Shown: piece by piece, positions 1 to 64,000 of the stretch
Position numbering within the stretch: the stretch's first letter is position 1
How the letters are laid out: every line of letters begins with the position of its first letter
Assembly: GCA_002633005.1 (NCBI GenBank)
Contig: NMRA01000534.1
Location: forward strand, 121,577-185,576
Direction of reading: 5' to 3'
Source: Phoronis australis
Taxonomy: Eukaryota; Animalia; Phoronida
Length of the DNA stretch: 64,000 nucleotides
The notes under the pieces: model-generated
Database searches by the model: none
Told to the model about the DNA's origin: nothing
What the model saw: the letters and a program-made list of their open reading frames with translations, nothing else
Made by a program: the position numbers and the translations under genes

Positions 1-102
1 TCCCATAGTGGACTCATATCACGTAACCTCTTTACGTGTTTAATTACACGCTCTGCTGTGAAGTCGATCTCTTTGATAGTCGTGAATCGACCAATGCCAA
101 AC
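1..102 (-). CDS. NFS1: NFS1 cysteine desulfurase exon (3' part, runs off window edge)
   Basis: ttttcAG acceptor, then (R)[34 protein letters not shown], the IscS/NFS1 C-terminal motif; phase matches the upstream exon. Confidence 0.95.
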
Positions 103-1237
103 CTGAAAATATTTCACGAAACGGCAACTGTATCAACTCAAAAGTTAGAGAACGAAATTCATGTCGATTATGACTTTGGCAGCACCAAAATGAAAATGAG
201 GAGCTGGCCAAGAAATTGAACAATTAACCAATTTACTTTTCAGGCAGCAAACTGAAATGCAAACCCTTAATTAAAAGTTAATTTGTTTATTAACTATCAA
301 CCTGAATAACAAAAAGTACACTCATGTCTTCAACCAAGTTTGTTTCAATGAAAGGCTGCTACCAAACTATACTATTATAAAAAATATAATTGGTTAAATC
401 ATAATTTCTATTACTTCAATTTTATTTTTGTGCATAATAACCATATGTGATGAATTAAGGCGATACTTATCACACTGAAATTAAAAACAAAGTGCAGAGG
501 GACTACACAGCAGTCGAGTGGCTTATTGAGTAAGTCTACCAATTTCCTCCAAAGCCACAAAATGTTATCTTTTCAACAGTGTAATCACAAATGAACTGAG
601 TAAACAATGCAACAAATCATCTCCAATCTTCCATAGAGGAACTATTGTAAATTCTCTTCAATTCTCCATTTTTCATGCATTTCGTATTAACTTTTTACGG
701 TAAAATGCATACATATGACACTGAGAATGTGTCATATGCCATCATAATGTTGACAGTTTCAGACTTAACAAGTTTGATTGAATGTTTGTTGTTTTACAAG
801 CCCATTTAAAGTGTTCACATGAACCAGAGTTTGCTAGAGGCTGTGTCTTGTCATTTGACACAACCAAGTTAAAAAGACCCATATTGACCTTATGGGTGTG
901 TCACTCAGACAACATTTTTGATAAGTTATAAGAAATAAAACTGAAGAAAAGAAAATCGTTCATTTTGTTTCACGTTTATAACCATAAAAATTTCACTAGA
1001 TTCACCTAATTTTTACAGTATAGTGCACCATATCGTTCTATGCTAGTGTAATAATTTCTGAACTGTTTTCTTCAATCCAAGAAATGGAATGGAATTTTTT
1101 AAAGTGGGTCCATTGGACTCCAGTGTTTGAAAGTGATGGGCAAGCACTGTAAAATGATTGCATTATTTACAAAATCCACCAGGAAACTGCCTTTAATCGC
1201 CAAGCCATTCAGTATACCACAACAACCAATAAAATAC

Positions 1238-1321
1238 CTGATGGAGGAGTGGGCCAGGTCCTCATCTGCACCTATAGCACGCAAAACATAAGATGGCTCC
1301 AGGGAGGCAGATGTACAGGCA
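1238..1321 (-). CDS. NFS1: NFS1 exon containing the catalytic Cys
   Basis: (S)[28 protein letters not shown]; AG/GT bounded; with the previous exon it forms SSGSACTS. Confidence 0.96.
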
Positions 1322-2531
1322 CTACATTGGAACAAAATGTCTGTGAGACAGCAGTGAACAACATTGACCAGACATGATAAGAGACAGAAAACAAGGTCGA
1401 TATCAAGGTAGCTGAGTCAAAATAATGTTTCATGAGAGGAATTATCAAGCACTTTGAGGTTATGTCTAACTTTATCGACAAATCTGCACACCCAGCCAAA
1501 TATTTACAAAATGGCAAAATTTAACAATGAGAAAACTGTATATTTTTTGAAAATAGAAAGCTTGTGACATTTGATTTCTGACTTTTCACCAATCTTCCAG
1601 TAACTGGTCAAAAAAAGATAGGCACAATCTTAGCAAATTAATAGTATCAATAATGTGACCAAATTTCATTTGATATACATTTTCAAGGTGAAAAATCTTA
1701 AACGCATTGTTACAGTTTTCTAAGTTAGCATTTCATTTTCGTTTATGCAACTTTTCATTTTTTCATAAAAGTTTAAAGGTCTATATTCAATATACCCCCA
1801 TGCAAAAGTGGACTAACTGAAAAACAATGCGAAACAGCATCTTAGACAACAGTGAGCAAATCATTGCATCTGAAACTTAAATATGAATCCGATCAGCCAT
1901 TTGTCAGATAAGATTTCCGAAGTTAGCCCAATTTGGGCATTTTTCTAGTCCTACATAACCGGGACATAATGTCAAAATCTCCTTGTGCAAAATATCACAA
2001 CCTTAGTAATTACGAAACATTCACGATAAAAACAGTAAAAAATTAATTATTTGGCTTAAAGTCAGAGCTTGTACCAAATTTTATAATTACGTAATATTGA
2101 CCGTCCCAAATTCAAGAATTGTGATCGTGGACAAACGAGCATTCATCTCCATGTTACAGACTACAGGGGTGCATAAAATGTAGAGTCCGTGACTATTTTT
2201 GATGATTATATAAACCGCCTATTTTCAGACTCTTGATACAAAATGCAAATATGATGACGCCAAAATCGCCAATGTCCCGATCTTCAGAACCGAACAATTC
2301 AATTGCAGGCTGAATTTCAGAGTCCCAAATATTTAGGAAATTGTCCCAAACTGAAGAATATTTACCCTAACTCTTATATATCAATGGCACAATCTCTGAC
2401 CATACTAAAACATTACACATGAACTGACATCTAGTACCACAACTCAGAAACTAAATCAGACTCAAAGATTTGCATATTCATTCTCATTGGAGTCAAATAG
2501 CCAAGACTGGAACCAATGGAAGTAAACACAC

Positions 2532-2613
2532 CTGCCAGATGACAATGCGATGTCTTTGAGGGCCATCAATAAACTTTCACCCTCCACAAATGCAAAGGAC
2601 AGGTTTAAACATC
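2532..2613 (-). CDS. NFS1: NFS1 exon
   Basis: (G)[26 protein letters not shown](S); ttttcAG/GT bounded. Confidence 0.96.
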
Positions 2614-3383
2614 CTGAAAATACACACAAGTTTAGTGTCGTCCTGCACATGGAAATAAGATAGAAGACTAATAGTTTAATTGTATAAGCGGGCCTTTAGC
2701 ACCATGTGCGTTGAAATGTCTACATTTTGTAAAATCTCATCAATGTAGGACACAATAAGGCAGACAATTTGAAATTTTGTTTTCTTGTTTTTCAATAAAG
2801 CACCAAATTATTGATTTTCCATGCTCAAGATTTGTACCATAGCTGCTACTGCCAGACAATAGTTTGAAAAAAATGTGGGCATTTGTAGCAATAATAGAAG
2901 CAAGAAAAATGAAAATAATTTTAGCAATTATTTATGTCCGAAATTGGTGAGATTTACAACAACAGTTGTGTAACATACATGTAAACATTTATACTTTTCA
3001 TTACAATGATCTCTACGAGTATCAGTAATTACAATGACAATAATTTAATTATAGATTCGTCTAAAAATAGCTGCCACAAGTAATAACAGTGGCCTTGGAT
3101 TTTCTGTAATAAAAATAACAATACTTAACAACATGCTTTTATCTCATAACTGTGCTGAAAATATTTGTATCATTATGAAGGAAGACTGTGTTGATACATC
3201 TTTGCATAACCAAGTAATGAATGTGCATTTGGTTCAGCAGAAATGTTTGCATAAAGAATGACTACTGGTTTAATGTCACTATCATTGAATGCATAAGGCT
3301 ATGTAAGAACTTTTTGACGAATCTGTACACTTAACAGCCAAATATCTTCAAAACTATGGATTTTAATCCAGTAAAAATATATA

Positions 3384-4317
3384 CGGTAAAGTCGCGTGAT
3401 TTTCGGACGGCCCGCCATTTTCGACCAAGATTAAATATTTCCGAAATGAGTTTTTCATAGTCCACGAAATTCGTACAAGGTCCAAAAACTGTTTTTTAAT
3501 GATTTTCGAACTTCGGACAATGTCATAAACGTCGGATTATTGCCCCGCGACTTTCGGACAAGGAAAATTTTAGAAACGCTAATTTGGGATCGACGCAACT
3601 CCCGTGTCACTAAAGCGTTCAACGGATGATTACTACTCTATAAGGCTTGAATCTGAGAATTGGTGTAACGGGCTTTGTAATTTTTACCTTGTCTTGACGA
3701 TGTCATGACCGTTACTCGATTGTCTTGCGTTTAGCTTGTGTTTAGTGCTTTAGCTATTGAAAGAGTCACCGAGTCCGGCATGACGAAAATTTCTGATGAA
3801 AATACAAATGGGAAATACACCGAAGGCTGCAGTTTTTCGTTGTAGCGTAACATGTGCTCTGGTTTAATTAGACCGTGTTGTTCGACTTCGGATTGTGACA
3901 TTGAACTTGCACGTCTGACATCAACTTGCGTGTTTACGAAACGTTTTTATTTTTAAAACGTCCTGGCCTTTGCAAATGCCCTTGTTAGTGGCTAAAATCT
4001 CCGGCGACGTGTCCCGATTTTATTCTTGACGTGATGAGAAATATTTTTTGTTTAGGCCTCTATTCACAATAGGCCACAGCTAAGTCTGTCTGTAGGATAT
4101 CGCGCCTTCAAAGTAATGTAGATAGTGAACAGCAGCAGCCGAATGAGACGGAGCCAAAGTAAAGCTGGTTAAAAATCAAACATAGTGCAAGGCCCAGCAC
4201 TCAGAAAGGGGCGCGGCGCACACGCAATTGTTACAGAGACATTGCATCCCTGTCCTATGTTGTGTAAGCGCCGGTGTGCTATAACACATATCAAAAACTA
4301 ATGTACATCCACGTAAC
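3384..4317. mobile_element. DNA transposon end (TA-flanked, terminus CGGTAAAGTCGCG), copy 1, in an NFS1 intron
   Basis: Near-identical to 18945-19874. Both copies start right after TA and have subterminal TTCGGAC repeats; this copy is truncated at N4318. Confidence 0.8.
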
Positions 4318-4318
4318 N

Positions 4319-4432
4319 GCCAAACCCTTCAATATCAAATGCTAACAACATATTCAAACATTACTAGCCAAACCCTTCAATATCAAATGCTAACAACATA
4401 TTCAAACATTACTAGCCAAACCCTTCAATATC
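4319..4432. repeat. 48-bp tandem repeat, about 2.3 copies
   Basis: gccaaacccttcaatatcaaatgctaacaacatattcaaacattacta repeated immediately after N4318. Confidence 0.85.
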
Positions 4433-4789
4433 TCTTCAATGACCGGTTCATGTTTCTTAATCCAACATATTTGTCAAAAAATTCAATACTTAAACATTGT
4501 ATGAAACTATAACTGCATATTTCATTGCTGCTCATAAAAAAAGATTTAAGACAGAAATTTGGTCTTATGCTCTCACTTCACAGTTGCTGAAAAAGGCTCA
4601 GCCAAGTAATTATGTGCCCGTTACAGTCTAGAAATAATTTGTAAAAGATATTTCAAAGAATAATATGTGTATATTTTAACAAACTTCGCATGTTTGCTCA
4701 TTCTTTTTCAGAAATAGTTGTGTGGAGCGTAAGATCAAAATTTTTCCTTAAGTCTCAAGTCACTTTTCATTAAACGGACCCCAGCTTAC

Positions 4790-4947
4790 CTCCATCTCAT
4801 TCATCGCTATTTCACATGCTGCTCCCATCCCCACCACGAGGGGTGTAGGGACTGTGCCGCTACGCATGCCCCTCTCCTGTCCCCCGCCGCTCTGCACTGC
4901 CTCAATACGCACACGCGGTCGTCGGCGGACATACAACGCACCTACAC
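4790..4947 (-). CDS. NFS1: NFS1 exon
   Basis: (G)[52 protein letters not shown]; AG/GTAAG. Confidence 0.96.
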
Positions 4948-5973
4948 CTGTACAAGAAACCACAGTAACAGCAAGTCAATCATATGGGCAAAATTGCAAC
5001 ACTTTGCCAATGAACTGAACCATTCTCTCTCACAAACAAGATTTTGATTAAACCTTGTTCATCTCACTATAGGGAACTTTTAATAAAAACACTTAATGCC
5101 AACCAGTTGACTTTATTTTTTAAATCCCAATACATTTTTAAACTTGATATAAAGTTATTCTAATGCTGTATTTTACCTCGTCTACTTGGTTAAAAATGCA
5201 AATCAAATTAGGTCTTTTATGTTCAAAAATCAGTCTCATAATATTCTTTAAAATACTATTCTGTTACCAACTAAAGTCATATTTTTAATAAAGCACAAAA
5301 ATGGCTCCAGGTGATCAATGCAATGGGCCCACATGCGTGGCCTGTGCACATCTGGTAAGTGTAAAAAATAAAGTCAATATCTTGAAATTCACAAACTTCA
5401 GGGCTGGTGAACCCCAATAAATTCTGAAGTGTTTTCTCAAGACGTTGATGGTTTCGACATTTTTGTTGGTAACAGATTCTGAAATAGATCCCAGTCAAAG
5501 TAAGGAATACTACGAGTCAGACAGATTTTGTGACAGTAAAAGGCCTCATTTGATTATCAGTTTTTAGCCATCTTTACAGGATAAAATGTAGCTTTATGTT
5601 ATGTTGAAAATCTTGAGCGACCTCAAATTTTTGTTTAAAAATGTTCAACATGAATGTACTCTATATTGAACAGTGATATTGCAACAACATATCAAGTTCT
5701 GTATACCAGAAACTTGAGATGGAGTCCACTGCAGTCCTGGCCGACTGCTCTGTGGATACCTGGCTAACCAAAGCTAATGTTATACAGTCAGATTTACTAC
5801 AAAACAACACATGGTAAAAATTATTCAGATTAGGACACAATATGGCGGACAAGAGAAATTTAATTTTGTCAAATTTCTCAACAAAAATAACTTTTCAGCA
5901 AAATTTGGCACACTTTTGGCATGATTTGTATGGAATAGCTTTTACCAAACAGCATTTGGTAAAATTGTGATCA

Positions 5974-6210
<237 letters not shown>

Positions 6211-6269
6211 TTATTACTGCAATTGAGCATGCACGTCCAGGGAGTAACAATTAGTGTAGTAAGGGTGTT

Positions 6270-6407
6270 ATGATGTTGGGTATGACATTTATTAAATAGA
6301 ATAATAGAAGTGTTTATGATGTTGGTTATGATGTTATTTATATTGTTTATTTTAGTTATGTTGTTAATGGTGTTAGTCATTATGGCGTTTATGATGATTG
6401 TTATCAT
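6270..6407. repeat. Low-complexity degenerate trinucleotide (GTT/ATG/TTA) tract in an NFS1 intron
   Basis: tgttatgatgttgg...gttatgttgttaatggtg-type repeats; produces a spurious N/I/T-rich ORF. Confidence 0.6.
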
Positions 6408-7007
6408 GGCCGAACATGCATGTACTTCAATTTTGGCAATTCGTGTTCTTCTTTCGATTTTGCATAATATACAGAAGAAATAATTCTAGATGTGACATTA
6501 ATGGAGTTATCATTACGCAGTATTTTAAGCACAGCATACCATCTTGTATAACTTCCATTACCATCTTAATATTGCAATTTTTGGGCCCCGAAAATTTATA
6601 CAGTCTAGCTTTAAACACATGGTCTTGCATCCATACTTGATCTAAATTACATGGTACTTTCACACCTCATCTCTTTTCCAACAAAACTAAAAGATTGAAG
6701 TGCATTTTGCAAGGGGAATCAGCAAAGCAGCTATCAATGCAGGAACAGCACATATTCTTTGAGGCCCATTTCACAGAAATGCTAAGCAGTTGTTTTGGTT
6801 GAACTTGAGCAACAGATACAATAACAGAACTCATGACGAGCAGAAAATGCAAAGGAAAAAATTTACTCCATGGAGAGAGGGTGGCTCACCCGTCAAGGAT
6901 TTTGACAACATAACTTTGAGAATAGAAGGTAATGGATACACAAACGTATGCAAAAACTTCCAATCTTTAATGAAAGGAGCCTTTGGACAACAAGTGAACA
7001 AACCCAC

Positions 7008-7101
7008 CTATCTCCTCAACAGGCTGCCGTACACCGATCTCATTGTTGACAGCCATTACAGACACCAGCGACGTATCAGGGCGCATTGCATCTTCCAGCG
7101 C
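7008..7101 (-). CDS. NFS1: NFS1 exon
   Basis: ALEDAMRPDTSLVSVMAVNNEIGVRQPVEEI(G) with the NNEIG motif; AG/GT; translated by hand because it is absent from the ORF track. Confidence 0.95.
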
Positions 7102-8153
7102 CTATAGAGGGAGCATGGTAAATAAAACTGAAGCAAGAGCAACCCAAACAAAATACCATCAATGGCATTATTACTGGTTTAACTTTACATGTACTTCAAA
7201 TCTGTATATCTATTGCAAACTTTACCCACATGCAGACAATACTTCATACCTGGTGACAAAACTCTGAGTATACAGTTTCTAAATCCCAAAAATATCTAAA
7301 TTCACACCTAAAACATCACACAATCATTAATATTCTTGTGATGCCATTCTTCTCAAAATTTGTCATTTTTCGATTCGAACTAGAATTACCAGCACACCTA
7401 AACTGCAGGCCATTAAATCTTTGAAACATATATTTTTGCTGTCAACATGCACAGAGCTGTGTCTAAGATTTTTATTCACCCCCAAATATCATCCATTAAA
7501 ATCTAGTTTTAAAGACACAATCCCAGTCTTCATTTTTGACTGCTGATATCTGATATATCTATTGTACAAAAAATCTGAGACATGATTCTCTCAGCCATTG
7601 ACCTGAAAATAAGTGTGCAAAATCTCATGCGAATGGACCCATGTGAAAACATGATGATCAAAACAGCTAAAGACAAATTAAAAATTAAAAGGCTTGAAAA
7701 TGGCCAATAAAGATTTGTCATGTGATTGAAATCAATGATTCAGTCATACCAAATAACATGCATATTTGGCACATTAACAACACGTTTCAAAAATGTTATT
7801 TATAAACAAAGAAATAATTTTATGCAATATGTGAATGCATTTATGAAAAAGTTTCCCAGAAAGTAGACCATTACCTTAAGTTGAAACGAAGCATATCATT
7901 ACTATGATAGCGGTATAAATAAAAAGCGCTGGTTCACGTTCTTTTAAGAATTTCATTCAAATGAGCTGTGAGGAACAAAAAATACGATATCATTAAGAAA
8001 AAAACGGCTACATATTGGCTAAAATTTCAATTCATTTGGCCTTAATATTCTTCACTTGAATTGCTCCAAAAATGAACTGAAGTTACACATGAGTACATCC
8101 CCAATCCCAGCAGTCCACATTGAGATATTGCTACAAAGATATGAATGAGTTAC

Positions 8154-8252
8154 CTTGAGTTCTACAACACCATTAGACTTGACAGGCAGGTAGGTCACTT
8201 CAAACCCTTCCGCTTCTAGTTGACGGCATGAATCTAACACACATTTGTGTTC
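8154..8252 (-). CDS. NFS1: NFS1 exon
   Basis: [33 protein letters not shown]; cAG/GTAAC. Confidence 0.96.
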
Positions 8253-8842
8253 CTGCAACACAACGATGGAAGATATCACAAAGGAACACACAGCTTGGGT
8301 CTGTTTTATTTGCACACGTAGCCAAAGGGTGAGCTTCTTGTCTTGGTTAATTCCAAGAATCATACTCATCCTAAATCAAACAGAATGACAGAGCAATTTT
8401 TGCATAAAGAACGGGGGGTTATCGTTCTTGTAATAGCTGAACTTGTACTTCACAACTCAGATTCTCATGTGAATATGTGACACATGAGTACAATGAATGC
8501 TAACGGAAATACATATTAGACTTGTCTGGTGCACACTGGGAGTTCCTATACTAACAGACAAAAAAATATCATCAAACAAAAATAATCGCCAAAATTGATC
8601 TTTTCTCATTTTTCAAATGCTTCTAACACAATTGTGAATGTTTGTCACTTCGTGAAACTGTAAAAGATGGTATAAAAATTAAAAATTATAATGCATTTAT
8701 TTGTTGTTTCTTATTCTTTACTGTAAAATAAGAAAATGCAACTTCACTTGTCCCCCATATTGTGTCCTAAATTAATGAGATTATATCCTACCTCTACAGA
8801 GTTTAGAAATAAGGAAGCGTGTGGTGATTTCTATTCACTCAC

Positions 8843-8980
8843 AGTTTGTGTGGTGATGATGTGTTTCTTCTTTGACTTGTAGAATCTGCCTACACCCTTC
8901 ACAGCTATGTTGTTGGACTCTGTGGCTCCACTAGTGAAGATGATCTCTCTGGAGTCCGCGCCTATCAAGTCAGCCACTTG
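8843..8980 (-). CDS. NFS1: NFS1 exon
   Basis: [46 protein letters not shown]; tAG/GTGAGT. Confidence 0.96.
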
Positions 8981-9478
8981 CTACAGAAACGATAAAAAGG
9001 CAATATAACAGGCATGGCAAACAAATGAGTTATTATAAATTTCTATAATAAACACAGGTTTATTGTTGGATGAGAACTGAAAACCATGGTAACGTTTTGA
9101 TTCATATTTTGAGGTGGAACCATCTGGTTTGGTTTTACATTAAGTTATTACACATTGACAAAATTCACCAACTGCTTTAAGTTTCAATACCACTCATCAT
9201 TGCTAACTCAATTTATAACAGTTTGAGCTTTGTGTGATTTTTGCTTGTCAGACGCCACTGCGTTTGACCTTAAATGTCTTCACTACACTTGAAATGTTGA
9301 TTTTGTCAAATTTCAATGCACAAGTTTTGGATGTCGCGCACATCACTGTCCACAGTCAAAATTATTCAACTTCCACTGACAGTGTTTGTTTCAAACACGA
9401 AAAACATTAGTAGAACTTAAGACAAAATCAAGAATAGTATCAAGTGATCAAAAATAATCTCTGAATTTTAACTCTGAC

Positions 9479-9654
9479 CTTTCTGGCCCTTTCTACTGCA
9501 GCCTCGCTCTCCCATCCATATTTGTGCGTCCTCGAGTGAGGGTTGCCATAGTAACTGAGAAAATAGGGCATCATAGCATCGGCAACACGAGGGTCCATTG
9601 GTGACGTAGATTGTACATCCAAATAAAGAGGGTGTACATTTTCTTCTACAACAG
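9479..9654 (-). CDS. NFS1: NFS1 exon (start of the catalytic domain); upstream presequence exon not located
   Basis: [58 protein letters not shown]; acceptor at 9654 or the in-phase one at 9645. Confidence 0.93.
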
Positions 9655-12600
9655 CTGAAAGTGAGAGGAAATAACAATAAGTTAGATATTTACTTTATGT
9701 AATACATAAACAAACACAACATTTGTGAAAGATTAAGATGATATCTTGAGTTATCACAGCACGGTGAAATAGGGTACAAGTTATCCCTTTTTCATTTTAT
9801 GTAGATAACTTCTGGTGGATCTTATCCTGAACGTCCCCTAACACATCATTACAAACGGCTATGCTAACGATTTCAAAACTGAATGAAAGAGAGAAATAAA
9901 TAAATTATAATTGCCAGAGAATTTGTTCAAGCTGGAAGGATCACTTGTTTGAGTCGGGTAATGAAATACCCAAAGAAGTGGTCACATATTGTAGTGGTTC
10001 TAAGTACTTTGTTACCAGCAAACTGAAATTTTGAGCACATCTCACTTCAACAAAGTTCTCACCATCTCCAGAAAGATGTTGCTTTACCAAATTAAATAAT
10101 CAGTCAAATGTCGCACACATGTGCAGGAATATACTTAGACACTAACCCAGTTGTCAATGTGACTAAAAACAGTACTCTGCAAGTGGAAAATCACTAACCA
10201 CTCACTCAGCTGGTGAGCAAACTTTCAGACCTGTACTCTATCGTGCCCCAGCTTTTTGTAGATTGCAAATGTATACTTTTTCTTCCTTGTGGTGTTTAAG
10301 GTTAATTTTGGCCCGTGTCTTAGTGCTCCATCAATAAAAAACATTGACACAGTGCACTCGAACAGAGCCAGTGGATGTTAAAATTTACGTGATTTGTTTA
10401 AATCTGATTAGGCTAGATGAAAGGTCACAGTGAAAGCTGGATGTTCTTGCAAAAACAATACCAGTGAACGAAATTGATACCTGAAATATCGGCAATGATT
10501 TATGTTGTGACAAAGGAAGTGATGAACTTGAATGGGCATGGGATTTTTAACCTTCTTCGACTGCCAGCCAATTCCTGGGGTGAATGTTGACTGGTCGCCA
10601 TAACTTACATGTACTTGTTTAAATTAACAGTAATTCACTAATTCATGGTGGTTAACAGAAAAAATATATTTTGTGGTACTGACTTTTCAGTGTAAACATA
10701 ATTTCAGCCAAGAATATTTAATGAATAATAACACTGTAAACACATATTAACTGTTACAGTAATGGTTGTCAAAGTAATCGCTATTTGCAAAAAATTATCA
10801 AAAATTTTTAGCTTCATCAGCAATAGAGTTTATGTGGAATGGCCATGGGATTTCCACCCTTTAGAAACTTTAGTCTACACGCGAGGCGTAATATGAACGC
10901 ATGGCTGGAGCAGGACAGACTTTGAATTGCCGTATACTTGACAATGGTTTCAAGCTCTCTGGACATATGTGATGGTCACTACAGCACCAGTGTTTGAGGT
11001 CAAAGTGTTTTATTGGAGAGCATGAGCAGCTGCTTAACACGTCAGTCAGACTACATCAAAGAGTACCAGATATATTGCACCCACCATCAAACTGTTGATG
11101 CGCTCTGAACCCTCATCCATACAGCTTCAGTGTTATCATTTGAGACACACATGACTTTTACCAACCCACGTCAATCGAACTATATCAGAGTATGCGCATG
11201 AACACCGTGCCCGCTTAGGACAAAATGTGGAGTTAAAGACGCGGAGGTTGCGTTTGTGTGTATGAAGCTAAAAGGCTGGAAGTCTCTCGACGTGGGACAA
11301 TTTCTAGGTAGGAATTCTTCATTTGATAAAAACAAGACTAGCTTAATAGTAGGTGACATCTACGAGTACTCACTAAACAACCACTTTTATTAAATTGGCA
11401 GCAACTTTGTCTGTTGAAACTGACATGAAACAGGTGACTTAACTTTAAGCAGGCAGACTTGATTTTATGGCTCAGTCACCTGGCTGGCGAGCAGGGTGTT
11501 GAGGCCTAATTATATCCCTCCATGTGTCCCAACAGTACTATTTAGTAGTCAACATTGTAATGCAAAAAACAGACCTTTATTCTCTTAAATGGTCGTAACA
11601 GACAAGGTAGGTATCATCTGAATGTCGGAATTGTGAACAGATTGTAACTAAAGGTATGTCAAACTGAAAATCCAGCTTCGCTTGTTTTCAAACAATTTAT
11701 CCCAACTGATTCCTAGCTGCTGCTTTGCTGACCAGTCATACAAAGGGTACACATAGGCTGACTAGGTTCAACCAAGGCAGGAAGCAGCACACCATACTAA
11801 TAATCTACAATGCCATTAGACACAAAGCCCCTCGGTTGGTTGGATAGATGCCTGCAGCATTCAGGGTTATGTAATTGCCTCATAATAATATATTATATGC
11901 CATGTTAGCCTTGGCACAAAGCTGTATACTAACTATACAGCTTTGAGCTGATATGAGTAAAAAAGTGGTAAGATAAAACCTGACACAAAATTAGTGTCAC
12001 TAAAAACTACAATCTTCCTTGAGTAAACTAAATTATTCAACGGTGCTGCTTAAGTTGTAGAGCAATCTTTAACGACAACTTTCGGTGCCATGAAATATTA
12101 CGTCACCTATTGGCCAGTATCTTTTTTCACCAATTCTTGAATCAACTGTTGTTCTTTCACAAGGTTGCACACACGTCACAACAAATTATTGGAACTGGTT
12201 TCACTTCATCATAAGTTTTTTAGAATTTTGATACTGAAAAAACAAATTTCAGAAGAAGTTTTACTGTTTCCAAGCTATCATATCATCTCCCAAGAGATGT
12301 CGCAAAAATTTAGGATATGGCACATCCACGTGTCACGAGCAAACTGTTTTCAATACGACCACATAACTTTTCTTTGTTAGAAAAGGTGGATGATTATGCA
12401 AGAAAATGACGTCTATTAGATTGTTTGATTTCCAGATTTTGCATGCACCTCATCCGGTCTTGAGCTCTACATGTTGATACAGGTTTCACGGCTAGTTGAC
12501 GAGCAGAATTACCCTTGGTGTGTGCAATTTTTGGGTCTATGGAAGAAAAACACAGTGGTACTTAGCTGTATTTTGACGATAGTCTTCATAAGTTCATACA

Positions 12601-12799
12601 GCTAGCTGGCTGGCTAATGCCATGTGCGCCAGAAGATTTTCTGCAAATAACATTTCAACCTGGCTAAATTACCAAATACTTTTACAGCGTAGGACACCTT
12701 TGCAGGCCGTAGATATATTTAAATCCTTCCAAACTGAACAAATACTCTGGCAATCAAGATTCTGCTGATTGAAAATTTACGATTTAGGCCTACGAATTT

Positions 12800-14521
12800 G
12801 GAACAATTCACCACAATGAAATCTGGATTGTTTCTAACCTTTCGAATCTGTGTTCAACTGATAGCACGGAGACGAAAGATGAATTTGTCGACTGAAGAGG
12901 TATCTGTTGCTCCTTAACACCTTCAAGGTACTGGTGGTCACCTTTAACAAGACCATAGCGATTCAAAACTAAGGTTAGAACATCGAGAGGCAGGTAAACA
13001 CTGATTGTCATCCACTTCGCAAGTGAAGCATGAGAATCAAAATTTATTCAGTATTTGTGTGGAATAATAGTTTCGCATGAAATTGCATAATGAAACCTAC
13101 GGCCTTGTGTAATAAATAGACTCAACTTAATGTATGGCATATTTAAAAAATAACTCGTTGATGTGAAATCCCAGCTATTCTAAATATGCCAAAAGATAAT
13201 TTACAACATTTGATGAATTAGAAACTAAATTACCATTTGTAGTAACACCCTGCGAAGGTCAAGGCCACTACGAGAGCTCAAGTCTCTCAAAAACTCCGAA
13301 TCACTGACTCCACAGCGGCGAGGAAACAGGTTATTTGACTATTTGAGGTTAACTTTTTGTTAAACGAACTTTTATATCAGAAATTGTGAATATGCTGATT
13401 TCAAGATTTCCGCTCCAGCATCTGCTTGGGATGTCACTTTGTACAAAACTCAGTCAAATGCATAAAAATAAAAGGTCAAACCTAGGCAGGAACCAAAGCT
13501 TGCCTTTGCTAGTTCAAACACAGGTGCCAGGACAGGCAGGGCAACAAAAGATGGTCTCTCACCAGTCACGGTCTCTCTCTGGTCGGGACCACTGCCATGT
13601 CATGTGGAAGTAACCGGTTGCATACTGTTGTCAATAAAATTGTCCCAAATAAGAAGCTGACTTAATTCTCTAAATCGTTCTTTAAACACAATAATTCTAG
13701 GTTTTATATCATTTTAGCTTCACTACAGGTTCCTCTTTCATTAATGACATTTTCTAATGCATGTACTCTTATTTAATGATATTAGGACTTAGACCTATAC
13801 TATTAGGAGTGTTGCATGAAAGGATCACTATTTAGTTTCAGTAAAATTGGGTAACCGCAAAGTTGAATTTTATCTAAACTGGGTTTCGTGCAACATTAAA
13901 TTGTGTCTGCTGGAGAAGTTCATCGTTGAATAAGGTCAAATGTATAGTAGTTAATTCCGAAAGTGTCTTACCTTACATTACATTTTGGTTATCTGTGGTC
14001 CTGCTGAACGTCTGGTTTGTTATTATGTCTGAATGTTGAGTGGCACCAGCACGTGTATTGGACAACAGAATATTCATGTCGCACCCTAATTAGCCAGCAC
14101 TAGCTTACGAGCCTGAACAGCCAACAGTGGTAGTCTTCAAGACAAATGACTGTCGTCTTTCGATACTGACGGGGCATGCGTGGCAGAAGGACGGTGCAGC
14201 AGTGAGACAGGCTAAGTCCGTCTCACAACATTCTCCTTCATTTTCTTTAATTGGAGTTGGAATCTTCTAGTAATGGAAAATCGCTCAAATTTAAAGCAAG
14301 TCTCGCTATTCAAGGCCAGTAGGGCCATCCCAGATTGCACAGCGATAGAATTCTCCTTTGTCCAGAGATAAAAAAGTGCGTGACCTCGTTTTAGAATTTC
14401 CGTGTCTCATTGATGTTGGGAAGGTGAAGAATTTCAGATCATGCATCCACGGGTATTTGTCCAGTTTATCAAACTTTTTCACGCCTGAATTATTGCACAC
14501 AGCATAGCAGTAATACTTCAT
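12800..14521 (-). mobile_element. Decayed THAP + Harbinger(DDE_Tnp_4)-like transposon fossil
   Basis: 14306-14521 reads MKYYCYAVCNNSG...LKFFTFPT...GPT (THAP-like C-x-C, FP). Downstream fragments LPNF and LAYL..GISHQRV resemble the HTH region. Many stops and frameshifts; boundaries approximate. Confidence 0.45.
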
Positions 14522-15181
14522 TGGCTTTGGAAGGACGAATAGAGTAATGCAACCAAGAAAAATTTGCTAAGAATCGGACAACATCAAACAACATGTGAAA
14601 CTCCAGTGGCACGAAAACGAGGCAGCAAATGTGCCTGACGGATGTTTACGGCATTATGAGTAAATACAGTGAGATTCGAGTGCCGCTGTGGAATCCAGGA
14701 TGGCCTTATTATTGTACTGGCTGTCATTATGCTAGCAGCCACAAAGTAACAACAACTTTAGATATATCCGTGGCCATCTGTGCCCTGCCCCAATAGAGTG
14801 TCACGTAATTTTTACTGGGCACCATATCAGCGTATATCTCCATGTTATATGAACTGGTCATTAATTACCAGGTTGAATACTGTCTCCCTACAGTACTGCT
14901 GGCCAATAGTGTGATCTGTGTATGATGTAGTTATTAATTCAACATGGTAAATTCATATTGTTACTTCAACTGTTCCTCAGAAAGTGAGCATAATATCGTA
15001 AGAACATCAAGTCTTGGAAGTGTCATGAAAGAAAGAAACTCTCAGAAATATTTGAACAGGCATGCTTTTTGTCTACTAACATAAAAGTATTCCATTTTTT
15101 CTGGAGTAAATTAATATTAATTTATGTTTTTGTTTTAGATGGATCAATAAATCCCTGAGAGAACACTGGTCGTTTACACCA

Positions 15182-16642
15182 ATGGCTCTGTCAGCTTTAA
15201 AGATTGGAATTAATCCTAGGATCAGCGCCCAAATCATCCCCTATCTTTACCACACGTTTCATCCCCAGATCCCTCGTTTAACCCGCCAACAGGTCACTTC
15301 CTACTTGAGAGCACATGAGTTGAGTGGCAATCTCATGGACAGTGGTTACGCTGTAACCGAGTTTAGCAGCAATTTTCTGAGATCAAACAATCCCATTGAG
15401 GACAGACGGTCTGTAGCGAAATGCACATTTTCTTCAGGACTCCTTTTTGGTGTATTCGATGGACACTCTGGTCATGCCTGTGCCCAGGCTGTGGGTGAAA
15501 GACTGTTCTCGTATATTGCACTAACCCTGCTTCAGTATGACAGTCTCAAATTTGTTGTTGACAAAATGGATCATGGGCAACCTAGTAAAGTGTTAGAGTG
15601 GTATCGTCATAGACACGACTATGTCAATGAATATCACTCAGCCGTGTATCGAGAGAGTCTGAAGAAGTATGCTAAGGAGTTAATCAGGGAGTATGAGCTG
15701 CGTGGTCCTGAGTTAAATGTTGCAAAAGCACTGGAGAAGGCGAGCCTACGATTGGATGCTGATATTTCAAGAGAGTGTTTCAACGATGCTGGTCATAATC
15801 CCGTCAATATTGATATGCTGCCCGTGGCATTGTCTGGTGCTTGTGCATGTGTTGTGTATATTGACAAGAAAGATGTTTATGTGGCAAATGTGGGTGACTG
15901 TGGTGCAGTGTTGGGGTCTGTGAATGAACATGGTGTGTGGAGCGTACGTCGCCTCTCTACCGAGCACACCGCTGAGAACCAGTCAGAAGTAGAGCGCATC
16001 AGAGGAGCACACCCGGCTTCAGAATCTCAGACAGTGATTTGCAGTCATCGCTTGTTTGGTGAACTGATGCCCTTGAGAGCTTTCGGAGACTTCAGGTACA
16101 AGTGGGATCATGAACAGTTGGATAAGGTTCGTGTGGCACTGACCAATAGTAAAGTGTCGGATATCACACCATTTCATGCAATACCACCAAGAGATTATCA
16201 CACACCCCCCTACCTCACTGCTTCACCAGAGGTCACACATTGCAGACTGTCACCAGAAGACAAGTTCATTGTGATAGCATCCGATGGACTTTGGGAAATG
16301 CTGAACTCAGAAAAAGTAGCTCTTTTGGTAGCCAAACATCTCGAGGGTAAGAGAGCGGAGGAGAAATTCCAAGCAACTGAAGATTGCAGGACATTGGAAC
16401 AAATTAACGCTCAGTTAATTAAAAGAAAAGCAGGAATTGCGAATAGGTCTGTTGACACTAATGTGGCGACTCATCTTATCAGGTATGCGCTAGGTAATGA
16501 GCATCGAAAGTTGTCAGAGACATTGAGCCTACCTGATGATATAGTGCGAGAATATCGTGATGATATCACCGTGACTACAATTCAGTTGGATACACATCAG
16601 GTGATACTTGATGGTGCACCGTGTGTTCCGTATGAGTATTAG
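15182..16642 (+). CDS. PDP1: Pyruvate dehydrogenase [acetyl-transferring] phosphatase, mitochondrial (PP2C family, PDP1/PDP2-like), single coding exon
   Basis: 486-aa ORF with NNPIEDR, GVFDGHSG, ANVGDCGAVLG, RLFGELMPLRAFGD, PPYLTASPEV, ASDGLW, NVATHLIR and RDDIT motifs; strong acceptor ttttgttttAG at 15138; AATAAA at 16705. Confidence 0.96.
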   Translation: MALSALKIGINPRISAQIIPYLYHTFHPQIPRLTRQQVTSYLRAHELSGNLMDSGYAVTEFSSNFLRSNNPIEDRRSVAKCTFSSGLLFGVFDGHSGHACAQAVGERLFSYIALTLLQYDSLKFVVDKMDHGQPSKVLEWYRHRHDYVNEYHSAVYRESLKKYAKELIREYELRGPELNVAKALEKASLRLDADISRECFNDAGHNPVNIDMLPVALSGACACVVYIDKKDVYVANVGDCGAVLGSVNEHGVWSVRRLSTEHTAENQSEVERIRGAHPASESQTVICSHRLFGELMPLRAFGDFRYKWDHEQLDKVRVALTNSKVSDITPFHAIPPRDYHTPPYLTASPEVTHCRLSPEDKFIVIASDGLWEMLNSEKVALLVAKHLEGKRAEEKFQATEDCRTLEQINAQLIKRKAGIANRSVDTNVATHLIRYALGNEHRKLSETLSLPDDIVREYRDDITVTTIQLDTHQVILDGAPCVPYEY

Positions 16643-17071
16643 CTAGTGTCTTGAAAGTGTACAGTACGGCTCATAATTTACCCATGAAGTCTGTGCATTC
16701 AACTAATAAAAAAGTGGTTTGTTTATTTGTCCGCATTACTAGATTTTTGTTCGTTAGTATTAATGGTAAAATCTCACAGATCTCGGACAAAAATTGTAGC
16801 CTAAGTTATCCGTTTTCATTTCTCTGGTGGTTCTAGAGAATGCCCACAAATTTTCGAATTTGTTGTCTTGTGCTAGCTGTTGTGCTGAACTTGGAAACAG
16901 AAAAAGTGCTATAAATCTTCTATGGAGAAAAAATGTAACAAAATTTGTCTTGCATACCATGTTGTGTCCTAAGTTGGTAATGTTACCATAGCTTTTGTGC
17001 GTTTTTTTTAAATGTGTATCAGTTTGTGGTGAAACAGTGAAATATATGCATGAAAATTTGTTTTGATTTCA

Positions 17072-18265
17072 TTTTTTATGCGCCCACATATTTGTATGTG
17101 GGTGCATATTGCCGTCATCTGTGTCTGGGCATCCTGCTCCCGCTGCTGCATCTCCTAAACCCCTTACACTTGTTGAGATTTGGCAGATGTGTTCCTATGA
17201 AGCTGACGACGGACGATGATGAATTTTGGGCGGATCTGACAACTGGTGTGCTCCCTATTGGCAATTTTATTTTATTGTTTACCTCTGTATCTTCAAAGGT
17301 CCTCAACCAATAACATTTGGCACATAGGCATCAATTAGTGAGATGATCCCATCTTCCTGTTTTCGGACAGACTCGAGGTATTTTGCACCACCTAGTGGCC
17401 ATTTTTACCGTTTTTGAGTCTGTTTCCTGGCCTCCGCCAGTCTCTCAACCAAACCACTCTAAGGATTGTGAGAATTGGCATATATGTTCTAGTGTGAAGA
17501 GGATGAATGACGATTATTTTGCAACTTGGACTACAGTGGTGCTTCCTAGGGGCAGTTTTGTTTTTTTTTTTGCAAAATGCACCCATAGCTGTATGTGCGA
17601 AATCCACTGCAAGATTTTATTAAATTTAACAAGTGTATTTATATGAAGTTGACAACGGACGACAACTTTCAGGCGGATCCTGCGAACGCTGAGCCCCCTA
17701 GTGGCAATTTCTTTTTTCCCCGTTTTCCTGAAGTTACTGGACAGATTTTTATGAAATTTTGGCAATAGCTTTCGAAATGACGACGTTCCCGTTTTCGGAT
17801 GGTTTTGAGGCATTTTGCCTCAGCTAGTGGCCATTGTTACTGTTTTCGAATCTGTTTTCTTGAAGTGTGATGAGGACAGTTGATAATTTTCCGACAGCTT
17901 TGACTACTGCGGCACCTCTAAGTAACAGTTTTGTTTTTTGGTGCCCATAGCTGCATTGCCTTAACCCACTGCAGGATCTTTATCAAATTTAGTAAGTGTA
18001 TTTATTTGAAGTTGACAAACGATGACTTTCAGATGGATCGGACGAGCGCTGTGCACCCTAGTTTTCCTGCTACTCTGAAGTTCTTTGGCAGATTTTTATG
18101 AAATTTGGTAAAAAGCTTTCTTTTGAGAAACGACATGTTCTTCTTTCGGCTGGATTTTACATATTTTGCACAATCTAGTGGCCACTTTTATATCACAAAC
18201 ACCCCCAGGACATCATTAGCAGTGCATTCGTGGGTGCATTTCAACGCCCAAACATTACTCTCGTT
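17072..18265. mobile_element. Helentron-associated (HINE/DINE-like) non-autonomous element with internal degenerate tandem repeats
   Basis: Starts in a T-run with atgcgcccac...gtgggtgcat short inverted repeat, and gtgggtgcat recurs near the 3' end. Internal units share gatttttatgaaattt/ctagtggcc motifs. Confidence 0.55.
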
Positions 18266-18944
18266 TTTGTTATTTGTGCATTGTTTCTTCATGTCAGCCA
18301 CTTCCATGACGGCGTTTTCCCATTCTGTGACTTTACCTTACGAAGAGGGTTGTGAGCGTGTGGGGCATGCTAATTTTAGATCTCTTTAAATGTAAAGGGG
18401 TTTAAAAAAAATATTACGGTACTTTTACAGACGATTCTTCCAGTCTTGAGCTAGTGGAAATCTCACCGATTAAGTTTTTGCTTTACGTGAATGCATAATC
18501 CGACACCACCACTCACAAAGTACACCCTTCATTTACCTAAAGAAATTTTCCACACACTTATACCATTTTCTAGGAAATTTCCAAACATGGAAATTACTTT
18601 TGCCATTTACAAGGGTTTTCTCACAACATGGGAGGCTAATTCACGGGGGATATAAACCCACAAAAAATAAATTCTAAGTTTGTTTAGTAAGCAGTGTTCA
18701 GTTTTGAATCTAATTTAGACTTCCAACAATGAATTTTTATTTCATATGTTACAGGCTATCCTGGTTTTCCCAACAATATTTAAGCAGCATAAAATTGACG
18801 TGCAACACCTAACTGATGTGTGAAGTTGCCTTTTAGCCCAATGTTACGTCATCGTGAGAACATAGAAAAGGTGGACATAACAAATTGAATGGAAGTCTGA
18901 ATAGAAATCATACAAGAGTTCCCGTGGCAACATGGACAACAGTA
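18108..18944. repeat. Duplicated segment, copy A (probable alternative haplotype of 21728-22559)
   Basis: About 830 nt near-identical to 21728-22559; an N join lies between them at 21458. Confidence 0.85.
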
Positions 18945-21457
18945 CGGTAAAGTCGCGTGATTTTCGGACGGCCCGCTGTTTTCGACCAAGAATAAATATT
19001 TCCGAAATGAGTTTTTCATAGTCCACGAAATTCGTACAAGGTCCAAAAACTGTTTTTCAATGATCTTCGAACTTCGGACAATGTCATAAACGTCGGATTT
19101 TTGCCCCGCGACTTTCGGACAAGGAAAATTTTAGAAACGCTAATTTGGGATCGACGCAACTCCCGTGTCACTAAAGCGTTCAACGGATGATTACTACTCT
19201 ATAAGGCTTGAATCTGAGAATTGGTGTAACGGGCTTTGTAATTTTTACCTTGTCTTGACGATGTCATGACCCTTATTCGATTGCCTTGCGTTTGGCTTGT
19301 GTTTGGCCCTTTAGCTGTGAAAAGAGTCACCAAGTCCCGCATGACGAAAATTTCTGATGAAAATACAAATGGGAAATACACCGAAGGCTGCAGTTTTTCG
19401 TTGTAGCGTAACATGTGCTCTGGTTTAATTAGACCGTGTTGTTCGACTTCCAACTGTGACATTGAACTTGCACGCCTGACATCAACTTGCGTGTTTACGA
19501 AACGTTTTTATTTTTAAAACGTCCTGGCCTTTGCAAATGCCGTTGTTAGTGGCTAAAATCTCCCGGCGACGTGTCCGGATTTTATTCTTGACGTGATGAG
19601 AAATATGTTTCGGCCCCCATTCACAATAGGCCACAGCTAAGTCTGTCCGTAGGATATCGCGCGTTCAAAGTAGTGTACATAGTGAACAGCAGCAGCCGAG
19701 TGAGACGGAGCCAAAGTAAAGCTGGTTAAAAATCAAACACAGTGCAAGGCCCAGCACTCAGAAAGGGGCGCGGCGCATACGCAATTGTTACAGAGACATT
19801 GCATCCCTGTCCTATGTTATGTAAGCGCCGGTGTGCTATAACACATATCAAAAACTAATGTACATCCACGTAACCACGTTTCACTACCCTTACAAATTGT
19901 CTGTTGCTCTCTGATAAGCATCGCAGATGCAAGAATCCTCCACCAATCATTTCGAAAAATGACAAGTCAGTTGAATCAGATTTGGTAGTCGTTGCTTCTT
20001 GTGGTCCTAGGCGTAGGCTAACAAGAATACAGGACCAGGGCCCTGTTCCAAGAAACTGACTTAAGTTCATTTTTGACTTAAGTCTAAGATTTGTCTTAAC
20101 TGACAAACTTTAAAACTTCCAAATTTGGAAAGTTATTCAAGATTAAGACAAAATGTAGCTCATAGACTTAAGTCAAACTTAGGATCTCTTTCTTGAATTG
20201 GTTTTGATACAAATCTAACTTTTATTTTAAAATTTACTAAAATTTAAGATTTGTCTTAGCTAAGTCAGTTTTGTTGGAACGGGCTGCTGGAGTCCGATGC
20301 AACGGGCTTGGAACCTTATAGGTGTTTCCGACCCGGAGTTCCATGTCTACTTTCCCCAGGACCTTGCCTTCTTGTCCATGTTACCACCTTCAGTTGATAG
20401 TTTTGAGACAAAAAGAAACATGATCTTAAACTACAGACCATGTTTTTTTGTATTACTTAATATAGTTTTAGAGGCATTTCAGCTGTAAGTGTGTTTAATT
20501 GTGTTGACTGTTACACTGCTAATTATTATTGTTCTATTTTTACCGAGGTGATGCCTTACTTGCAGCAAGGGTAAATAATTTTGGGAAGTATTACCAGCAA
20601 TTTCCGTATATAAGTTGGGGAAACCAAACGTCTTATGTAAAAATACACCAGGGCCTATACTCAGCAATGCCGAATACACGAACACAGTATAAATACTGTA
20701 GCTCACCCTAATTATATCCTAGTGAGAATAGCATTATTTTCAGATTTCAAGCATGCATTTTTATTCTCAGATATGCATCCTAGGCCAGTATAATTTAGGA
20801 AAAAATTTAAGATACGCAAATTGGCCATATATTCTGCTGGACTAATATACGGAAATCTACGGTGGATCTTCTTAAACCTGTAAATCATGAAAATTTCATT
20901 GAGACAGTTTTGTTCTACTAACATGTTCAACTAACATTCCGTCCATGCAAGTCGGTCAGTACGTTCGCATTTAAGGCATTGCAACAGGTAAGTGTTGTTT
21001 TGATTTTTGTTTGGTGTTTCTATATTTTATTTTGTTATGTATTCCTGTCTTCAGATAGTCACTGTTATTCTTCAACAACATTTCTGTACTTATAATGAGA
21101 CTTCAGTTAACTCGCAACTGTTCATACTTTAAATGTTAGCAGAAGTGTGTAGTGTCCATCAGCAGAGACCTGTGGGAAGAACTATTTTCCGTAACTGTAG
21201 CAAATATATGACGCAATGAAATGAAAACGGTCGACATAGATGAATTGTAATTGGTTAAATGTATATTAAGAAAGAAAATTAAGTATATAAATAGTAGACC
21301 GGTTCTTGAATTGCCTGGTTTACGTCTTCATGAGTTCACCTGTCCCAAATTGAGTGCTTTCGTTTTTCTTTTCAGGTCGTCACTAGTCGATTCTTCTAAC
21401 AGTCGTGATCTGCCCAGTAACCTATTGTATCAACGTGCGCAACAACGGTCTTGGCAN
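18945..21457. mobile_element. TA-flanked DNA transposon (terminus CGGTAAAG), copy 2, longer and ending at an N
   Basis: First ~930 nt match 3384-4317. The duplicate segment shows the empty TA site (caacagTA|agtag). Extent beyond 19874 is inferred. Confidence 0.7.
20037..20289. mobile_element. Nested MITE (PIF/Harbinger-like, CWG flanks)
   Basis: cagggccctgttccaagaaactgacttaag ... ctaagtcagttttgttggaacgggctgctg inverted termini, with internal palindromic gacttaagtc units. Confidence 0.65.
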
Positions 21458-21589
21458 CAGGTGCTCGAATTTCTCGATGGCTAATAACCATATATAAGAA
21501 ACGTATGTTTTCTTAGTAATGAATGACGTTAGTGGTGATGGACGAACAGATAAACTGAAGCGCCTGTGCAGTCAACCACAAGAACAAAA

Positions 21590-21727
21590 AAAAATTACAG
21601 GTGGTTGCATTTCGAACTTAAAAAAAATTACGGGTGGTAGGCTGAAGAAATAAATGAAAAATATGGGTGGTGGGTGCGAAAAAAAGGTGCCTTCCCCCCC
21701 TCCCATACAGATTTTACTGAACAGCCC
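21590..21727. mobile_element. End of a Harbinger-like MITE (…aacagccc|TAA)
   Basis: Same terminus (gattttactg(g)aacagccc-taa) as 31898-31919; absent from the duplicate copy at 18108. Confidence 0.55.
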
Positions 21728-22559
21728 TAAATAGCTTTCTATTAAGAAACGATATGTTGTTCTTTTGGCTGGATTTGACATATTTTGCACCATCTAGTGG
21801 CCACTTTTATATCACAAACATCCCAGGACAACATTAGCAGCACATTCGTGGGTGCATTTCAACTCTCCACATTATTCTCGTTTTTTTTGTGTGCATTGTT
21901 TCTTCATGTCAGCCATTTCCATGACGGTGTTTTCCCATTCTGTGACTTTACCATACGAAGAGGGTTGTGAGCGTGTGGGGCATGCTAATTTTAGACCTCT
22001 TTAAAATGTAAAGGGGTTTAAAAAAAAATATTACGGTACTTTTGCAGACGATTCTTCCAGTCTTGAGCTAGTGGAAATCTCACGATTAAGTTTTTGCTTT
22101 ACGTGAATGCACAATCTGGCACCACCACTCACAAAGTACACCCTTCATTTACCTAAAGAAATTTTCCACACGCTTTTACCATTTTCTAGGAAATTTCCAA
22201 ACATGGAAATTACTTTTGCCATTTACAAGGGTTTTCTCACAACATGGGAGGCTAATCCACGGGGGATACAAACCCACACAAATAAATTCTAAGTTTGTTT
22301 AGTAAGCAGTGTTCAGTTTTGAATCTAATTTAGACTTCCAACAATGAATTTTTATTTCGTATGTTAAAGGCTATCCTGGTTTTCCCAACAATATTTAAGC
22401 AGCATAAAATTGATGTGCAACACCTAACTGATGTGTGAAGTTGCCTTTTAGCCCAATGTTACGTCATCGTGAGAACGTAGAAAAGGTGGACATAACAATT
22501 TGAATGGAAGTCTGAATAGAAATCATACAAGAGTTCCCGTGGTAACATGGACAACAGTA
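21728..22559. repeat. Duplicated segment, copy B
   Basis: Matches 18108-18944 with scattered SNPs and indels. Confidence 0.85.
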
Positions 22560-23308
22560 AGTAGATAAGCCCAACAGTGCGTTACATTTCACCATCTACA
22601 GCTCAACAAATAGCAGGAACCTAATTCACGTATGCTACAGCTGAGGTCGGCTTTTAAATTGTGCAGCAATGCTAGCTTTGAATTAGAATTTGTGAAACCA
22701 AATCTAAACAATCTCACCCAGTTAAATGTGGCTGTGTAACAACTGGAAACCTTGCTATGCGTGACTGAACATTATATAAACGCTCCCCATAAAAGTTGTA
22801 TGTAATTGTGTTGCAAACAAAACAATGTACAATCAAGAGCTTGTACTGTATTGTGAAATTACACATTGCAAACTGAAATACGACTAAGCACGTTTAACAA
22901 TGAAATCATTCAAAAATTCCTATTCAACAGACATTTTCACAAATTAATCCACTACATGTTGACAATGATCCATAAAAATCACTAAGGTGAATTATTGTAT
23001 AACTTCTTGAATGAGTTAACAAACACCATGTCAATGTAATTAAGAACTCTAAAAAACAACCATGATGCATGACTAATAATGACTTATATTTACACAGGTA
23101 AAAACCCTGATGAGACGGTGAGAATGACTTTTGCGCACCCCAACAAGCAATGACTTAGTACCTGTAATCCTTATGCCGTTCACTCCCATACAGGAAAATA
23201 TTGGCATCTACACTGTTATCGTACTGAGTTTGCTTTCAAACAAATGATAATACCGGTCATGATACTGGGTGATTATTCCCTGACCTCCCTCATGGTGAGC
23301 ACTGTCCA

Positions 23309-23328
23309 TGTGTGTGTGTGTGTGTGTG
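23309..23328. repeat. (TG)n microsatellite in the RBM39 3' UTR
   Basis: tgtgtgtgtgtgtgtgtgtg. Confidence 0.9.
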
Positions 23329-23404
23329 AGTGTTTACTGCGGCTCATCACACAGCCAGTTGCTTCATAGCAAACGTGTTCACTATTAAGTCCCTATTCAC
23401 CTTC

Positions 23405-23544
23405 CTACATCACGCCTGCCATGGCTGGCTGGGCTCCGTTAATGGCACGTGTGGTGGGCATCACCAGATGGACAGCTCTTTGTGCGTCTGGGAACAGGCT
23501 GTGGTAGTTAGGTAGAGGCACGTATGCAGCAGTGATCATCTTAC
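23405..23544 (-). CDS. RBM39: RBM39 last coding exon (end of UHM domain, stop TAG)
   Basis: (G)KMITAAYVPLPNYHSLFPDAQRAVHLVMPTTRAINGAQPAMAGVM*; cttcAG acceptor. Confidence 0.95.
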
Positions 23545-24196
23545 CTGAAGAAAAACGCACATCACCTTAAACACCGACTCGTTCCAAATACTCCTTCATA
23601 ACTGGTCATAAAGCAGCCCATAAAACAAACGTGATAGTAAATGGCTCAACTCAAAGTTAACAACACAGCCACACCAAAGTAAACATAACTGTATGACATC
23701 TGAAGTCTACAGGCAAAGCATTCTTAATGGGTAGACCACATGACCAAAATACGATCATTGCAAACAGCGACCTAAACAAGACAACAGCTTTGTTCAAATA
23801 CAGACAGGCAAGCATGCACAATTTGGCAAACAGTATCAAATCTATGAAGACTGGTATCAACTTAATCGACTTTGGTTTGTGTCGGCAACACAAAGGAATA
23901 ATGGACCTAAAAACAATTATGTGAAGTAATACAAATCGCGTAACAGCAGAACTAAAGATGTAAATAGACAAAAAGTTGTGCTGACAAGGATTACACTGAA
24001 AGACAAAAAGGAAAACACTAAGGTTTAACTCTCGTAATTCAGATGCAACCATTATCTGAGCACTGTGACACCGAGTTAAATGAATGTCCCTGTGAATCAG
24101 GTGAACTTAACACAGCAGGACTTTGTCTAGTTATGTGCATCTGACTTGTGCAAATTTTGCCTTGTCTGACACAAATTATCCATAAACACCACTCAC

Positions 24197-24381
24197 CAGC
24201 AAACCATCGCCCGTGGAGTGCTCCAACAGAGGCCACCGCTGAAGCTATACTAGGACACTTGACGTAGACATTACCCTGAGGTGACGCCTTGTCGACATAG
24301 ATGTGCTGCACCCCACCATGTTTGTTACACTCCTCGATCACATCGTCACGGATTTCATGCTCCCAGTTGGGATTGGTTTCT
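24197..24381 (-). CDS. RBM39: RBM39 exon (UHM/RRM3)
   Basis: ETNPNWEHEIRDDVIEECNKHGGVQHIYVDKASPQGNVYVKC...LHGRWFA(G), with the UHM RWF motif. Confidence 0.97.
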
Positions 24382-24608
24382 CTACAAACATACAACATAT
24401 ATGTAAATTTATGTTAACTACCAATAAAGAATCAATCCAAGCTATATCCTCATACCAAAATATGACGGCACACCCCCTCCCCCCTTGTACACCAAGTCAC
24501 AAAATGTAATAAACTAACATTTTCAGAAGCACATGTAATCCCATATACGTAACACCAATGCTCAAATTATATGCTTCATGCAGCTGCCCAGGTAACTTTA
24601 GTACTTAC

Positions 24609-24747
24609 GTGGCCGGATCAAACATGTTGGAGAGCATGAAGCACTGTGTGGCAATAGGTGGCGCTCCGACAGTCGGTGGGGGAGCTCCCACAGTGCTGGG
24701 CATGTTCAGCGCATTAGCCGCAACCTGTGGTATCTGGAAGCCTGTGC
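24609..24747 (-). CDS. RBM39: RBM39 exon (linker)
   Basis: (G)TGFQIPQVAANALNMPSTVGAPPPTVGAPPIATQCFMLSNMFDPA(T); AG/GTAAGT. Confidence 0.95.
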
Positions 24748-25038
24748 CTGTAAACAAGAGGGAACACTTCAACTACAAGCTTTTGGAAAAGTTTGAAAAC
24801 AAATGGCATTTAAAATAATTGATCAACTAAGCAATTCATGAACACTATACAACCAATGTGTCTGTAAAACAAGAAAAACAAGGTATAATTTCCTAATTAA
24901 CTGTAAAGGAACGAAACACACCCTCTCAACTGTATTCAGACTTAGAGCGATTTAAACCCAAAATAGAGGCAGATCTTTTCCGGATTTCATTTACACTTAA
25001 TTAAAAAATGGCTCTCATATTCAGTGCCGCGAGCTTAC

Positions 25039-25243
25039 CTTCGGCTAACTTGGCCATAAGAGCCAGTCGTCCGGTGGCGCCCAGGTCCACGCCAGCCCGG
25101 TCCAGCTCATCGCTGTCCAGCATGGCCTGGCCCTGTATGTCTGCCGTCCTCTCGGTCACGTGACCCACCTTCATGGGCCGACCTGCCAGTTCAAAGCCGT
25201 TCAACTGTTGCAAGGCCTTCTGAGCATCCTCACCATTGTGGAA
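25039..25243 (-). CDS. RBM39: RBM39 exon (C-terminal half of RRM2 and linker)
   Basis: FHNGEDAQKALQQLNGFELAGRPMKVGHVTER...LDSDELDRAGVDLGATGRLALMAKLAE(G). Confidence 0.97.
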
Positions 25244-25897
25244 CTGTAACAGAAGTTTTACTGAAGAGTAACGAAGTAGGCAGGACGGACCTGATTAGAG
25301 GATACCATCGCCAGGTGAATGGTGTTCATCAAGAAATAACAATTGAGTTCATGGTGATGGAACAAGTGTATTGAGCAATGAAAGACATGTTGTCGACATT
25401 AAAACAACTCACAAAACATTGTAACACAAACACTTATATCGTGTCACTGGCCTTTACACTCAGTTCTATAAGCTTCAGGCTTTTATCACTGATCCTCAAA
25501 TACAGTTTAATATTGAAAAATTTGCTTCAAGTTTCTGAAAACTATTATCGCTACACGCCAGTGGTGTGCAAAAGAATAACAAAACGTAACCAACACGGCT
25601 GTGAATTAGGGAAATCACCACAAACAAACAATTCACCACACAGCAAAAACAGCACACAGACAACCTTTGTAAAGGTGTCCTTAATAATGTTGTGAATAAA
25701 TGTACCCAGGCACTGCTTAAGGACACACTGTTGGGGCCAAAATACATGCGAGTCAGCGAACACACTAACAATCTTGTTTAAAGACTCCATATTCTGCAGC
25801 ACATGCAGCAGCTAATGGCAAGCTGCACCTCAACCCGTATAGCCATGCCAGGCTACGCAAGGTGTTCGCAAACCACTCACTGGCGTCGCCTACTTAC

Positions 25898-25963
25898 AGT
25901 GACAAACCCATAGCCCTGGGACCGGCCTGACTCAAAGTCTCTAATTAATCTGATATCGTCTAC
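25898..25963 (-). CDS. RBM39: RBM39 RRM2 alternative exon B (66 nt, putative mutually exclusive)
   Basis: cttttcaccAG|VDDIRLIRDFESGRSQGYGFVT|GTAAGT; phase 0-0; carries RNP1. Confidence 0.9.
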
Positions 25964-26019
25964 CTGGTGAAAAGAGACAGACAGTGGATGAAGAATGACG
26001 ACAACTCCAAACTACTTAC

Positions 26020-26085
26020 TGTTACAAAACCAAATCCCTTTGACCTCTGAGTGTCCGTGTCCATGACAAGGTTTATGTGATCAAT
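26020..26085 (-). CDS. RBM39: RBM39 RRM2 alternative exon A (66 nt, putative mutually exclusive)
   Basis: TACTAAT branch point (26109-26115), ctctttcAG|IDHINLVMDTDTQRSKGFGFVT|GTAAGT; phase 0-0; carries RNP1. Confidence 0.9.
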
Positions 26086-26456
26086 CTGAAAGAGTACAAT
26101 TGCTGGTAATTAGTACAGACCAATAGGATGATCACATGTAAAACAGCAGCAACAGTTTTACGAGCAACAAAATCAGACGGTAGAAATCAGCTACATCACA
26201 AGTTGTTGCTGTTGTTACACCACTGTCAAGGGAGGCAAGACATTTTGCAGTGTATGCTGCGCTGATGCAGAGCTGTGTTACCGACACAATGTATTAAGAC
26301 AAGGCAGTCACTGCTACAGAACTATCGATGAAAACGTACTGCAGACTGTGATCAGAGCACGACACAATAACAGTCCCTTCCCATACACAAAACTAATCCC
26401 TAGCCACATTTATTACTAGTGCCCCCATCTCATCACCAATCAGTAGGCTGCCCTAC

Positions 26457-26753
26457 CTTGCCAAAAGGTTCAAATATGCCCCTCAGCATGTCCTCCGTAA
26501 TGTTGAAGTGTAGCGAGCCCACGTAGAGCCTCATGGGCCCACTGACACCCTTGAAGCCCATCGCCGGCTGGCCAGTACCGCCCACTCTGTTCTTCTCGGC
26601 CATAGACTGCTGGACCACAATGGGCACACCCAGCAGCTTCTGGCCGCTCAAGCCGATGCCCAACGGTACGGATTCAACCTCGGCAAACTCCACATAGGCA
26701 ATACCCTTTGATTTCCTGTTCTTGTTATCCGTAATGATCCTCACATCTCGTAC
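26457..26753 (-). CDS. RBM39: RBM39 exon (C-terminal half of RRM1, start of RRM2)
   Basis: VRDVRIITDNKNRKSKGIAYVEF...GPMRLYVGSLHFNITEDMLRGIFEPFGK. Confidence 0.97.
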
Positions 26754-27014
26754 CTGAAAACACAGCAATGTTTCAAAAGGGAAAAGAACATAACTCACAA
26801 TACAGTGTAGATACTGATGACCAGAACTAAATTATATGACATGACAAAAATTATCATTTCAAGAAATTCACAGTAGTCTATTAGACGTGATATATTCAAA
26901 AACGCAATACTACTTTCAATCCAGTAGCTTAAAAATATCTCTTCGGTGTTTAAGCAAGCATACACTTCAACAGCACCCTCAGCCACAGCAGAGTATGTGT
27001 GTGAGTCAAGCTAC

Positions 27015-27162
27015 CTTTCCAACTGATGTAAAGAACTCCTGCAGGTCTCTAGGCCTGATATCAGCAGCTAGCTGCATACAGAATATGGTACGTGCGTCTC
27101 TCTCCTCAGGGGTCAACTCGGGCAGGGTCTCCGTCTTCTTAATAGACATATAACCATTGTTC
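27015..27162 (-). CDS. RBM39: RBM39 exon (start of RRM1)
   Basis: (M)NNGYMSIKKTETLPELTPEERDARTIFCMQLAADIRPRDLQEFFTSVGK; phases consistent. Confidence 0.95.
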
Positions 27163-27232
27163 CTAAAATACACGAACAAATGTTAATGACTTGTGAGTAA
27201 CAACAGCACTACTCTTTACGAGCTAAAAGGCT

Positions 27233-27345
27233 CATAGGGCTGGCTACTAACTCTGGTTTCTGTGGAGTAAGCGGGTGAGAGCATTCCTATTTTCCCCAAA
27301 TGGGATGTTAGTCTACAGCAGGATGCTTCCAGATACTGCTGGTGC
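27233..27345. repeat. Degenerate fragment of a SINE-like interspersed repeat
   Basis: gggctggctactaactctggtttctgtggagtaagcgg...gggatgttagtctacagcagg resembles a widespread invertebrate interspersed repeat (recognition only). Confidence 0.35.
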
Positions 27346-27788
27346 TCCTTCACCATAAGGTCGAATAAAACAACACATAAAGAACTCGACACAGGCGAAA
27401 ATGTTGGCTGGAAAATACGAGTGACAGTGTGATTTGCACTCGTATTTCCGAATAAGGGCTTATAAAAAAGTGGTGACCAAAAACGGTCGGAATCATGGTC
27501 AGCACTCGTTTGCGTGATCCAACTTTGAACTCGTATTTCTCATTTTCCACTCTTAGAAGAATAACACCGTAAGTCATTTGCTGCTTTTTCCACTCTTATT
27601 TTCGGCCGTTTACTCGCACAAAACCTGCTTTAACAGTCTGGTTTTCAAAATCAATAGAAGGCCAAAAGCAATTCATCACTATGCCTAAGCTTCGAGAAAT
27701 GCAATAGCACATCAGACTGTAAGATTGTACAAGCCAGCTACAGGAAAACCAACAAAGTCCTAAAATCTGTTCCCCCAAAGCCACTCAC

Positions 27789-28040
27789 ATCTCAGTGGAA
27801 CCATCCCTTTCATGCCTTCGACCTCGCCTTTCCCGCGATCTGGACCTTCGCCGCTCCCTCCTGTCCCGCGGTGGCGACGCTCTCCTACGCTCCCTACTCC
27901 TACTCCTGTGGCGCCTGTTTTCTCTCTTCCGATCACGACTGCGACTCCTTCGTTCACGTGGCTCACGACTGCGACGACGTTCCTTGCTTCGACTACGTTT
28001 CTTGTCTCGGTCACGCCGGTCCCGACTTCTGCTGCGTCGT
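27789..28040 (-). CDS. RBM39: RBM39 RS-domain exon
   Basis: RRRSRSRDRRDRDKKRSRSKERRRSRE...HERDGSTE(M); tttcAG/GTGAGT; phase 2-2. Confidence 0.95.
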
Positions 28041-28756
28041 CTGAAAGAAAACAATTCTTAATTATACTAATCAGGGCTTGGAATGACCAATGGCAAAAAG
28101 AGGAAAATTTCCAGGTAATGTACCATTCCACAAATAGGCACGTGTGATAGAAATATTTTTGTGTTGTAAAATTTATCTGAAATAAATGTTTTTGCATGAA
28201 TAAAGTCAAAATAACGATATAGTCAGAAAAAAGAGGAAACCAGAAATAAAAGGAGAGGAAATCGAAACCAACAAATAAGAAATCCTCTTAAGAGGAAAAT
28301 TACAAGCTCTGAGTCAATTCATAGCAAGTGAACATAAAGTGCAATATTTCAACCAGTATTTATTCTCAAGTAGTTTTCAATAGAAAAAAATGATTCACAC
28401 ATAACGGTCAATGCTAATATAGCCAACTTATTGCTCTTCGAGTTCATAAAAACTGCCTAACAATTGACATTGACCTTGAAATTTTCAAGTACACGGCACT
28501 AAACCAAATGACATTTTAAAACACTACTTGAAGCAACCCCCCTATCGCTAGGATTTTGAGTGACAGCTTAACTGACCAATCAGAACGCAGCATTCTTGAT
28601 ACACCTTCGTTTCCAAACTGCCATTTTACCAGACAAACAACAGTCGGATAAAACTTGTCGTTTGTTTGTGGATTTTTCGCAAGGGTGCGGAGCTTGTGAT
28701 AGGTCAATCCCCAAGGACAAGTTTCATCAAACAATGTATGCGCTACTGTTTCTTAC

Positions 28757-28800
28757 CGTTTTGAGTCCCTGTCATGATGGTCCTTGCTGCCCACTTCATC
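28757..28800 (-). CDS. RBM39: RBM39 coding exon 2 (44 nt)
   Basis: cAG|DEVGSKDHHDRDSK(R)|GTAAG; phase 0 to 2, joining the ATG exon to the RS exon. Confidence 0.85.
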
Positions 28801-29855
28801 CTGTGCCGAGAAAATGTCACATGATGAGAAAGACGGCGATCCAAGCAGAGGAGGGAAAGAAAATTGTACAGACAGCATTAATCTCAAGTCATAAAACGAC
28901 CTTAACACCAACACAACGCAGCACACAAACCCCACCCACTAATCTCCAGAACAACTTCACTTCTATACAAAAACCAGTCTCCAACCCAATACTATTCCCT
29001 ATGGTTAAATACCCGCTGCAGGTCATTGTGTGTTGTTCAAGACCCAGCTACCCTCATTCTAAGGAGAGGCACCATGTGTCCATGTACGTTGCCCATTGCA
29101 AAGCTGAGCACTCCACCACGACCGATTCAACACATTTAAACATTGCATTCACACAAACAAACACATACGCGCACACCAAGTAGCCCTTCAGATGCCAAAC
29201 ACTTCTCAAGACTACCCAGACACACCTAATAACCCGCCCTCCCTCAACCCAGCTGAAAAGAAGAAGTGTGGGTAACAGTAGCCTGTCGTCGTGTTCTAAC
29301 CATTGACTGGCCGACCTGGTCCTACGAGAGTTGGTCCTTGGCGGGTGAGCACCAGTGCTTGTAGCCATGGGGCATCCTGCAGTAGACCAAGGGCACAATT
29401 CAGTGTGGACGCTTGCAACGACGAGACAAGTCAGCTTAGGTTAGAAACAGTTACCGCACGCCCAAACAGTTACACAAAGCATGACCGATAAGAAAATGCC
29501 AATGCGTCAACATTGGATGAGCAGAGAACACATTATAACCAAAGTTCAAAGAAATGGAGACTGAAGTCCGACACACGAACGTCACTACCAATTCATCTTA
29601 TTATTAGACTATAAAGAACCAATTAAATCTTAAACTATTCAGTTTTTGCACCATGTATTTTATGTCAATTCCAATACTAAAATAACAACCCATGCACCTA
29701 AAACACAAACAGTAGGAAACTGTTCACTGCCACACGTTATGTTCAAAAAACTTTGTCAGCCCACAAACTGCTCATTATAATTTCCAAACGTCTCAACGCA
29801 CAAACCTGTGCCGAAGTAAAAATATAAAAAATCAAATACTACATGTTGGCAATAC

Positions 29856-29927
29856 CTTTGTTCATGTGAGTGTGAAGGAGTCACATTGAGATCGATGCCT
29901 TAGCTGTAACAATTCAATTTGAGGAAT
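29856..29927 (-). other. RBM39: Candidate RBM39 poison (PTC) cassette exon
   Basis: ttgttttttatcttAG acceptor and AAG|GTATTG donor; in frame it reads IPQIELLQLRHRSQCDSFTLT*. Confidence 0.5.
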
Positions 29928-30524
29928 CTAAGATAAAAAACAATGCGCCAGATATAGTAATCATTCAAAATAGAAACCAGCGTCTAGCTGGACAAAGCAC
30001 ACCCACTAAAAATGGTCAAAACAGCTATTGGAAGAACTTCTAAATATTGTACTAACTGAAATGTATACAGCAAGTTCACGAGTAAAAGCCATATTGTCCA
30101 TATGCATCTGGTATTCGTAGTATATACTGACATGCATGTGTTCTAATGACCGGTGTCATTTTTGATTTGGTTTAGCATTTCCTAAAAGAAGTAATTGACT
30201 TTCTAAATCACTTCAAGTCAACAGAAATTTTTACGCGACTGCATCATGTTCTTGGTGAAGCTTGCAAGAGATATTTTTGGCATGCTCAACTGTCTCGAAC
30301 TGATGGTATCTTTGATGCAAGCTGCAAATTTGATGTACTACAAATGCATGCTCAATATAACTTTAAAACGCAACGTGAACAAGCCAATTAAAATAGCTAT
30401 GAACCAGCCTTCAGTCAGAAAACAACTAATTTTTGTTTCAGAGCACTTGCCGTCACAAAAATTGTCTTCAATTGTTCCGTGAACTGGGAATGGAAAGATT
30501 CGACAGTATACTACTCGTAATCAT

Positions 30525-31543
30525 TAAGTAATAACGCTCAACTCAGCCAGCCATTTATGCTCTATGCATGACCTCAAGCAATAACAAACTGTCAGTTACT
30601 TCCAAATCCAGGACAGAGTTCCAGCAAAAATCTCACCAACAAAGCTGGCATGATCATTTGTAATACATGGCAATAGCTCGTGTCTTGTGTCTACAGAACG
30701 CACGACTGAATTCACTTATCTGAGTAAAGAACAGCTAAAGACCTGTTCTACAATGGAAAGGGATCTAACAAAACCTTAGTCTTTCTAGACTGAAGGCGGG
30801 ATGACAGCAAATTGAAGAATAAACTTCCATCAGCATTGTTACAAGAACATGACAAGAAAAGCTCTTTCACCTGCATGGTTCCACCAGTGATCACTTCACA
30901 TCCCAACAACACAATTCACAATGTTTAAGTTGATTCCCAAATCAGTGACTCATGCAACATGAATTTCAACGAGCTAGCTAATTGATATTTTTATAAAAAT
31001 ACATTACCTCCTTCTTGTAAGGAGCCTCTAGCATAGCCTCGACGTCAAAATCATCGGCCATTTTCCAAGGTTTAAACCTGAAACAAGCAAAATGAGATAA
31101 CAAAAATCCAACAGTCGTCATTTTTAACAAAACTCATTCACAACAAAATCGAGGGGTTAACTTCCAACATACTCTTTTTGTTCCAACATAATCTTGACAA
31201 GTAATCACTAAAAGTCAAACTTATCTATTCCATTCTAAAGCGGCAGTACAGAACTCCACATTCTTATAAGATCAGCCAGAGAAAAAACTGCTTCATATCA
31301 ACAAGTGTGTGACATTATTCAGCTGTCAGAGCAGCTTTTAATGATTAATAGTCATCTGCATATCAAAATTAAATAGGACTTCCCTTTCCTCTAGTCCTAA
31401 TAAACATACTTATTTGCAGATAAAACAAACATTAAAAAGACATAAATAAATTCTTGCATGGCGTACTTAACAACAACACTAAGTTACAAAGTGAAGCCAC
31501 AATTTATTCTTCTCATTTTTATGAAAGACATCAATCTGAAAGA
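30525..31543. repeat. Duplicated segment containing the RBM39 ATG exon, copy A (probable haplotype duplication)
   Basis: Matches 31917-32935 at offset 1392 with a few SNPs and ends exactly at N31544. Confidence 0.9.
31008..31061 (-). CDS. RBM39: RBM39 start-codon exon, duplicate copy
   Basis: MADDFDVEAMLEAPYKKE|GTAATG, identical to 32400-32453. Confidence 0.8.
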
Positions 31544-31916
31544 NATCAATTTTCATATATGTGTTAACACCAGTTTAGTGTTGCATAACTTTTCAATTCA
31601 ATAGGACTACAGACAAATAGTTGGCTCAAATCAAGTTGCCCATGACTTGATTAATGGCTTAGTGAACATATTGCACTCTGTTCACTGGCAATATGGGCTT
31701 TTTTGTATTGGGATAAGTTAGGATATTTTGAGTTTTGACGGCTGAAGTAACCAACCTGTCAACATTTAAAAGGTCAAAAAAATACCACCCAATTTTAATG
31801 CATCACTTCTTACAGGAACCACCACCCATAATTTGATTTTTTTTCCTCAGACCACCACCCATATATTTTTATTTCTACTGCCGTCCCCCCCCACACGGAT
31901 TTTACTGGAACAGCCC

Positions 31917-32935
31917 TAAGTAATAACGCTCAACTCAGCCAGCCATTTATGCTCTATGCATGACCTCAAGCAATAACAAACTGTCAGTTACTTCCAAATC
32001 CAGGACAGAGTTCCAGCAATAATCTCACCAACAAAGCTGGCATGATCACTTGTAATACATGGCATTATCTCGTGTCTTGTGTCTACAGAACGCACAGCTG
32101 AATTCACTTATCTGAGTAAAGAACAGCTAAAGACCTGTTCTACAATGGAAATGGATCTAACAAAACCTTAGTCTTTCTAGACTGAAGGCGGGATGACAGC
32201 AAATTGAAGAATAAACTTCCATCAGCAGTGTTACAAGAACATGACAAGAAAAGCTCTTTCACCTACATGGTTCCACCAGTGATCAGTTCACATCCCAACA
32301 ACACAATTCACAATGTTTAAGTTGATTCCCAAATCAGTGACTCATGCAACATGAATTTCAACGAGTTACCTAATTGATATTTTTATAAAAATACATTACC
32401 TCCTTCTTGTAAGGAGCCTCTAGCATAGCCTCGACGTCAAAATCATCGGCCATTTTCCAAGGTTTAAACCTGAAACAAGCAAAATGAGATAACAAATATC
32501 CAACAGTCGTCACTTTTAACAAAACTCTTTCACAACAAAATCGAGGGGTTAACTTCCAACATACTCTTTTTGTTCCAACATAATCTTGACAAGTAATCAC
32601 TAAAAGTCAAACTTATCTATTCCATTCTAAAGCGGCAGTACAGAACTCCACATTCTTATAAGATCAGCCAGAGAAAAAACTGCTTCATATCAACAAGTGT
32701 GTGACATTATTCAGCTGTCAGAGCAGCTTTTAATGATTAATAGTCATCTGCATATCAAAATTAAATAGGACTTCCCTTTCCTCTAGTCCTAATAAACATA
32801 CTTATTTGCAGATAAAACAAACATTAAAAAGACATAAATAAATTCTTGCATGGCGTACTTAACAACAACACTAAGTTACAAAGTGAAGCCACAATTTATT
32901 CTTCTCATTTTTATGAAAGACATCAATCTGAAAGA
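31917..32935. repeat. Duplicated segment, copy B
   Basis: See 30525-31543; preceded by a MITE terminus (aacagccc|TAA) that copy A lacks. Confidence 0.9.
32400..32453 (-). CDS. RBM39: RBM39 start-codon exon (full exon 32400-32469)
   Basis: tttcAG acceptor at 32470; MADDFDVEAMLEAPYKKE, the conserved RBM39 N-terminus; GTAATG donor. Confidence 0.92.
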
Positions 32936-33386
32936 AAACAAATGAGAAAATGTCAGATCAACAGCTGAAATTTCAACCACGATGCAAGCACCCACAAAGT
33001 GGTTGGCATATTTCAAAGTCATTAAGAAATTGACGATGGACGACATAGTGAAGAAAAAGATTATTTTGGTTCAACTTTGAACTTCGAATTTGTAGTCACA
33101 ATAGAAAAGCCTTATAGATAATACATGAAACTCAACTCTTCCAATTTTATTTCCAATAGAGCTGTCAGATTATTAGGAACTTTTAGATTTCAATCGAAGT
33201 CAAGTAATTAGGTTATGGGAAAAGACTGCGAAGGTTAGTTAAAGAATGTATACATCTTGGAGCAAAAGCTCTCAACTTCTCTCCATTACTAAAGTGATAA
33301 CAAAATTCAATGCATAAAATGTTTATTTAAGAAAACGTTAATAAGGACTGAATGTAACATAGCATTTTTGTGAGTGCCCTTTAAGA

Positions 33387-33770
33387 AATAGTCAGATAAG
33401 CGGGTCCCTGATTTAAAATTGATTTAAGAACCAGTTACTGCCACTGAATAACAGGAGTTATTCTGTGGGAGTAATGGGTGGGTTCTCAAATTAGGGACCT
33501 GTGTATCCAACTATTAACCTACAGTCCTTCGTTCAGCAGCCCAAATCGGCAACTGGTCATTTTTACACTGCACGTGCAGGTGATATCGTGTCTGTTTTTT
33601 GCTGCTCAAGTATGGAATGGTAGCGAAAAGTCAAGTAAACAGGTAATAGTCGGATACATAGGTCCCTGATTTGAGAACCAGCTACTCCCACTGAATAATG
33701 CCTGTTATTCAGTGGTGTGGCAACTGGTTCTCAAATCAGTTTTTAGTCAGGGACCCACTTATCCGATTAT
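33387..33770. mobile_element. Foldback MITE with ~130-nt inverted arms, each arm itself palindromic
   Basis: 33387-33516 is the imperfect reverse complement of 33644-33770; ggtccctga...agggacc pairs within each arm. Confidence 0.75.
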
Positions 33771-34422
33771 TAGCTGTTATGGTTTAAGCTGGTGAATGTC
33801 TAGTTGAAGTTTGCACTTGATGACCACTAAGTAGACTATAAGCATGAATTTTCGAGTTTTGGCTCAAAGTTATAGTGTTAATGGGAGGCCATCAAGCGCA
33901 GGTCAAGATTAAATAGTTGTCGTCCATGTAAACCATAGGCATAGCGTACTAAAGTACTAACTAATAGACAATTATTTCGAGTTTGCACGAGCATTCAGAA
34001 AATTTAAAAAATAATTTTAGTTTGACTTCGAGTACTAAGTCAGATAGACCCAGGGCCCTGTGCCAGACTGGGTTTCATTTCGTTGGCCAAGTTTCTTTTG
34101 ATCACGCAAATCATTGCGAGATGTTGTCTTAGCTTCAGTTAAACATACGACCATGCTAGCTTTTACGTGATTGTCTTTCATCTATGGACCACAGCCATGG
34201 CTTGCACTCCATTATTTCCATAGATGAAAGGCCGTTATAATAGTCGGACACGGTGAGGTGACAAGTCCCTGAAGGCCTGAATCTGATTTGAGAACGAACG
34301 CAGGTTGTCGACGTTTCGACACAAGCAACATAACAAGCAAGTGAAAACAGAGCAGAGGCGACAAGTTAAAAGTTGGCTTTTACATGACAATCAATTGTTA
34401 ATCGTACGAATTTTCGCCTCAC

Positions 34423-34500
34423 CTTTATCAAAAATTGTGTTAACTAATATTTTGTACAATCTTCGTCGCGCTTACGAATCAAAATGGCAGACCAATATTT
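34423..34500 (-). promoter_or_regulatory. RBM39: Probable RBM39 non-coding first exon / TSS region
   Basis: AAG|GTGAGG donor at 34422, YY1-type GCCATTTTG motif (~34480-34489) and local CpG enrichment; 5' end approximate. Confidence 0.55.
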
Positions 34501-35447
34501 GGGGATTCCTCTGGAAAATCAAATGACGGAAATGAATCACTCAAAGGCCAAAAGATGACGCTGCTGGCATTTGTGTGGAGAGCAAAGTTTCAGCCCTGAG
34601 CAGCATCCAACTGCTGCTTGGTGGTTTGGTAATCGACCCAATTATGTTGCTCACCCAGCAGAAATAACGAGGAACATATTATTGCAACATTAAGTACATA
34701 CGATTGGTTGTAAAAGTCACATTCCTTGACCGATTCTCAAAATTCAAAAACCACTTAATCACTTTTCACGAACTACTCCGCAACTGTTCCAATATACTAT
34801 TTTAAAAATCATTGTCACCCCTAATGTGTTTATGGGTTTAAGATTCTAAAAGTAAGACAATTTTTGTAAAGTAGTAGCAAATACAGCAAACAACCCTGTA
34901 TGTTCAGGAGACTCTAACAACTTGAAGTCGACCAGCGCTCCGGTGGACTCAGAATTGGGAGAGAAATCAAGTGGTCAAGTGGAAAAAGAAAGAAAATTAG
35001 CCAATCTGACGTCCGCCTAAGTTATTTTTGGTCATCATTTTTTACGAGTATAGATCGATAAATGCGGGTGCAGAATATGCTGCAGTCACTCGTATTTTCG
35101 CCTGTGTCGGGCGCTAGCTGCTAATAAATCGACAAAGTGGTTCCAGGTAAGTTTTCTTCGGCGAATTTTTGACACAAACGAGTTTTTAGTCAAAATTCGT
35201 ATGCAGCAATCAGATCTTTGCATGTTTTGGAAAAAAAGAGTCAGAAAGTATCACCCTACGGCAGCGAATGCATTGTAAAGAAAACGTTCTGGTGTGCTTA
35301 AAGTCAGCGACTACCTTTTCAAACCCAAAATTTACTCATTACAACCTCTCGTCAAGAGATATTTTCTTTGGTAAATTACATGGATAACATATAATCAATT
35401 TACTCATGAGTGCGTTCGTTTGCATGTGTCAGCTAGTCATGCATTAC

Positions 35448-36198
35448 TTACAGAGGCATGGAACGCGAAAGCTCATAAAAATACCCTTTAAACAATTCCT
35501 GGCGAAAGTACTATATCGCAACGTTTACAGAAAAAAATCACAAAATTCACGGTTTTTGAAATACGAACAAAGGAAAAATTCTGTAGTCACCACTGAGTTT
35601 CTAATCTCTCTCCCACTTAAATTTATACGCGCATGCGCTCGCAGTCGTTCGACAAACAACTGACTGACATGATGGATATCAACGGCAGTCAAGTGTGTTC
35701 GTACTCCGAATCTGAGGTCGACAGCACAATATGAGGGAAGACAGTGAAGCAAGCAAAATGATTCCAAGTCCGTTTTAGAATATATTTGAATACTACGACA
35801 GCTTTATAACTAACTTTAAACAGCTAGGACTTAATCAATTACCTCTTAATCAGATTGGCTGCTGGTTAAGTAGCCATTGCTTTGTTTACATCAAAGATCA
35901 AAGGTCACATTTTACCCCATACAAGGGAAATGTGCTACGTCTACGTTTTGACGTACGAAATAAGGAGACGTGCTTTGCCTTGTGGGAGGAAAATCGAAGC
36001 AGTGACGAGCAGTTGAGAGATAGTTTTTTTTTCAAGTTTGAGACTAAAGGGAAATTGCCTTGACATCCACAGGAGTTCAAAATCTTTGCAAACAAACCGT
36101 AAAAGTACCTGGTGAGCAGGTTGAATTCTGTTTCAGTGGCAGACAACCACTCTGCATAATGCAATGTTGTCTGTTTTTCGCGTTCCAGGCCTCTGTAA
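35448..36198. mobile_element. MITE with 23-nt TIRs (Kolobok-like termini)
   Basis: ttacagaggcatggaacgcgaaa ... tttcgcgttccaggcctctgtaa; homologous to 54797-55332. Confidence 0.8.
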
Positions 36199-37149
36199 CA
36201 CGTACTTGTTATGACTGACAGTAAAATTTAAAATAAAAAATCTATTTTACCCTCAATAGACTGAAGCGACGCTACGATATTCGATGTTTTTCAACAAATG
36301 CTCTGTGAGCCTCGTCAACCTTTAAAATTTTGTACAAGGCTGTTTGAAAATTATAAAGTTAGCTGAATCGGAAACAATGTACGGCTGCCGGCAAGGAAAC
36401 ATTGCCCCAACCACGGGGACGTCCCGCACTTCGTGTTCAGCTGGTTAATGTTAATAATTTCCTTGGGAAAGTAGTACCGGCAAGCATATAGAACCAGTTT
36501 TGAGCGAAGTTACCAAATACAGGGTTTGTATCCTTTAAACTCGTGCCAAACATCCTGTGGATCCATTGGTCAGTGATCAAGTCACGTGAAAGACGCTATC
36601 TTTATGTAGCTTTTAATTACGTTTTATCAGCACAGCTTTATTTTCATTCACCTTAAGGTTGATTTATAGTAACACTTGGGCAACAACTTGGTTTGCTCGG
36701 ATGCCAATATTTATCTTAGAGCGATTTTCATGTGTCTATAGAGTAATAAATTAACGTTAATTGAGTTACTTTTATCACTGATGTTAGTTCCTTGCAGCAC
36801 GATGCCTATTTACACTGTAATTTCTGTTATTTTTGTCAGGAATTCCCAGGTCACGTGAGAAACGATCAATTCCCAAACGTGCGAACTAATGTTGTCCGTG
36901 AGTTAAGTAAACGCTTTTGAATGCATTCAACCACAGTCACCAAGAAACAATTCAAGGCAGTGGTCAAATCGAAATCGCAATAGATTAGAGACCTACATGT
37001 AGTAGAACACTATTTTAATGTTTATTACATATGGTTAGAACATGTTGCTGAGCTCCTCAACAAACAATTTCAAGTTGCCTTTAGACCTAAGTTAACTTTC
37101 ACCACAGACGAGTTTCATACTTGATACCCTCCACGATGTACAGTATCCT

Positions 37150-38140
37150 ACTTGTAAAATCCTATCTACACATGTATTTCTATAAATGGCGCTGATAAAT
37201 TAACACTCATTCTCAGCAATGAAGTGGAATTGACCCCAGTTCTGACCCTCATATTTGAATCTTCACTTAGGTCTGGGATTGTCACATCTGACTGGAGAAA
37301 TGCGAATGTAACCCCCGTTTTTAACAAATGGAAAAATATTAACCAGATAATTACATACCTATATCACTAAACAGTATATGGTACAAAATGCATGAAAGTA
37401 ATTATCCATACGATTTTAGACCACTGTGACTCGAATATCATCATATGTCCGGAACGTCACTGGATTCCGTTCAAAAATGTCTTGTGCCTGCTGGGCTTCA
37501 TCGATGAGGTTACTGAGCATGTTGAAAAAGGAATAGTGTAAATGTTATTATAATGGATTTCAGTAAAGTGTTTGATAAGGTTAACCATTCCATACTGATT
37601 CACATATTAAATCGTTACGATATATCAGTTACTATTAACAACTGGATTGCAAGTTTCCTAACTGGTCGACAACAAACTGTATAGTTGTCAGAAGTAGTCA
37701 AGTATACCTTTGGAGTGTGTGGTAGCACAAGGCTCAGTGTTAGTCTTCAGCGTGCCCATAAATTTTATTCCCCTTGGCTTGTTCGGAAAAAAACAGACTA
37801 TTTGGAGACGATACAATATGTTACAACATTGCCAACTCGGCCGCTGACAGGGAGATTCTGCAGAAAGATTTAGATGTTCTTGCTCTGTGGGAGGACAAGT
37901 GGTGTATGGCTTTCTACCCAGACAAGTGTAGTGCCCTCACTTTGACCAGTAAACGCCAAATCGGGTCCATCTCCTATGTGCTTCACAATCATCACACGTT
38001 AGAGTCGGTCACGGAGTTTGCGTATAAAGTAAAGGTTCGACACACCTTGAAATTCGTCTATGTAATTACTGTTTGGGACCGTTATACCCACAAAGACATA
38101 ACTGTTGTACAGAAAGTACGGAGGAGAGCTGCTCGGCATC
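37150..38140 (+). mobile_element. Degenerate LINE reverse transcriptase fragment (CR1/L2-like)
   Basis: Fragments PSDWRNANVTPVF-like, DFSKVFDKVNH, VAQGSV, LFGDDTICY...LQKDLDVLALWEDKWCMAFYPDKC; multiple frameshifts and stops. Confidence 0.8.
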
Positions 38141-38199
38141 TCTCTCCCGCNCCTCTCCCTCCCTCTCCCTCTCCCTCTCCCCCTCCCTTTTCTCTCTCA
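38141..38199. repeat. CT-rich simple repeat
   Basis: tctctccc/ctccct repeats around N38151. Confidence 0.8.
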
Positions 38200-38464
38200 C
38201 GACTGTGACATTTTATGAGGGCACGCAGTCATGTTTAGATTGCACGGAACATCGGTTTCATAATTTATTCCTTACCATGACCGTCACAGGGAATGTGTAA
38301 CGGAAATAGAATCCTTTCACAATAAGGAATATTATGAGATCTTTTTATTACAGCCAGCTTAAGGGTGTAAAATGCAACTTAAAATTTAAGATCTATTCCT
38401 GGTTATGACTTTTTTATGAAGGTTGGGGCTGAGATACAGCGGCCAAATATTAGTCACACACATT

Positions 38465-39440
38465 CTTACTTCACACAATGGATTTTTGCACCTTTTGAGG
38501 TTTGAGACCGTCTACAATAAGTTCATAACACAAAACCTAACTAAACAAGCACTTATTTTATAAGAAATGGGGAATTTTGAATTTTAAAGAAAAAATATGA
38601 CTTTTTTGGTTTCCCGCCACGTGATGTCAACAGTGGAAGACGTTGATGAGTTAATAATATACATGCAATGGTGGATAATAGTAATTTTGTAAATTACCAA
38701 GACTTAGAGAGCTAGCTAATTGACGAGTATTATGAATACAGGAATGGAGATGGGAGTGAAGACGACACTCGCGCCATAGATGAAACGGGTAATGACATAA
38801 ATCTCGTCATCGGCAGACTTTGCGTGCTTGAGGCCGTACGGCTTCCCACACCGGCGTCTTAGGGGAGTAAAGGCGAGTCTGAGCCTCATCTACATGCCAT
38901 TTTCTACTATTGGGCATTGTCGCATGCATTCCCACAAAATCTTGAACAGAAACAGACTGATGGAAACTTACTGCAATCACTTTCATTATCTCAGTCACAA
39001 TTTGACGCCGAGGCTCATACTCTACGTTACCAGCAATGGTACAACACAATACACTTTTTTCCATCATGTGCACTTACACGTTGGAGAAACGATCCTTCAT
39101 CAAATCCCCGCTCCTACGACGGATTCTTCAAAATAGTTCGAGCAAAGCGTAGTCTCTGAACTGAACGTTTGCTTCACCGTGTACTGCCATACCAGTGGAG
39201 ACGCAAGAACCGGTGTCATTTCTGGGAAATCTTATGGTCTTTTGGAAACGCAAACCTGAAATATTGTCTGTCCGATTGCTATTACTGCATCCTCTGCACA
39301 TGCAATTGCTGGCAATACGCAATCGAACTCAGTTTTCGAGTCCACTACGGCTCGCGGTTTGCTGTTAGACAACACAATGGCGGAGACTGGATCCACTGAT
39401 GATGTCACACACAAAAATAAGGTTTTAGCTTTTGCTGTTA
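38465..39440. mobile_element. Kolobok-like non-autonomous element (decayed THAP on minus strand)
   Basis: Homologous to 41924-42884. Minus strand gives CRGCSNSNRTDNISGLRF/KDHKISQK/TTLCSNYFEES; plus strand gives LRPYGF. Boundaries approximate. Confidence 0.6.
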
Positions 39441-40019
39441 TTTATTGATTAAAAGTACACAAATTGAAGAAAAAATACTTAAAATATCATACCAAAATTA
39501 CTGGTAACCGAATTCAAGTATTTATGACCAGGTGTGAAGAGTTTAAGCTCGACATTGCAACTACCAATATGCCTACCGACATTTTGAATTGCAAGGATTT
39601 GTGCAGATTGTTTTGGGAGATTTATCCCTGGTTGCATGCCTGGGGTCCTTAGCAGTCACCAGGTGACGAGACCGGCTCGACCACAAATCGGCCCGGCACT
39701 CAGCGCTGACGACGAACATGTGGCGATCGACTGCATTTCCTGAGTCTGCTAAAAATAATTCGACAAAGAATCGTTTTGAATCGAGATTAAAGTAAGCATC
39801 AGAAACGAAAGGCCGTTACCAAAAGCATAACTGATCACTTGACATCGCTTTTGATACCCTATATTAGCCTACAATAGAATTCCGTGCTTTTTCAAAAAAC
39901 CGCATACGTGCTTACATGCGGAGATAACTCTGAGCTTATGTCGGTTATATACACTAGTCTTGGCTAAAATAAATGAATTCTAAGCTGAAACTACTGGTTT
40001 GAATGTGTTCCGAAAAATG

Positions 40020-40290
40020 GAAGTTTGCACTTTTTGAAGTTTTAGATCGTGTATAACAAGTTTATAACATAAACTCTAACTAAATAAGCACTTATTTTGA
40101 AATATAACTGAGGAATTTTTAATTTTAAAGTAAAATAATTTTTTTTACACTCGAGCCATAGGTGAAACACGTAATGAGTTAAACCTCGCCATATCGACAG
40201 ACTTAGCGTGTTTGAAGCCGTACAAAATCGGCCTTACCGCATCGGTGTCTTCAGGTAGTGAAGCTGAGTCGGAGCCTACTCAGTCTGCGG
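40020..40290. mobile_element. Deleted partial copy of the same Kolobok-like family
   Basis: 40020-40145 resembles 38480-38610, and 40180-40285 resembles 38800-38890. Confidence 0.55.
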
Positions 40291-40917
40291 AGACTTCTGA
40301 TTTCAGATTGATAATTATAGCCTTTTATTGAATCAAGATTTAATTTTCTAACCACTTTAGTATCGACTACTATGTATGTCGGTACTGTAAACCTAACCGC
40401 AAAGCCCAGTTGAGTAGGCCTATAGCGGTCGTTTCTGCGAATTCCGAGTGCGTTTGTAATTAGGAACGATCATATCTAATTAGAGTTATCACAAATGGAC
40501 TTTAATGCTGGTAAATGATACTCATTTCTGTCTTGACTGTTCCAAAATTACGAAAGCTTAGTGCCGTTGTGATTCGTCGAATATTTGGTCCATTGTCCAA
40601 CTAAAATCTCTGTGCCGGTTGCGGTCCTGACCTCAAACTATTTGCCTGTCACTAACACTTCACTTACTACTATTGGGCATTTGACGTATACATGTGTATA
40701 TAGTGGCGGATCTAGGATATCACAAGGGGGTCCCAACATTTTGTTTGTAAACATTTGCTCAAAGCACGATTGTAGATGCGCATAGCAACGAACGGGGGGA
40801 TGTCAGGAATTTTTTTTCCTCTAAAAATCAAGCATTTTCCTTGATTCGAGAAGTATTATCCAAGAAAAAAACGGAAAAAAAACGAAGAAGGTGTCAGGCA
40901 GGAAAAACTCTAAGTAT

Positions 40918-40977
40918 CACAGACTCGAACGCAAGACCTAGAGGACATAGCGCGCGTGCTTTACCACAGCACCACCA
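40918..40977 (-). repeat. tRNA-derived SINE-head-like fragment
   Basis: A-box-like TGGTGCTGTGGT and B-box GTTCGAGTC at tRNA spacing; no full cloverleaf. Confidence 0.35.
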
Positions 40978-41360
40978 CGACTTAACTCCTAATTTGATAC
41001 TAAGAGACTTACTTGTTTATGGTCCACAGCGTTTGCGCGAGAAACCTCCTTCTTTTTGTAATGTTTATTACATGTTTTATATTTTGTGCAATCAGTTCGT
41101 AACAAATTTGTTGTATTGAAAATAGTCTTCAATTGCCCAAAAGACCAAATCCGTTTAATAATGACGCGATTGCTTAGGAAAAAAGAGAGAATTATGAGTT
41201 TCTGAGTGATTCACTAAGGCTTCGATTAAAATTGACCAGCAGCTTCTGCTTTTTCACCATCACTCAAATTCCATGTTCTTTAAAAAATGAAGTAATTTTC
41301 TTCATTGCACAGTGGAGCAGACGACGTAAACGGAGCCGTAGTGACCAGCGACACTGCCGG

Positions 41361-41918
41361 NNNNNNNNNNNNNNNNNNNNNNNNNNNNNNNNNNNNNNNN
41401 NNNNNNNNNNNNNNNNNNNNNNNNNNNNNNNNNNNNNNNNNNNNNNNNNNNNNNNNNNNNNNNNNNNNNNNNNNNNNNNNNNNNNNNNNNNNNNNNNNNN
41501 NNNNNNNNNNNNNNNNNNNNNNNNNNNNNNNNNNNNNNNNNNNNNNNNNNNNNNNNNNNNNNNNNNNNNNNNNNNNNNNNNNNNNNNNNNNNNNNNNNNN
41601 NNNNNNNNNNNNNNNNNNNNNNNNNNNNNNNNNNNNNNNNNNNNNNNNNNNNNNNNNNNNNNNNNNNNNNNNNNNNNNNNNNNNNNNNNNNNNNNNNNNN
41701 NNNNNNNNNNNNNNNNNNNNNNNNNNNNNNNNNNNNNNNNNNNNNNNNNNNNNNNNNNNNNNNNNNNNNNNNNNNNNNNNNNNNNNNNNNNNNNNNNNNN
41801 NNNNNNNNNNNNNNNNNNNNNNNNNNNNNNNNNNNNNNNNNNNNNNNNNNNNNNNNNNNNNNNNNNNNNNNNNNNNNNNNNNNNNNNNNNNNNNNNNNNN
41901 NNNNNNNNNNNNNNNNNN
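41361..41918. other. Assembly gap (N run)
   Basis: Run of n. Confidence 1.
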
Positions 41919-41923
41919 CTTAA

Positions 41924-42884
41924 ACAGTACACACCATGGATTTTTGCACATTTTGAATTACCGGTGGCCACAGACTAAATGAATGACGTAAAATTTAGCT
42001 AAACCCATGTTTATTTTGTGTAATTAGCTCGAAATTTTGATTTTTCTTTCAATTTTGCCAATTTTCACATTTCCCGCCATGTGACGTAATGGGTTGAACA
42101 CAAGAGATCAGTGACTAGCTTTGAACAATGGCGGAGAGCAGGGAATTTGAAAGCGACGACGATTATGAGCAAGAATTGAACGAATACTATGAAGAAACGT
42201 ACGGGAATGGTGGCCAGAATGAGGAAATGGGGTTGCACGAAAGCGAGAACAAGTTTAATGTGCTTCGGGCTGCGTACTTTTCTACTTTGTGCCTTACGAA
42301 CTGGATCCTCCCGCGAGAGAAGCGGCCTCGGCTCGGCGAGTCAACCCAGTCATCCAACAGACGATTCTGAATTAAGAGCTGATGTTTCTGAATGATAAAT
42401 ATTGCCCTTTATTGAACCAGACCTTCATCGTAACGTCTCCTGTGACTGGAGTCGAAACACGAGTCCTCAAAGTGGGCAGAACACAGAGTGGCCCAAGACC
42501 GAATCGCTTGGTCCACGATGACGTCCCACACTCTCGTTCGGCGCACGAAGCAATGCCACTTCTGTGCAACTTTGGTGTCCTTCGGAACACCGAGACGTTC
42601 TCTGCCTGGCTGCTGTTGCTGCAGCCTCCGGAAACACATCTTTTGATCCCTCTACGAACCTTCTCGACGCTAAATGTACTTTGCTTTCTCTTCACTCTAT
42701 ACACTTTGTCTGTGATCCGAACAGTATGGTGAACGACTTGGGTTCAACCCATGACGTTGTACATAATTATTATTTTTTCAATTTTTGCGTGTTTCTTTAT
42801 GAGCTGTGCACTAAATGCACTGAAATCTAGTAAGATATAATAATAAAATTTATCTTGAGGTACTAGAGTCATGTTGTGTACACT
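41924..42884. mobile_element. Kolobok-like non-autonomous DNA transposon with TTAA TSD, THAP remnant (-) and convergent acidic ORF start (+)
   Basis: TTAA|acagtacacaccatg ... catgttgtgtacact|TTAA imperfect TIRs. Minus strand KRCVSGGCSNS...[fs]PKDTKVAQKWHCFVRRTR...LCSAHFEDSCF is a THAP C2CH; plus strand reads MAESREFESDDDYE. Confidence 0.75.
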
Positions 42885-44483
42885 TTAATGGACTGTTTCG
42901 TGTCACCAATGTAACTGTCTAAGCAATGGGGATCCTTACACCTGACACCATAGACAACACATGATTTATTCACCTTGGGGGTACCTTATTAGGGGCGGAG
43001 AATTTGAAAACTGTATTTGGAAGAAAGAGCTTTTTATTTCTTTCGTCTGTGTTTCAAAAATAGCCAATCTGACGATTTTTTCAAAGTGAATAACCCTCGC
43101 GTTAGCATCCTGAAGAAGTAGATTCGCCACGATCTGTATAAAATGTATTTTTACGACTGTTCGCGCTCATGCCTCTTGCAAAGAGATTCATTTAACTCAA
43201 TGCCCTGGGTTGAATTACCAGCTGTAACTAGGAAATTGTCGATGTCCTCCCGATCTTAACACAATTTGCAGCTAGTATGATAATCATGAAAAGTAATCAT
43301 ATTCAGATGAAATATATTGACCAAGGCAACCATTAGAACCAGATTGGCCATGATTTAGTCGTGAGCAAGCAAACTCGTAGTTTGAAATGGTTCTCATAGC
43401 TTGTTTGCTATGTTTAAAACATGAAAAGACTAAAACAGAATTAATACCCAGTGTTTACGCTTACAGCAACAATGAATGAACGCTGTCCAATTTGTAAACG
43501 AAATCACCGGGTTATTTTTTGAGTTCGCATCAACTCTTCCAGGTGACAACTTGTAAACAAGATTAGTGAAAAGATTTAGCGCACAGACTGTTTTCGTTGC
43601 AAAACAGAAAAAATGGTAATTATAAAATGTATCATACCTTTAAGTTTTCGTAATAAAATAGGCTAAAATAGTGAAGTGGAAAATATATGTATTTGACGTT
43701 TCTTCAAACAATTGAGTTTAGTGTACCATTTGCTCTAAAACGATATGCATGTACAACACAAACAATGGTACAGGCCACAAAGAATGATGTCATTTATTTT
43801 CAACTTAATAATACAGGTAAGGACATCTAATTAAGTGCATTGACGCAGAAGTATATAATGCTTTTCGAAATTTACATTAATAAAAAATTCAAAATTTCAA
43901 TCACATTTCACATTCTCAAGCACAACGTACAACTGTCAGATAATATTCTCCACAATGGTGCCTCGCAACTACAAGGCCTACTTTTTATAAGACCAACCAA
44001 ATGAAGGAAAACTACGGGGTGCAGAAATAAAATTGCCACTTGGGGTCGCAGTGGTCCTCAGCTACACCGTCTCGTGGCGTACACCGTCCTCGATCTATAG
44101 ACTAGTGACTACGAAGAGACTAGAGTCACTAGACTCATGATTGGTCATAGAAATGACGTTGAGTAACTTAGCAACGAAGACCGACTGGTCCTCCCAACAA
44201 AGGCACAGATTGGTTCCCTAATCACAACAGTTGCCTTTTACTTTCATTTTCATGTTTATGTCCGCTGGGTGGCGACAACACATTTATAACCTCACTGTCC
44301 TCGTATACTGAGCTGTAGTGTTAGCTCGTGTGTAGGCCCTAAATGCACAGTGCTGATTCTACACCTATCAGCCAGTCAACTGACGTGACTTACCAAATTA
44401 GGAGGTTAACACAGTCAGGAATTTCACTACTTTCGCCTTGCACGAAGCCGACTGGGTGCTGGAGGATAGAGCGTACGAAGCAC

Positions 44484-44938
44484 TAAAGGGCTCTTACACG
44501 AAAACCTTTCTTCACGATGAAATGTGCTTATTCAACGTGCACAGTTGCTTAACAGACGCGCAGTACTAGTTATTCAATGCGCAGAATTGCCCCTGCGCCT
44601 TGCCTTATTCGTTGCGCAGAATTGGTTCTTAGACGAGCGAGATAGCTTTATTAACGCATACGTTCAGTCAGTTCGCCGCGTTTCTTCTGTGCTGCAAGCT
44701 TCTCTCGGCTGTACGCACCACCTGTAAACTTGTCTTGGATCGACATAATTCAGTGCGCATTCTGCGCGTTGAGTGAGCTGCGGCACAGAACGAAAACCGT
44801 TTAAGAACCATTGAATTCTGAGCATTGACTAACTAATTTTGCACGTTGATTTAACAATCTTGTGTGTTGAATACGCAATTGTGGGCGTTAAATAAGCCCA
44901 TTTCATAGCGTAGAAAGGTTCTTGTATAAGAACTCTTT
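44484..44938. mobile_element. MITE with ~60-nt imperfect TIRs
   Basis: aaagggctcttacacgaaaacctttc..atgaaatgtgcttattcaacg versus cgttaaataagcccatttcat..gaaaggttcttgtataagaactcttt. Confidence 0.75.
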
Positions 44939-45199
44939 GGCGTTTTGCTGATAAGGGGGCTATCCTCGTTTCTGCAGAAATATATCTGCTAAATTAAAAT
45001 TGATATATGTAGGCGATTGCAACATTATACGTGTACACTTCCATATGTTTGTTATACATTCATAAATTTTAAAAATGCTTAAGTGCTTAAAACCACCATT
45101 TCTGTATCAAAAACACAAAAATGGCCCTACCAGTCGACCAGGTAACAAATTTGAAAACCCGCAAACTCCATCTGGCGATATGTTATTAACTTATCTCGA

Positions 45200-45600
45200 G
45201 TACTTATTGGTCTATCTCCATAGTGTCGAATATTGCTGCTCGCTTTCTCGTAATTTAGGGTATAATCAAGAATGGAAAGGAGTTGCGTTTGCGATGGTTG
45301 CCTGTGTCAACTCAGTATTTTATTACGACGTGTCTTTTTTCACTTTCCTGTGGGACATAAAGGAAGCGCAGATATGGCACGAGTTTGTACAAGAAACTGG
45401 CATGTTGGTGGACAAGACACACCTGGTGAGAATTGTTGTCACACTCATGCCCCATGTGCTACGAAGTTTTCAATTCAAGTTGCTTTTCTTCTATACTTCC
45501 ATTTTTGGGATGTTCAATTCGCGGTTGTGATATGAAGTGCTATAAAGGATGGTTTAATGATGCTGACAATGTTGTCATTTTCAAAACAAGGTAAATGGCA
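45200..45600 (-). mobile_element. Possible highly decayed LINE ORF2 3' fragment
   Basis: Minus-strand KLRSTWG... resembles the post-RT region of RTE/I-type LINEs; many stops. Confidence 0.3.
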
Positions 45601-47322
45601 GTCTTAATCACTTTAATGAGCTCTTCGTTTTAAGACTGACTACCAAATGTCTATTATCTTCTTTCAGGATACCAAAGTAATCAAACATTTTGACATTTGA
45701 TAACCGCCGACAACAATTGGACACTGATGACACTTACCATGCGCGCACCCAGGGGAGGGGGGGGGGGGCTCGGGGCAAANGGTCCGCCTCAGAGAAACAA
45801 AAAGTCCGGAAAAGTAGAAAACGAGACATAAGTCCACTAATAAGACAGGAACTACCAAAATTTGGCGAATGCACAACTCATATCTCTGAACATACCCCGT
45901 TTTTTTAGTAAAAGGTACACATTCTCAAAAATTCGAGCCCCCCATTTCTTAGGCTGGGTGCGCGCATGCCTACCGTACGTACGCATTTGCCTAAAATGGA
46001 TACTCCGCCACGCTTAGCAGCGCCGATAGCAGACGAAGAAACTACAGAATGCCTTTTGATTCTCGCACTCTGCCAAACTTTCATCTTAAATGCGAGTGGG
46101 GTCATAACGTTACGAAAAATAAACTAAGTGATAAATCTTATCATCAAGGACGGCCCGATAAAAAGTATGCAGACATTTCATACCACTAAATCCAAACCGT
46201 GATTGTACAATGTTTTTGCAATCGTTGGTCACACTATAGAACTTCCCTCGGAGAAACAAACGACAGGGGCGTATACAAGATCTTTGAGACGGAGATTAGT
46301 CAGCGACGACGTTTCGTTATGCTAGAGGCCGTGTTCATTTTTCTCGATTCTACTTAGGGGGTCTTAACCCCCCCCCACCGAGTCCTCTGTCGATCAACCA
46401 CTGAATGAAGTATCACATATAGAACTCCCACTCCGAACACGGGAGCCTACGCATGTGAACAGGCAGGAGCTTCTTCCGATTTAGTACCAAGCACAACCAA
46501 CGTTTGCGCAAACTTAACTTCCATTTTCATCCTCCATTAGTGGCTAATTGGGTTATGTTGCACCTTGTCGACAAATTTGTTCAATCAGCTAAATATCTAC
46601 ATACAATGGAATTTTTCATTTTACAAGTAAATGTTTCCTGATGCCTGTAGAATTTTGGCTTGAATCGGGTACCGTGGCCATGTTTTTATTGAAATTTAGC
46701 AAAAAAGGAAAGGGATATTTGCAGCAGAACGACGACATTAATAACCTGACTAAATTACGATTCATACAAATGTTCTGCATGAAATCTCAAAAACAAAAAG
46801 TCACGGTTTTCTAAATTATCATTTCGTTTTAGGTACATTCAGCATTTGAGTTTTTCATAAAAAATTCCTATTTTTGTAGCCCCCCCCCAAATTGGATCAC
46901 ATTAAGAAGAATTCCTAGCATCATTCTGGAAAAAGTGCTTAAAACATAGTACCCGATGTTTCTTTTGAATCCAATCAGACATTTCTGAGATATGATGTTC
47001 CGAAGTTAGCCACTGTTGCCCACTAAAACTAAATGGTTTCTGCAGATCGTTTACCTATGTCTGGTTGCATTGAGTGTACAACGTCTTATCAACGTTGGTA
47101 GGGTTTGTCAATTTCTCCAAAACTGGTGATCTCTCGATTACTTTTGATGATGGAAACCAAATATTGTGACATGGAAAATTTCGACACTAAGGGTAGTAAG
47201 TGTTGAAACTAATCCGCATTTCTTTATTTCTAGATTGGCCGTAACTGAGGAGAAGCAGTCCCGCTTTAGTATAACCTTCACCAAGGCAAACAAGACAAGA
47301 CAATGTCCTCGCATAGGACAGC

Positions 47323-48669
47323 TTAGAGGTAGCCCTTTGTCGTCATTTGAGTCAATTCCCCGCTCAGTTCCTGACAAAGTTGGTTATAATTCTTCCCGTT
47401 ATAGTTACAATTCGGCTCCATTTCGTAGTCCATGTGGACTTGGTATTTGGTCGATCTTATGCTACTGGGGTCTGAGAAGGACCTCCTGAAGTGTGGCGGC
47501 TGACTAGTTTTGTGACAAAAGGACTTTAACAGGCGGACCATTTGCGACCTAAACTTTTGACCTGATGCGCAGTATAAGAAGAAGTTCATGGAATGATTGA
47601 GGTACAGGATTAATTCAGTAACTGTACGTCCGAGGTTGAATTTCTTTCTCTGCGCCACGTCACTCTCGCTGTCCCACACGCGCGTATTGATCACTACAAT
47701 GTTCAGCGGAAGCGTTGTGAGCAAGAATGTAAAAGACACGGTGAGCAGCATGATCGTCAGCTTGCGCCCGGATGATTCACTGCGCGGCAAGCTCCGTCTG
47801 TCGCCGTTGCAACTAGTGCTGACGCTGACGGACAGGCGCCCTCTGCTTCGCTGAGCGCGAACCACCTGGCGGACGATCATGCAATTCAGTATCATGATGA
47901 TAACAAATGGTAGGAACGAGTAGATGGTAGTGTCGATCCACGGCCAAACAGACTTAATGAATGTGTCGTGCGGCTTGGGGTGGCCGCAATGATACACTGG
48001 CGAACCGTTAACGTCTACACCAATTTCCTCGCGGTCAGCTGTCCACAACAGGTGGCAATTGAGACAGAGAAATCCCGTGAACAATGTCACAATAGCTATG
48101 CGTGCCTTCTTGAGATTGCAAATGTCTGATGCCTTTAAAGGGTGGCAGACGGCAATGTATCTTTCCAGAGTGACCGCAACGATCAGCCAGGCAGAAAAGT
48201 CTGCACACGTGAAAGAAACTACAGACATCGTCTTGCAAACCCACTTGTGGCTCCCAAGAATGTCGTGAATTTCAAGAATTACGGAGAGCCACCGAGGCAA
48301 TAGTCCGGAGTACAGCAATGTTGTGTCTGCAATTGCCAGGGCAGACAAATAAATGTACGTGGACTGACTTCTCATGGCGCGACTTCTCAAAATCATAAAT
48401 GTGAATAAGTTCCCAAATGTTCCGACACAAATCAATATCAGAGGAACGTACACATAGAGTACTTTTATTATTTCATCTTCAGGAAAAAGTTCCTCTGGAC
48501 AGGAGATGTTGTATTGACTTTTCAGCTGCAGTTTAGCACCTGCCGAGAGGGTAGAACACAATTTCACGAACTCATCAAGTGGTAAATCGTTTTCTGGGTT
48601 GTCAACACCGTCTAGCACGTACGACCAGTTACCTAGGTGCATCGAGTAGGAGGCTGGAAATTTGAACAT
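47323..48669 (-). CDS. Class A (rhodopsin-like) GPCR, FMRFamide/sex-peptide/TRH-receptor-like orphan; intronless CDS
   Basis: Seven hydrophobic segments: GN in TM1, LAIAD, ERYIAVCHP, WPWID..YSFLPF, TTLP, NFFLYC; ECL Cys present. The first in-frame ATG is at 48669 (the track start at 48681 is TTG); acceptor at 48743. Confidence 0.93.
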   Translation of the reverse strand: MFKFPASYSMHLGNWSYVLDGVDNPENDLPLDEFVKLCSTLSAGAKLQLKSQYNISCPEELFPEDEIIKVLYVYVPLILICVGTFGNLFTFMILRSRAMRSQSTYIYLSALAIADTTLLYSGLLPRWLSVILEIHDILGSHKWVCKTMSVVSFTCADFSAWLIVAVTLERYIAVCHPLKASDICNLKKARIAIVTLFTGFLCLNCHLLWTADREEIGVDVNGSPVYHCGHPKPHDTFIKSVWPWIDTTIYSFLPFVIIMILNCMIVRQVVRAQRSRGRLSVSVSTSCNGDRRSLPRSESSGRKLTIMLLTVSFTFLLTTLPLNIVVINTRVWDSESDVAQRKKFNLGRTVTELILYLNHSMNFFLYCASGQKFRSQMVRLLKSFCHKTSQPPHFRRSFSDPSSIRSTKYQVHMDYEMEPNCNYNGKNYNQLCQELSGELTQMTTKGYL

Positions 48670-49365
48670 ATGGTTCCACAAGATACATCAAACGACATGT
48701 TATTATCAACCACATTTGAGACTTGAAACTCACTAGGTGACGCTAATGAAGAAAAGGTACAGTCTTATCTCAGTATCTGAACACATTGACCACGAAAATC
48801 CGTTCTTTCAAAAGTTTGGGGATTTTCATAGAATGATACCACATGAGTAACTCAATTCATGCATTTCCAGAAGATATTTCTTTTGCTTGCGCCATCTAGT
48901 GAAATTCACGTTCCCCACTCCAGTGCATTGAATTCAAATATTATCTCGATTTCCTGTGTTGTTGAGTCAAACGACTCCTTCGCACTCAATTCCTCGTCAA
49001 AAATCGTTGGACTCTTCAACACAAGATGTAACATTAGAATTTAATCTGGGCTGCGTTCCGCCGTAGGGCAAGTTACATGATAGAAATGCAAGAGTAAGCA
49101 ATTTTTCGTGAGTTATCGCCAAGTAGTATAAACGATGCAAGTGAACACTCTAGCTTTACTCGCAAGTGTCTACCGTCTACAGAACGAGTCCCGCAGTTAC
49201 CAATATTATACATCAAATCTATTCTCACTTAAACAAGATTTCACGCAAATGTGAAAAGATAGAGGAAAAATATTTAATTTCCACATTAAGGTACTTCTGT
49301 TCACATTCTGTCACCTTATGATCGTAAATGTTAACGCTTTTCACATTGAGTCTAACACGATGCCT

Positions 49366-49716
49366 TAAGCTAGTCCATATTGGCAAACTTTTTGTTCGCA
49401 AACTCGACCAAACTTGACTTTGGTCAAGTTTGCCAACAATGGTTTACCAGTGTGGATGGGTTGACAAAAACGACCAAACTAGTTTGCTGAAGTTGCTGAG
49501 GATTGGTCATGCACATTAATTTGAAAACTGCTTGGTGAATAATAACCAATTAGCACGCGTCTGAAAACCATGTGATCACCAGTGTTCAAAATGGCAGCCT
49601 GCGTGAGGGAAAGTTTGGTACACTTTGTAAGTGTTGTGTAAAACTCATCCAAATACCATCAAACTCCGAGTTTGGTGGTATTTGTAAATAAAGGTTAGCC
49701 AATGTGGATGGACCTT
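49366..49716. mobile_element. MITE (Harbinger-like) with inverted termini
   Basis: agctagtccatattggcaaactttt ... aaaggttagccaatgtggatggacct, with internal ccaaac/gtttgg repeats. Confidence 0.6.
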
Positions 49717-51015
49717 TGTCGCCGTTAGAGAGAGCAATGATTCTAAATATCGGTTTTCCTTAACAATTATTCATTTATTGGTTTTGCTTCCTAGCCCCCC
49801 GACCATTTGCTAAATGAAATTATAAAAAATAAGTTTATTTAGAAAAGTAATGTTGAAAGACTTAACAGATAAACGATAGTTCAAGATTTTGACAACTGAG
49901 GGGCTCTAAGTCCTCACTTGGATCCGTAGACTATTGGTAAACAACACAACCTCGTAAAAGACTTTTTTTGAAACTTTGACAAGATCATGCATTAGTAATT
50001 TTATCGTTTGTGGAGATCAATACTTTAAATCATAGAGTGTTATACAAAATATTTTTTGGAAAGAATGACTGAATTTCTTCTCAGAATATTTATGAATTAG
50101 GACGTTGTGTTAACCAATTTGTGTCGTAACAGCTCAGAGGTATTTATTATGATCAGCAGGGAAACGTCTTAGGCTTTTAAAATGGTTAAAAACTATGGGA
50201 CAAAGTCCAATTGAATCTCAATGCTTGCAGCAGTTGGGACCCTGATTAGACATTATTCGACAACTACCTCTCATAGGTAGGCCTGAGGTTCCATTTGAGG
50301 CGAGAAGTTTTTCAATACTCATTCTGGCTGCAGGGATATTTATAGTTATAACATATGTTAAAATAGTAAATTCTCCAACAGCTAATATGAAATTGAGAAG
50401 GACTTTCAGATAAACAAAAGCAAATAGAAACATTTACCGATGGAATGCCATTTAAATGCACAGTGGACACTTCGGTTTCTTTGATTACATGTAGGATTTT
50501 ACATAGAATATACCAACAAATGCACTTATTTGTAAAATAAAAATTGTACATTTGATACATGTACGTTTGGCAATCGTGAAATTGAAACATTGGGACACAT
50601 TCCTAAGACTGGCTGCTATGTCATTTACAAATTTTTATATGAACTTTGAAAGGAGTTGTTGGACACGAAAAATCTTCATTTAGTTTGTTTTGAGTAAGGA
50701 AACAATGTTATTTGGAACACCTATGTGTAACAATAACAAATTATTAAACTGGATTCTTTTACAATGTAAACGATTTATTTATAAGAAAAGAACAAAAAAC
50801 AAAGTTCAAATTTTGTGTCGTTCAACATTCCAAAAATACGCACTGTTAAAAACACCAAATATGTAGAATTCAATAGTCAACAGAAATACTCATTGTGCAT
50901 TTATAGATATAATAATTACTTTTTGAAAAAACAAAAAAATCAATAAAAATATTTAAACAAAAAGTTGGAGCCATTGAGATACCCAACGATGAAATGAAAA
51001 CAAAATGTTGGGTGA

Positions 51016-51107
51016 AGCCCAAAATTGACACAACAGCCCAAAATTGACACAACAGCCCAAAATTGACACAACAGCCCAAAATTGACACAACAGCCCAAAA
51101 TTCACAC
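51016..51107. repeat. 19-bp minisatellite, about 4.8 copies
   Basis: agcccaaaattgacacaac repeated. Confidence 0.92.
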
Positions 51108-52418
51108 TGCAATGTCTGCCTGTGCCAATTTGGGCCGGCAATGCCGACTACAAATTGGAACAATTGAAAAGTTGTGTCAAAATGGTCTTTGTTTCAATTT
51201 GAGCCTGAACAGAGGGGTTATCAAAACATAATTTTGCTTGGGTATCTAGACAACGCATGTATTGAACAGAATGTCCCAACGGTATTCGGAAATGTTGGCG
51301 TTTCAGATTCAAAACTTTTTTTGAAAATAATTTCTGAAATTGACAGAGTAAAATGGGCCTTCTTATCACCACAAAGCAAAAATGCGAACTTTTACTCTTA
51401 CAGCTTTGTGTGGATACCAAGTTTTACTTCATTGGATAGTTTATGACATAATCTAAAGAAACGCCCATTTACATTGGTCACTCCTTGATTTCGTCGAAAA
51501 TAGCTTTCGGCAGGTCGACGCGAAATTAAAACTTTCTGAAGGATGTTACACAAATAACCTCAAAAAATCCTCAAAAATAATTTTACTACCACTAAAAGTA
51601 CAATAGCAACAATAGGAGAAATCTACTATATCAACCTCTACCACACATGGTAAAAGGCATAAAGTTAGCGAGAGTAATATTAGTAGAGGTCTGTCGAAGC
51701 ACTGCCCTGCGTTATGCAGTAAAATATCCCACTACTGTAATTGGAATATCTCCCTGACGTAACTCTATTTGCTGTGTCAATTTTGGGTCTGTACTGTATA
51801 GCACAGGCCTAATGTTAATTTGGGCAAATCGTTTTAATTTGAGTCGGCAACATTGACCCAAACTGACGTTGTGCCAGTTTGAGAGCTTGCACAAAACTTG
51901 CCATACTAACACATGACTTTGCAACACAATGCATCAGTAATATGGCAAAAACAACATCAAATCAACTTTTGCTGTTTGAAATGAAAGTTACACAGTTGAA
52001 CTTTAATTGTTTTTGTGTTACACCGGTACCTTTGCGCATAGGAACCGTTTAAGCATGTTATTACACAAGCAAAAGGCAGGTGATATTTTGATATGCAGTA
52101 ACCTTTAATTTCCAGTGTGGTGAACGGGAACAAGATTTACGACTAAATTTCGTATTTGATATTTAAAAACTGTATTCATCGAAGTAGATTCTCGTGTTGG
52201 TTACTATTGTTAGCGACATATTGCTCTCTTGAGACTCGCAATCAAACTTATTGCAATAGCGTCTGTGACGCAAGTGCAAAAACGGTTCAACATAAAACCC
52301 GGCACAAGGGTTTTCATGTTTAAAATTGTCGTGAATGCTAGGAACAACAACTATTTAAGTCGTGACGTTCACAGATAATTCAGAATATAGGCAAGTGGGT
52401 GAATTTTGAGACTTTTAC

Positions 52419-52499
52419 CTGTAAGGTTATTTTGAGCCATTGTGTCATTAGAGCTCTCAATCTGCGTTCCAGTCTGTCTTTATCTTCAACCTCTCATTG
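52419..52499 (-). other. Candidate 5'-UTR exon of the GPCR
   Basis: ctgcttttacgtttccAG acceptor and CAG|GTAAAA donor, 81 nt, same strand and upstream of the GPCR acceptor. Confidence 0.35.
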
Positions 52500-54796
52500 C
52501 TGGAAACGTAAAAGCAGAACGTGTTCGTTAGACTGACACGTGACTCTAGTTCAGTGTTATCCCCAATGATCTATATATAATTATTATTAAATAATCTCTT
52601 TGATTATCCCTGGAGATCACGTGATCATTTAAAATGTTGCTCTTCAATCACCTTGCTGTTATCAAACGCTGACACTATTATAAGCCAATAAACTGCGCCT
52701 TCTGGAAAAACAACACTTATTGATCGGTACCACCATGTTCCTTACTGCAATTGGAAATTATTTCTATTTTTTATAAAAAACTGACAGGTCGCTATTGCGT
52801 CAGACATTGCTCGTGAAATTGAATTGTCACGTCGGGACAGTCGGTCGCAGGCGGGAGCAATGTAGCTGTCAGATAAATTTCAATTAAGCGTTCCATTACA
52901 AGCAATTTTCATTATACCAATGAGATGAACTCGATGACAATGCTTTGGAAAGAACGCCTGCTTGTGAAGAAAGTAACTCTGACACCAGCACATGGTTTGT
53001 AGTGGCTATAAGTACTTCCCCGACATCCTGGTTTCAGCTCCAGGTGACAGGGTAAGTGTTGCGTATGACCAGACGAACTTTCGGAGAAACACTGTTCGCT
53101 TGTAAACTGTGTAATAACCTTACTGTACTAGTTTGACGTGTTACTAGCGTGGAATAAATATTCTATTTTCAGATTATCTTTTTACTACATCTGATACTAT
53201 TCATGACATTATTATTATGATATTATTCGTGATATCTGATATTATTCATGTTTCAGATGCTCATTGGCCCGAAAAACACAAAGTGTTATCAACCATTTGC
53301 TCTGCCAGTTACCATGTCCCAAGTGACATTGCTGTAAAACGGAGTCGCTCGCACGCTTGACGATGAATCCCAGCTAGAATTCTCAGGGAAGATTTGACAA
53401 GCCAAAACTTGGTCTACGTCGAGCACATGGATTTGAGTGTTGTTTGGAAAAACGACAAAGGCTTTAAATAAGATCTTCGCTTCATGATTATTTTCAGTGA
53501 AAATCCAGAAATTAGTAAGATCGTATTTTATCTCGATCATTACAGTCATGACAACTATATAAGAGAATAATCAATCGACCAGAACTGTAACGAACTGAAT
53601 AATCGACTGACACTACAAAAACTACAACAAACGACTTTTCGATTTTTTAATTGATTATAAAGTCTTTCATGTTCAGCTTCAAACATTTCTCAGCATTGAG
53701 TGGTTTTAAAGTGTACATCGCATTATACTACATCAAATAATGTTTCTCAAAAGCGCCAGTAAAATAATACCATAGGAAGAATCCGATTAAATGCGCTTAG
53801 CACCATTTAATCATTTTATATGAATGGGAATTTTTAACTCAAGTGACGAAATCGGCGAGAAAAGTTTGATATTAGCGCCAAAACGGGTCCGAATCGACGT
53901 TCTCAGTGGTCGCAGTCCCACACTTTGCAGTGGGTTATACCAAAGCGTCACTCAGTTCATAGCGGGAGTATTTTAAGCGTATTTAGCCGAGAAAGTCACC
54001 GGCCTCGATTTCAGCGACAGGCTGGCAGCCAACGACGAGAACTGGCTATCAGTAATGAAATCACAAAAACACAGCTTATTTTGTTTTATAGCTCTGGTCA
54101 AAGGTTCAAGAAGTCTACCAATAATAATCCCAAGCAGGGATTTCCGACCCTCAGTAAAGCCGAGAGTGTCTCTTAATTAAAAGTCTGATCTGTACGAAGC
54201 TAAGTATGCTCCCGCTAGCAAAGCTTTGGGGCGGCGATGTTATCTCGTTTCCTGTTTTGAATGAGATGTCTTGTGCAGCGAATGGAAATGCAATAATGCT
54301 TACAGGGATATCAAAATGTCACTGGAATTCAATTTATACGCAAATAATTTCACAAAAAGGAATAATATTAGCTGATTTTACACAAGCTATTGTCACGTTG
54401 ACACCAACCACATTGCTCTAGCAACGTGCAGTGGATAAATTCTTTTAAAAATACGTTGGACACATTAGTATTGCTTGCGTCATAGCAGTGTGTGGTTTAT
54501 TTACGAGGAACAATGCCTGTGGACAATATCACAACTGAGAGACATGAGAACAAATTAGCACTCAAAACGTCGGCCACCAACCACCCGGTCCTTTCGATTA
54601 AAACGCTTCTGAGTGAGTGTAAATACTGCATATCGACTCAACTACCGACCACTGCGACCAGCAATTCTTTAGAATAGCAATTTTTGTTTTTTGACATAAA
54701 AACCTACAATTTTAACGGGTAGATAGCCACTCAATTCGCACCGTGTATATGCCCGTGCCAGGGATGCTCGAACTAATCCCTTTGATCAGCGATAAG

Positions 54797-55332
54797 TTAA
54801 AGATGCATGGAACGCAAAAATCATCAAAAATATCTTTTAAAATATTTCTGACGAATGTATCATCTCGCAACGTCTAATACAGAGTAATTCACTTTCCTCA
54901 GTGAGATTTCCAGAAAATCCCAACATTCACGATTTTTGAAATACGCGCAAAAGGAAGACTCCGACGTTATAACAGAGTTTCTAATTTCCCTCCCACTTAT
55001 GACAAAAGCGCGCATGCGCTCACAGACAGTTGCTTGAAGTCGTTCGTGGCCAAAGGTCACCGTTCCCACATTAGGTAAATGTGTTACGTCAATGTCTTGC
55101 CATACCAAATAAAGAGACGTGCTTTGCCTTGTGGGAGAAAAATCGACGAAGTGGCGAGCAGTTGACAGATCGCTTTTTTTAATTTGAAACTAAAGAAAAT
55201 GCTTGGATATCAACAAAAATTAAAAATATTTACAAACAAACCCTATAAATAACTGTGGAGCAGGTTGAATCCTGTTTCAGCGACAGAGAACCACTTTCAA
55301 TATTGCAATTTAGTCTGTTTATGGCGTTTCAC
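54797..55332. mobile_element. Second copy of the 35448-36198 MITE, interrupted in its right TIR by the LTR element
   Basis: TTAA|agatgcatggaacgc start and colinear similarity; the TIR remainder resumes at 58594 (tccacgccacttcaa). Confidence 0.75.
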
Positions 55333-55905
55333 TGTAGTAGAATAGTAGAATAGTAGAATAACTCGACTTAGTAGCAGCGTTGTGTTGTGTTGTGGACTGT
55401 CTCGGTCCGTCAGTGAGATGTTAGTATTCAGTAACTATAGTGTGGAACACTCAATTACACTAGTAAAGCAACTGGCAGCAGCAAGATGAGGACTGCCTTT
55501 GTTAGACAAGTGAACGGATTTATATACAAGTTACAAATATGTGGGTTGAATGTACCAAACTTTATGAGTCAATATCCTACAGGAAAAAACAGGAAGCAAC
55601 TATAAGAACTCTCACAACAATCATCTGAACTATTCTGTTGTGTTTGCCATATATGGTAATGGTCAGCTGTCTTTAGGTTATGTTTCTGTGAATGACCATT
55701 ACGCAATCTTGTTTACTACAGAGAACATCAAAACAGGTGTGGATGCACCGGATGGGTTGGTCGCTGACTCAGCTGACAGCCAAAACAAGTTTCTATAAAC
55801 ACAAACAATTGGCTAACAAAGAAATAATATCAATAAGTAATAACACTAACAAACTAATGTGCTAAGAATTATATACGTATCATGAATTTCACAGATTTCA
55901 TGACA
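55333..55905 (-). repeat. 3' LTR
   Basis: Direct repeat of 58036-58593 with TG..CA ends and one extra tagtagaa unit. Confidence 0.93.
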
Positions 55906-58009
55906 CTCCCGCGCCACAAAGAAAGCTGAATACTGTATCTAGGAATTTTAGCTCCTTCCATGGTAATTTCGCAGTGTATTTTCCGTCAGGATCGTGAGTA
56001 ATACCATGGTTACGGTAGCTAGTGAAATCAAAGAGCGTCTCTGTCGTAGGGTCTTGGATTCCAATCGTTTCAAGGTCCCAGTATCGGGTGGCAGGGTCTG
56101 GCTCCTCTTGGAGAATTTTCATACAGGTGATGTTCGTGTGAGTGATCGGCGTTCCATTGCATTGTAGACGGGTGGGACCTGCCAATAGGTAGCCCAGTTT
56201 AGAAGCGACGGTCGTTGGTCCTGAACCTCTGATTGTGGTGCCGCCAACAATTGACCAGTAATGATCGGCACCAATCAGCAAATCAATTTCAATCATCGAC
56301 TCGGCAGGGGAGTTAATGGGCAAACATTGTAAATAGTCAAAGCTGTTGACAGTAGTTGGCACGTAATTCTTCGCAGGCGTAGAAATTGTTGAGACAATGA
56401 CAGCAGACAGTTTGTACGTTGCCATGTTGAGTTTTCAGCTCGAATGTAGTCATTGGAAGTACCTGGAGTTGGGCATTAGACTCTCCGAAAGTGGATAGGT
56501 TGATAGTCTCTCTAGGAGCGTGGTCAGTGTCAACATTCAGGCGCCGGGCGACCCTGACAGTTAGAAACGTTCGATGTGAACCCTCATCAAATAAAACATT
56601 TACCTTAGTCCAATGCCCCTCTCTCTCAATTGTGGCAGCGGCAGTCTTCAACAAAACTGGCCCTGCTGTGGGTGCCAGGTTCACCTGGGCATCTCGAGTA
56701 GTACTCGGTGGGTAGGCAGTGGACGTGACTTCGTAGTTCGGTTGGCTGGCTTCTGATCTGTTGTCGGGCTTCGTATTTTCTCGCGAAAAGGTGGCACATA
56801 ACGTAGTGTGGTGCTTGCGATGGCATGTTCGGCAGGTGTGCATTGACGGGCAGTCCCTGGCCTGGTGAGCGCCTAAACAATTGAAACACAGGCGGTCGCG
56901 GCGGACAATCTCTAGTCGCTTCATAGGGTCGCTGAAGATTCTGCAGGTGTGTGACGCATGATTTTGTTTGCAAAAAGCACATCTTGGCGAAGGTCGTCTG
57001 GTCGGTGGGTGTACATATTTCTTCGGAGGAAAACGTTTCGCTGGTCGCAGCGTGTCGCTCACTGCAAAAATTGAAGTGGACGTGTAATGTGCGTCACCTG
57101 AAAGTGCCATGGAAGAGTCCCCTTCCATGCTGGCGGAAATCTCTCGGGACAGAGCCGCAAGAAGGTCGTTCAGCGTCCAGGAGGGTTGACCATGGTCTCT
57201 ACAAATTTGTGTTTTCACAACTCCAGGGATTTTCTCAAATATAATGGGCACCAAGAGGTCACCATAGGAGTCTTCTGTTTTACCCAGGATCCTCAGCCCC
57301 CGGATGTAGGTCTCAAGGGTGTCACGAAAATGGCGTAGGCTGGCACTAGTTGGTTGGGGGGGGGGTTGATTTCCCACAGAGCTTTCATATAAGCATTGAC
57401 CAATAGAGTGGACTTTCCATACCTGTCAGCAAGCAGGTCCATGGCTTCTATGTAACTGGCGTTCGTCAGTGGGAGGCCAGCGATGGCATTGGCGGCGTCG
57501 CCGGCGATGTGGGCACGCAGGTACTGTAACTTTTGGACTGGTTCTAGTTCAGAATCGGAGTCGACCGCAGCACAAAATGAGTCAGAAAACGACAGCCACT
57601 GGAGTGGGTCTCCAGAGAAAATAGGCAGTTGCAACTTGGGTAGTTGTACCGTCCGAGTCGGGTGGCTAGCAGGTGACGTGGCAGCGGTTGGGGTCGGTGA
57701 GGATGTCTTGGCTTGGTCAATAAATATAGTCGTGTCGAAAATGGTCTCCAGCACAGTGGACATGTACGCATCGGTACTGATGACTTCGTCTTCGATGGCA
57801 TCCTCGCCATCAAGCAGGGTGAGAATGCTGGCATCGAGCATTTCTAGCTGAGTTCTCTTAGTGTTTATCTGGTTGAGAACTTTCTCCAGGTCCGGAACTG
57901 GGTCCGATGGAGTCGCAGTCATGAAGTGGGTCGCACGATCGATAAGCTTCGTCATGAGTCCTCTGTGAGCACCGCGAACTTTCTTCTGTTTGGCCAGTTG
58001 TGGTTCCAT
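55898..58009 (-). pseudogene. BEL gag-protease polyprotein, split by two frameshifts and truncated at the start of RT
   Basis: ORFs 57293-58024, 56337-57377 and 55898-56425 are consecutive parts; they end at KYTAKLPWK with no RT, RNase H or integrase. Confidence 0.88.
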
Positions 58010-58017
58010 CTTCGCGC

Positions 58018-58032
58018 AGGTCACGGCACCAA
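58018..58032 (-). promoter_or_regulatory. Primer-binding site (tRNA-His-like)
   Basis: TTTT-TGGTGCCGTGACC immediately inside the 5' LTR. Confidence 0.8.
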
Positions 58033-58035
58033 AAA

Positions 58036-58593
58036 TGTAGTAGAATAGTAGAATAACGCGACTTAGTAGCAGCGTTGTGTTGTGTTGTGGACTGTCTCGG
58101 TCCGTCAGTGAGATTGTATTCAGTAACTAAGTGTGGAACACTCAATTACACTAGCAAAGCAACTGGCAGTAGCATGATGAGGACTGTCTTTATTAGACAA
58201 GTGAACGGATTTATATACAAGTTACAAATATGTGGGTTGCATGCACCAAACTTTATGATTCAATATCCTACAGGAAAAACAGGAAGCAACTATAAGAAAT
58301 TTCACAACAATCATCTGAACTATTCTGTTTTGTTTGCCATATATGGTAATGGTCAGCTGTCTTTAGGCTATGTTTCTGTGAATGACCATTACGCAATCTT
58401 GTTTACTAGAGATCATCAAAACATGTGTGGATGCACCGGATGGGTTGGTCGTTGACTCAGCTGACAGCCAAAACAAGTTTCTATAAACACAAACAATTGG
58501 CTAGCAAAGAAATTATATCAATAAGTAATAACACTATCAAACTAATGTGCTAAGAATAATATATATATCATGAATTTCACAGATTTCATGACA
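58036..58593 (-). repeat. 5' LTR
   Basis: Direct repeat of 55333-55905, adjacent to the PBS. Confidence 0.93.
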
Positions 58594-61500
58594 TCCACGC
58601 CACTTCAAACAAAATTGAGCGCAGACATCCTGGACTCACACGTAGCGTGACTATTATAATGGGACGCACGTATTTCAAGAACAAGTGCCTTTCAGGCAGT
58701 GTGAATTAATTTTAAAAGCATAGTTGATTTAATGCTATTACATACCTTTTTATATGATGTATTGACTGAAACTGGACTAGTTGTAAGTTTTTATTCAGTT
58801 ACCATTTAATTTACACTCTGAGTCATCAAGATAATCTACGATTATTGAAAAGCATGGACTCTCTTAAAAGGCACTGAATATATTTGGCATGTTTAAAAAC
58901 CGTCTCCAATTTGTTTCGGCTAAGTTTTAAGTTTCAGGTTTTTGTGGTTTCGAAAGTACACGAAGTCTGGTGCTGAGTTCCTGCACCGGCAAAAAATGTC
59001 TCGAGAGAATAGCACTGTACATAAATCTACAGTGTACTAAACTATTCGTTCACGAAATCCGAATGAGCGCATCATACTCTTGAGAAACTCAACGAAACCT
59101 ATGCACGACAAAACTATTCCTTATGTTTTTATTAATCGACCTCGGGAGAAAAAAAATTACTTTCACGAGAATAACCGCGCCTGCTTTGATCAGTCCAATA
59201 ATATCATTTAGCCAACCACGTGAATGATCGCATCAAGAGACGAAAAACAGAAGGGATTATTCACAAGACTTTTCAGTTTCAGTGAGTTTCTGTCAAAGTT
59301 GGTATACAAAAATTTAATACTGTCGTTACCTGTAGCGAATGTAGCTCCAAGTCATCTGTGCCTGGTTGCATGAAACAGTCACGAATTCAAATAGAGACTA
59401 AACTAACTCCCTCAGTCTACTGTGTATCGTTGTCTTTCTTTACTCACAGGTGTAATCTTTTTCTATCAGTTCATCTCCACTTTAACTAATGATACTTTTT
59501 CATAATATAAGAACTGAGTCCATAGTGCAGTGAAAATAAAAAGGGACTTAGTCCTTAAATTATGGGAGTTGCATGAAAATATCCCTATTTACTTTCGACA
59601 ATATTGAGAAATCAACGCAAAGTTCACTATCAAACTTAAAAATTGTCTCAGCAATGAAGCTTAAACAATATAAGGAAGGGCAATCAGCGTTTTCACAAGT
59701 CCACAATACGCAGTGGATGTAAATAACTAAGATAAGTCCCTATTTGGGACTCTTTCATGCAACCGGGCATTGCAGCTCGTAGGTCAAACACACAAAGGAA
59801 TTGAGACGTCCTTTACATTACCATTTTTCACATCCCAGGATACATCCCTGGAGTAAATTATTCCTTGATCCTTATTTTTTGTAAAGTCTGCTACAAACGA
59901 CGATGTGCTCCTCGACAGTATCACAATACAAATGAGTGTGGTAAAGAGTCACTTACTAAGTAACGTTTATGAACGTTGACCAGGAAGGCCTTGCCAACCT
60001 GCTTTGACCGCTACACACCAAATGCGTATTGCAACCAACCAGCACAACAGCTTCCAAGAATATATAACCAGGATGGTTATCTATTCCTAACTTACCACGG
60101 CCATATGCACGTATCAACACCACCGATAACATCACCACTTCTGTTACGAGGGTTGTCTTTTACCAACGTTAGCCGCTTGCTGTGTTGCCTAAATGACTGA
60201 AAAGTACCAAAGAAATCGATTAAGTTAGTAATTCCTTTGTTTCGTATAGGAAAAGACACCATCAGTTATAGTGTTTTCGGTGTTTCCGTCGTCGTGATTG
60301 CAAATAATTGACACGATGACGCAAAATGTACTTGCACACGCAACATTCGCTGAAATTTACCAACACTCCAGAGGTAACTGAAGTTTGCAAACATCCAATT
60401 ATAGGAACTAATTATGCCAGTACGTCATCGTCGAGGTCTGGCTGGACTAAGTTTCTGATGAGCGCAAGACATTCGTGAGGCACTTGCGGCGAGAAATCTT
60501 TGCTTATAGAAAAGGATATAGCGAATGCTATGCAACAATTCAACATTTCAGCGTCGCGGACTGATCGCTTCAGTGGCCACCAGTGCGCTAGCATAGAAAA
60601 GGAGGGAGCGTACTCGCGAAACACTCGCTTATCACTCGCGTGATTTTGCGTGGTCTTGCTTTTTCATGAGTGTCTTGCGTGACGCATCATCTGAACACAG
60701 GGACCAAATTCCCCGTAAATAATCTCTGAAGTAAGAGGTTACATAAATAAAGGGAAAAGTTACATTTTAGGGGTTGTTTCGATTTGACATATTATACTTA
60801 CTAAAAAGACATTTTGAAGGTTATCTTTAATAATACACTTAGTAAAAAACAGTTTGACACAGTACACAAATGACGAAAAGGTCAGCACACCTACACAAAT
60901 AACGAAAAGGTCAGCACACCAGTGTATGTATGCGGTGTCACTTGCTCACAGCGTCACCACTTCTGGTTTGAAGAACTGTTACATTCACTAATTTTGTTTT
61001 ACATAAGTCAACTGTTAATGCTCGTAACTAGAAAAAAACACTCAAAATTTACCAAAAACACCTCAAAGAAGCAAAACTCCCTTTAAACTCAGATGTCAAA
61101 TTTTATCGAAACTTCATGTAAATCCAGCGCATTGGTTAAATGCCAAAGACATAGCCTGTGAAAGATTATTGCATTGCTTTGAAATAGTTGGCATAAAATC
61201 CACGACTATTGATGACTAATTTAAATCGTCAATAAACTTGCCTCAGCGCATTTCCATTCCATTACCCTTATGGAATTGGTCACAAGATGTTCCTTAGTCA
61301 AATTATAGGGGATTTCAGGTCTCCAAAAGAATTAGCAATTTTTCATTGGTTGAGCCCATATCCGTCACAAATTGGATAGTCAAGGAGTTTATTATGCACT
61401 GGAGAGTGGTCACGTCTTTGCAATCCCAAAAAACACTTCTCTCGAATAAAGAGCACGTAGGACACCAGTTTTTTTAGTTGAAAGTCGTCTAAATCAAAAG

Positions 61501-61844
61501 TTCATTTCTTCGATGGAACGAGGTAATAATCGTTTTAAAAGGATACAATTCTCGTCACCGGAAGTTCCCTCGTTGCGATTAGGGCCCGCTGCATCGATGA
61601 TATGAAGAAGACGAACAACATGCAGTCTTATATTTTATCGTTGGCACTGTTTCCGAGTCATTCATGAAATGGGCAGCGTGCACACGATATGAGGATGCTC
61701 ATTCACTTTGTGATTAATCAGTAATTACTTGCTTATCGATAAGATAATTTGCACTCAATCACTGGGTTGGCGTTCAACGAGCCGAGAATGACTCGAAAGA
61801 TCAAGGAGTACGTTATACTAAAAGTGACATAATCAGACTCAGCA

Positions 61845-61901
61845 GAGAATTGAATCTGCAACCTCTGTGAATGTTATCTAAGGCTCTGCTGGCAGAGCTA
61901 A
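61845..61901 (-). repeat. tRNA-derived SINE-head-like fragment
   Basis: TAGCTCTGCCAGCAGAGC ... GGTTGCAGATTCAATTC shows A/B-box-like spacing. Confidence 0.3.
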
Positions 61902-63693
61902 ACCTACTTGATAAAAAGCGAAGTATTTAAGGTTATGTAATACCTTAGTTAGAAGCCTCCATTATAACTCATATTTAAAAAACTAGGCTTTGTCAACTAG
62001 TAAAAGAACATATTTTCTGAAAGAAAAAAGATCAGGAAATATAAAAATATGTTTTATGTTTCCGAGTCCTTATTATTATTACGTTAATGCCGTTTTTAAG
62101 TCAAAATTCCATGTTAAAGAAAGGTACATTCATAGTAAAATAACCCATAACCCCTTGGTCGATTTTGAACGAAAACTTCATCAGTCACCTCAAAAACCCT
62201 GTGAGCAATTTTCGATTAGCCTTTTCGTTCGATTTCTAGGACAAATCAACTCGCAAAACGTAAGACATCTTTGTAAAAATAGAACTCGTATTCGCCTTTG
62301 TTAAATTACTAAGCCTTTATATCGAAAACCCTATGGGCGGTTTTAAGATTGATGAATAAATATTAAGTTTGGAAAATTTCATCGCAATCCAGCATGCCGT
62401 ATTTGAGAAATCGTGGTCCTAGGTTCAAATTAAGTCGATTTGCCGAAGCCGAGAAAAAGCCGATTATGTGGCAAGACGTGAAAATCTCAAGGTTTCGGTT
62501 AATTATTTCGTGAAAACTTGTTTTTGATCAATATAACCTATACACCCCTTAGCCACGTTCATTATTTCAACAATAACACGCTATGTCATCTGAAGTTGCA
62601 GTGCGTAATTAACTTGATAATCATAAAAACGTTTAATTTAAACCATGTCGATCTCCAGAACATAGACTACAACTGAGTCACGGGGGATAGCTGATGCATT
62701 GTGGTCCACTTTAAAGTAGGTCAACAGTTCATTGTTAGAGACACCACGCCCTGGGAGACTGATAGGAATTTAACCAAGTACGAAATGGATAAAGAAATCG
62801 GGTGGGTACGGTGGTTAAAGTACGTCGTGAGCATGGGATCGAAATGTCAAATTACCCGAATTAAGGAATGTGGATGAGGATTTATCACTTTTTACAACTT
62901 GCTATATTCGTGAACACAAAGTCACAGAGGTGTGAGGCGACTCGTGGCATTCGTTCTCAACGGTATGTAGACACGCAACTCTCTCAGGAGCAAAGCTATG
63001 TTTTGTTTTTCGTTTTCCCCGGTATCTTTCCAGGACATGTACATGTCGATGACGCAATATTATGGTGACTCGGTGACTGAAAGGACTGATATTACGCACG
63101 GAGCTGCCCGTGCCTGGCGGGAGATTCGATTTGAGTGACAGCCCCGTAACGTTTGACCTCGGATAAGTAGTGAACAAATTTCCATGCGGTTGTGCGGTTC
63201 CAAGGTGGTTCTGCTGAACCTTTTTTGTCGGTACATGGTATATATTTCGTATTTGAAGTTACCCGATAACGAAGATAAGGTATTTTACTAGACTTAAGTG
63301 AAATATTGCGAAAATGGCTAATTTTTGTTAATGAGGTTTGAGATATCCTTAAGTGGTAAAGTCACCGGCCTTGGTTTCAACAAATGTCAATCCAGACAAC
63401 GGCATGAATATAGGCGATTTGTAATAAAATCGCAACAACACAATGGTTTTGTTATTGGCGGCTAACAACTGCAAGAAGTCTGCCCCGTCTAACAGCCTCT
63501 CCGACACCTCGCTCAAACCAAGAAATCTCTCTGTCCAGGGAGGCTGTCAGGGTTAAAGCTAAGAACCCCTATTTTAATACACACGTAGGTGTCAGATTAA
63601 GGTTGTCTGACTCATGGTCCGGAGTTTTGTTGTCTGTGAACACCGGCGCAGGGCGACGAAATTTTCGCGAGAACTAGTCAAGTCAGTTATCAA

Positions 63694-63900
63694 CAGTGGC
63701 GGATCTACGTTTTCAGCAAGGGGGGGTTTAGGATTCCCGCCAAGGTCGAATCGTAGGCGCGTGGCGCCGAGCGGGGGAGGCAGGGAGGGGGGTTTCCCCT
63801 CCCGTGTAAGATATTTTATTGTTTTTTTTAGCCAAATATTGAAATTTCCATGAATCCTGGTAAGTTTCTGGCACTTAACATGTCTCTGGAGTTTTTCTTA
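63694..63900 (+). mobile_element. Non-autonomous hAT-like element end (CAGTGGCGGATCT)
   Basis: cagtggcggatcta terminus with G-runs; a similar terminus occurs near 40701. Confidence 0.4.
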
Positions 63901-64000
63901 AGATAATTAAAAACTCTTCTCGATTTCGTCACATGAACTTGGCACATAAGTTTCGTGAAACCATATTGTGCACATCTGGGTATGAGTCACGCCACCAGCA

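Follow-up and report, generated by a model that had tools for sequence, protein, structure and literature searches.

Tandem alternative exons for the beta2-beta3 segment of RRM2 in the RBM39/Caper gene of Phoronis australis, likely spliced one at a time

Background

The closest known counterpart of the exon pair reported here lies in the same gene of the brachiopod Lingula anatina. Its RBM39 is represented by RefSeq isoforms X1 and X2, both computed models of 535 aa, which swap the same 22-residue segment: they display 11 differences, all within residues 288-308, and are otherwise identical over the 535 aa. Lingula X1 carries VDDIKLIKDPQTGRSQGYGFAT, which is similar to exon B of the present locus, while Lingula X2 carries MDHLNLVMDTETGRSKGFGFVT, which is similar to exon A. 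This animal belongs to another phylum-level lineage, and the alternative is known there from protein isoforms.

A second likeness, and the nearest one described for a splicing factor, is found in vertebrate U2AF1, where exons Ab and 3 are not a multiple of three, so that double inclusion is removed by nonsense-mediated decay (NMD). As in RBM39, a U2AF-related splicing factor uses tandem homologous exons as alternatives to yield two isoforms (U2AF35a and U2AF35b), and the choice is described as governed by an exon-spanning stem-loop and by U2AF65 (PMC5224494). The two pairs differ in gene, domain, and clade. Furthermore, the RBM39 exons measure 66 nt, a multiple of three; hence, the NMD route of the U2AF1 type cannot act on them and cannot police double inclusion.

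A third group comprises pairs for which exclusion is attributed to steric hindrance. For the exon pairs of alpha-tropomyosin and OGDH, a steric limit has been proposed at a donor-to-branch distance below about 50 nt, with OGDH branch points reported 25-41 nt from the donor (PMC7969005). In C. elegans, the intervening introns are described as too short to excise in 5 of 10 clusters of 3n-length exons, with the smallest spliceable intron at about 40 nt (PMC4165533). What these cases share (alpha-tropomyosin exons 2/3, OGDH exons 4a/4b, and the C. elegans clusters) is a branch point of the downstream exon that lies too near the upstream donor; the locus described here has a 56-nt intron with a predicted branch-like site at +31.

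Vertebrates also harbor two versions of the RRM2 segment in one organism, as RBM39 and RBM23 (IESIQLMMDSETGRSKGYGFIT and IDNIVLMKDSDTGRSKGYGFIT). Unlike the present pair, these were born of gene duplication and not of exon duplication, and both have K and Y in RNP1. A survey of tandem exons in human, fly, and worm characterized such events as rare, mostly ancient, marked by conservative substitutions, often tissue-specific, and convergent in vertebrates and invertebrates; lophotrochozoans fall outside its scope, and RBM39 has 0 occurrences in its main text (PMC9741552).

Here, we analyzed a stretch of 64,000 nt of the Phoronis australis genome (the window). The explanation in which we place considerable confidence is that tandem 66-nt exons of RBM39/Caper code for alternative versions of the beta2-beta3 region of RRM2, including RNP1, that they are likely spliced one at a time, and that the intervening intron of 56 nt is predicted to prevent A from being spliced to B.

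Structure of the RBM39 locus

The gene displays the domain order of RBM39/CAPER: an RS region, RRM1, RRM2, the RBM39 linker (PF15519), and a C-terminal UHM. From 5' to 3', these are spread over a first coding exon (present in two identical copies), an RS exon, the exons of RRM1 and RRM2, that of the RBM39 linker, and C-terminal UHM exons. The features are as follows, with the source of each in brackets.

23380..32453, minus strand: RBM39/Caper gene (tblastn of ten relatives, RNA joints, Pfam RBM39linker PF15519)
32400-32453 and 31008-31061, minus strand: first coding exon, MADDFDVEAMLEAPYKKE, two copies (tblastn, RNA joints)
About 28048-27791, minus strand: RS-rich exon (tblastn)
27122-27012, minus strand: exon (tblastn)
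26457..26751 (to 26756 by tblastn), minus strand: upstream constitutive exon (tblastn, Pfam RRM_1, RNA joints)
26109..26115, minus strand: predicted branch-point-like motif UACUAAU, 5' of exon A (motif scan and sequence)
26085..26020, minus strand: exon A, 66 nt, phase 0, IDHINLVMDTDTQRSKGFGFVT (sequence, RNA joints)
26019..25964, minus strand: intron between A and B, 56 nt (sequence, motif scan)
25963..25898, minus strand: exon B, 66 nt, phase 0, VDDIRLIRDFESGRSQGYGFVT (sequence, RNA joint)
25243..25038 (to 25037 by tblastn), minus strand: downstream constitutive exon, beginning FHNGEDAQKALQQLNGFELAGRPMKV (tblastn, Pfam, RNA joints)
24757-24608, minus strand: exon (tblastn)
24380-24192, minus strand: exon (tblastn)
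23557-23399, minus strand: exon (tblastn)

The coding content of the upstream constitutive exon runs from the last part of RRM1 through the linker to beta1-alpha1 of RRM2, with ...GIFEPFGK as its final residues; the exon is bounded by the RNA joints 26750/26751>27012/27013 and 26085>26457. The downstream constitutive exon codes for the remainder of RRM2 and the beginning of the RBM39 linker, its first residues being FHNGEDA.... A preliminary description of this DNA, made from the letters alone, had placed a pair of 66-nt phase-0 exons with AG/GTAAGT sites between ...IFEPFGK (end 26457) and FHNGEDA... (start 25243), and re-reading the coordinates and sites gave the same arrangement, with AG before and GTAAGTAG after each exon.

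The exon borders of the gene are backed by RNA joints. The intron between A and B, on which the preliminary description is silent, has 56 nt, as opposed to 227 to 776 nt or more for the other RNA-defined introns of the gene, and it contains the pyrimidine tract of exon B. Upstream of exon A, the predicted branch A of the UACUAAU motif is position 26110, 24 nt from the 3' splice site. Pfam matched RRM_1 and RBM39linker PF15519 on the exons of the window; the UHM exon had no Pfam match of its own but shares 87% identity with residues 422-484 of the Lingula protein, a stretch that aligns to solved chains of the human RBM39 UHM. A search of window positions 23000-33000 against Rfam gave no match.

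Divergence of the two exons

Exons A and B have equal length and phase, and they have 11 of their 22 residues and 35 of their 66 bases in common (31 bases differ). The common residues use different codons in 9 of 11 cases, and both residue and codon counts of the preliminary description were reproduced from the sequence. To place this likeness against background, exon A was compared with 37,860 stop-free 22-mers taken from the six frames of the window, whose scores had a mean of -21.6 and an sd of 9.65. Exon A itself scored 115 and exon B 63, followed by the paralogous segment of RRM1 (26753..26688) with 36 and the next best with 26. Exon B thus stands 8.8 SD above the background of 22-mers, indicating that its likeness to A is not due to chance. 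Neither tblastn of ten relatives nor the six-frame scan of 22-mers found a third copy of the exon in the window.

The dN/dS comparison proposed in the preliminary description could be completed in part: dN between A and B is 0.42, but synonymous sites are saturated, leaving dS undefined and the ratio without a value. Comparison with other species is informative in this regard. Exon B of the window is identical to the Lingula X1 segment at 16 of 22 residues and to the only exon of Lottia at 18 of 22, while the constant exons of the window are 59-87% identical to those of Lingula, exon by exon. Since the identity of B is on par with that of the constant exons, it would be lost under neutral drift over such distances. 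Judged by these comparisons, both exon copies appear to be under constraint at the protein level. The claim that the tandem duplication is old and no artefact, and that constraint acts on both of its copies, is upheld by the saturated synonymous sites and by the relatives of both A and B in other phyla.

An origin of the pair by misassembly or haplotype duplication is hardly credible. Local artefacts are conceivable, since the first coding exon of this very gene stands twice at 100% identity; yet the two exons have different bases at 31 of 66 positions and different residues at 11 of 22, the donor joint of B occurs in RNA, and both types exist in Lingula. Copies as diverged as these rule this explanation out.

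Distribution of the two segment types

A protein search with the upstream exon retrieved 2,047 relatives, and the segment was read in the best 120 of these, among which Lingula anatina was the best named relative (80% identity). A search with the 44-aa stop-free frame around B returned 3 candidates, none of which scored, and B-type relatives were found via full-length proteins. Two types were apparent, namely an A-type of the form I-[DE]-H-I-N-L-V-x-D...RSKGFGFVT and a B-type of the form [IV]-[DE]-D-I-K-L-I-R-D-H-E-T-x-RSQGYGF... Arthropods and vertebrates display a single type, I-D-x-I-Q-L-x-M-D...GRSKGYGFIT, in agreement with the earlier claim of one such segment in human RBM39, inasmuch as a single segment was read in vertebrate RBM39. 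A variant of heterobranch snails makes up a fourth class.

The types differ consistently across phyla at at least six positions. Among the positions that were not used to define the types, position 3 covaries with them (H in 9 of 10 distinct A-type segments vs D in 20 of 21 distinct B-type segments), as do position 10 (H in 20 of 21 distinct B-type segments) and position 21.

The distribution of the types follows phyla. Among the relatives listed, every named mollusc has either the B-type or the variant of heterobranchs, and RefSeq gives 2-4 isoforms for several of them; the named molluscs are Mytilus, Crassostrea, Saccostrea, Solemya, Sinanodonta, Potamilus, scallops, Haliotis, Patella, Lottia, Gigantopelta, Babylonia, and Batillaria. 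The named annelids among the relatives listed (Owenia, Ridgeia, Lamellibrachia, and Dimorphilus) have the A-type in 4 of 4 cases. We opened 20 protein clusters, built at 90% identity (a level that hides isoforms), to look for both types within one cluster. Only that of Lingula held both, and the other 19 held a single type. Two further proteins, P0019 (B-type) and P0039 (A-type), are 88.9% identical outside the segment (304/342) and share only 13 of 22 residues inside it, a pattern that would be expected from an exon swap between close relatives.

One B-type RBM39 transcript from Logan (P0026) has an extra IDDIKLMRDHT just before IDEIKLMRNHESTRSQGYGFIT, doubling the beta2 part; this may be a spliced-in partial exon duplication or an assembly error.

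Genomic contigs from metagenomes were scanned with the upstream exon, giving 80 loci, each of which was then searched for segment-like exons. One contig whose nearest proteins are those of caenogastropods (L016) covers the full interval between the flanking exons and has a B-type exon only, without a relic of A. Another (L047) likewise has a B-type exon only, with no A within 478 nt upstream. Three annelid-like contigs (L011, L014, and L015) have an A-type exon, and stop 42, 151, and 250 nt past it.

Two metagenomic loci, L002 (962-1167) and L079 (1949-2557), display another tandem pair at the same site, IDFVTLAMDNATGKSKGFGFVQ followed by INHINLMMDNESGRSKGFGFVT, both bordered by AG/GT. Their genomes are related, with about 80-85% base identity, and are separated by 12 base changes in one exon and 9 in the other, every one of them synonymous. 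Between the paired exons lies an intron of 74 nt in L002 vs 477 nt in L079. Both exons are placed in the A-type clade. The pair stems from a second duplication of the RBM39 exon, independent of the first, and both of its copies are likewise constrained.

Age of the duplication

A maximum likelihood tree of the segment (22 columns) split the two types. The A clade unites window A with Lingula X2, the named annelids (4 of 4), and other proteins, with support of 99/98 (98/96 in a second tree). The B clade comprises window B, Lingula X1, and all named molluscs, with the heterobranch variant nested inside, also with support of 99/98 (99/97 in the second tree). Separate A and B clades across phyla suggest that one duplication took place before brachiopods, annelids, and molluscs parted. 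We infer that the A/B pair is probably an old lophotrochozoan tandem duplication that predates this split, and that, among the proteins sampled, annelids would now display the A-type only and molluscs the B-type only. One A-type protein (P0031) falls inside the mollusc clade of the tree built from the constant part of the protein, with weak support. In that same tree, from which the segment columns were dropped, the window species stands among non-mollusc lophotrochozoans, where its place is not settled, and is not near Lingula (path length 0.66).

We also considered that the duplication is young and confined to a brachiopod-like lineage, the likeness of A to annelid segments and of B to mollusc segments being convergent. 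Holding window A and B together cost 13.0 lnL (AU test, p 0.139), and holding the four segments of the window and Lingula together cost 17.0 lnL (p 0.141), neither being significant with 22 columns; trees that unite these segments thus survive the test, and only 1 of the 20 protein clusters examined, that of Lingula, has both types. Set against this are the free tree, which separates A and B at 99/98 each, the cost of 13-17 lnL for the constrained trees, the six or more positions that remain consistent with type across phyla, and the saturation of synonymous sites. We judge a young duplication decidedly improbable and favor the old one. The preliminary description had named a lack of conservation of one exon in related species as evidence against the pair; instead, both types are present in Lingula, and each has its own clade (99/98, with the AU tests not significant).

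Exon usage

The RNA data comprised three RNA-seq runs with the same species label (X2, X3, and X4) and a set of transcript contigs (X1). Reads were mapped to positions 24900-26900, using about 18-19% of each run, and the table of joints is complete for those with at least 3 reads, which sets the detection limit at 3 reads per run. The relevant joints, on the minus strand, were the following.

26085>26457, upstream exon to exon A: 93 reads in run X2, 70 in run X3, 163 in run X4
25243>26020, exon A to downstream exon: 84 reads in run X2, 68 in run X3, 211 in run X4 (sum 363)
25243>25898, donor of exon B to downstream exon: 0 reads in run X2, 0 in run X3, 3 in run X4 (three start places)

In the RNA sampled, exon A is used by default, with 363 of the 366 donor-side joint reads. 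The transcripts seen in this species carry A alone, as in a contig of 1,953 nt from set X1 that consists of the upstream exon, A, and the downstream exon. The donor of exon B is recognized at a low level, with the remaining 3 of the 366 reads. Depth over B was 0, 0, and 3.5 in runs X2, X3, and X4, and run X4 has an intronic background of 2-3. Mapping over the whole gene, with the best-supported joints tabulated, brought no further evidence on exon B.

No joint between A and B (26020>25963) reached 3 reads in any of the three runs, as against the 363 reads that lead from A to the far acceptor, and the same is true of the joint from the upstream exon to B and of the double skip. Transcripts that routinely contain both exons, which had been named beforehand as evidence against mutual exclusion, are thus not seen at this threshold of at least 3 reads in three runs. 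The junction counts proposed in the preliminary description were obtained for the route through A (363 reads, with neither A+B nor double skip at the 3-read threshold), but the route through B is represented by the 3 donor reads and has no upstream joint at that threshold. Mutual exclusivity itself fared in a similar manner: it agrees with Lingula X1 and X2, which hold one version each, and with the lack of A+B and double-skip joints at the 3-read threshold, but B is barely used here, with 3 reads from one joint of one run and an acceptor joint that never appears in the table. We regard mutual exclusion of A and B as likely.

The same figures could mean that exon B is vestigial in this species, that the gene in effect makes the A isoform only, and that the reads of B are splicing noise. 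Its donor joint has 3 reads vs 211 for A in run X4 and none in runs X2 and X3, its acceptor joint was never listed, and run X4 contains intronic background reads. Nevertheless, the frame of exon B is open, AG and GTAAGTAG still flank it, its pyrimidine tract is a good one, and it is still 16/22 identical to the Lingula B-type segment and 18/22 to the only exon of Lottia despite the saturation of synonymous sites between A and B. A vestigial B is therefore, in our view, improbable, and we retain the reading of two alternative exons.

Reads of run X4 display another base in about half of the cases at eight places of the upstream exon, between 26466 and 26709, and those of runs X2 and X3 at none, indicating that X4 derives from a different, heterozygous individual.

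Probable mechanism of exclusion

The length of the intervening intron suggests how the two exons may be kept apart. With 56 nt in total, at most about 46 nt separate the donor of A from any branch point of B. A motif scan found a single yUnAy site within this intron, UUCAU, predicted to place the branch A at 25989, which is +31 from the donor of A and 25 nt from the acceptor of B. We propose that the branch point of B would be forced to lie within 56 nt of the donor of A, with the site at +31 as the only candidate, that a spliceosome assembled on this donor would therefore be unable to use the acceptor of B, and that B would be chosen solely when A is skipped. Exon B is likely kept for a tissue or developmental stage outside the RNA sampled. 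The donor of A bypasses a good acceptor 56 nt away in 363 of 363 reads, which fits steric blocking. Hence, we infer steric exclusion of the splicing of A to B, with the branch point being a predicted one.

Exclusion might instead be imposed by trans-acting repressors or activators, or by competing RNA structures. The separate pair of L079 has an intervening intron of 477 nt, which implies that a short intron is no general requirement, and the 56-nt intron is connected by inverted repeats with the introns on either side (I1, 27 nt at 70%; I7, 12 nt at 92%). However, such pairing does not exceed what chance would give: of 300 dinucleotide shuffles, 158 equalled or surpassed the duplex energy of the 56-nt intron with the upstream intron and 133 that with the downstream intron, and the local fold, with z = 0.34, lends no support from RNA structure. 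The bypass of a strong nearby acceptor by all 363 reads is also what steric blocking predicts. We consider a non-steric mechanism unlikely, and steric hindrance remains our preferred reading.

Competing RNA structures of the Dscam or ATE1 type were rejected as a candidate mechanism, with a fold z of 0.34 and duplexes no better than shuffles, both from a single species.

Consequences for the protein

The position of the swapped segment within RRM2 was judged on the Lingula proteins. AlphaFold models were obtained for the two Lingula isoforms, each with a 35-sequence alignment that mixes types. Both models display the same RRM2 (beta1 262-267, alpha1 275-285, beta2 288-295, beta3 302-310, alpha2 313-323, and beta4 334-338), with block pLDDT over residues 281-310 of 95/92/93 and 95/93/93. 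This corresponds to the canonical RRM fold, with RNP2 on beta1 and RNP1 on beta3, and Pfam RRM_1 matches both isoforms equally, at residues 264-333. The swapped residues 288-309 cover the whole of beta2, the beta2-beta3 loop, and beta3 minus its last residue. The models and Pfam matches thus bear out the initial assignment of the segment to the beta2-loop-beta3 part of RRM2 with RNP1.

Positions 1 and 3 of RNP1 in RRMs often touch the RNA backbone and sugars, and it is at these positions that A and B have K vs Q and F vs Y, respectively. Elsewhere in the segment, they have Q vs G before the arginine, and N/R and M/R on beta2. Counting along the vertebrate segment, we take human R289, S290, and F295 to be segment positions 14, 15, and 20; on that count, these three residues are identical in A and B. 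They are the contacts that the segment makes in the human RRM2-RNA structure, R289 and S290 from the beta2-beta3 loop and F295 from RNP1, and RRM2 is reported as the main mRNA-binding module of human RBM39 (PMC10477243).

Whole phyla have one type only, indicating that either type must support the core function of the protein. With the contact residues shared, the A and B isoforms would likely be full-function variants of RRM2 that differ in fine affinity or in partners, and a fine shift of this kind between isoforms is plausible. The switchable RNA specificity inferred in the preliminary description finds no support in that form.

A bolder scenario, which we find doubtful although conceivable, is that lophotrochozoan RBM39 contains an ancient switch in RRM2, more than half a billion years old, in which two versions select different RNA targets and so define two programmes. 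Annelids and molluscs would each have fixed one version, a further duplication would have given another lineage the switch anew, and form B in the present species would serve a cell type or stage outside the sampling.

Novelty and implications

A full-text literature search, with the matches judged mostly by their abstracts, found no description of alternative RRM2 exons in RBM39/Caper; the matches on RBM39 and mutually exclusive exons concerned RBM39 as a regulator of exons of other genes. The preliminary description had suspected that the pair was undescribed, and this stands as far as papers are concerned, but both isoforms are already contained in the NCBI RefSeq models of Lingula. The exon pair reported here is real and conserved and belongs to a well-known kind; to our knowledge, it has not been described in this gene.

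The swap between A and B in RRM2 of this conserved splicing factor provides a natural pair of variants for a direct comparison of RNA preferences. It is, in addition, a clear instance of exon duplicates that were retained reciprocally, with annelids showing one type and molluscs the other, and the independent second duplication of the RBM39 exon suggests that diversity has been selected repeatedly at that spot. The known mechanism of mutually exclusive splicing is unchanged by this pair. It enlarges the small set of cases open to steric testing by one of 3n length whose intervening intron is very short.

Other features of the gene

The two copies of the first coding exon (MADDFDVEAMLEAPYKKE), at 32400-32453 and 31008-31061 on the minus strand, are 100% identical over at least 80 nt. 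They lie within a tandem repeat (30525-30824 vs 31917-32216) with a spacing of 1,392 nt and 98% identity, and a single N stands at 31544. Joints from 29927 to the two copies were supported by 8/11/36 and 9/10/38 reads in runs X2/X3/X4, although reads cannot distinguish identical copies. Either the exon was duplicated recently or the doubling arose during assembly.

Many transcripts use alternative 5' exons on the minus strand, at 29927..29855 and at 29375..28757 or longer. The joint 29375>29855 had 18/25/35 reads in runs X2/X3/X4, while the first exon was joined directly to the short exon 28800..28757 by only 9/8/19 reads; read depth was 25-133 across 28678-30013. Conceptual translation of the alternative 5' form from the ATG ends at a stop 22 codons past exon 1. 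The form resembles one with a poison exon or a long leader and brings to mind the autoregulatory poison exon reported for human RBM39 (PMC10477243).

Lastly, two regions in introns of the gene, 28010-28677 and 31350-32017, have no Rfam match and display very deep pile-ups of reads on both strands, with many loose ends. The most likely explanation is that an expressed repeat or transposon has copies in both regions.
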